Positions 1 to 24,000 of a stretch of 24,000 nt of DNA are shown in pieces (positions within the stretch are counted from its first letter, which is position 1; every line of letters starts with the position of its first letter). Below the pieces are notes generated by a model. It made no database searches. It was not told the origin of the DNA and saw nothing but the letters and a program-made list of their open reading frames with translations. Made by a program: the position numbers and the translations under genes. This stretch comes from an uncultured Methanolobus sp. (GTDB lineage: Archaea > Halobacteriota > Methanosarcinia > Methanosarcinales > Methanosarcinaceae), in assembly GCF_963674485.2 (NCBI RefSeq), contig NZ_CAXXKW010000002.1. One strand, written 5' to 3'.

Positions 1-987
<987 letters not shown>

Positions 988-1089
988 AAGCAGATCGGCA
1001 CAACGCCGATCACCACTTACCGGTCAGAAATCGAAAAACTGTCAGATCCGAGATAATCTACATGGATTCAAAAAAGGCGAATCCAGGAA

Positions 1090-1162
1090 GGGCTTGTAGA
1101 TCAGTTGGGAGATCGTCGCCTTTGCAAGGCGAAGGCCCTGGGTTCGAATCCCAGCAAGTCCA
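1090..1162 (+). tRNA. tRNA-Ala (anticodon UGC) in the 16S-23S spacer
   Basis: 73-nt cloverleaf. Acceptor GGGCUUG/CAAGUCC has the G3:U70 Ala identity pair. Anticodon stem tcgcc/ggcga encloses loop UUUGCAA (UGC). T-arm is ctgggttcgaatcccag. No encoded CCA. Confidence 0.95.
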
Positions 1163-1248
1163 TTATTTAGTGCACCCGAGAAGTAACTTTCTCGGGGAAG
1201 GATGAAGTGGCCGTAGCAACAGCGGCTGCAATGAGATCGTGTATATGC

Positions 1249-1288
1249 ATGCATATATCAGACGCTCACTGGACAAAGTGAGATGGAC
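1249..1288 (+). other. 5' arm of the 23S rRNA processing helix
   Basis: 1249-1262 pairs with 4232-4245 (14 bp, one G-U). 1269-1278 pairs with 4216-4225 (10 bp, perfect). 1282-1288 pairs with 4206-4212 (7 bp, one G-U). Small internal loops lie between the segments. Confidence 0.8.
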
Positions 1289-1289
1289 T

Positions 1290-4205
<2,916 letters not shown>

Positions 4206-4245
4206 GTCCGTCTTGCTTTGTCCAGGCGAAATCTGATATGTGCAT
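4206..4245 (+). other. 3' arm of the 23S rRNA processing helix
   Basis: Complementary to 1249-1288, as listed for the 5' arm. Confidence 0.8.
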
Positions 4246-4310
4246 GTTTAATATACATGACCTTATGGTAAAGTATAATATGCGATGGATTCATTCATGA
4301 ATCGCTCATT

Positions 4311-4382
4311 GCCAAGGTGGCGGAGCGGCTACGCAATCGCCTGCAGAGCGATTCCATTCCGGTTCGAATCCGGACCTTGGCT
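4311..4382 (+). tRNA. tRNA-Cys (anticodon GCA) between 23S and 5S
   Basis: 72-nt cloverleaf folded by hand. Acceptor is GCCAAGG/CCUUGGC. D-stem is 3 bp (GCG/CGC). Anticodon stem AUCGC/GCGAU encloses loop CUGCAGA (GCA, with G37). T-stem is UCCGG/CCGGA with loop UUCGAAU. Discriminator is U73. No encoded CCA. Confidence 0.93.
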
Positions 4383-4409
4383 TTATCATTACCATTCATT
4401 ATGAGAGAG

Positions 4410-4532
4410 TTTGGCGGCCATAGCGGCAGGGAGATTCCTGTACCCATCCCGAACACAGAAGATAAGCCTGCCAGCGTTCCTTACTGTACTGAAGTACGAG
4501 AGTCTTCGGGAACTCTGGATCGCTGCCAGCTC
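4410..4532 (+). rRNA. rrf: 5S rRNA; ends approximate
   Basis: The 5S hallmark cccatcccgaacacagaagataagcc is at 4443-4468. The terminal helix ttggcggc/gctgccag closes a ~122-nt molecule. Confidence 0.93.
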
Positions 4533-4546
4533 ACTCATAAACACTA

Positions 4547-4570
4547 ACTTTTTCTAACTGACTTTTTCTA
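4547..4570 (+). terminator. Two oligo-T tracts downstream of 5S, likely the rRNA operon terminator
   Basis: The decamer actttttcta occurs twice (4547-4556 and 4561-4570), each containing T5. Oligo-T is the established archaeal termination signal. Confidence 0.5.
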
Positions 4571-5348
4571 CAACTAATCTATTTGGCTCTGTAGAAATCC
4601 TCATTTTAACGCAAAATATAACCTTGACATACCTGTCAAGGTTATGCACTAATATCTTGAATTTGACCTCTTTTAATTTATTCCAGTACCTTTTTGACCT
4701 TACCTCTTCTCCATGTTTCCTTTTCAGAACAGAGAACATCGTTTCAACCAAGTTTCTATTATGATACAATTCTCTGTCAAATTCCCTCTCCATTTTTCTT
4801 CGATATTTTCCTTTAATCCTCTTCCTTTTTCTTAGTCTCAAAGGAATCATAGCTATTGCATCCAATTGCTCTCTTGTTAGTGAATGTAGCTCTTCTGAGT
4901 CGTAACCTTTGTCCATCACATAGTACTTTGATTTACTAGTTTTATGGCATTGCCGCAGCAATGCCAATGCATGCTTTGCATCATGTACAGGTTTGCCTGA
5001 TATCTTGAAACCAGTAACAATGAACTTTGCAGTATCAACAGAGATACTTGTTTTCAGGAAAGATTTTCGTTTCTTTCCTGTTCTCCAGGAATAGTAATAG
5101 CTACAGTGACCACTAGTAAATCCACTTGAATCAATAGCAGTAACTTCTATTCTTTCGCCATATGAATAAAATAGTTTTAGTGTCTGATGCAATAATCCAT
5201 TGAAGTAGATAGATTTTAGTCTTCTAGTGAATTTGTGAAGTGTAGTAAAATGTGGAACTTGTTTTAGTCCAATCTTTGTTTTAACTTTGTCCATTAATTC
5301 AACAATTTCAACTATATCCCGGTAATCCTCATCAAGATATTCTTTCAA
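4554..5348 (-). CDS. DDE transposase (IS4/IS5 superfamily); catalytic part intact but the gene is probably frameshifted or decayed
   Basis: The 264-aa ORF has a candidate DDE triad ([27 protein letters not shown] with the Y-x2-R-x3-E-x6-K-like tail). The ORF-track start is TTG. The conserved N-terminal peptide ([13 protein letters not shown]) is in another frame upstream. The ORF also runs through the left IR and stops 31 nt outside the element. Confidence 0.75.
4577..4584. repeat. Target-site duplication, left copy (ATCTATTT)
   Basis: This 8-mer directly abuts the left IR. An identical 8-mer abuts the right IR at 5586-5593. Confidence 0.8.
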
Positions 5349-5585
5349 TAAAACAATGTCAAAAGTTGGTGCTGTGTATATTTCCTTTTAGAATATTTGC
5401 AACTATAGATCTGAAGGTGCGAGTTTCCTGATACAGCCAGCGCTGTATCAACAAACTTTAAGTACTTATTAGACAGAACACAATCATCCCCTTTGTGTTT
5501 TCTTGTGGTGAGTAATACTCAGGGGATTTATCCTTTTTAAATTATTATGTCAAAATAAAATTGAAAGTAGGTTTTCTACAGAGCC
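4585..5585 (-). mobile_element. Insertion sequence, ~1001 bp, IS4/IS5-superfamily type
   Basis: The termini are ggctctgtagaaa (4585-4597) and tttctacagagcc (5573-5585), a 13-bp perfect inverted repeat; three further bases (cct) match after one mismatch, then similarity is scattered. An 8-bp direct repeat flanks it. It encodes a DDE transposase and is visibly more AT-rich than its surroundings. Confidence 0.85.
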
Positions 5586-5593
5586 ATCTATTT
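5586..5593. repeat. Target-site duplication, right copy (ATCTATTT)
   Basis: Identical to 4577-4584 and directly abuts the right IR. Confidence 0.8.
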
Positions 5594-5656
5594 GTTTTAT
5601 TATGTTAATTATCACTCTTACTTTCTTCTGATTATGAATGCGTATAGCAATTTTAT

Positions 5657-6316
5657 TTATGTCTTTATATTTCTTCCAAGAGCCTCATTGACATCATTTA
5701 TCAAATCTGCCCTGGTAACCAGTATAAGTTCATCCTTTTCATGTAATTTAGGATCTTTTTCTGCAAGGATGAATTCATCTTTGCGATAAATGCCTATGAA
5801 TGCACTATTTTCAGGTAACGATATCTCTGATAATTTCATATCCATTATCTGGTCGGTAGCCATTACCCCCATAAAACGAACATCAGAACGCACCAGATTA
5901 CTCAGTTCAATTGTGTTAATACCTCTGAGGACATCTGAGATGTATCTGGAAGATATGCTTGAGGGGTTGATCATATAATAAAAGCCAAGCTTGTTTGCAA
6001 TATCCATGAATTGCTTGTCATCTATCTTCAGAATAACTTTCCCAACTTTGGCATCTCTGGCTATTAGTCCGATGAGGATATTATTCTGATCAATGTTTGT
6101 ACAGGCAACAACTGCATCTGCATTAGATATGTCTGCTTTTTCTAAAATATCCGGTCTTGTGCCTTCAGCATTTATAACTGTACAATCCAGGGTCTCTGCT
6201 AGCTCTTTGGCTATTGACTCATCTTTCTCTATCAGTATGACCTCTTTGCCCTGCTGGATCATATTTTTTGTGAGATTTATTCCCAGTGAACCGGCACCAA
6301 CTACAATTACTCTCAT
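5657..6316 (-). CDS. trkA: Trk/Ktr potassium-uptake system, NAD-binding regulatory subunit
   Basis: 219 aa. It has an N-terminal Rossmann motif (VVGAGSLG) followed by a TrkA-C-like C-terminal half. It overlaps the trkH stop by 4 nt (6313-6316). Confidence 0.9.
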   Translation of the reverse strand: MRVIVVGAGSLGINLTKNMIQQGKEVILIEKDESIAKELAETLDCTVINAEGTRPDILEKADISNADAVVACTNIDQNNILIGLIARDAKVGKVILKIDDKQFMDIANKLGFYYMINPSSISSRYISDVLRGINTIELSNLVRSDVRFMGVMATDQIMDMKLSEISLPENSAFIGIYRKDEFILAEKDPKLHEKDELILVTRADLINDVNEALGRNIKT

Positions 6317-7770
6317 ATTTTAACATTCCTTTTATTTGCTCTTTTTCTTTTTATCCATGTTCCCGGCATGAACAGCAATATCAATGGTATTATCTCAATT
6401 CTTCCAAACAACATGTCAATGATCAGTACTAACTTAAGGATGACAGGCATCGCAGCATTTGTAACTCCTGCAGAAAGTCCGACAGTGCTCAAAGCACTTG
6501 ATACTTCGAAAACTGAACTGTTAGTGTTCACTCCATAGGTCATAAAAACAAAAGACGATACAACCAGTATCAAAGTGTAAAGCAGCATGAAAGTCACAAG
6601 ATTGTAGATTTCATCACTCTCTACAATGTGGTCCTCTATTTTTATTGGTGTAATAGTCTCTCTGGGAAGGAACAATCTCAATAATACATTATGTACTACT
6701 TTAAATAGCAAAAGGACCCTGAACACTTTAATTCCGCCTGCGGTGGATCCTACATTACCTCCTATCCACATCATAAATATCAACACAGCTTTGGAAGCAT
6801 CAGATAATATAGAAAGGTCTACTGTAGAAAAACCTGCTGTGCTAACTGCAGATATTACCTGGAAAAGACTTTCCTTGATTAAATTGTACTCCATATCTTC
6901 TTTTGCAAGAGTAAAAGCAAAAAGAATTGCTCCTATAGTTGTAAAGACCAGGAAAGCCCTAAGTTCCAGGTTTTTGAAGAATTTCTCTGGCTTCTTGAAA
7001 AGATAGGGATAAAGTACAAAACTAACCGCTCCCAGAAGACACGATATGCTAACAGCTGCAGGTATCATGCTTCCCTGATATGCACCTATGCTTTCAGCAC
7101 GTGTTGAAAATCCGCCGGTTGATACACAACAAAGGGCGTGGCATATAGAATCAAACAGGGACATACCACTCATTAAAAGCAATACTATGGAAACCAATGT
7201 TATAATTATATAGACTTTTCCAAGTGTACGGGTGGTGGCTATGACAGTTGGTTTGATCTTCATATCTCCATAGTTTGCCTTGTACATCCTGGATGCGGTA
7301 GTTCCCGGACTGATAAGGACAGAGAGCACCACAAGGATTATTCCTATTCCGCCCACCCACTGGCCCCAGGAACGTGCAAAAAGGAACACCGGTCCGACAT
7401 CTGCCGGTGCAACACTGAGACCTGTTGTCGTAACAGCTGACACACTTTCAAAATAAGCATCTATAAAAGGCATTCCTGTTGTAAGCGACATTGGGATTGC
7501 ACTAAGAAGTGCAGAGATCGGGAAAACCAGTGCAACAATGATGAGTGCTTCTTTTGTTTCAAGTTCATAGTCGGGAAGGGCTCGATAGACAATCGTTCCA
7601 ATAATAAAAACTGCTATAGCAGTACTTCCATAATCTATGGCAGCTTCTATATTTCCAAGGATCAACGCAGCAATTGTCGGAACAATCAGGACAAAAGTGA
7701 AAGCTATGAGATAATATCCCATGTACTTTGCCACAGCTTTTTGGTTAACAGGGGAGTGTAGCTCGTACAT
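6313..7770 (-). CDS. trkH: TrkH/KtrB-family potassium transporter membrane subunit
   Basis: 485 aa, polytopic. It carries four pore-loop signatures: TTTGLS, STGGFS, STAGFS and STVGLS. Confidence 0.92.
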   Translation of the reverse strand: MYELHSPVNQKAVAKYMGYYLIAFTFVLIVPTIAALILGNIEAAIDYGSTAIAVFIIGTIVYRALPDYELETKEALIIVALVFPISALLSAIPMSLTTGMPFIDAYFESVSAVTTTGLSVAPADVGPVFLFARSWGQWVGGIGIILVVLSVLISPGTTASRMYKANYGDMKIKPTVIATTRTLGKVYIIITLVSIVLLLMSGMSLFDSICHALCCVSTGGFSTRAESIGAYQGSMIPAAVSISCLLGAVSFVLYPYLFKKPEKFFKNLELRAFLVFTTIGAILFAFTLAKEDMEYNLIKESLFQVISAVSTAGFSTVDLSILSDASKAVLIFMMWIGGNVGSTAGGIKVFRVLLLFKVVHNVLLRLFLPRETITPIKIEDHIVESDEIYNLVTFMLLYTLILVVSSFVFMTYGVNTNSSVFEVSSALSTVGLSAGVTNAAMPVILKLVLIIDMLFGRIEIIPLILLFMPGTWIKRKRANKRNVKI

Positions 7771-7877
7771 ATATTATAATGATTCCTGTTACATTATAAA
7801 TTATATCATGAAATATTCCTTCTGTTCATCTTTCATTTGAGATTGTAACTTCTTAGTTTAGGTTCCTGAAAGGAAGC

Positions 7878-7887
7878 TTAAATATAT
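7878..7887 (+). promoter_or_regulatory. Candidate TATA box for tgtA
   Basis: ttaaatatat is preceded by a purine-rich BRE-like aggaag. Its centre is ~28 nt upstream of the ATG at 7910, implying a leaderless or very short-leader mRNA. Confidence 0.3.
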
Positions 7888-7909
7888 CTTAACTATCATC
7901 TAAAAGCTC

Positions 7910-9379
7910 ATGTCATCACAATTTGATATAATTCATAAGGATGCAGCAGGGCGTATTGGTAAGCTGACAACCCCGCATGGAGTGGTTGAAACTCCTACTG
8001 TAATGCCTGTCATTAATCCTAATATCCAGACAGTAAAACCCTCTGAGATGAGGGAATTCGGTGCTGAGATACTTATCACCAACTCATATATCATCTATCG
8101 TAAGGATGAATTAAGGGAAAAGGCACTGAAAGATGGTCTGCATGCATTACTCGATTTTGACGGTCCCCTTATGACAGACTCTGGTTCATTCCAGCTATCG
8201 GTCTATGGTGAAGTCGAGGTCACAAATGAAATGATAATCAATTTCCAGCAGAAGATAGGAACAGACATAGGCGTTCCTCTTGATATTCCTACACATCCTG
8301 ATGTGTCTTATGAAAAGGCAAAGGAAGATATGGATATCACAATACAGCGTCTTAAGGAAGCAAGGGAACTTGTGAAAGGTGACATGCTTCTGGCAGGTCC
8401 TGTGCAAGGTGCTATTTACAAGGATCTCCGTGAGGAGTGTGCCCGTGAGCTTTCAGAGGTAGGCTTTGATGTATATCCATTTGGAGCTGTGGTCCCATTG
8501 ATGGAGTCCTATCGCTATGCTGATCTTGTAGATGTAATTGCTTCCGCTAAAAAAGGCCTCGACCCCACAGCACCTGTCCATCTGTTTGGTGCAGGACACC
8601 CGATGATGTTCGCATTGGCAGTTGCTCTTGGATGTGATCTTTTCGATTCTGCTGCATATGCTCTTTATGCGAAGGACAGGCGTTACATCACTTCAAGAGG
8701 AACATATCATGTAGACCAGCTTAAGTATCTGCCATGCTCATGTCCTGTATGTCTGGCTCACACAGCGGAAGAATTGAAAAAGGCTCACAACTGCACCGAG
8801 CTTCTTGCCAGGCACAACCTCTATGTAACTTTTGAAGAGGTTCGTGAGGTCAAGCAGGCCATATGGGAAGGCAACCTCCTTGAGCTTGTGGAGCAGAGAT
8901 GCCGGGCTCATCCAAGGATGCTTGAAGCCCTTAAGCAGATGTATACATATTCTCCATGGCTGGAGCAGTGTGATCCATCATCCAAATCCACATTATTCTA
9001 TTGTGGTCCAGAGTCTGCCAGACGTCCGGAAGTCCTGCGTTTCAACAGGCAGCTTGAAAGGTTTACCATAGAAGGTTCGGCTTTGATACGGGCTTACCCG
9101 ACAAAGAGGGACAGTGATTATGACAACGTCCTGATATTCAAACCACCATTCGGGTCTTACCCGCAGGAACTTGCAGAGGTCTATCCGTTCAATGCTGAAG
9201 TTGTAAGGACTCCTGATTATGAATCCCTTGAGAGTGCTTATGAGAACACCATCAGGCTTGTGGAACTGAACCCTAAGGCAACATTCACTTTCCTGATGCA
9301 GGATAAATTAGAGCATCCTCTTGTAGAAAAACTTGAAAAGATGGATAACTTTACAGTTATCTCTTCCCAGAAAGAGTAA
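7910..9379 (+). CDS. tgtA: Archaeosine tRNA-guanine(15) transglycosylase (ArcTGT), short form without a PUA domain
   Basis: 489 aa. It has the TGT N-terminus (GRIGKLTTPHGVVETPTVMPV), a catalytic Asp context (LMTDSGSFQ) and the zinc site C-S-C-P-V-C...H (LPCSCPVCLAH). Confidence 0.9.
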   Translation: MSSQFDIIHKDAAGRIGKLTTPHGVVETPTVMPVINPNIQTVKPSEMREFGAEILITNSYIIYRKDELREKALKDGLHALLDFDGPLMTDSGSFQLSVYGEVEVTNEMIINFQQKIGTDIGVPLDIPTHPDVSYEKAKEDMDITIQRLKEARELVKGDMLLAGPVQGAIYKDLREECARELSEVGFDVYPFGAVVPLMESYRYADLVDVIASAKKGLDPTAPVHLFGAGHPMMFALAVALGCDLFDSAAYALYAKDRRYITSRGTYHVDQLKYLPCSCPVCLAHTAEELKKAHNCTELLARHNLYVTFEEVREVKQAIWEGNLLELVEQRCRAHPRMLEALKQMYTYSPWLEQCDPSSKSTLFYCGPESARRPEVLRFNRQLERFTIEGSALIRAYPTKRDSDYDNVLIFKPPFGSYPQELAEVYPFNAEVVRTPDYESLESAYENTIRLVELNPKATFTFLMQDKLEHPLVEKLEKMDNFTVISSQKE

Positions 9380-9537
9380 AGTCAATTCTCTATCAAAAAG
9401 GAAATAAAACCTGGTTATCATTTGATACTCTGGTTCTTATTGTCCAATTCTTTTTTATTTTATACCTGTCCGACTCATTTTTAGTCCGACCACCCTAATA
9501 CTAATATACGATACTGGAAATTAGGAGCTATAATCTA

Positions 9538-10497
9538 TTGGTGATGATATACTTGGTTTCGACTTCAGGCTCAAAAACACGGAATCCTTATCTTGAATTG
9601 TTAAGGCCGGAAATAGCGGATATGGATTTTGCCCTTCCTGCTGCAAGTGCTTTGCTGGCATCCTATCTTGCAATAGGGGCACTGCCAGATCCGATTCTTT
9701 TCATAATAGCGGTTATCGGGGGCTACGCAGCGATAACAAGTTCCTATGTATATAATGACTGTTGTGATGTCGATATAGATCAGATTAATCTTCCAAACCG
9801 CCCGTTGGTGTCTGATAAACTAAGTCGCGGACAGGCTATGAAGTATGCAGGGCTGTTATTTTTAATAGCAAGTGTGGCAGCTCTCTATCTGAATCCTGAA
9901 TCTTTTGTGGTATTGGTGATAGCAGTCGTCACTATAAGTATATACTCAAAACTTGCAAAAAGACTGACATTTCTTAGTTTCGTACCTGTGGGAATAGCTT
10001 ACGGGCTTGTACCTATAGGTATCTGGCTGGCATTCAATCCGGCAGGAATTCTCAGGAATCCCGATTATGGTTCCATACTTCCTCTGCCTGCCATATTCCT
10101 TGGCCTAATGATGTGTTTCACTGACTGGGGTTTCACATTGTCCGGTGTGGCAAGGGATGTGGAAGGCGACAGAGCCAGAGGCGCACCGACATTTCCGGTG
10201 ACATTCGGAGTTCCAGCAACCTCTAAGTTTGTAACTATCATGTGGGTTGTAGGTGTCATAGCCTCAATTGCCATCGGATTGACTGCAAAGATAGGGCCCA
10301 TATATTTTGCAGGTGCACTGCTTGCAGGTGGGTGGATGCTCACGCAGTCATTTGATTTTATAAAGAACCCGACACATGAACGTGGAGGAAGGCTATTTCT
10401 CCAGGGCTCCAGATACAGGGGTCTCATGTTTGGTTCTCTCATACTTGATGTAATACTTTGCATACTTGTTCCGGCATATTCCGGTATATTATGGTAA
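9538..10497 (+). CDS. UbiA-superfamily aromatic/lipid prenyltransferase; divergent, substrate unknown
   Basis: 319 aa and very hydrophobic. The first Asp-rich motif is NDCCDVDIDQINLPNRP, with a second acidic patch ARDVEGD. The start is uncertain (TTG 9538, GTG 9541 or ATG 9544); GGAG lies at 9525-9528. Confidence 0.85.
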   Translation: MVMIYLVSTSGSKTRNPYLELLRPEIADMDFALPAASALLASYLAIGALPDPILFIIAVIGGYAAITSSYVYNDCCDVDIDQINLPNRPLVSDKLSRGQAMKYAGLLFLIASVAALYLNPESFVVLVIAVVTISIYSKLAKRLTFLSFVPVGIAYGLVPIGIWLAFNPAGILRNPDYGSILPLPAIFLGLMMCFTDWGFTLSGVARDVEGDRARGAPTFPVTFGVPATSKFVTIMWVVGVIASIAIGLTAKIGPIYFAGALLAGGWMLTQSFDFIKNPTHERGGRLFLQGSRYRGLMFGSLILDVILCILVPAYSGILW

Positions 10498-10522
10498 TAA
10501 TTAGGTGTTTACGAGGTTCAAA

Positions 10523-11680
10523 ATGGATGCAGATATCATTGTAATAGGGGCTTCCCCGGCAGGGGTCATGGCAGCACGGAATGCATCGGCTAAAGGCTGC
10601 AAAGTAATCCTTCTCGATAAAAAAGAAGCTGCAGGTGTACCTACCCATCCGGCAAACACTTTTTTCAAAGGGATGTTTGATCGCACAGGTGAGGAAGTTG
10701 ACCAGAGTTATGTTATCAAGAATCTCAAAGGTGCCTACATAATAGCACCATCCGGCAGGAATGTCATTTTTGAGGGGGATGCTTATTTCCTTGACAGGAA
10801 GAAATTTGATGAGTTTTACATTCGCCATGCAAAAGAAGCAGGTGCAGACGTTCGCTTCGGAATCGAAGTTCTCAATGTTCTCCGGGTCGATGGCGGTTTC
10901 ACAGTAAGCACCTCAAAGGGCAAGATCAAGTGTAAGCTCGTTATTGTTTCAGATGGTATAAACTCCCGGATAGGTGCCCTTCTGGGTATGATACCTATCA
11001 AATACCCTCAGGACATTGCCTGGTCCCTTGAAGCAGAGATCGAAGCTGAAGGCATTGGTGAGCCCGATATGTTCGAATATTACGTGGGCAACCATGCACC
11101 AGGATGGAAATCCACTTATTCCCCATGTGGTGGTAATAGGGCAACACTTGGTATGTATGTCCGCAGGCATGGCAAGGATGTTTCTGATTTCTTCGATGCA
11201 TGGCTTGAAAAGTTCAAGACATTAAAGGGGCTTGATGAAGTAAAGATCATCAGTAAATCCGTAGGTGGTGATCCTATAGTTGCAATTCCAGGTGAGATAG
11301 TCGCCGACGGTGTAATGATAACGGGTGGTTCTGCTGCCCAGTCAGGTATAGGATACGGCATGCATGCAGGACAGATGTGTGGTGATGTTGCTGCCGATGC
11401 AATTGCAAAAGGTAATCTGTCAAAAAGCTTCCTTTCCGAATATAGGAAACGCTGGAATGCCGCATACAGGACTGAGTACTACCTTGGAAGGTTTGCCATG
11501 GAGACTCTCAGGAAAATGACTGACAAGGAGATCGATGAGCTTATGAAGGTCTTTGAAGGAGAGGACTTGAAGGTCCTTGGCGGAAGTCCTTTCAACCAGG
11601 CATTACAGGTATCAAAAATGATATTGAAAAATAACCCTTCATCCATACTTTCATACAGGGCTATCTTCAGGACGAAGTGA
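10523..11680 (+). CDS. Geranylgeranyl-reductase-family FAD-dependent oxidoreductase
   Basis: The N-terminus MDADIIVIGASPAGVMAA...VILLDKK is an FAD-binding GxGxxG fold, and the later GDAAG-like region is GGSAAQSG. I prefer ATG 10523 over the ORF-track GTG at 10505. It starts 26 nt after the UbiA stop. Confidence 0.85.
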   Translation: MDADIIVIGASPAGVMAARNASAKGCKVILLDKKEAAGVPTHPANTFFKGMFDRTGEEVDQSYVIKNLKGAYIIAPSGRNVIFEGDAYFLDRKKFDEFYIRHAKEAGADVRFGIEVLNVLRVDGGFTVSTSKGKIKCKLVIVSDGINSRIGALLGMIPIKYPQDIAWSLEAEIEAEGIGEPDMFEYYVGNHAPGWKSTYSPCGGNRATLGMYVRRHGKDVSDFFDAWLEKFKTLKGLDEVKIISKSVGGDPIVAIPGEIVADGVMITGGSAAQSGIGYGMHAGQMCGDVAADAIAKGNLSKSFLSEYRKRWNAAYRTEYYLGRFAMETLRKMTDKEIDELMKVFEGEDLKVLGGSPFNQALQVSKMILKNNPSSILSYRAIFRTK

Positions 11681-11683
11681 ACG

Positions 11684-12829
11684 ATGAAGAACAAGTATTA
11701 CTTTTACAGGAATCCATTTTTCAAGGTATATGCCCAGATAGAGGATGGCCGGGTAAAAATGAAGACTTCCGGTATCGCGTCCTCTATCATGGGTTCTTAC
11801 GTTTCGGAAATGATGGAGATATTTGAGGATACAAAACCTTCAAAAGTGGAAAAGAACCAGTTGATATATTCCACCTGGATGCCTCCTATACCCAGCAAGG
11901 CATTTGACAGGCTTGTTGCAAGCCAGATGAGTGCGATGAGGGGTAAATTCGTTCCGGAACAGATCACAATTTCAATTACCGAAGAGTGCCCTAACAGGTG
12001 TATACACTGTGCTCTTCCTGATACCAAGAACAAAGCAAGGCTCAGTCCCGATGCTGTGAAAAGTGTCATCGACCAAACCCAGAAGATGGGTACGACCCTC
12101 ATTATATTTGATGGGGGGGAACCTCTGTTATATGATGGCCTTGAGGATCTCATAAGTTATGTCGATAAATCCCGTGCGATTCCGGGTCTTTTCACATCCG
12201 GTGTGGGCATGACTCCGCAACGTGCATTGAGCCTGAAGGACGCGGGTCTCTCCATGCTCAGTGTGAGTCTTGACAGCGCAAATGAAGAAGGTCACGATTA
12301 CATGCGTGGAAGGCCGGGCGTGTTTAACGATGCTGTCAATGCCATAAAGAATGGTCTGGATGCAGGCTTGCTGGTTGGCATTTACGTTGTTCTTTCACCA
12401 AGGAATGTTGATGAGCTTGATGAATTCTATGAGCTTGCAAAGGAACTCGGTGTGCATGAACTTTCTTTCTATGAAATAGTCCCAACCGGAAGATGGCAGG
12501 GTCATGAAAAAGAAGTTCTCTCAGCCGAAGGCCTGAAAAAGTTCGATGATTTCGTAGAACGCAAATCTCATGCTCAAGGCCCACGTGTTTTCCCGATTCC
12601 TCAGATCTTAAGGAAAATGGGGTGTTTTGCAGGCAGAAAATGGCTTCATGTAACTCCTGAAGGCGATGTACTTCCATGTGCATGCATGCCAAAACCATAT
12701 GGTAACATCCATGAGGAAAGCCTGGCTTCCATATGGAAAAAGATATACAAAGATCCTGTTTTCACTTCAGGTCCCTGTCTTATGAGGGATTCTGAATTTA
12801 GGACGGTCCATCTCGGACTGGAAAAATAG
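11684..12829 (+). CDS. Radical SAM protein with a SPASM/twitch-like C-terminal Cys motif
   Basis: 381 aa. It has CPNRCIHC (CxxxCxxC), a GGEPLL SAM-binding motif, and a C-terminal GCFAGRKWLHVTPEGDVLPCACMP. The ATG is 3 nt after the preceding stop. Confidence 0.85.
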   Translation: MKNKYYFYRNPFFKVYAQIEDGRVKMKTSGIASSIMGSYVSEMMEIFEDTKPSKVEKNQLIYSTWMPPIPSKAFDRLVASQMSAMRGKFVPEQITISITEECPNRCIHCALPDTKNKARLSPDAVKSVIDQTQKMGTTLIIFDGGEPLLYDGLEDLISYVDKSRAIPGLFTSGVGMTPQRALSLKDAGLSMLSVSLDSANEEGHDYMRGRPGVFNDAVNAIKNGLDAGLLVGIYVVLSPRNVDELDEFYELAKELGVHELSFYEIVPTGRWQGHEKEVLSAEGLKKFDDFVERKSHAQGPRVFPIPQILRKMGCFAGRKWLHVTPEGDVLPCACMPKPYGNIHEESLASIWKKIYKDPVFTSGPCLMRDSEFRTVHLGLEK

Positions 12830-12845
12830 TGTTGTTCTAAAATAG

Positions 12846-12887
12846 TTTCAACAAAAAACAGTTGAAATGAGGGTGAAGATCACCCTC
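12846..12887. terminator. Two hairpins between convergent genes
   Basis: tttcaac/gttgaaa (12846-12852 / 12861-12867) and gagggtg/caccctc (12869-12875 / 12881-12887), flanked by A/T runs. Confidence 0.4.
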
Positions 12888-12897
12888 TTAATTTTGA

Positions 12898-13806
12898 TTA
12901 TTTCAGGAATCCTGATCTCTGGAGAGCCATCAGGTTCTCCATAGTAAGCTTTCCACCGGACTTGAACTTGTCAAAGATGTCTTCTGCATCCTTGCGTGCG
13001 TCTGCCCTTGCAGCTTCCTTCTTACCGTCGAAATCTCCTTTCTTCATCTTGCGGAGTTCCTTGTCAATGTCACGGATCTCTTTCTGGGCTGCAATGAAGA
13101 GTTTGTGCTGTTCGTCAGCTTTTTCCTGGAATTGAACGAATTCTTTGTGAGCAGCATCAGATTCTGCGCGAATCTTGTCGGCCTCTTTGAAGGTGGTGAT
13201 CATCTTGTCATGATATTCCTGTGCCTTCTGTGCATACTCTGAAAGTGTAGCGTGATGATTTGAAGCTTCGTCCCTGATCTCCTGTGCTTCGTCCAGCAGT
13301 TTCTTGAGTTCTTCATTTCCTTCAAGTTGCTGTTTCTTTACCACATATTGCTTCTGGAGTTCAGTGATCTTGTTGACCAATTCTCTTTCCTTGTTGGTTG
13401 TGAGGACTTCTGTCTGCTGTGCAAACTCAAGTCTGTCGATCTCCTTGCGTATATCTTTGATAGAAGGGCCACCAAGGTTATTCTCATTACGGATCTGGTC
13501 TATCTTGGCAAAAACGTCGTTCGCCTTGTTGTTGATCTCATCACGGAGTACCTTGTATTCCTTAACCTTCTCGTTGTTCTCGTCACGGAGTACCTTGTAT
13601 TCCTGTGCCTCGTTGATAAGATCCTTAGTCTTCTTGTTCAGCTCATTGCGCTTTGATGCAAGTGTGCTTGCCTCAGCATTAAGCTCGTTACGTTTCTCTT
13701 TGTATTCTTCTGACTGGGTCTTAAGCTCAGTCTTCTTGTCGTTAAGTTCTTTTATCATTTCTTTATTATCCTCCCGGTCCAGCAAAAGAGCTGGCATTTC
13801 ATGCAT
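12898..13806 (-). CDS. Archaeal coiled-coil protein (K/E-rich, COG1340-like), function unknown
   Basis: Long heptad-like K/E/Q/L-rich sequence. I place the start at MHEMPALL (ATG 13806 or 13797) because the longer ORF-track start (13872) lies inside serB. It has an internal 42-nt duplication. Confidence 0.7.
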   Translation of the reverse strand: MHEMPALLLDREDNKEMIKELNDKKTELKTQSEEYKEKRNELNAEASTLASKRNELNKKTKDLINEAQEYKVLRDENNEKVKEYKVLRDEINNKANDVFAKIDQIRNENNLGGPSIKDIRKEIDRLEFAQQTEVLTTNKERELVNKITELQKQYVVKKQQLEGNEELKKLLDEAQEIRDEASNHHATLSEYAQKAQEYHDKMITTFKEADKIRAESDAAHKEFVQFQEKADEQHKLFIAAQKEIRDIDKELRKMKKGDFDGKKEAARADARKDAEDIFDKFKSGGKLTMENLMALQRSGFLK

Positions 13807-14497
13807 CTCTAATGCACGATACTTGGCCTTTTTCCGATTCCAACAACTGGATAACCGGTATAACTGCTTCAAGGTTCTTTTCTGTTATGACAATATCAGC
13901 ATGCTCATGGAGAATCGGTTTGGAATTGAATGCTATGGCATATCTTGCCCTTTTAAAAATACATATGTCATTGGCACCGTCACCAACCACAATACATTCT
14001 TCAGGTTCTAATCCATATTTTCGGGATATTTCTTCAAGAACATGTTCTTTAGAACACTGTCCTGTAAGAGGGCCCTTTACCTCTCCTGTCAGACATCCGT
14101 TGTCTACCAGTAGTTCATTTGAAACCACATGATCCATTCCAAGTGTTTCACCAACACGCTCTGCAGCTATGGTAAATCCACCGGAGATCATTGCGGTTTT
14201 ATAACCTCGGGATTTCAGGTATTTGACAAGTTCTTTCGCACCGGGCATAAAAGGCATTTTGTCAAGCGCAACATGGGCATCATCGAGTGTAAGTCCTTTT
14301 AGCAGTCTCACCCTCTCAACAAGTGCATTCGAAAAATCAAGTTCTCCACGCATTGCTTTTTCTGTAATAGAGGCGACTTCGTCTCCCACTCCGGCGGCAT
14401 GTGCAAGCTCGTCAATGGTTTCAGCATCAATAAGGGTGCTATCCATATCAAAAACTACTAACTTTATCCTATCAGAATTATTGCTGGTACGACTCAC
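13799..14497 (-). CDS. serB: Phosphoserine phosphatase (HAD superfamily)
   Basis: 232 aa. HAD motifs are FDMDSTLI (I), MISGGF (II) and GDGANDI (III). SerB-type cap region is ITEKAMRGELDFSNAL. Confidence 0.88.
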   Translation of the reverse strand: MSRTSNNSDRIKLVVFDMDSTLIDAETIDELAHAAGVGDEVASITEKAMRGELDFSNALVERVRLLKGLTLDDAHVALDKMPFMPGAKELVKYLKSRGYKTAMISGGFTIAAERVGETLGMDHVVSNELLVDNGCLTGEVKGPLTGQCSKEHVLEEISRKYGLEPEECIVVGDGANDICIFKRARYAIAFNSKPILHEHADIVITEKNLEAVIPVIQLLESEKGQVSCIRDA

Positions 14498-14680
14498 TTC
14501 ATCAAACCTGGAATTTCAATCCCGCATTGAAACAGTATTTAAGTGCCGAGATTGATTTGAAATACGCTACATTGCTTTTAAGGCTTTCGGATAGAATGCA
14601 GTGTTCATATCAGTTCTATTTTTTTGTGCGAGCATGCTATAAAATGCGATATGATGGAGGGTTCTTTATAATGTCAATAA

Positions 14681-14688
14681 TTATATAA
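14681..14688 (+). promoter_or_regulatory. Candidate TATA box for the stressosome-like operon
   Basis: ttatataa lies ~45 nt upstream of ATG 14732. A Shine-Dalgarno-like gaggt is at 14719-14723, 8 nt before the ATG. Confidence 0.3.
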
Positions 14689-14731
14689 TAATGAAATGTA
14701 TATTTACTATGGATTTTAGAGGTATTATATT

Positions 14732-15526
14732 ATGTCAAAAAATGAAACTCTTTCTGTAACGGATAATTTTTCTAATAAAAATATACTTGATCAACTTCCA
14801 TGTATGGTGATGGCAGTTGATCGAGATTTCAATATCCTTTCCCTTAATGCTGTTGGATCTAGGTGGCTTGGGGAGGATTTTGAGAACATTGAAGGTAAGA
14901 AATGTTATGACCTGGTGCGTTCCCCTCATTGTAATACCAACAATTGCCGTGTCAAACAAGCCATGGAAAACGGCAAGGTATATGTCTGGAGAAATGAGAT
15001 CACAGCTGCTGGCAAAACCTTCCCTGTGGAGTATACTGCGGCTCCATTGAAGGATAAAGAAGGTAACATTATAGGTGGAGTTGAATATGTCATTGACATA
15101 AGCGACAGGGTAAAGATCGAAGCAGAGGTCCGGGCTCACAGCCGTACTATAATGGAACTTTCAACACCTGTTATAAAACTCTGGGATGGCATCGTGATCC
15201 TTCCTCTTGTAGGGGTGATCGATACAATGCGTGCCCAGCAGATCATTGAGAACCTATTATCTTCCATTGTTGAAAATGAGGCAGCTGTGGCAATACTTGA
15301 CGTGACCGGTGTTCCAATGATTGACACAAGCGTTGCACAGCATATCCTGAAGACTGTAAGTGCCGGCAAAATGCTTGGTGCGGAAGTTATTATTACAGGT
15401 TTCAGTCCAAATGTTGCCCAGACAATTGTGACTCTGGGAGTTGACATGAGTGGTATAATTACTACCGGTTCATTGCGTGACGGTGTCTCAAAGGCTTTTG
15501 CTCTTGTAGGCAAAAAACTGGTATGA
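14732..15526 (+). CDS. rsbR: RsbR-like stressosome sensor: N-terminal Cys-rich PAS domain plus C-terminal STAS domain
   Basis: 264 aa. Residues ~15-125 have the PAS pattern (LPCMVMAVDRDFNILSLNAVG...GGVEYVIDISDR). Residues ~140-260 are an RsbR-type STAS domain (ELSTPVIKLWDGIVILPLVG, LDVTGVPMIDTSVAQHI, ITGFSPNVAQTIVTLGV). Thr199 and Thr231 sit at the expected phospho-acceptor positions. Confidence 0.85.
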   Translation: MSKNETLSVTDNFSNKNILDQLPCMVMAVDRDFNILSLNAVGSRWLGEDFENIEGKKCYDLVRSPHCNTNNCRVKQAMENGKVYVWRNEITAAGKTFPVEYTAAPLKDKEGNIIGGVEYVIDISDRVKIEAEVRAHSRTIMELSTPVIKLWDGIVILPLVGVIDTMRAQQIIENLLSSIVENEAAVAILDVTGVPMIDTSVAQHILKTVSAGKMLGAEVIITGFSPNVAQTIVTLGVDMSGIITTGSLRDGVSKAFALVGKKLV

Positions 15527-15542
15527 ACTCAAAGGTGATCCT

Positions 15543-15908
15543 ATGGAAATACCAATGCTCAAACTGAAAAATATTCTGCTCACTTCTATACAGAGTGATA
15601 TGACGGACGATGATGCTCTGAAATATCAATCGGATGTTGTTTCAACCCTGGAAAAAAGTAGTTTAAAAGGTCTCATCATTGACATAACAGCAATGGATAT
15701 TGTGGATACTTTCATGGCCCGTGTAATCAACGAGACGGCAAGAATGGCACGCCTTATGGGTACCCGGGTTGTTCTGTGTGGTATGCAGCCAATGGTTGCA
15801 CTGACACTGGTTGAAATGGGGAGGGAATTAATTGGCGTTGACACTGCCCTTAATCTTGACAAAGGCTTTGACAAGCTTCTTGAAATGATTGAAGAAGGAG
15901 TTGAGTAA
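15543..15908 (+). CDS. rsbS: RsbS-like single-STAS stressosome scaffold protein
   Basis: 121 aa. IPMLKLKNILLTSIQ...IIDITAMDIVDTFMARV...VVLCGMQPMVALTLVEMG follows the RsbS pattern. Thr56 (VDTF) occupies the position of the RsbS phospho-serine. Confidence 0.85.
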   Translation: MEIPMLKLKNILLTSIQSDMTDDDALKYQSDVVSTLEKSSLKGLIIDITAMDIVDTFMARVINETARMARLMGTRVVLCGMQPMVALTLVEMGRELIGVDTALNLDKGFDKLLEMIEEGVE

Positions 15909-16311
15909 CATAGGCGAGAAAAGCATAGATCTCAAAATTGAAGATGATATTCTCATAGCCAGGCAGGTTGCCAGAAAAGAAATGGCAGAAATTGGCTTTG
16001 GTTCTGCAGACCAGACTCGCATGGCTACTGCAATCTCTGAGCTGACGCGCAATGTGATCAAATATGCAGGGGAAGGTGTATGCCACATAATTACGGAAGT
16101 TTCATCGGCAGAAATTAAGGTGAAAGTAGAGATCGAAGACTATGGTCCGGGGATTGCCGATCTGAATAAGGCCATGGAAGACGGATATACAACAGGTGGA
16201 GGTTTGGGTGCAGGTCTTCCCGGTGCAAAGAGACTTGTTAATGATTTTTCCATAGAATCACGTCCTGGATTAACAAAAATAAATTTAGAGATGTGTCGTC
16301 CTAATGTCTGA
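15889..16311 (+). CDS. rsbT: RsbT-like GHKL serine/threonine protein kinase (switch kinase)
   Basis: 140 aa. Signatures are ISELTRNVIKYAGEG (N-box), DYGPGI (G1) and DGYTTGGGLGAGLPGAKRLVNDF (G2 / RsbT signature). The start is TTG at 15889 (alternative TTG at 15901) and overlaps the rsbS end. Confidence 0.85.
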   Translation: MKKELSNIGEKSIDLKIEDDILIARQVARKEMAEIGFGSADQTRMATAISELTRNVIKYAGEGVCHIITEVSSAEIKVKVEIEDYGPGIADLNKAMEDGYTTGGGLGAGLPGAKRLVNDFSIESRPGLTKINLEMCRPNV

Positions 16312-16747
16312 AATTCTTGAATATACGTCTCCTGAAGATGGACTGAAGTTGATGGTAGAGGTAACGAATTTGTCCCATGTTGCAAATGTTCAGACCACTG
16401 TTCGCTCAATTGCAAAGAAACTAGGATTCTCAGAACTTGCTTCACATAAAGCCGCGACTTCTGCATCAGAGCTTGCTTCTAATCTGGTACATCATGCCAA
16501 TAACGGTGGCTCCATAATTATCAGGGAAATCAGGAAAAGCGGATACGTAGGAATTGAGATAGTATCTGATGATTCGGGTCCGGGTATAAAGGATGTAGAT
16601 CTGGCTTTGCAGGATGGGTATTCCACAGGTAACGGCCTTGGTTCTGGGCTGCCTGCAGTTAAAAGGATTATGGACGAATTAGAAATTACAGTAACAGGCG
16701 ATTCAAAGACCTGTATTAAAACCCGGTTGTGGTATTTATGCGAGTAG
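16304..16747 (+). CDS. Second RsbT/RsbW-like GHKL serine kinase paralog
   Basis: 147 aa. Signatures are ASELASNLVHHANNG, DDSGPGI and DGYSTGNGLGSGLPAVKRIMDEL. The ATG overlaps the upstream stop (ATGTCTGA, 8 nt). Confidence 0.8.
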   Translation: MSEILEYTSPEDGLKLMVEVTNLSHVANVQTTVRSIAKKLGFSELASHKAATSASELASNLVHHANNGGSIIIREIRKSGYVGIEIVSDDSGPGIKDVDLALQDGYSTGNGLGSGLPAVKRIMDELEITVTGDSKTCIKTRLWYLCE

Positions 16748-17310
16748 CAACAGAATCACGTTCTTTTAATGGTGATGTACATTGCGGGGATCAGTGTGAC
16801 TGGTGGCTTGAAGATGATACATTGACCCTTTGTATGATTGATGGGCTCGGCCATGGCAAACCTGCCGAAGAAGCAGCAAAAGCTGCTATTGATTATGTTT
16901 CCTGTCATCTGCAGGAGTCTCTTGGCACATTGTTCTCAGGATGTGACAAAGCTATAAGGCAAACAAGAGGTGTAGCCATGAGCATCGCCAGAATCGATCA
17001 GAATGAAGGCAGTCTCGAGTATGGGGGTATTGGGAATACTCGCACAATGATATGTGGTGAAAAATCATCTAATCTTCCTTCCAGCTGGGGAATTGTTGGG
17101 GGTGGATTCAGACATTTGCATATTGAGAGGGCAAACATTTCTCAGGATGACCTTCTGATAATGTGGACTGATGGAATTCCTGAAAACATCACGATTTCGT
17201 CGTATGATTCCTACATGCTACAGGATGAACAACAGCTGGCAAAAAAAATACTGGATGATCATGGGCGTATGACTGATGATGCAACCATATTGGTGTATTT
17301 GAAGGGGTGA
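16738..17310 (+). CDS. rsbX: RsbX-like PP2C/SpoIIE-family serine phosphatase
   Basis: PP2C metal-binding contexts are present: GDVHCGDQC, MIDGLGHG, MWTDGI and TDDATILV. The size (~190 aa) fits RsbX. I prefer ATG 16738, which overlaps the upstream stop by 10 nt, over the GTG at 16729. Confidence 0.85.
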   Translation: MRVATESRSFNGDVHCGDQCDWWLEDDTLTLCMIDGLGHGKPAEEAAKAAIDYVSCHLQESLGTLFSGCDKAIRQTRGVAMSIARIDQNEGSLEYGGIGNTRTMICGEKSSNLPSSWGIVGGGFRHLHIERANISQDDLLIMWTDGIPENITISSYDSYMLQDEQQLAKKILDDHGRMTDDATILVYLKG

Positions 17311-17394
17311 TGCATTATTACAGAAACAGATTTTAAAGAAAGGTATTATCAGATTCTGAAAGGTTACGTTACTACCCGTGAAGAGAAATACCTG

Positions 17395-18333
17395 ATGAGG
17401 TCTGAAGACCTGGGCTATGAGCTTGTCAGGTTTAATGTCCCTCCTGAAGATATTGTTGAACTACATGAGGTGGCGATTTCCAGGCTGGCTACTGACCTCC
17501 CTGCCAAAAGTATGATGGAATCTGTAGGCTTCCTTTCCACACCACTTGTAGAACTCATGATGGCATATGGTCTTGCGTTCAGGCAATGGATAGAGGATCT
17601 GGAAAAAAGCAAACAAGAACTCATTATGTATGCTCAGGAGTTACAACATTCCAATGAGCTGAAAGAGCTTTTTGCCGACATTATGCGCCATGATCTCCTG
17701 AATCCTGCTTCTCTGGTCAGCGGCTTTGTTTCTATTTTGCTTGAATGGGAGGAAGATGAAAAGAAAAAGTCCCTGCTTACAAATATAGACAAGAGCAACC
17801 GAAATCTTGTATACATTATAGAGAAAGCAGCAGAATTTGCCAAACTGGATTCTGTGGAAGAGCTGGACTTTTCTACCCATGACCTTGATTTAATTCTGCG
17901 GGATATTGTAGATACTTTCATGCCCAAGTTCGACGAAAATGAAATAACAGTGGGCATGAGTACTGACGGATCACACCTGGCATTGGTAAATCCTCTAATT
18001 GAGCAGGTTTTCATTAACCTCATTTCCAATGCCATAAAATATGGTCCAAAAGGTGGTCATGTGGAGATATTCATGTCGGATGCCGGGGATGAATGGCAGG
18101 TTAATGTGAAAGACAATGGCAGTGGCATACCTGAACAGGATAGGGAAATGATCTTCACCCGTTTCTCACGATTGGACAAGGTTAACAAAGGCAGTATCAA
18201 AGGTACAGGTCTTGGTCTTGCAATTGTGCACAAGATAGTTACTCTTCATAATGGTAGTGTTGGCGTGGATAGTAATTATCCTGAAACCGGTAGTACTTTC
18301 TGGGTCCGGTTTAATAAGGCCCCGACAATTTAG
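17395..18333 (+). CDS. Sensor histidine kinase with an N-terminal RsbU-N-like (RsbT-docking) domain; the true start is probably upstream of the first ATG
   Basis: H-box is FADIMRHDLLNP, N-box LISNAIKYGPKGG, G1 VKDNGSGIP, G2 GTGLGLAIV. The N-terminal ~85 aa (…VPPEDIVELHEVAISRL…MMAYGLAFRQ) resembles the RsbU N-terminal helical domain. That similarity continues into 17311-17394, upstream of the first ATG. Confidence 0.85.
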   Translation: MRSEDLGYELVRFNVPPEDIVELHEVAISRLATDLPAKSMMESVGFLSTPLVELMMAYGLAFRQWIEDLEKSKQELIMYAQELQHSNELKELFADIMRHDLLNPASLVSGFVSILLEWEEDEKKKSLLTNIDKSNRNLVYIIEKAAEFAKLDSVEELDFSTHDLDLILRDIVDTFMPKFDENEITVGMSTDGSHLALVNPLIEQVFINLISNAIKYGPKGGHVEIFMSDAGDEWQVNVKDNGSGIPEQDREMIFTRFSRLDKVNKGSIKGTGLGLAIVHKIVTLHNGSVGVDSNYPETGSTFWVRFNKAPTI

Positions 18334-18410
18334 CCATATTTTCTCATTTATTCCACGTTTTTCTTTTATAATGTATCTATCCTGATTGTGCAATGGAAGT
18401 GTTATTCCAA

Positions 18411-18421
18411 AAATAATATAT
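18411..18421 (+). promoter_or_regulatory. Candidate TATA box for mtd
   Basis: aaataatatat lies ~35-45 nt upstream of ATG 18455. It sits between the arms of a 9-bp inverted repeat. Confidence 0.35.
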
Positions 18422-18454
18422 GCTACTCTGCCCATTGCACTACTGTGATTTTAC

Positions 18455-19276
18455 ATGGCAAAGATTGGATTTATTAAACTCGGTAACTTAGGTATGAGCC
18501 AGGTCATAGACCTCGTTCAGGATGAGATTGCAGCAAGAGAAGGAATTACTATCCGTTCTTTTGGAACCGGTCCTAAAATGGGCAAAGACGAAGCAGCAGC
18601 AACAGCAGAACTCAAAAACTTCGATGCTGACTTCTACGTAATGATCAGCCCAAACTCAAGCGCACCAGGTCCAACCGCAGCTCGTGAGATATACAAGGAT
18701 GTTCCATGTATCGTTATCTCAGACGGTCCAACAAAGAAGGAAGACCGCGCAGCACTTGAGGAAGCTGGCTTTGGTTACATTATCATGACCGTTGACCCGC
18801 TCATCGGTGCAAAGACCGAGTTCCTTGACGCTGTAGAGATGGCATCATTCAACTCTGACGCAATGAAAGTGCTTTCAACCTGTGGTGTTGTAAGACTTAT
18901 TCAGGAAGAGCTCGACAAAGTTGCCGCAATGGCAGACGAAGGCAAGGCACTCGAACTTCCACACATTCTCGCAAAGCCAGAGAAGTGTATCGAGAGAGCA
19001 GGTTTCAACAACCCATACGCAAAGGCAAAGGCACTTGCAGCTCTTCACATGGCTGACATGGTCGCAAAGATTAACTTCCCTGCATGCTTCATGATGAAGG
19101 AGATCGAGCAGGTAACCCTCACAACAGCAGCAGGTCATGAGATGATGCGCGCAGCAGCACAGCTGGCAATCGACGCAAGAGAGATCGAGAAATCAAATGA
19201 CAATGTCTTCAGACAGCCACACGCAAAGAAAGGCCACCTGATGACCAAGACCGCTCTCTACGAGAAGCCACAGTAA
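18455..19276 (+). CDS. mtd: F420-dependent methylenetetrahydromethanopterin dehydrogenase
   Basis: 273 aa. The N-terminus MAKIGFIKLGNLG, the overall length and the sequence pattern match my recollection of Mtd. Codon usage looks like that of a highly expressed gene (GC3-rich relative to neighbours). Confidence 0.88.
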   Translation: MAKIGFIKLGNLGMSQVIDLVQDEIAAREGITIRSFGTGPKMGKDEAAATAELKNFDADFYVMISPNSSAPGPTAAREIYKDVPCIVISDGPTKKEDRAALEEAGFGYIIMTVDPLIGAKTEFLDAVEMASFNSDAMKVLSTCGVVRLIQEELDKVAAMADEGKALELPHILAKPEKCIERAGFNNPYAKAKALAALHMADMVAKINFPACFMMKEIEQVTLTTAAGHEMMRAAAQLAIDAREIEKSNDNVFRQPHAKKGHLMTKTALYEKPQ

Positions 19277-19307
19277 AGTACCTTCATGGTACTTACTTTT
19301 TCTTTTT
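19276..19307 (+). terminator. Hairpin plus two T5 tracts after mtd
   Basis: Stem aagtacc/ggtactt (19276-19282 / 19288-19294) with a 5-nt loop, followed by ttttt (19297-19301) and ttttt (19303-19307). Confidence 0.55.
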
Positions 19308-19487
19308 ATGGATGCTCTTTCTGTAATTCTGACCGCTATCGGTCTCTTTGTGTTATTTGTTCTCTTCACTGCCTATTTCCTTAAAAGTTACCTTGTCATG
19401 AATTCCAGTGGCAATGCAGGCGAGGAAAATGGGTCATTGAATAAAGAGGAACCGTCTGTTAGTCCTGAACTGGATGAGCAGAAGTGA
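19308..19487 (+). CDS. Possible small membrane protein (59 aa), below the ORF-track cutoff
   Basis: The ORF from ATG to TGA encodes MDALSVILTAIGLFVLFVLFTAYFLKSYLVMNSSGNAGEENGSLNKEEPSVSPELDEQK. That is one clear TM helix plus an acidic tail. No SD or promoter is visible, and it starts right after the T-tracts. Confidence 0.3.
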   Translation: MDALSVILTAIGLFVLFVLFTAYFLKSYLVMNSSGNAGEENGSLNKEEPSVSPELDEQK

Positions 19488-19490
19488 ATT

Positions 19491-19512
19491 AAAAAAGGCC
19501 GGGTAGTCCGGC
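19491..19512 (-). terminator. Hairpin plus T6 (on the minus strand) after the PK_C-like gene
   Basis: Stem gccgg/ccggc (19498-19502 / 19508-19512) with a 5-nt loop. A6 at 19491-19496 on the plus strand reads as T6 following the hairpin on the minus strand. Confidence 0.4.
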
Positions 19513-19537
19513 ATTGCATATATTCTGAACTGGAATT

Positions 19538-20131
19538 TTATTTTGGCTCTTCCTTAGCCCTTGGCATTGCTATTATTTCTCTTACCTGAAGGCCAAAGAA
19601 ATCAAAGGAATGTGCAGGTCTGACAACAACTGATACATCAGCTCCTTGTCTTGTTCCGCCGATTGCTATTATTTCTGTATCAAGGGACACAGGTATGTGG
19701 CCAGAATCAGCTGCCATCATTACGCACTCAAGTGCAACCTTGAATCCCTTTCCAAAGACTGTGCGTAATGTATCGGATATCACATCTGCACGGCTGGCGC
19801 CACCAATGCGCTTCTGAATAGCACGTTCCACGCCTGAGAACATGTGTGACTGGGTTGTCATTACAACACCAAGCTCGTTGAGTTTCTCAAGCTTGTCCTC
19901 GTCAACTTCCCATTTTCCACTTTCTTTCAGGCCGTACTGGTGGGTTATGGCGATAATCTTTACATCCTGGTCCTTGAATGCCTCTGCGGCTATGAGTGCA
20001 GTCTCCCCGCTTGTACTTGCCAGAACCACATGTTTTATTCCAAGTTCTGCTGCTCTTTTTGCAGATAATTTCATTACCTCTTCTGTATTTGCTTTACCAA
20101 CATCGTCAAAATATGTTATTGATTTATCCAC
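19538..20131 (-). CDS. Pyruvate-kinase C-terminal (alpha/beta) domain-like protein, function unknown
   Basis: The sequence ITYFDDVGKANTEEVMKLSAKRAAELGIKHVVLASTSGETA...IIAIGGT is typical of the stand-alone PK_C-like family. I prefer GTG 20131, with GGTGA 5 nt upstream, over the ORF-track TTG at 20200. Confidence 0.65.
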   Translation of the reverse strand: MDKSITYFDDVGKANTEEVMKLSAKRAAELGIKHVVLASTSGETALIAAEAFKDQDVKIIAITHQYGLKESGKWEVDEDKLEKLNELGVVMTTQSHMFSGVERAIQKRIGGASRADVISDTLRTVFGKGFKVALECVMMAADSGHIPVSLDTEIIAIGGTRQGADVSVVVRPAHSFDFFGLQVREIIAMPRAKEEPK

Positions 20132-20277
20132 GTTATCACCTTTGATTTCTGAATAACAATTGCTCTGCTTCTCACATATAAGTTTAATTAATGAACGCAA
20201 ACGATGCTCTTATCTATAAGCTGGCTGTTATATTAATATAAGGGAGTTTAGCAAGTCGTATTTTTAAAGGTGATAGT

Positions 20278-21024
20278 TTGGCAGTAACAGATTATGATAA
20301 TAACAATGTAAAGATCATAACCACAGATATAAAATCCGAAAATCCTGTTTTGGTAGAGGGTTTTCCGGGAATCGGTCTTGTAGGTAATATTGCAAGCCAG
20401 CAGATTATCGATGAACTGAAGATGGAATACCTGGGTTCCATTGACTCCAGGCATTTCCCGCCCATTGCGGTTCTCTACGAGGGTCTTATAAACATGCCTG
20501 TGCGGATATACGAAAGTGTTGAGCACAATATGGTGATGATCGTTTCGGATATACCTATCAATCCGGTAGTGGCCTATGATATAAGTAAAGCTCTTCTGGA
20601 ATGGGCACAATCCATCAATGTCAAGGAAATAGTCTCCCTCGCAGGCATTGCAACCATGAGCGAAGACCACAAGGTCTTTGGTGCTGCAACAACCCTTGAA
20701 ATGTTGGAAAGGATAAAGGACAAGGTAGAGCTTTTCCAGATGGGCACAATTTCCGGTATCTCCGGCAGTATCATGGGAGAATGCTTTGTGCGCAAAATGC
20801 CTGCGATAAGTCTCCTGGGTTCCACCATGAGCCAGAATCCCGATCCACGGGCGGCAGCAGTGGTAATTGATGTCCTGAACATTCTTTATGATTTAAAGAT
20901 CGATACTGAAAGTCTTATTGAACAGGCAGAGAAGATCGAGATCGAGATGCAGCGGCTGGCTGAGGATGTAAGGACCGCTGAACAGCCTACCGGACCAAGA
21001 AAAGAGTTCCCTATGTACGGGTGA
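20278..21024 (+). CDS. PAC2/Pba-like proteasome assembly chaperone family protein
   Basis: 248 aa. It has the PAC2-family N-terminus PVLVEGFPGIGLVGNIASQQIID. The extreme C-terminus ...FPMYG fits a HbYX (hydrophobic-Tyr-X) proteasome-docking motif. The start is TTG, with aggtga 4 nt upstream. Confidence 0.75.
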   Translation: MAVTDYDNNNVKIITTDIKSENPVLVEGFPGIGLVGNIASQQIIDELKMEYLGSIDSRHFPPIAVLYEGLINMPVRIYESVEHNMVMIVSDIPINPVVAYDISKALLEWAQSINVKEIVSLAGIATMSEDHKVFGAATTLEMLERIKDKVELFQMGTISGISGSIMGECFVRKMPAISLLGSTMSQNPDPRAAAVVIDVLNILYDLKIDTESLIEQAEKIEIEMQRLAEDVRTAEQPTGPRKEFPMYG

Positions 21025-21028
21025 TAAC

Positions 21029-21418
21029 ATGGAATATGTTGCTTTAACAGGAATATCTGAACGTGTTATATCTGAACTAAGGCAAAATAGGCTTCTTACT
21101 ATTGAAATAAGAAACCCTTATAATTTCATGGCTGCTCTGCATCTGAATGTAGGTGATATGTTATTACTTACGCACACAAGTCCTGAGGACCTTACAGGTG
21201 GAAGTATGGGGATAGTTGCAAAATTGGTCAGGCATCAGATATCGACTCATCGGCTGACGCAGAGCAATGAGCTTTACTATGAAGAACGTGAAACCACAAG
21301 TCTCAGGTTACAGCTTGACCCCAAATGTATTGCACGTGTGCGTAAAGTGCTGAACAATACGATGGGTGAAGCTACAAAGGTCGAGGCGGAAGAGATTCCT
21401 CTCTATAATGCCAGATAA
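21029..21418 (+). CDS. Hypothetical protein (129 aa)
   Basis: Intact ORF with its ATG 4 nt after the PAC2 stop, suggesting co-transcription. I recognise no motif. Confidence 0.55.
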   Translation: MEYVALTGISERVISELRQNRLLTIEIRNPYNFMAALHLNVGDMLLLTHTSPEDLTGGSMGIVAKLVRHQISTHRLTQSNELYYEERETTSLRLQLDPKCIARVRKVLNNTMGEATKVEAEEIPLYNAR

Positions 21419-21427
21419 AATACGAAT

Positions 21428-22054
21428 TCAGTCAAATGTTGCAGGGATATTCTTTAATCCCTCTTCTATTGTTTTTACCAATTCGTAACTGATACCAACA
21501 GGTACTTCTTCATTAGCATAGCCGCTATGTTTTCTTGAACCTTTGCATCCGTAGGATATGCCAATTCCTTCCTCAAGTGGTCTTGCAGTACAATCGCCGC
21601 ATATGGATGCTGCACCAATGGATTTTGATGTGATCCCTTCGCCGTAATGGTATGCATATGCCTGTATTATCTTCATCGCACTCTCCGGTTTGAGATAAAG
21701 TAAGAGTACATCGAATATCCCTTCGTTATCTTTCAAAGGCTCAATTCTTAGGGATTTAAATCCTTTTTTAATTCTTGGAAGGGAGTTCACCGCATTTTGT
21801 GCAGTCTTCATGTCTTTGTACCTGCGGGATTTCAGGTAATAGTCTGCCGGACCGTTTTCACTTATACCCAGTATATAATCTCCAGGCCTGCATCGCTGGT
21901 GTTCCATAAGGAATGATTCTCCTTCTCTTGCCATGTGTACAAGTTCACAGTACAGGAAGTCAGATGTGCTTCCTTCCTCTTCACAAAGCGTAATGCATAC
22001 AGGTTCGCCATGGTCCATGAGTGCCTTAATAATGGGGTATCTGCATGAGTTCAT
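21428..22054 (-). CDS. DUF169-family protein (COG2043-like)
   Basis: 208 aa and Cys-rich. Its pattern (…IGAASICGDCTARP…ISYGCKGSRKHSGY…) recalls the DUF169 family. The ATG overlaps the nfi stop (ATGA at 22051-22054). Confidence 0.6.
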   Translation of the reverse strand: MNSCRYPIIKALMDHGEPVCITLCEEEGSTSDFLYCELVHMAREGESFLMEHQRCRPGDYILGISENGPADYYLKSRRYKDMKTAQNAVNSLPRIKKGFKSLRIEPLKDNEGIFDVLLLYLKPESAMKIIQAYAYHYGEGITSKSIGAASICGDCTARPLEEGIGISYGCKGSRKHSGYANEEVPVGISYELVKTIEEGLKNIPATFD

Positions 22055-22782
22055 TCTTTGACCTCTTCTTCTGATGCTAGTTTCTTTACTTCATTTGCAT
22101 ACATATGCGCAAGCCTCGTAGGTTCGGGAAGCTTGTATCCTTTCAGACAGTGTTTTACAATTTCCAGGCAGCTTTCCAGGGATACTTTATGTCCGGGTGC
22201 AACTATTATGTGATTACTCCTTTTATTGCTTTTCAGTAACCAGCCAACCTGTTCCTCATTGTATATCAACTTCCGGGATTCTCCGACTTCTACGGGTGTT
22301 TCCCAAATGCCGCAAAGTGTCTTCTTCGAAACACCTATTGTCGGCACATCCATTACAACACCGAAGTAACTTGCCATTCCTGCTCTTGTCGGATGATTGA
22401 TGCCACAGGAATCAAACATTACCATGTCCGGCTTGTTCCCAAGTTCTAAAAAAGTAGATGCAATGGCTTTTCCTTCCCTGAAGTTCAGGTAGGTGGGAAT
22501 GTACGGAAAAACCACTTTCTGTACGGTATATTTCTTTTCTATGACTTCAAGGCTGTTATAGTCCAGGACAACCATAACACAGACGATCCTATCATCGAGG
22601 TATGCGCAGTCTGTGCCAGCTATCCTGTCTATATTCCCATAGCCATCCACAATACTCAAATTATGTATGGCTGTTTCCTGAAGGTTTCTGAGTTCTTTCA
22701 GTGTACGGGAACCGGGATTGAACCAGTGGTCCAGTTCGTTCTTATTCGATGGTTGCCCGTACAGTTGTGAATACCGGTCCAC
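22051..22782 (-). CDS. nfi: Endonuclease V
   Basis: Motifs are IAGTDCAY, FPYIPTYLNFREG and FDSCGINHPTRAGMASYFGVVMDVPTIGVSKK. The only available start is GTG 22782, which overlaps the sepS 3' end by 41 nt. Confidence 0.85.
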   Translation of the reverse strand: MDRYSQLYGQPSNKNELDHWFNPGSRTLKELRNLQETAIHNLSIVDGYGNIDRIAGTDCAYLDDRIVCVMVVLDYNSLEVIEKKYTVQKVVFPYIPTYLNFREGKAIASTFLELGNKPDMVMFDSCGINHPTRAGMASYFGVVMDVPTIGVSKKTLCGIWETPVEVGESRKLIYNEEQVGWLLKSNKRSNHIIVAPGHKVSLESCLEIVKHCLKGYKLPEPTRLAHMYANEVKKLASEEEVKE

Positions 22783-24000
22783 GGATGTCTATCTTCTTTT
22801 TGTTGCTTGTGATGTATCGCTGTGCAAGTGGCTCAAGACGGATGTTTATCTCAGAAGGCACTTTCACTATCCTTACTCTTGTCTCAACTTCGCTCTCACC
22901 GTTTGCAACAGCATCCTCTATGTCCTTTGCTGCCTGACATGCGAATGCATCAAGGAACCTCACGCCTGTCCTTGCGGAGTGATTCTCGAGTACTTCCTTC
23001 CATTTCTTGTTATCAGGTACTCCGAGAATGTCGCTGTTATAGGTGACCACTTCATTGAACACAGCAGGTCCGCAGAGTTTAGTTTCTTCCTCTGGCTCAA
23101 TGACTGCCACTTTTACTGTCTTTCCGTTGATGCTACCTTCCCATGCAGGGAACTCACATGGGCTTGGAGTTGCTGCATACTCTTCACAAACTGCTACAAT
23201 TGCTTTTACGATCTCTTTGCCTTCTGTGGTTTCCGGGACATTCTCCACGTATGTCATCCTTGCAAGCTCGTTATCGGTCATCTTCCACTCAGAATATTGT
23301 GGTATCTGTGGGTATGTGAGTGAACGGATGTCAGTTGCATCATGGAGTATCATTGCCAGTCTTTCTACTCCAAGTCCGAGGTTCATCACAGGGTAGGGTA
23401 TATTGTACTGGGAGAGGGCCGTAGGCGAGTAAATACCAAAGGTTGCTATCTCTATCCATCCGTCGGAGTATTTGGTCTTAGAACCGACCAGATTAGGATG
23501 ATATGCAAATACCTCTATCTGGGTGTCAGGCACATAGTATTTGCTGCGCTTGTCATCTGGCCTGAACATGAACTTCTCAAAACCGAACTGTGAAAGCAAG
23601 CCCTGCGCGACTGCCTTTCCGTGGTCGATGGTGACATTCTCATCCATTATCACACAGGATGCGGAGTAGTATGTCATGAGGCGTGCAGCGTCTTCATCCT
23701 GTTCCCTTCTGAAACAGCGGTCAATGGAGAAGAAATTGAATGGCGGGTTTGCACGTTCGATAACAGATGAAAGACTGATGAACCAGCCTGATGTCATATG
23801 ACTTCTGAGTGTCTTCTTTGTCGCCTGTGGTATGAGCTCTTTGAACTCAGGGAAAACCTGGTCTATCATCTCAACAACAAGTGAATCTGATATGCTTATT
23901 CCTGAGGCGATCTCCGGTACAAGGTCATCTCCTTCCACATCTCCTTTCTTGTATGCATGAAGGACCTTCCTGATGGTCTCAATGGCTTCATCATCAATAT
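22742..24000 (-). CDS. sepS: O-phosphoseryl-tRNA(Cys) synthetase (SepRS), N-terminus outside the window
   Basis: Class II aaRS motifs are present: FSIDRCFRREQ (motif 2) and NLGLGVERLAMIL (motif 3). The C-terminal anticodon-binding region is also present. The frame stays open from 23938 to 24000 (…IDDEAIETIRKVLHAYKKGD…), so the GTG at 23938 is internal. Confidence 0.9.
   Translation of the reverse strand, partial: IDDEAIETIRKVLHAYKKGDVEGDDLVPEIASGISISDSLVVEMIDQVFPEFKELIPQATKKTLRSHMTSGWFISLSSVIERANPPFNFFSIDRCFRREQDEDAARLMTYYSASCVIMDENVTIDHGKAVAQGLLSQFGFEKFMFRPDDKRSKYYVPDTQIEVFAYHPNLVGSKTKYSDGWIEIATFGIYSPTALSQYNIPYPVMNLGLGVERLAMILHDATDIRSLTYPQIPQYSEWKMTDNELARMTYVENVPETTEGKEIVKAIVAVCEEYAATPSPCEFPAWEGSINGKTVKVAVIEPEEETKLCGPAVFNEVVTYNSDILGVPDNKKWKEVLENHSARTGVRFLDAFACQAAKDIEDAVANGESEVETRVRIVKVPSEINIRLEPLAQRYITSNKKKIDIRGPVFTTVRATIE

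What the first reader, a model, noticed from the sequence alone, without database searches (positions are those of the whole stretch)
9538..12829. Tight UbiA-prenyltransferase / GGR-like flavoprotein / radical-SAM-SPASM trio of unknown product
The three + strand genes are separated by about 26 nt (using ATG 10523) and 3 nt, so they are probably one transcript. The combination of a prenyl-transferring membrane enzyme and a prenyl-chain reductase is the logic used for archaeal lipids (DGGGP synthase plus GGR) and for chlorophylls (ChlG/ChlP, with the radical-SAM BchE nearby in that pathway). The UbiA protein is divergent at the first Asp-rich motif (NDCCDVDID...NRPLVSD rather than the ...RPIPSG context I recall for DGGGP synthases). 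The third gene adds radical chemistry with an auxiliary-cluster (SPASM/twitch-like) domain.

In a Methanosarcinales-type organism one attractive hypothesis is a step in making a prenylated redox cofactor. The candidate is methanophenazine, which is 2-hydroxyphenazine ether-linked to a partly saturated pentaprenyl chain. To my knowledge its phenazine-forming and prenylating enzymes are not established. Alternatives are a modified membrane lipid or a prenylated tetrapyrrole (heme-O-like) pathway. The function cannot be assigned from sequence alone.
Basis: inference. Interest (0 to 1): 0.6.

Follow-up and report, generated by a model that had tools for sequence, protein, structure and literature searches.

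The report
Candidate methanophenazine tail-making operon
Three tightly packed Methanolobus genes (a membrane prenyltransferase, an atypical flavoprotein and a radical-SAM enzyme) occur in methanogen relatives that run a membrane electron chain without menaquinone. That makes them good but unproven candidates for the still unknown pathway to the electron carrier methanophenazine.

Summary
Three same-strand genes at 9538/9544-10497 (UbiA family), 10523-11680 (geranylgeranyl-reductase fold) and 11684-12829 (radical SAM with one auxiliary cluster) are separated by 25 and 3 nt. None reaches the cut-off of any curated equivalog. The genome has a separate, bona fide DGGGP synthase and four canonical GGRs.

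- **Distribution.** In 401 genomes of the phylum, UbiA orthologues occur only in Methanosarcinaceae (52/52), ANME-2 (2/2), Methanotrichaceae (12/12), an Mcr-less lineage with a complex-I-type FpoH (3/4), and more distantly a multi-Mcr lineage (3/3).
- **Natural control.** One Mcr+, HdrE+ genome of the same order carries futalosine-pathway (menaquinone) genes. No orthologue of the three was found in it.
- **Link to methanophenazine.** The sister paralogue of the radical-SAM gene sits directly downstream of the geranylfarnesyl-diphosphate synthase gene in several families. That synthase is the only enzyme tied to methanophenazine.
- **Caveat on the flavoprotein.** It lacks the GGR catalytic Cys, the YxWxFP motif and the GD motif. 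It belongs to a sharply bounded subfamily of about 21 clusters, so "prenyl reductase" is not established.

Best reading (about 0.5): a prenylation and tailoring module for methanophenazine or a like carrier. It is unproven, and I found no paper that describes it. The scan reached the same reading earlier on other genomes.

The parts
9538..10497 (+). UbiA-superfamily membrane prenyltransferase (319 aa from TTG 9538; probable start ATG 9544). It is a Methanosarcinia-type orthologue group distinct from DGGGP synthase.
   Evidence: PF01040 scores 147.6 bits. No NCBIfam equivalog cut-off is met; the best is PRK12884 at 114.5 against 269, and DGGGPS scores 88.6 against 296. NDxxDxxxD and DxxxD are intact. 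The nearest solved structure is M. jannaschii DGGGPS 6m31, E 9e-15. Orthologues at E<=1e-45 occur only in f1, f3, f4, f7 and f30 of 36 families.
10523..11680 (+). GGR-fold flavoprotein of a small, sharply bounded subfamily ('GGRL', 385 aa). It has PA(N/D)T in place of the GGR Cys motif, PGWKxTxSP in place of YxWxFP, and GG(A/S)AGQ plus a 6-residue deletion in place of GDAAG.
   Evidence: TIGR02032 scores 121.6 bits, below the cut-off of 158.8. Motifs were read from the alignments. The AF2 model has pLDDT 91 and TM 0.86 to T. acidophilum GGR 3OZ2. A profile search of 1.84 billion representatives gave 21 PGWK-type clusters and then a break at 255/251 bits to canonical Cys/YxWxFP/GDAAG proteins.
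11684..12829 (+). Radical SAM enzyme (381 aa). It has a conserved 90-residue N-terminal beta-beta-beta-alpha domain (invariant STWxPPxPSxxFxR), CX3CX2C at C102/C106/C109, and a twitch-like C-terminal domain with three invariant Cys (C314, C332, C365).
   Evidence: PF04055 scores 83 bits and PF13186 scores 36 bits. The best equivalogs, NirJ2 and AhbD, score 133 and 125 bits against cut-offs of 500. Invariant columns come from a 42-sequence alignment. The AF2 model has pLDDT 93; the best folds are SkfB, CteB, BlsE, SuiB and PqqE. In the tree it falls in clade A, sister to the GFPP-synthase-linked clade B with 99/98 support.
9440..9537 (+). A/T-rich upstream region with TATA-like stretches (ttttttattttatac at about 9450-9465; taatactaatatacg at about 9497-9511). 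Putative promoter of the three-gene unit.
   Evidence: Read from the sequence only. No transcript data were available. No plausible small precursor ORF lies here. This is inference.

Best explanation
The three genes form one operon. I read it as the side-chain attachment and tailoring part of the pathway to methanophenazine (2-hydroxyphenazine ether-linked to a C25 chain whose first isoprene unit is saturated), or to a very similar lipophilic electron carrier.

**Proposed steps (all inferred)**
1. The geranylfarnesyl-diphosphate synthase encoded elsewhere in the genome (C2:2674676-2675545) supplies the C25 diphosphate.
2. The UbiA-family enzyme descends from ether-forming DGGGP-synthase-like prenyltransferases and keeps both Asp-rich motifs. 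It would transfer the chain to the hydroxyl of the aromatic head group or its precursor, forming the aryl ether.
3. The GGR-fold flavoprotein would act on the newly attached chain. The obvious job is saturation of the C2'=C3' bond next to the ether oxygen, which can only follow prenyl transfer. Its altered active site (no Cys, a conserved Lys and Asn/Asp) means the chemistry may differ from classical GGR.
4. The radical-SAM enzyme and its sister paralogue beside the C25 synthase would do O2-independent radical chemistry on the head group or chain, perhaps building or hydroxylating the ring system. This would be analogous to MqnE/MqnC in the futalosine route to menaquinone.

**What is shown:** gene order, domain identity, motif state, phyletic distribution and the paralogue's linkage. 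No substrate or product has been shown.
For: 1. **Tight and conserved linkage.** The gaps are 25 and 3 nt. Of 72 named loci with room, 59 are UbiA-GGRL-rSAM and 10 are UbiA-GGRL (ANME-2 type). GGRL-rSAM are adjacent in f7. A reordered UbiA-rSAM-GGRL-UbiA cluster occurs in f30. GGRL lies with two to four radical-SAM genes, a UbiA-like gene and a binding-fold protein in Ca. Serpentinarchaeum Met12 and its relatives. Unrelated metagenome contigs repeat rSAM-GGRL, and GGRL near rSAM-UbiA.
2. **Phyletic profile over 401 genomes.** UbiA orthologues are in f1 52/52, f3 2/2, f4 12/12, f7 3/4 and f30 3/3, and in 0 of the other 31 families. GGRL and rSAM follow the same pattern. HdrE, the methanophenazine-dependent cytochrome b, is in f1, f3 and f4 throughout.
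3. **Natural control.** G228 (same order, McrA+, HdrE+) has two MqnA/MqnD genes. It has no match to UbiA or GGRL at E<=1e-45, and its best match to the rSAM query is only 6.8e-27. Four genomes with these genes or distant versions of them (G015, G037, G272, G006) have no MqnA/D.
4. **Carrier need without Mqn genes.** The Mcr-less f7 genomes that keep the genes have a complex-I-type NuoH/FpoH at 350-375 bits. Two of the three tested for FpoH were also tested for MqnA/D, and neither has it. They would need some lipophilic carrier.
5. **Link to the C25 synthase.** The closest paralogue (40% identity, sister clade with 99/98 support) lies immediately downstream of the GFPP-synthase gene in Methanolobus, a Methanosarcina-type genome (615 bits against the 600 cut-off of NF040627), Methanohalophilus, Methanotrichaceae and f7. 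According to the papers read, GFPP synthase MM_0789/MA0606 is the only enzyme tied to methanophenazine, and the pathway was undeciphered in 2021 (PMC3017947, PMC8546582).
6. **Elimination among paralogues.** This genome has four full UbiA genes. One is the true DGGGPS. The PRK13591 type also occurs in menaquinone-type G228 and was not found in ANME-2. The fourth has its best relative in a family that lacks the three genes. Only the operon's copy tracks the methanophenazine lineages.
7. **Chemistry fits.** The nearest relatives of the UbiA are ether-forming enzymes.
Against: - There is no experimental datum on any of the three proteins.
- GGRL lacks the Cys, YxWxFP and GD motifs of characterised GGRs, so a reductase role is unproven.
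- A canonical GGR paralogue lies just downstream of hdrED. Genes annotated as GGR in M. acetivorans (MA0691/MA0692; not compared with it) are up in DIET. It is a rival for the side-chain reductase.
- The UbiA genes that published transcriptomics singled out in M. acetivorans (MA4010, MA2684) have other neighbours, so they are not this operon.
- Orthologues or distant versions occur in lineages where no HdrE match was found (f7, f30, Met12-like), whose carriers are unknown.
- ANME-2 keeps the genes but has no GFPS-type synthase scoring above 121 bits.
- The radical-SAM N-domain and overall fold resemble RiPP maturases that carry a peptide-recognition domain, which hints at a peptide substrate.
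- Complex prediction gave no support for an rSAM-GGRL complex (score 0.00).
- Related genomes are not independent, so the phyletic pattern could reflect any trait of this clade.
Confidence: 0.5

Rival explanations
1. The operon makes or remodels a membrane lipid, not a redox cofactor. Examples would be an extended (C25-containing) or otherwise modified archaeol. The UbiA would act as a second glycerol-ether prenyltransferase, GGRL would tailor the chains, and the radical-SAM enzyme would form a C-C or C-O bond in the way tetraether and macrocyclic-archaeol synthase does.
For: - The nearest characterised relatives of the UbiA and GGRL are the lipid enzymes DGGGPS and GGR.
- GDGT-MAS appears among the fold matches of the radical-SAM model (rank 39).
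- The paralogue's link to a C25 synthase would also fit C25 lipids.
Against: - The genome already has a full lipid set: a true DGGGPS and four canonical GGRs.
- No match was found in the other 31 sampled families, nor in the same-order genome G228.
- GDGT-MAS is a weak match (TM 0.50) and is far larger.
- Ogawa et al. 2010, as cited in PMC3017947, assign the C25 product of M. mazei to methanophenazine rather than to lipids.
Confidence: 0.15
2. The genes belong to a different, still undescribed prenylated product. A peptide-derived or peptide-linked molecule is included here: the radical-SAM enzyme would use its N-terminal domain as a peptide-recognition element, and the UbiA would prenylate the product.
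For: - The best fold matches are RRE-bearing RiPP maturases (SkfB, CteB, SuiB) over the whole length.
- The N-terminal beta-beta-beta-alpha topology fits such a domain.
- The wider GGRL plus radical-SAM module occurs in non-methanogens such as Met12 (PMC11176372).
Against: - There is no PqqD/RRE Pfam match even at E up to 10.
- No small ORF lies in the 158-nt upstream region or between the genes.
- The fold matches have high rmsd (about 8-14 A).
- All three paralogue groups lack adjacent peptide genes in the loci read.
Confidence: 0.15
3. The operon modifies a tetrapyrrole, giving a heme-O-like prenylated heme for the cytochromes of these organisms. The radical-SAM enzyme would act like its relatives AhbC, AhbD and NirJ.
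For: - The radical-SAM's best profile hits are NirJ2 and AhbD.
- The paralogue rSAM2 lies beside a CcmE-like gene and divergently to ahbD-ahbA-ahbB.
- Heme O synthase scores 78.8 bits on the UbiA, not far below DGGGPS at 88.6.
Against: - Scores are far below cut-offs (125-133 against 500; 78.8 against 210).
- The enzyme has one auxiliary cluster, not the full SPASM pattern seen in the genome's own AhbD.
- G228 has the cytochrome b subunit HdrE and Mcr, yet no orthologue of the three and no close rSAM relative was found in it.
- Prenylated hemes are not known in these methanogens (from my own knowledge).
Confidence: 0.07
4. The three genes are neighbours without a shared pathway.
For: No transcript data or interaction evidence exists. 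Complex prediction gave no support for an rSAM-GGRL complex.
Against: - The gaps are 25 and 3 nt.
- Contiguity holds in 59 of 72 loci across genera at 58-69% protein identity.
- Pairwise adjacency is kept through independent rearrangements in at least five families.
Confidence: 0.03

Closest known systems
Archaeal lipid pair DGGGP synthase (UbiA family; M. jannaschii 6m31) plus geranylgeranyl reductase (T. acidophilum 3OZ2, S. acidocaldarius 3ATQ)
   Same: Same two folds and the same logic: a membrane prenyltransferase makes an ether bond, then a flavoprotein of the GGR fold acts on the chain. Both Asp-rich motifs are kept. GGRL superposes on 3OZ2 with TM 0.86.
   Different: Neither protein reaches the family cut-offs. 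True copies of both lipid enzymes exist elsewhere in the genome. GGRL lacks the catalytic Cys, YxWxFP and GDAAG. A radical-SAM gene is fused into the operon. Distribution is limited to a few lineages rather than all archaea.
Menaquinone tail chemistry and the futalosine pathway: MqnP/MenA (UbiA family), MenJ (GGR-family side-chain reductase), MqnE/MqnC (radical SAM ring builders)
   Same: It combines a UbiA-type prenylation of a redox-active ring, saturation of one isoprene unit by a GGR-family flavoprotein, and radical-SAM enzymes in the same pathway. The distribution complements the Mqn genes where tested.
   Different: Sequence scores to MqnP (66 bits against 430) and MenJ (32.5 against 700) are far below cut-offs. 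The predicted bond is an O-ether, not C-prenylation. The radical-SAM enzymes belong to the SPASM/twitch branch, not the MqnE/MqnC families.
Geranylfarnesyl diphosphate synthase of Methanosarcina mazei (MM_0789; NCBIfam NF040627)
   Same: It is the only enzyme linked to methanophenazine in the literature read. Its gene is followed directly by the sister paralogue of the operon's radical-SAM gene in Methanosarcinaceae, Methanotrichaceae and f7.
   Different: It is not in the window (own genome C2:2674676-2675545). The link is through a paralogue, not through the operon's own gene. ANME-2 keeps the operon but has no such synthase.
Chlorophyll synthase ChlG, reductase ChlP and BchE
   Same: The same trio of enzyme classes. 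ChlG is the second-best solved-structure hit of the UbiA.
   Different: The match is weak (E 8.5e-5; ChlG profile 57 bits against 313). No tetrapyrrole context exists at the locus. BchE is a B12-binding radical-SAM enzyme, and this one is not.

Membership tests
UbiA prenyltransferase superfamily (PF01040) | Pfam gathering score; NDxxDxxxD and DxxxD Asp-rich motifs | tested here: met
   147.6 bits against 34.2. NDCCDVDID and DVEGD are present and conserved in orthologues.
DGGGP synthase (NF009521 / NF009522 equivalogs) | Curated equivalog score; being the genome's lipid prenyltransferase | tested here: not met
   88.6 against 296 and 79.7 against 353. Another gene (C2:661637-662530) scores 374.8 against 296.
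Aromatic prenyltransferases UbiA / MenA / MqnP, heme O synthase, chlorophyll synthase | Curated equivalog scores | tested here: not met
   The best scores are 61.6-72 (4-HB), 66.2 (MqnP), 78.8 (CtaB/CyoE) and 56.9 (ChlG). All are far below their cut-offs.
Geranylgeranyl reductase family (TIGR02032; PF22578 GGR_cat) | Subfamily score cut-off | tested here: not met
   121.6 against 158.8. Four other genes in the genome score 224-248. GGR_cat is not among the Pfam hits.
Geranylgeranyl reductase family | Conserved Cys near the flavin (xCGG/xCxE motif), YxWxFP motif, GDAAG motif | tested here: not met
   These are replaced by PA(N/D)T, PGWKxTxSP and GG(A/S)AGQ with a 6-residue deletion in all 15 family members. 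All are present in the four canonical paralogues and in the lower-scoring library hits.
Geranylgeranyl reductase family | Overall fold and dinucleotide-binding N-terminus | tested here: met
   The AF2 model has pLDDT 91, with TM 0.86 to 3OZ2 and 0.80-0.83 to SaGGR. GxSPAG plus an acidic residue at the end of beta-2 are present. The FAD docking test gave no verdict.
Radical SAM superfamily (PF04055) | CX3CX2C cluster motif and Pfam score | tested here: met
   C102, C106 and C109 are invariant in 42 sequences. The Pfam score is 83 bits against 29.5.
SPASM subfamily (two auxiliary clusters, 7-Cys pattern) | Full Cys pattern, including CxxCxxxxxC | tested here: not met
   The Pfam SPASM model matches (36 against 21.5), but only three C-terminal Cys are conserved (C314, C332, C365). 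The CxxCx5C block of the genome's own AhbD is missing. It is twitch-like, with one auxiliary cluster.
AhbD / AhbC / NirJ heme radical-SAM enzymes; PqqE | Curated equivalog scores | tested here: not met
   133 (NirJ2), 125 (AhbD) and 97 (AhbC) against 500-650; PqqE 102 against 381. A true AhbD scoring 597 bits is encoded elsewhere.
RiPP maturases with a recognition element | PqqD-like domain and an adjacent precursor peptide gene | tested here: inconclusive
   The fold resembles SkfB, CteB and SuiB. There is no Pfam match for the N-domain at E up to 10 and no candidate small ORF.
Methanophenazine biosynthesis pathway | Loss of the gene removes or alters methanophenazine; the enzyme accepts GFPP and a phenazine head group | not testable with these tools
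   Only comparative support is available.

The most novel reading that the evidence does not exclude
This operon may be part of the complete, phz-independent, oxygen-independent pathway to methanophenazine. The other parts would be the GFPP-synthase-linked paralogue, the KaiC-linked third paralogue and a small HpnH/PTO1314-like radical-SAM gene (C2:434588-435517). In that pathway a new family of twitch-type radical-SAM enzymes would build or hydroxylate the phenazine ring. A Cys-less GGR-fold flavoprotein would carry out a new kind of prenyl-ether tailoring. The same module in Met12-like, f7 and multi-Mcr archaea would mark so far unknown methanophenazine-like carriers outside the methanogens.
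Probability: 0.3. Interest if true: 0.85.

Novelty: new variant of a known kind. Interest (0 to 1): 0.68.

Why it matters
Methanophenazine is the membrane electron carrier of Methanosarcinales, the organisms behind most acetoclastic and methylotrophic methane. It is presumed to serve ANME-2 methane oxidisers as well. Its structure has been known since 1998. In the papers I could read, the only enzyme linked to its synthesis is the C25 synthase, and the pathway was called undeciphered in 2021.

A short list of conserved, genetically tractable candidate genes turns that open question into a direct knock-out and LC-MS experiment in M. acetivorans or M. mazei. It also gives genomic markers for predicting which uncultured archaea use a methanophenazine-like carrier rather than menaquinone.

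Two further points are of biochemical interest: a GGR-fold flavoprotein without the catalytic Cys, and a radical-SAM family with a new N-terminal domain.

Tried and rejected
- **Second UbiA cluster.** The idea that a third paralogue (rSAM3) belongs to a second UbiA cluster is rejected. The 160-aa UbiA fragment 3.8 kb away is flanked by two transposases and is absent from the same locus in four other genomes, where rSAM3 pairs with a KaiC-like gene instead.
- **ThiC link.** A ThiC gene sits in the f30 cluster, and thiC lies near the small radical-SAM gene in this genome. This is judged coincidental: the own-genome gene is a regular ThiC (578 bits) and its neighbours are unrelated.
- **Literature UbiA candidates.** MA4010 is 35-fold up in DIET and down in an rnf mutant; MA2684 is also up. 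Their neighbours are a methyltransferase, an HTH regulator, purH and an integrase, so they are not this operon.
- **rSAM1-GGRL complex.** Complex prediction scored 0.00, which is neither support nor evidence against.
- **GGRL with FAD.** Score 0.92 against a best control of 0.89. The tool gives no verdict for ligands.
- **RNA evidence for one transcript.** Only runs of unknown kind, kept as contigs, hold the locus.
- **PhzF as a marker.** Two PhzF-family genes exist in the genome, but the family also rings in M. jannaschii, so it is uninformative.
- **ESM Atlas look-up of GGRL.** It gave only generic FAD-oxidoreductase clusters.
- **Literature searches.** Searches for methanophenazine with prenyltransferase, UbiA, radical SAM, GGR or geranylfarnesyl found no description of this operon.

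Full report
**1. What is there**

The window comes from a Methanolobus genome (G000 contig C2:471409-495408). Close homologues of the radical-SAM protein are named Methanolobus. Downstream of tgtA (7910-9379), three plus-strand ORFs fill 9538-12829.

- **Gene 1** is a UbiA-family membrane protein (PF01040, 147.6 bits). The ORF opens at TTG 9538, but ATG 9544 behind a GGAG is the likelier start.
- **Gene 2** starts at ATG 10523 behind GAGGT. Every orthologue aligns from that Met.
- **Gene 3** starts at ATG 11684, 3 nt after the TGA of gene 2.
- The next gene (DUF7121, 12898-13872) is convergent.
- G+C content is like the surroundings.
- No small ORF that could be a precursor peptide lies upstream.

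**2. What the three proteins are and are not**

None reaches the cut-off of any NCBIfam equivalog.

*UbiA.* The best matches are ether-forming archaeal prenyltransferase models: PRK12884 at 114.5 against 269, and DGGGPS at 88.6 against 296. The nearest solved structure is M. jannaschii DGGGPS (6m31, E 9e-15).

The genome has four full UbiA genes and one fragment. One of them is a true DGGGP synthase (374.8 against 296).

*Flavoprotein.* It has the GGR fold: AF2 pLDDT 91, TM 0.86 to T. acidophilum GGR 3OZ2 and 0.80-0.83 to S. acidocaldarius GGR. It scores below the GGR-family cut-off (121.6 against 158.8), whereas four other genes in the genome score 224-248.

Alignment with those four, and with 3OZ2, shows that the whole orthologue and paralogue family carries different motifs:
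- PA(N/D)T where GGRs have the conserved Cys;
- PGWKxTxSP where they have YxWxFP;
- GG(A/S)AGQ plus a six-residue deletion where they have GDAAG.

A profile search of 1.84 billion representatives shows a sharp boundary. Twenty-one clusters carry PGWK and none of the GGR motifs. Scores then drop from 255 to 251 bits, and the canonical motifs appear. 'GGR-like flavoprotein' is right; 'prenyl-chain reductase' is not established.

*Radical-SAM protein.* It has CX3CX2C at C102/C106/C109. Only three C-terminal Cys are invariant (C314, C332, C365). That means one auxiliary cluster (twitch-like) rather than the full SPASM pattern of the genome's own AhbD.

A 90-residue N-terminal domain (three strands, then a helix) holds an invariant STWxPPxPSxxFxR motif and matches no Pfam family. 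The AF2 model (pLDDT 93) is closest to SkfB, CteB, BlsE, SuiB and PqqE.

**3. Linkage**

Of 80 named genome loci found with a UbiA alignment, 72 have at least 2.5 kb downstream.
- 59 carry the full UbiA-GGRL-rSAM block: Methanosarcina, Methanolobus, Methanococcoides, Methanohalophilus, Methanomethylovorans.
- 10 carry UbiA-GGRL: ANME-2 and Ca. Methanocomedens types.
- 3 carry UbiA alone.

The genes also appear in other arrangements.
- In f7 ('Methanocellales archaeon' by its record), GGRL-rSAM are adjacent and UbiA lies elsewhere.
- In Methanotrichaceae the genes are dispersed, or 7-8 kb apart.
- In f30 the order is UbiA-rSAM-GGRL-ThiC-UbiA.
- In Ca. Serpentinarchaeum Met12 and relatives, GGRL sits with four radical-SAM genes, a degenerate UbiA-like gene and an NMT1/THI5-type binding-fold protein.

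Two metagenome contigs repeat rSAM(same N-domain)-GGRL, and GGRL near rSAM-UbiA. Pairwise adjacency that survives this many rearrangements argues strongly for one pathway.

**4. Phyletic profile**

The same 401 genomes of the phylum were searched with each protein.
- UbiA orthologues (E<=1e-45): f1 Methanosarcinaceae 52/52; f3 ANME-2 2/2; f4 Methanotrichaceae 12/12; f7 3/4; f30 3/3 at 45-49% identity. None was found in the other 31 families.
- GGRL and the radical-SAM orthologues follow the same pattern. More distant versions (30-41%) occur in Met12-like families and Methanonatronarchaeia.
- HdrE, the cytochrome b of the methanophenazine-dependent heterodisulfide reductase, is in f1, f3 and f4 throughout. 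It is also in f2 and most Methanonatronarchaeia. It was not found in f7, f30 or Met12-like genomes.

The informative exception is G228. It is the single f2 genome: same order, 99% complete, McrA+ and HdrE+. It has no UbiA or GGRL match at E<=1e-45, and its best match to the radical-SAM query is only 6.8e-27. It has two MqnA/MqnD genes, at 258 and 198 bits. This matches the published view that Ca. Methanoperedens-type archaea use menaquinone and lack methanophenazine (PMC5244752).

Conversely, four genomes with these genes or distant versions of them have no MqnA/D. The Mcr-less f7 genomes have a complex-I-type FpoH/NuoH, so they should need some lipophilic carrier. This pattern favours a membrane electron carrier over a cytochrome-linked or general lipid function.

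**5. Link to the one known methanophenazine enzyme**

The genome has two paralogues of the radical-SAM gene, each at 40% identity. A tree puts the operon's gene (clade A) as sister, with 99/98 support, to clade B.

Members of clade B lie immediately downstream of a short polyprenyl synthase in Methanolobus, a Methanosarcina-type genome, Methanohalophilus, Methanotrichaceae and f7. The Methanosarcina-type synthase scores 615 bits on NF040627 (GFPS_Meth, cut-off 600). The Methanolobus one scores 335 bits and is its positional orthologue.

Papers cite this synthase (MM_0789, MA0606) as the only enzyme tied to methanophenazine, and state that the pathway is unknown (PMC3017947, PMC6315138, PMC8546582). 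In Methanosarcinaceae the pair also sits beside a CcmE-like gene and ahbD-ahbAB, in a cluster of respiratory-cofactor genes.

**6. Elimination among UbiA paralogues**

Besides DGGGPS, the PRK13591-type paralogue has orthologues in menaquinone-type G228 and none in ANME-2. The fourth paralogue has its best relative in f12, a family with none of the three genes and no HdrE match, and none in a Methanosarcina-type genome. If the methanophenazine prenyltransferase is a UbiA-family enzyme, the operon's copy is the only one in this genome with the right distribution.

**7. Mechanism proposed, and its limits**

Methanophenazine's chain is joined through an ether, and its first isoprene unit is saturated (structure recalled from the literature, Abken 1998 and Beifuss 2000). 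Reduction must follow transfer, because the donor has to be an allylic diphosphate.

An ether-forming UbiA enzyme followed by a GGR-fold flavoprotein is therefore the expected pair. The radical-SAM enzymes would supply O2-independent chemistry on the head group, by analogy with MqnE/MqnC.

Against this:
- GGRL lacks the GGR catalytic motifs.
- A canonical GGR paralogue lies just downstream of hdrED. Genes annotated as GGR in M. acetivorans, MA0691/0692 (not compared with it), rise in DIET.
- ANME-2 has no GFPS-type synthase.
- The radical-SAM fold resembles peptide maturases.
- The UbiA genes highlighted by transcriptomics (MA4010, MA2684) are not this operon.
- Complex prediction gave no support for an rSAM-GGRL complex.

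**8. Prior notes of this scan**

The scan has seen the same operon before on other genomes (e1-2457909, e1-2458744, e1-2458891). It has also seen the GFPPS-rSAM pair (e1-4142207) and the seven-gene Met12-type cluster (e1-2783714), and reached similar readings.

I re-derived on this genome the paralogue link, the complementarity with Mqn genes and the cluster anatomy. I added:
- the motif and boundary analysis of GGRL;
- the UbiA paralogue elimination;
- the FpoH result for f7;

**9. Verdict**

This is a real, conserved three-gene unit of unknown product. The best-supported reading (about 0.5) is a prenylation and tailoring module for methanophenazine or a like carrier. It is a new variant of a known kind of pathway, is not described in the literature searched, and is directly testable by genetics.

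Noticed in passing
own genome C2:1067261-1068400 (-), outside the window; hdrD/hdrE at C2:1069747-1071793 (-): A canonical GGR-family paralogue (TIGR02032, 242 bits) lies on the same strand just downstream of hdrED, with two unannotated ORFs of 207 and 212 aa between them. Genes annotated as GGR in M. acetivorans, MA0691/MA0692 (not compared with it), are 3.3- and 6.1-fold up in DIET (PMC8546582, Table S1). It is a rival candidate for the methanophenazine side-chain reductase.
   Followed up: partly
L029 = own genome C2:2664000-2683999: A cluster of respiratory-cofactor genes. On one strand lie a CcmE-like gene, the GFPP-synthase-like gene and the radical-SAM paralogue. Divergent to them lie ahbD, ahbA, ahbB and precorrin-2 dehydrogenase. 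A-type ATP synthase genes follow next.
   Followed up: partly
L030:6532-12848 = own genome C2:2810531-2816847: A 160-aa C-terminal UbiA fragment is flanked by two transposase genes (DDE_3 and DDE_Tnp_1). It lies 3.8 kb from the third radical-SAM paralogue, which is paired with a KaiC-like ATPase in all Methanolobus loci read. The fragment is not conserved elsewhere.
   Followed up: yes
L046:2837-10546 (Ca. Serpentinarchaeum sp. Met12, 1.07-Mb genome): A seven-gene cluster: three radical-SAM genes of this family, a small HpnH/PTO1314-like radical-SAM gene, GGRL, a UbiA-like gene without the NDxxD motif, and an NMT1/THI5-type binding-fold protein. It is kept in a streamlined non-methanogen that relies on a multihaem cytochrome and Rnf.
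   Followed up: partly
own genome C2:434588-435517 (-), 46 kb upstream of the operon: A 324-aa PTO1314/HpnH-like radical-SAM gene is 57% identical to the small radical-SAM gene of the Met12 cluster. It stands alone here, between a CbiM gene and an (R)-SAM hydrolase-like gene.
   Followed up: partly
own genome C2:3014470-3015225 (+) and C2:3365657-3366412 (-): Two PhzF-family (PF02567) genes score about 230 bits each. The family also matches in non-methanophenazine controls, so its meaning for phenazine synthesis is open.
   Followed up: no
L043 (G139, 'Ca. Syntrophoarchaeum sp.') and L117 ('Anaerolineales bacterium', 6.4-kb contig): Operon genes appear on short contigs of bins from unrelated taxa. 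The G139 protein shares a 90% cluster with ANME-2 proteins. These look like binning errors rather than gene transfer.
   Followed up: partly
window 1-4531: An rRNA operon: a partial 16S, a tRNA at 1090-1162, the 23S at 1285-4211, a second tRNA at 4311-4382 between 23S and 5S, and the 5S at 4410-4531.
   Followed up: no
G272 (f30, 'Halobacteriota archaeon'): Seven McrA-like matches, all with low scores (at most 94 bits, against 215 for a canonical McrA). This suggests multiple divergent alkyl-CoM-reductase-type genes in a lineage that also has a reordered UbiA-rSAM-GGRL-ThiC-UbiA cluster.
   Followed up: no

Follow-up and report, generated by a model that had tools for sequence, protein, structure and literature searches.

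A 24,000-nt window (the whole stretch of DNA analyzed) from an uncultured Methanolobus species carries six co-oriented plus-strand open reading frames at positions 14732 to 18333, which overlap or are closely spaced and follow the order rsbR-rsbS-rsbT(K1)-K2-rsbX-(RsbU_N histidine kinase). The features of the locus are as follows.

14556..14731, plus strand: AT-rich upstream intergenic region, putative promoter and 5' UTR predicted from a reading of the sequence
14732..15526, plus strand: rsbR-like gene, 264 aa, PAS plus STAS (Pfam and Listeria RsbR matches)
14903..14947, plus strand: Cys58-x8-His66-Cys67-x4-Cys72 motif within the PAS domain (conservation across homologues)
15543..15908, plus strand: rsbS-like gene, 121 aa, single STAS (Listeria, B. 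subtilis, and Moorella structure matches)
15889..16311, plus strand: K1, RsbT orthologue, GHKL Ser/Thr kinase, 140 aa from TTG 15889 (HATPase_c, HATPase_c_2)
16304..16747, plus strand: K2, second paralogous GHKL kinase, 147 aa (HATPase_c_2)
16729..17310, plus strand: rsbX-like single-domain PP2C phosphatase, 193 aa from GTG 16729 (MtX and RsbX matches)
17302..17319, plus strand: phosphatase/kinase junction (sequence comparison with relatives)
17317..18333, plus strand: histidine kinase, 338 aa (Pfam RsbU_N, HisKA, HATPase_c)

The first two genes lie 16 nt apart, the next three junctions overlap by 8, 8, and 10 nt, and 6 nt separate the last pair, in keeping with the overlapping or very short junctions reported in the preliminary description, which had read the six genes as a stressosome-type module. 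The open reading frames and Pfam domains bear out that reading, and profile-HMM searches upheld every domain assignment made for the six proteins, including an RsbT-like kinase, a second paralogous kinase, and an RsbX-like PP2C. TATA-like stretches occur in the upstream region, where a GAGGT motif resembling a Shine-Dalgarno sequence lies roughly 8 nt ahead of the ATG. As had been stated, the flanking genes are archaeal (a 16S-tRNAAla-23S-tRNACys-5S cluster, TGT, a HAD/SerB-like gene, MTD, and SepRS) and the composition resembles that of the neighbors, with both GC and GC3 of the module inside the range of the flanking DNA. No response regulator was found within the window, again as described, or adjoining a resident paralogue of the kinase.

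The first gene encodes a PAS_4 domain (residues 19 to 127, nt 14786 to 15112; 60.8 bits, E = 1.8e-16) followed by a STAS domain (residues 150 to 238, nt 15179 to 15445; 54 bits, E = 1.5e-14), and a search of solved structures matches its STAS half to Listeria RsbR (6qcm/7b0u; E = 1.7e-32, ~115 bits). The phospho-acceptor equivalents are T165 (VIDT) and T199 (MIDT), 34 residues apart, which align with Listeria T175 and T209 at an offset of +10. Thus, of the two threonines proposed earlier, IDT199 and AQT231, the former stands, and the latter is replaced by T165; T231 corresponds to no known phospho-site. The Cys3His motif in the PAS domain is kept in RsbR homologues from Methanolobus, Methanosarcina (with His replaced by Cys), Pseudomonadota, and Desulfobaculum, and the pattern GxKC[YFH]xLFxTxHCxTxxC occurs in 80 of the 150 top PAS-family representatives. 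It may represent a metal, Fe-S, or redox site.

The STAS domain of the second protein (Pfam E = 8.6e-11) is matched by Listeria RsbS (6qcm_A; E = 9.6e-29, 103 bits, over residues 1 to 115), by B. subtilis RsbS (6jhk; E = 6.8e-28), and by Moorella MtS (2vy9; E = 6.9e-25). Thr56 aligns with S56 of Listeria RsbS and S59 of B. subtilis RsbS, the position to which it had been assigned, and the acceptor residues T56, T165, and T199 are all conserved. Both STAS proteins score only 22 to 24 bits against the TIGR00377 anti-sigma antagonist superfamily model versus ~115 and 103 bits against the Listeria proteins, which places them with RsbR and RsbS, as claimed, and not with generic antagonists.

K1 contains HATPase_c (42.9 bits) and HATPase_c_2 (38.8 bits) domains and keeps the RsbT invariants (R19, R23, G32, D35, R38, R48, D78, and D92), of which R19, R23, and D92 have been implicated in RsbU binding (PMC12143880); in our alignment, RsbT residue N24 is K. 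Orthologue annotations indicate that its start is probably TTG 15901 (136 aa). The K1 proteins from modules with an RsbU_N kinase form one clade (93% bootstrap). K2 (HATPase_c_2, 42 bits) is 38% identical to K1 and has intact ATP motifs (N-box, G1, and G2), but RsbT-specific residues of the partner surface are lost. Its position is conserved across bacterial modules, although a single K2 clade is unsupported (8% bootstrap). In the papers covered on proteobacterial stressosome operons (PMC9237108, PMC12143880), we found no description of an additional kinase encoded between rsbT and rsbX.

The SpoIIE/PP2C domain of the phosphatase scores 28.5 bits against a cutoff of 25. The best solved relatives are Moorella MtX (3zt9; E = 4.5e-21, full length) and B. 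subtilis RsbX (3w40; E = 7.3e-11), and the metal-site motifs DGLGHG, TDG, and DDA are present. Orthologue annotations again point to a later start, probably ATG 16738 (190 aa). At the junction with the kinase gene, a Shine-Dalgarno sequence, AAGGGGTGATGC, agrees with the complement of the 16S 3' end at 10 of 12 positions; after it come the phosphatase's TGA stop and then an in-frame ATT ATT. The ancestral kinase ATG is out of frame through a 1-nt insertion, and the same arrangement is found in M. mangrovi and at two further loci (L090 and L091).

Read from ATT 17317, the last gene encodes a full RsbU_N domain (residues 8 to 87, nt 17338 to 17577; 48.4 bits, model positions 1 to 75 of 75), a helical linker, HisKA (residues 116 to 179, nt 17662 to 17853; 31.3 bits) with H125, and HATPase_c (residues 227 to 334, nt 17995 to 18318; 99 bits). 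The H, N, G1, F, and G2 boxes are all present, and catalytic motifs are intact in this kinase, in K1 and K2, and in the phosphatase. The N terminus matches the B. subtilis RsbU N-terminal domain (2j6z) at E = 1.8e-4. The RsbU-like N terminus proposed earlier was therefore correct, but the ATG 17395 start given for it was not: from that codon, only model positions 23 to 75 are matched (27.5 bits), the 84 nt upstream of it encode helix 1 in frame, and the identical NCBI protein is annotated from ATT 17317. Compared with M. mangrovi, the 24 codons that precede ATG 17395 show five synonymous changes and one nonsynonymous change, indicating that this region is translated. Because the noncanonical ATT is the sole start, the level of kinase expression is uncertain. 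In an AF2 model, helix 4 of RsbU_N, the linker, and DHp helix 1 form one continuous helix (residues 74 to 144). Several interface residues of B. subtilis RsbU are not kept (Y28 is M, and R91 is probably E in our alignment).

In M. sediminis and M. mangrovi, as well as on a metagenomic Methanolobus contig, the operon occupies the same chromosomal site between the same archaeal neighbors, and most of the substitutions that separate species are synonymous. Location and gene order are thus conserved in three other Methanolobus assemblies, and the contig is not chimeric. A concatenated tree groups the operon with Methanosarcina modules (100% bootstrap) and nests this group among bacterial two-kinase modules (95%), which indicates an old bacterial acquisition and supports the horizontal origin considered in the preliminary description. 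The kinase core behind RsbU_N in Methanolobus is of the resident Methanosarcinaceae type, unlike its bacterial counterparts; the original core has been replaced. The completeness of the module had been taken as unusual, but the same six-gene layout is found in diverse bacteria, where response regulators follow the copies of identical architecture. The literature had already recorded archaeal RSTX modules and, for Proteobacteria, RsbU_N-kinase outputs; we found in it no characterized archaeal RSTX module. The locus presents a methanogen with an intact bacterial-type stressosome operon whose predicted output is a histidine kinase and not a sigma factor. On balance, we consider it likely that the operon is a functional stressosome-type system that was acquired from bacteria by an ancestor of the Methanosarcinaceae and then inherited vertically in Methanolobus. 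Counting against this reading are the lack of a neighboring response regulator, the altered RsbU and RsbT interface residues, the ATT-only start of the kinase, and the unsupported K2 clade.

Gene content, homology, the conservation of catalytic residues and phospho-acceptors, distribution, and phylogeny are shown by the data above. Homology with characterized modules in turn suggests how the complex might assemble, which proteins would phosphorylate which, in what direction the kinase would be regulated, what signal might be sensed, and what K2 might do. The PAS-STAS protein and the single-STAS protein would assemble a STAS core that sequesters K1, with the PAS domain sensing a signal that may be redox or metal related via the Cys3His site. 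Upon stimulation, K1 would phosphorylate T56 of the RsbS-like protein and T165 and T199 of the RsbR-like protein and be released to bind the dimeric RsbU_N of the histidine kinase. Binding is predicted to stiffen the continuous helix into the DHp domain and so alter autophosphorylation at H125, after which the resident-type core would pass phosphate to a partner encoded elsewhere. Such a transfer would replace the sigma-B branch, which is not possible in archaea. The PP2C phosphatase would reset the system by dephosphorylating both STAS proteins. For K2, we infer an accessory kinase that is active, has a partner surface unlike that of K1, and is functionally tied to the phosphatase; its most likely role is a further loop of phosphorylation and dephosphorylation acting on the STAS core, which would serve adaptation or feedback.

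A simple partner switch of the RsbV/RsbW or SpoIIAA/AB kind, with the STAS proteins acting as soluble antagonists of two kinases and no supramolecular stressosome, would draw upon the same toolkit of STAS, GHKL kinase, and PP2C proteins, and the best NCBIfam match of the kinases is the SpoIIAB family, albeit far below the cutoff (39 versus 135 bits). We regard it as unlikely, given that the STAS proteins match solved RsbR and RsbS at 103 to 116 bits versus 22 to 24 bits for the antagonist model, that the R-S-T order, the two RsbR-type threonines, and the RsbX-type phosphatase are all stressosome specific, and that there is no sigma factor or obvious anti-factor target. An inert relic of horizontal transfer, a chimera of the assembly, or a decaying locus, with the frameshifted kinase ATG as a sign of decay, seems a highly improbable reading of the module. 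The displaced ATG and the lack of a nearby cognate response regulator would fit such a view; however, site and gene order are the same in several Methanolobus genomes, every catalytic motif is intact, composition is host-like, the ATT has a strong Shine-Dalgarno sequence ahead of it, the junction arrangement is common to three lineages, and the substitutions upstream of ATG 17395 indicate translation.

The division of labor between the kinases could also be reversed, with K2 activating the RsbU_N kinase and K1 acting only upon the STAS core, or both kinases could carry separate signals. Among the loci sampled, K2 is confined to modules with a histidine kinase output, mostly RsbU_N bearing, and it keeps two residues of the RsbT-RsbU interface, R23 and D92. 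However, R19 and the GxxDQxR signature, invariant in RsbT and K1, are gone; in the two bacterial genomes in which K2 is fused to another protein (L037 and L069), that partner is the phosphatase and not the kinase; and RsbU_N effectors occur with a single K1/RsbT-type kinase in Methanosarcina and Bacillales. Because the Methanosarcina module has an RsbU_N kinase but no K2, K1 alone is sufficient as the RsbU_N partner. Both alternatives are thus improbable, and a K1 switch onto the RsbU_N kinase remains our preferred reading.

That switch, which the preliminary description had also predicted, corresponds to a model already proposed for Proteobacteria, in which RsbT binding to the RsbU_N dimer and linker activates the kinase (PMC9237108, PMC12143880). 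The proteobacterial operons likewise place an RsbU_N-linker-histidine kinase after rsbX (Heinz et al. 2022, PMC9237108; Baral et al. 2025, PMC12143880, Fig. 5E), whereas the Methanolobus kinase has a resident core and no receiver domain or regulator after it. With the B. subtilis and Listeria stressosomes (6qcm, 7b0u, 6jhk), the operon shares an RsbR-type sensor-STAS protein with both threonines, an RsbS acceptor at the S59 position, an RsbT-type kinase, an RsbX-type PP2C, and RsbU_N as the downstream docking module. Unlike those systems, it carries RsbU_N on a histidine kinase and not on a PP2C, lacks an RsbV/RsbW/sigma-B branch, has the phosphatase directly after the kinases and the extra kinase K2, uses a Cys3His PAS sensor in place of a nonheme globin, and resides in an archaeon. 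The PAS-type sensor followed by STAS recalls YtvA, the LOV-STAS blue-light RsbR paralogue, and YtvA_fam is the best NCBIfam match of the first gene; in weak PDB matches, moreover, the LOV adduct cysteine is paired with Cys58. However, the score of 90 bits falls well short of the cutoff of 250, and the flavin-binding NCRFLQ motif is absent, with the Cys3His motif in its place. Vibrio vulnificus and V. brasiliensis (PMC9237108, PMC4976288) similarly have a minimal RSTX module followed by a two-component output and no sigma factor, and both Vibrio and Methanolobus could plausibly respond to a redox or O2-type input. The Vibrio RsbR, however, has a heme globin sensor, there is only one kinase of the RsbT type, and histidine kinase D1 is without RsbU_N and adjoins response regulator D2. 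The MtR-MtS-MtT-MtX-MtG module of Moorella thermoacetica (2vy9, 3zt9) has a single kinase, a GGDEF cyclase as output, and a bacterial host, but no solved structure is closer to the Methanolobus phosphatase than its MtX, and its output effector also bears RsbU_N.

The module (window 14732-18333, + strand) consists of six open reading frames (ORFs), all in the same orientation. With the likely true starts, genes 1 and 2 are separated by 16 nt, the next three junctions overlap by 8, 8, and 10 nt, and 6 nt separate genes 5 and 6; this spacing is operon-like. Profile searches of the six proteins recovered the STAS, HATPase_c, SpoIIE/PP2C, RsbU_N, HisKA, and PAS domains that had been proposed from the sequence.

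Pfam matches of the module genes (window 14732-18333, + strand) and order of the flanking genes.
Gene 1, rsbR-like PAS-STAS protein (R): PAS_4 (E 1.8e-16) and STAS (E 1.5e-14)
Gene 2, rsbS-like single-STAS protein (S): STAS (E 8.6e-11)
Genes 3 and 4, GHKL kinases (K1, the RsbT orthologue, and K2, the second kinase): HATPase_c/HATPase_c_2
Gene 5, rsbX-like PP2C phosphatase (X): SpoIIE/PP2C (28.5 bits, cutoff 25)
Gene 6, output histidine kinase: RsbU_N, HisKA, and HATPase_c
Flank before the module, in order: DDE transposase, TrkA/TrkH, archaeosine TGT, UbiA, geranylgeranyl-reductase-like flavoprotein, radical SAM/SPASM protein, DUF7121, HAD/SerB-like
Flank after the module, in order: MTD, PK_C, PAC2, DUF473, DUF169, endonuclease V, SepRS

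An archaeal rRNA operon (16S-tRNAAla-23S-tRNACys-5S) lies at the start of the window, and the order HAD-module-MTD-PK_C is also found in M. sediminis, M. mangrovi, and a JGI metagenome contig. The GC content of the module (0.42 to 0.44) and its GC3 (0.37 to 0.42) are within the range of the flanks, and the codon usage of module and flanks is correlated at r = 0.745, against 0.81 for the left versus the right flank. Conserved synteny and composition thus rule out a chimeric contig or contamination, including the chimera with bacterial DNA that the preliminary description had named as a possible refutation, and the module is old enough to have acquired the host composition. The ORF calls, junction distances, flanking genes (rRNA operon, TGT, HAD/SerB-like, MTD, and SepRS), and GC values all agree with that description, which had read six co-oriented genes with overlapping or very short junctions between archaeal neighbors of similar composition. 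Proteins identical to those of genes 2, 4, and 6 are recorded for “uncultured Methanolobus sp.”; exact-sequence look-ups with gene 4 and with P0117, a histidine kinase used for comparison, returned no entry.

Two features of the left flank are of separate interest. The DDE transposase ORF (window 4554-5348, - strand; DDE_Tnp_1, 76 bits; GC 0.34), directly 3' of the 5S rRNA gene, probably represents an insertion sequence. In the mechanical ORF prediction, DUF7121 (12898-13872, - strand) and the HAD/SerB-like gene (13799-14497, - strand) overlap by 74 nt, and the start of DUF7121 is probably over-extended, as judged by its length of 324 aa here versus 286 aa annotated in orthologues.

Sequence searches against solved structures (PDB) identify the parts of the module as stressosome components, since their solved relatives are stressosome proteins. 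The gene 1 STAS half finds Listeria RsbR (6qcm and 7b0u; E 1.7e-32), and since the offset between the two is +10 throughout, T165 and T199 of R align with Listeria T175 and T209 (T171 and T205 in B. subtilis). T199 is invariant in the seven RsbR sequences of alignment A2, and the T165 position is Thr in six of these seven and Ser in Desulfobaculum. Of the two acceptor sites originally assigned to gene 1, T199 therefore stands, whereas T231 (“AQT231”) was wrong and the second canonical site is T165. Gene 2 matches RsbS of Listeria (E 9.6e-29) and B. subtilis (E 6.8e-28) and MtS of Moorella (E 6.9e-25), and its T56, rightly placed at the RsbS phospho-position, aligns with the phospho-serine of Listeria (S56) and B. 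subtilis (S59). Gene 5 encodes a single-domain protein with PP2C metal-site motifs that matches Moorella MtX (3zt9) over its full length (E 4.5e-21) and B. subtilis RsbX (3w40) at E 7.3e-11, as expected of the RsbX-like phosphatase first proposed. Proteins of RsbS, RsbR, RsbT, and RsbX type are thus all present. The strong similarity (103 to 116 bits), over the full length of the STAS domains of R and S, to proteins solved in stressosome particles suggests that they could form a pseudo-icosahedral complex of ~1.8 MDa that sequesters the kinase. Judging from the acceptor and catalytic residues, the kinase is predicted to phosphorylate the STAS proteins and the phosphatase to reverse this.

K1, encoded directly after rsbS, keeps the RsbT invariants and falls, in a first neighbor-joining tree, in the region of the canonical Bacillales/Listeria RsbT, and the K1 proteins of modules with an RsbU_N kinase form one group (93% bootstrap). 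K2 has 38% identity to K1. The N-box, DxGPGI, and GLGxGLP motifs and all ATP-binding residues are present in both kinases, in accord with the RsbT-like GHKL kinase and second paralogous kinase of the preliminary description, and the solved-structure search gave no close relative for either. Wherever a locus has two kinases, the first is by score much closer to K1 and the second closer to K2, whereas the lone kinase of single-kinase loci scores about equally against both. Furthermore, R19, G32, D35, R38, R48, and Y53 (B. subtilis numbering) are invariant in K1 and canonical RsbT and missing from K2; R19 is among the RsbT residues shown to be important for binding RsbU (Baral et al. 2025, PMC12143880). 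The first neighbor-joining tree also contained a single K2 clade, but its bootstrap value is 8% on 136 columns, and K2 is therefore defined by gene position, score asymmetry, and signature residues.

A role for K2 is suggested by gene fusions. In the Bryobacteraceae locus L037 (2607-3656), K2 and PP2C are encoded in a single ORF (Pfam HATPase_c_2 and SpoIIE). The Anaerolineales locus L069 (968-1990) has a single 340-aa ORF with HATPase_c_2 by Pfam and a tblastn match to the phosphatase inside it (1424-1972), although no SpoIIE match appeared in that ORF with Pfam at E 0.001. These fusions, of about 345 aa and from different phyla, pair together in the first neighbor-joining tree and may therefore represent one fusion event seen in two phyla. 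By the Rosetta-stone argument, the K2-PP2C fusion points to a functional tie between K2 and the phosphatase. K1, for its part, appears to suffice as the partner of RsbU_N, because Methanosarcina has the RsbU_N kinase without K2. In a Methanosarcina sp. locus (L085), a 200-nt noncoding gap (8946-9146) between the lone kinase and the phosphatase corresponds to the K2 site of Methanolobus, and tblastn found no K2 remnant within it.

The protein encoded by gene 6 combines an RsbU_N-like N terminus (E 1.8e-4 against the B. subtilis RsbU N-domain) with a HisKA/HATPase kinase that has the H, N, G1, F, and G2 boxes (H125, NAIKY at 238, DNGSGI at 266, FTRF at 280, and GTGLGL at 296), which upholds the original reading of both halves. 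Its top Foldseek matches are HK853, ZraS, and GacS. An AF2 monomer model (13-sequence alignment; mean pLDDT 77, with 60 to 73 across residues 111 to 140) predicts four N-terminal helices, then a single helix (residues 74 to 144) that would run through the linker into the DHp helix bearing H125, followed by a second DHp helix and the ATP-binding domain.

The two halves of this kinase have different affinities. The RsbU_N part (residues 1 to 95) has 58% identity to the Methanosarcina module kinase and 40 to 49% to those of loci L087, L007, and L008. The core (residues 96 to 338; window 17602-18333) has 30 to 31% identity to the Methanosarcina and L087 module-kinase cores, 26 to 36% to bacterial HisKA-type counterparts (L008, L007, L028, L073, and L011), and no significant match to the HisKA_2-type core of L004 (20% identity, E 0.49). 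Its identity to ordinary PAS/GAF histidine kinases from Methanococcoides, Methanosalsum, and Methanolobus (P0069, P0078, P0117, and P0175), however, is 46 to 52% (206 to 248 bits), and two paralogues from the same genome are among the close matches. Since the core is nearer to resident kinases than to module kinases, it appears to have been exchanged for a resident type in the Methanolobus lineage, with the junction at residues ~88 to 100. The RsbU_N-HisKA architecture itself is not specific to archaea, as L028, L011, and L073 have it too and only the origin of the core differs. The bacterial counterparts are accompanied by stand-alone receivers after the kinase (L011, L028, and L073) or a receiver-HTH protein (L004), or they are hybrid kinases (L007, L008, and L037). 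There is no receiver near the Methanolobus kinase, Response_reg/receiver domains being absent from all 16 flanking ORFs of the window, as was noticed at the outset, and the resident paralogue that was checked is also an orphan kinase. In our own alignment with the B. subtilis proteins, the RsbT-RsbU interface is only partly conserved: the kinase retains RsbU E24, I74 (as V), and I78 (as M), and K1 retains RsbT R19, R23, and D92, whereas RsbU Y28 is replaced by M, R91 probably by E, and RsbT N24 by K in K1.

The start of the kinase gene is unusual. The NCBI protein of this genome (P0057, 338 aa) starts at ATT 17317, and from this codon RsbU_N scores 48.4 bits (Pfam gathering cutoff, 25.5) over the full model (1-75/75), whereas a start at ATG 17395 omits RsbU_N helix 1 and gives 27.5 bits (model 23-75). 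The 84 nt upstream of ATG 17395 contain no stop and encode “...TETDFKERYYQILKGYVTTREEKYL”, which matches the N termini of orthologues and of the L004 kinase, and 24 codons differ from those of M. mangrovi by 5 synonymous and 1 non-synonymous changes, which argues that this region is translated. In a DNA alignment, the kinase ATG of M. sediminis and UBA118 overlaps the phosphatase stop (GTGATG); 1 extra base in the window, M. mangrovi, and comparison loci L090/L091 puts the ancestral ATG out of frame. The kinase there lies in the phosphatase frame behind TGA (TGATGA in L090/L091), and ATT codons are the sole start codons available. No ATG, GTG, or TTG start is found for the first 26 kinase codons (window 17302-17394; compared with L088, L089, L090, L091, and L005). 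Besides M. mangrovi, the carriers of the insertion include a metagenomic Methanolobus. Just upstream of the ATT, a strong Shine-Dalgarno sequence, “AAGGGGTGATGC”, matches the complement of the 16S 3' end, GGATCACCTCCT, at 10 of 12 positions. Initiation or termination-reinitiation at ATT is the likeliest reading of these sequences, and translation of the kinase is probably coupled to that of the phosphatase by reinitiation. Read-through of the TGA, which would produce a phosphatase-kinase fusion given that the two genes share a frame, is unlikely, as in L090/L091 a second in-frame stop follows the first at once (TGATGA). Nor does a sequencing error account for the out-of-frame ATG, since the arrangement is common to M. 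mangrovi and L090/L091.

On the input side, the PAS domain of R carries the motif C58-x8-H66-C67-x4-C72 (window 14903-14947, gene 1 residues 58 to 72), which is kept in RsbR homologues of Methanolobus, Methanosarcina (with His replaced by Cys), a Pseudomonadota MAG, and Desulfobaculum. Among 1.84 billion representatives searched, 17,272 are relatives of this PAS domain at E ≤ 0.001, and of the best 150, 80 have GxKC[YFH]xLFxTxHCxTxxC, frequently with two to four PAS copies in tandem within one protein. We found no published description of this Cys3His motif, and it is a reasonable guess that it forms a candidate metal, Fe-S, or thiol-redox input site. NCBIfam gave no family-level name for any module gene; its best match for gene 1 was YtvA_fam, and the weak PDB matches of the PAS domain are LOV domains, with C58 opposite the adduct cysteine. 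However, the YtvA_fam score is 90 bits against a cutoff of 250, and the flavin-binding GxNCRFLQ of YtvA-type LOV-STAS proteins is replaced by GKKCYDLVRSPHCNTNNC, so gene 1 was rejected as a LOV/YtvA photoreceptor. A single-sequence AF2 model of gene 1 had a PAS pLDDT of <50 and was left out of the evidence.

The distribution of the module was surveyed with a one-genome-per-species scan using an alignment of gene 4 relatives, followed by tblastn with eight module pieces; this is a sample of at least 600 matched stretches rather than a census. Among the matches listed, the order R-S-K1-K2-X, usually followed by an RsbU_N kinase, occurs in a Pseudomonadota MAG, Ardenticatenales, Geobacteraceae, Azospirillaceae, Halochromatium, Rubrivivax, Gemmatimonadota, Bryobacteraceae, Chloroflexota, and Anaerolineales. 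On L004, a metagenomic contig of 62 kb, a receiver-HTH regulator comes after PAS-STAS, STAS, two kinases, SpoIIE, and an RsbU_N kinase. Thus, the complete six-gene layout is not peculiar to archaea. Bacillales and Listeria have the classical single-kinase RST-RsbU...RsbX arrangement, and Methanosarcina spp. have R-S-T-X-RsbU_N-kinase, with one kinase and at a different chromosomal site than in Methanolobus.

For the origin of the module, a tree was built from concatenated R_STAS+S+K1+X (neighbor joining, Kimura distance, 300 bootstraps, Bacillales outgroup). Methanolobus, Methanosarcina, and L087 group together (100%), this clade is joined to L004/L006/L007/L008 (95%), and both lie inside the bacterial two-kinase radiation (100%), which supports the horizontal acquisition raised in the preliminary description. 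The most economical explanation is a single ancient transfer from bacteria to Methanosarcinaceae that was followed by vertical inheritance and, in Methanosarcina, by the loss of K2. L006 (QMVM01000329.1, 2.7 kb, “Methanosarcinales archaeon B131_G9”), which has R-S-K1-K2-X, groups with bacterial modules at 85% and with the other archaeal ones at 1%, and this short contig represents either a separate transfer or a binning error. L087 (ENA ERZ21878363, 1.1-Mb contig) has, at 7549-12449, a minimal R (148 aa, no PAS)-S-T ahead of a second R-S-K1-K2-X-RsbU_N-kinase set, which is a tandem R-S-T duplication; its module adjoins restriction and helicase genes and groups with Methanosarcina at 97%.

The analysis establishes gene content, homology, residues, conservation, and phylogeny, and a mechanism can be proposed from the homologous systems of B. 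subtilis, Listeria, Vibrio, and Moorella together with the RsbT-RsbU model that Baral et al. (PMC12143880) put forward. R and S would build a STAS core that holds K1. A signal sensed by the PAS domain would lead to phosphorylation of T56, T165, and T199, and K1 would be set free to bind the kinase at its RsbU_N dimer and linker, which would alter autophosphorylation at H125. The phosphatase would reset the STAS core, and K2 and the phosphatase would form an accessory loop. Assembly, substrate assignments, sign of regulation, signal, downstream partner, and the role of K2 are all predicted in this scheme. Taken together, a tentative and rather doubtful joint reading is that Methanosarcinaceae run a working stressosome of a two-kinase class that we have not found described, in which the Cys3His PAS reads redox, metal, or O2, K1 switches onto an RsbU_N re-grafted to a resident archaeal-lineage kinase core, and K2 works with the phosphatase in a separate loop through which the STAS core adapts. 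If true, this would be the first stressosome route into archaeal, sigma-free gene regulation and would give a natural example of RsbU_N moving between effector domains, as has been proposed.

In this methanogen lineage, the six genes make up a compact and conserved system that bears on signaling without sigma factors. Its testable parts are three acceptor threonines, two kinases with different partner surfaces, RsbU_N on a swapped core, and a candidate metal/redox site, and genetic tools are available for Methanosarcina. K2 is widespread in bacterial modules too, and insight into its function would thus broaden the stressosome model in general. The core swap offers natural evidence for the idea of an “exchangeable toolkit” of coiled-coil-linked signaling domains (PMC12143880). 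Modules of the rsbRSTX type have been mentioned “even in some archaeal species” (Heinz et al. 2022, PMC9237108; also PMC8942246), as the preliminary description had noted, and histidine kinases with RsbU_N are described downstream of stressosome genes in some Proteobacteria (PMC9237108, PMC12143880). Outside the RsbRST survey of Pane-Farre et al. (2005), our literature search found no paper on a second RsbT-like kinase in stressosome operons and, in line with that description, no study of any archaeal module beyond the passing mention; it also found no relevant expression data for Methanolobus or Methanosarcina.

To our knowledge, stressosomes have been experimentally characterized only in bacteria, where the classic output is sigma-B, and we know of no sigma factors in archaea. 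In the sigma-B cascade (RsbU-RsbV-RsbW-SigB), an RsbV/RsbW pair and a sigma factor lie downstream, whereas the window has neither such a pair nor an alternative sigma factor. Relative to the known systems, the variant features of the Methanolobus module are K2, of which we found no description, a host that is an archaeon with neither sigma factors nor an adjacent regulator, the exchange of the kinase core for the host-lineage type, and a conserved non-canonical kinase start.

Follow-up and report, generated by a model that had tools for sequence, protein, structure and literature searches.

The rsbR-led gene module

The window (the whole stretch of DNA that was analysed, 24,000 nucleotides from an uncultured Methanolobus sp.) carries an rsbR-like gene at 14732–15526 on the plus strand, which is also the strand of every other feature of the window described here. 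Its product of 264 aa joins an N-terminal PAS domain with a triad of cysteines to a C-terminal RsbR-type STAS domain, an architecture read from the list of open reading frames, Pfam, matches to RsbR proteins and orthologues, the latter being 264–266 aa long and spanning 100% of the Methanolobus protein. Pfam places STAS at residues 150–238 (E 1.5e-14) of a domain that, aligned to the STAS domain of Listeria RsbR, occupies 15179–15523. In a PDB sequence search, the STAS half matches the RsbR chains of solved stressosomes (6qcm, 7b0u and 7o0i; E 1.7e-32 to 3e-31); the solved stressosomes matched are those of Listeria, Bacillus and Vibrio, at E about 1e-32, with Listeria RsbR at E 1.7e-32. YtvA, a LOV-STAS protein, aligns with both the PAS and STAS halves of the whole protein (E 2e-14), a match carried by general PAS and STAS similarity. 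Within the STAS domain, the alignment with Listeria RsbR puts T165 (15224–15226) and T199 (15326–15328), which belong to IDT and DT motifs, at the phospho-acceptor positions, and we take them to be the equivalents of T171 and T205 of the Bacillus subtilis protein. Position 165 is Ser or Thr in all 79 homologues compared and position 199 is Thr in 78 of them; that these positions are kept points to a working RsbR.

The gene stands first in a tight series. It is followed by an rsbS-like gene (15543–15908) encoding a single STAS domain (Pfam STAS, E 8.6e-11), by a gene for an RsbT-like GHKL serine kinase (15889–16311; Pfam HATPase_c and HATPase_c_2), by one for a second small GHKL kinase (16304–16747; Pfam HATPase_c_2), by an rsbX-like gene for a PP2C/SpoIIE phosphatase (16729–17310; Pfam SpoIIE, E 1.8e-6) and by a gene for a histidine kinase that carries RsbU_N, the domain on which RsbT docks (17395–18333; Pfam RsbU_N, HisKA and HATPase_c). 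This histidine kinase is the likely output of the stressosome module. Homologues of the rsbR-like gene also lead R-S-T-X modules elsewhere, one of them bacterial (seen on 21 of the contigs examined) and another in Methanosarcina sp. KYL-1, where the gene order is the same and the series likewise ends in an RsbU_N histidine kinase. Among the Methanosarcinaceae the gene is distributed patchily (three of the eight other genomes of the same genus and few others), which fits an accessory, horizontally acquired module. Judged from its sequence, the gene is that of the sensor subunit (RsbR) of an archaeal stressosome, so that the first-pass annotation, which had called it an RsbR-like sensor, was right on this point, as seen from the match to Listeria RsbR and from the rsbS, rsbT and rsbX genes downstream. 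Modules of the rsbRSTX type have already been noted in ‘some archaeal species’ (PMC9237108), and a literature search found no papers on stressosomes in methanogens.

The cysteine triad and its conservation

The translation of the gene has cysteines at residues 24, 58, 67 and 72, the only four in the protein, and a histidine at residue 66. Their codons start at 14801 (C24), 14903 (C58), 14927 (H66), 14930 (C67) and 14945 (C72), and the peptides LPCMVMAV and GKKCYDLVRSPHCNTNNCRVKQAMENG are both present in the protein. The segment 14801–14947, singled out previously as a cysteine cluster, runs exactly from the codon of C24 to that of C72, and the arrangement of the four cysteines and H66 proposed for it is seen as such in the translation. 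When four cysteines are placed at random in 264 residues, a group of three spanning no more than 15 residues arises in about 3% of trials; clustering by itself is thus weak evidence, and it is conservation that carries the case.

Conservation was assessed on 79 full-length homologues of RsbR with a cysteine-bearing PAS domain, from Methanolobus, Methanosarcina and Desulfobacterota, at 41–82% identity. By name, the closest relatives belong to Methanolobus (81–82% identity) and Methanosarcina (61%), and the next ones are many proteins of Desulfobacterota and metagenomes (41–61%). The triad C58-x8-C67-x4-C72 with H66 (14903–14947) is proposed as a ligand set for a metal or an Fe-S cluster, on the strength of its conservation, of its alignment with OrpR (see below) and of the modelled contacts. 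Each of the three cysteines is present in 79/79 RsbR-type homologues, and the same holds for the wider family, with 58/58 PAS domains. H66 (14927–14929), the candidate fourth ligand, is His in 71 of the 79 and is otherwise replaced by Leu (three cases) or by Cys, Glu, Lys, Gln or Val (one case each). Two acidic residues accompany the triad, namely D60 (14909–14911), two residues after the first cysteine, where Asp or Glu occurs in 69 of the 79 homologues, and E118 (15083–15085) in the GGVE sequence of strand I-beta, a family-specific Glu that faces the site in the model, belongs to the modelled contact set and is conserved in 58/58 PAS domains of the family and 74/79 RsbR-type proteins.

The fourth cysteine behaves differently. 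C24 (14801–14803) is specific to one lineage, since the corresponding residue is Thr in 70 of the 79 homologues and Cys in only four, all Methanolobus sequences, and it lies outside the modelled contact set. The expectation that an alignment of orthologues would retain all four cysteines and H66 therefore held for the triad and largely for the histidine but failed for C24, which was rejected as fourth ligand on its conservation and is probably not a ligand. The cysteine motif is absent from the more distant RsbR-like proteins with other types of PAS domain (P0084–P0120). The named hosts of the RsbR-type proteins (Methanolobus, Methanosarcina, Desulfobacterales, Desulfamplus and Desulfocurvus) are all anaerobes, a restriction based on few named homologues of this type, the chemoreceptor-type relatives being almost without organism names.

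Fold of the PAS domain and the modelled site

The PAS core extends over residues 19–127 (14786–15112) according to Pfam (PAS_4, E 1.8e-16), AlphaFold2 and Foldseek. An AlphaFold2 model of residues 1–135, built on an alignment of 58 sequences, has the canonical PAS topology with five strands and the C, D, E and F helices (pLDDT 92.1). Its elements are strands A-beta (25–30) and B-beta (34–38), helices at 40–46, 50–53, 58–61 and 73–80, three long strands and a C-terminal helix (124–134). C58 opens helix E-alpha (58–61), C67 lies in the E–F loop and C72 comes just ahead of F-alpha (73–80). In this model the triad sits in the usual cofactor region of PAS domains, in agreement with the earlier placement of the cluster at the cofactor-binding helices (pLDDT 92); C24, previously assigned to the first beta-strand, is placed just before A-beta instead. 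Foldseek matches of the model are generic PAS domains, LOV, DosP and NifL (TM about 0.7, identity <25%). Neither PDB sequence searches, made with the single protein and with a profile of 58 sequences, nor Foldseek returned a solved structure with the cysteine motif, only generic PAS domains being found, and a look-up in the ESM Atlas gave generic PAS clusters only.

Co-folding of the domain with a 4Fe-4S cluster by ESMFold2 gave a score of 0.36, with contacts at residues 27, 29, 33, 58–59, 62, 64, 66–68, 72–74, 101 and 118. For the same domain the scores were 0.30 with Fe3+, 0.30 with Ni and 0.00 with Ca, and an unrelated protein scored 0.07. The PAS domain of OrpR from Nitratidesulfovibrio, co-folded with the 4Fe-4S cluster, scored 0.34, with homologous contacts at residues 21, 27, 52–53, 56, 58, 60–61, 65–67 and 113. 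The tool delivers no verdict on the ligand, a cluster and Fe3+, Ni or Cu being indistinguishable to it, and what co-folding shows is only that a metal pocket is modelled alike in both domains and that C24 lies outside this pocket.

OrpR, the characterized relative

[quoted passage not shown] Mild oxidation converts [4Fe-4S]2+ into [3Fe-4S]1+, the C52S/C61S/C65S mutant loses redox sensing, and D/E54 was proposed by the authors as a possible fourth ligand (PMC8359166). To retrieve orthologues of OrpR, genomes were scanned for its operator palindrome, GGGCGYRTTTTGCGCCC, as published. In a Desulfovibrio sp. metagenome-assembled genome, this operator adjoins the gene for a PAS-sigma54 activator of 441 aa, with C52, E54, C61 and C65 as counted from the start Met. 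In a Nitratidesulfovibrio genome it adjoins orp-type ParA/ferredoxin genes, and the OrpR orthologue (66% identical) has C52, D54, C61 and C65 and two palindromes flanking it, in agreement with the published description (PMC8359166).

The PAS domain of the Methanolobus protein matches both OrpR orthologues in BLASTP (E 6e-16 and 9e-16, 27% identity), with C58 aligned to C52, D60 to D/E54, C67 to C61, C72 to C65 and E118 to E113, at the cost of one gap between the second and third cysteines. Comparison by hhalign gives a probability of 99.5–99.6%, and the family profile scores OrpR at 82–94 bits, as against 27–60 for the PAS domains without the cysteines in the Methanolobus genome. A maximum-likelihood tree was built from 62 PAS domains. 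In it, OrpR clusters with further domains of Cx8Cx3C spacing (support 100/99), as sister to a four-cysteine ‘CADLC’ group, and the Methanolobus domain falls in the other main clade (99/98), within a clade specific to RsbR proteins (100/100). By these comparisons the homology with the OrpR PAS domain is solid, the relationship being that of a sister subfamily and not of an orthologue.

Both domains thus share three cysteines at the same positions of the fold, an acidic residue two positions after the first of them and, on strand I-beta, the Glu of the GGVE sequence. Each is the sensor domain at the N-terminus of a protein from a strict anaerobe. They differ in spacing (Cx8Cx3C in OrpR and Cx8Cx4C in the Methanolobus RsbR), in the residue aligned with H66, which is Ile in OrpR, and in output, a sigma54 AAA+ activator in the one case and a STAS domain in a stressosome in the other. 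Because of the different clade and the one-residue difference in spacing, the cofactor could differ from that of OrpR. The biochemical evidence is that of OrpR, whereas the Methanolobus domain and the Cx8Cx4C subfamily are known here from their sequences.

The wider Cys-triad PAS subfamily

The motif C-[YF]-[DE]-x5-[HD]-C-x4-C marks a large subfamily of PAS domains that often occur in tandem. An exhaustive search with residues 1–135 found 102 representative proteins at E<1e-30; the motif was present in 115 of the best 148 matches, 93 of which had two to five tandem copies. The consensus of the subfamily reads C-[YFH]-[DENS]-L-F-K-T-P-[HD]-C-x-T-x-x-C, and in the alignment of 58 domains the only invariant residues are those corresponding to C58, C67, C72, G115 and E118. 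Across 231 motifs, the residue before the second cysteine is most often His (131), Asp (53) or Leu (18), and Asp or Glu is found two residues after the first cysteine in 164. Where the residue before the second cysteine is hydrophobic, an extra Cys is often found four residues after the first one: of the 47 motifs with neither His nor Asp before the second cysteine, 13 have this Cys, as against 2 of the 184 with one of them (Fisher p 2e-8, a value that overstates the case, as the motifs are not phylogenetically independent). This covariation of His, Asp and Cys suggests a site of four ligands in which the fourth can be exchanged.

Methyl-accepting chemotaxis proteins, many of them with arrays of HAMP domains, make up 36 of the 63 motif-bearing proteins that were scanned; a STAS domain is present in two. 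The Cys-triad PAS subfamily is therefore not peculiar to the Methanolobus RsbR and is found mostly in soluble chemoreceptors. One further carrier is encoded in the same genome, a soluble chemotaxis protein of 1275 aa with two copies of the domain, one of them 40% identical to the RsbR PAS domain. The family HMM separates the cysteine-bearing PAS copies of this genome (101–163 bits) from the PAS domains without the cysteines (27–60 bits). Literature retrieved under the spellings CX8CX4C and CX8CX3C was unrelated (zinc fingers, ferredoxins and a dehalogenase table). In addition, a census of PAS domains published in 2023, supplements included, lists only NreB under Fe-S clusters, does not mention OrpR and does not yet annotate the Cys-triad family (PMC10468136).

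Nature of the proposed cofactor

Because of the homology with the OrpR PAS domain, an Fe-S cluster, probably of the [4Fe-4S] type, is the most likely cofactor. We consider it probable that such a cluster is held by C58, C67 and C72 with H66 as a labile fourth ligand, and that the domain is a sensor of O2 or redox state signalling through the STAS domain. As to the fourth position, H66 is the most likely ligand; one iron site would then be non-cysteinyl and for this reason labile. The earlier suggestion of an Fe-S or redox input keeps its core in this form, with the OrpR homology as its support, while the parts of it that invoked C24, NreB and the heme or GAF sensors of Methanosarcina fell away.

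NreB, the O2 or sulfide sensor kinase of Staphylococcus and Bacillus, binds a [4Fe-4S] cluster, or a [2Fe-2S] cluster with three cysteines, in its PAS domain (PMC13478379). In B. licheniformis NreB, the cluster is held by three cysteines and a labile fourth ligand; His, Asp and Glu residues all stay more than 8.7 Å away from the cluster of NreB (PMC13478379). As in NreB, the cysteines of the Methanolobus protein lie between strand B-beta and helix F-alpha of the PAS fold, Fe-S binding being only proposed for the Methanolobus protein, and the distance from the first to the last cysteine is similar (15 residues in NreB and 14 in the Methanolobus RsbR). However, the published motif C63-x2-C66-x11-C78 (Cx2Cx11C, to which a further x2C may be added) is not found in the Cx8Cx4C protein, the output of NreB is a histidine kinase, and NreB is not the closest relative. 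NreB, to which the first-pass annotation had likened the domain, differs in its motif and is taken as an analogy, not as family membership.

The strongest competitor is a structural or regulatory Zn2+ site without Fe-S, in which C58, C67, C72 and H66 would stabilize the loop from E-alpha to F-alpha or would form a thiol–zinc redox switch that releases zinc. Cys3His sets with short spacers are common, classic zinc ligands, which speaks for this reading, as do the presence of His in 71 of 79 homologues, the His/Asp alternation, which suits zinc as well as Fe-S, and the docking of single metal ions at the same place (0.30 against 0.36 for the cluster). A zinc-binding PAS domain is described in WalK, though with other ligands and at another site (PMC6624279). 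We nevertheless judge a zinc site unlikely. OrpR, the only characterized homologue, binds a [4Fe-4S] cluster by the same three cysteines, and its clade does so with Ile at the position of the His, so three cysteines are enough for Fe-S. Structural zinc normally keeps four ligands, yet the fourth position varies here (His in 71/79 RsbR-type proteins; His, Asp, Leu and others across the family); in addition, all named hosts are strict anaerobes.

A bolder version of the Fe-S reading would make the Cx8Cx4C PAS domains with a His or Asp ligand a large and hitherto undescribed family of Fe-S sensors whose exchangeable iron site binds a small molecule such as sulfide, NO or O2, rather than responding only to bulk redox potential, much like the labile ligand of NreB. 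We hold this to be rather improbable; if it were true, the archaeal stressosome and many chemoreceptors with tandem PAS domains would be ligand-specific sensors of gases or sulfide, and in size the Cx8Cx4C Fe-S family would by far exceed the NreB type.

The chances of a metal-free switch, in which reversible disulfides or another cysteine modification would shift the conformation of the PAS domain under oxidative stress, are slimmer still. Thiol switches are common sensors of oxidative stress, and the model brings the three cysteines of this sensor domain into proximity. A disulfide, however, needs only two cysteines, yet three are invariant in every member of the family; the fourth His/Asp/Cys position co-varies with the triad, and the homologue OrpR carries a cluster.

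Least credible of all is a heme with Cys or His ligation, or another organic cofactor in the PAS pocket, as in FixL, DosP or the MsmS-type sensors of Methanosarcina: H66 and a cysteine could in principle be axial ligands and the best structural matches include heme-binding DosP and flavin-binding LOV and NifL PAS domains, but these are <25% identical to the model and have no Cys motif, the protein lacks a CxxCH motif, heme does not need three invariant cysteines, and the sequence around C58 is GKKCYDL, not NCRFLQ, the signature of the flavin-adduct Cys of LOV domains. The comparison with the MsmS-type sensors found no support here, and relationships of the NreB and MsmS types were both rejected as family membership.

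A putative relay from cluster to stressosome

From cluster binding, cluster type and signal to every step of the relay, the mechanism that we infer for the favoured Fe-S redox sensor would run as follows. A buried metal site would be formed by C58, C67 and C72, with H66 as fourth ligand and E118 and D60 beside it. Exposure to O2 or to a higher redox potential would oxidize or degrade the cluster, for which the conversion of [4Fe-4S]2+ into [3Fe-4S]1+ in OrpR gives a precedent, and the change in the cluster would alter the region of E-alpha and F-alpha and strand I-beta. Through the C-terminal helix (124–134) and the linker, this alteration may reach the STAS domain within the stressosome core, where it would modify RsbT-dependent phosphorylation as well as RsbT release. 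The RsbT set free would find its docking site in the RsbU_N domain of the histidine kinase whose gene lies downstream. The stressosome would thus probably report oxidative or redox stress.

With the RsbR proteins of Bacillus, Listeria and Vibrio, the Methanolobus protein shares the type of STAS domain, the Ser/Thr phospho-acceptors and the rsbR-S-T-X gene order; with YtvA it shares the fusion of PAS and STAS. It is the input that differs. Characterized stressosome sensors use a non-heme globin, a heme globin or a LOV domain (PMC9237108, PMC8717448), the first in Bacillus and Listeria, the second in Vibrio (an O2 sensor) and the third, flavin-binding, in YtvA, whereas the Methanolobus RsbR has a Cys-triad PAS domain; the proposal of a different input class is upheld by this comparison. 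The host and the output differ as well, since the host is an archaeon without sigma factor, unlike the hosts of characterized stressosomes, and the operon ends in a histidine kinase carrying RsbU_N, an output unlike theirs.

Significance for stressosomes and for anaerobes

None of the components is new by itself: stressosomes have been described, as have rsbRSTX modules in archaea and, in OrpR, a PAS domain with an Fe-S cluster. What is new is their combination, a Cys-triad PAS domain as the input of a stressosome, so that the input class is new and the system known; the Cx8Cx4C/His-Asp subfamily that supplies this input is large and uncharacterized. As many soluble chemoreceptors of anaerobes carry tandem copies of the same type of domain, the characterization of one Cx8Cx4C member would annotate a large set of sensors. 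Of the stresses that a strict anaerobe such as this host may meet, oxygen is the most relevant. Signals have been defined for very few stressosomes, YtvA responding to blue light and the heme globin of Vibrio to O2, and if the Methanolobus RsbR is indeed an Fe-S redox sensor, it would add a third defined stressosome signal.

Composition of the Cys-PAS stressosome modules

The second small GHKL kinase of the Methanolobus module lies between rsbT and rsbX (window 16304-16747, + strand), while in Methanosarcina sp. KYL-1 its position is taken by a 96-aa ORF (L125:6569-6859), for which a Pfam scan returned no match, and in the bacterial Cys-PAS rsbRSTX module (L124:4320-7794) the rsbT-rsbX gap is empty. 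The two modules also differ in output, which is a histidine kinase in Methanolobus but a PAS-PAS-SpoIIE phosphatase in the bacterial contig, followed downstream by DUF6272, SiaC and then a guanylate-cyclase-domain protein.

Cys-PAS domains in other regulators

The orthologues of OrpR, a sigma54 activator with a homologous [4Fe-4S] PAS, were retrieved through its published operator palindrome, and the 17-nt scan alone sufficed to find the regulator gene. The palindrome flanks an orpR orthologue on both sides in a Nitratidesulfovibrio sp. contig (L121:1406 and 2937) and is found at L031:4864-4880; the orpR orthologue with operator palindromes adjoins ParA/ferredoxin (orp-type) genes.

Variation and duplication of the Cys-triad PAS

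At RsbR position 73 (window 14948-14950), Cys replaces Arg in 8 of the 79 RsbR-type homologues aligned, forming a CC pair with C72; in these lineages, Cys73 is a possible additional ligand, as judged from the alignment.

In the Methanolobus genome itself, outside the window, a soluble methyl-accepting chemotaxis protein of 1275 aa (locus L126, G000:C2:1083809-1087636) combines a HAMP_2 array with two tandem Cys-triad PAS domains (motifs CYDHYKTNVCKTDSC and CYELFDTLHCNTENC), the second of which shares 40% identity with the PAS of RsbR. Three metagenome homologues of RsbR (P0005, P0006 and P0007; 381-385 aa) likewise carry two PAS domains ahead of STAS, and since RsbR residues 1-135, used as query, matched both PAS domains of P0006, tandem duplication of the sensor occurs on stressosome subunits too. 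Given that the Cys-triad PAS is present in both the chemotaxis protein and RsbR, one sensor type would therefore serve chemotaxis as well as the stressosome in this Methanolobus.
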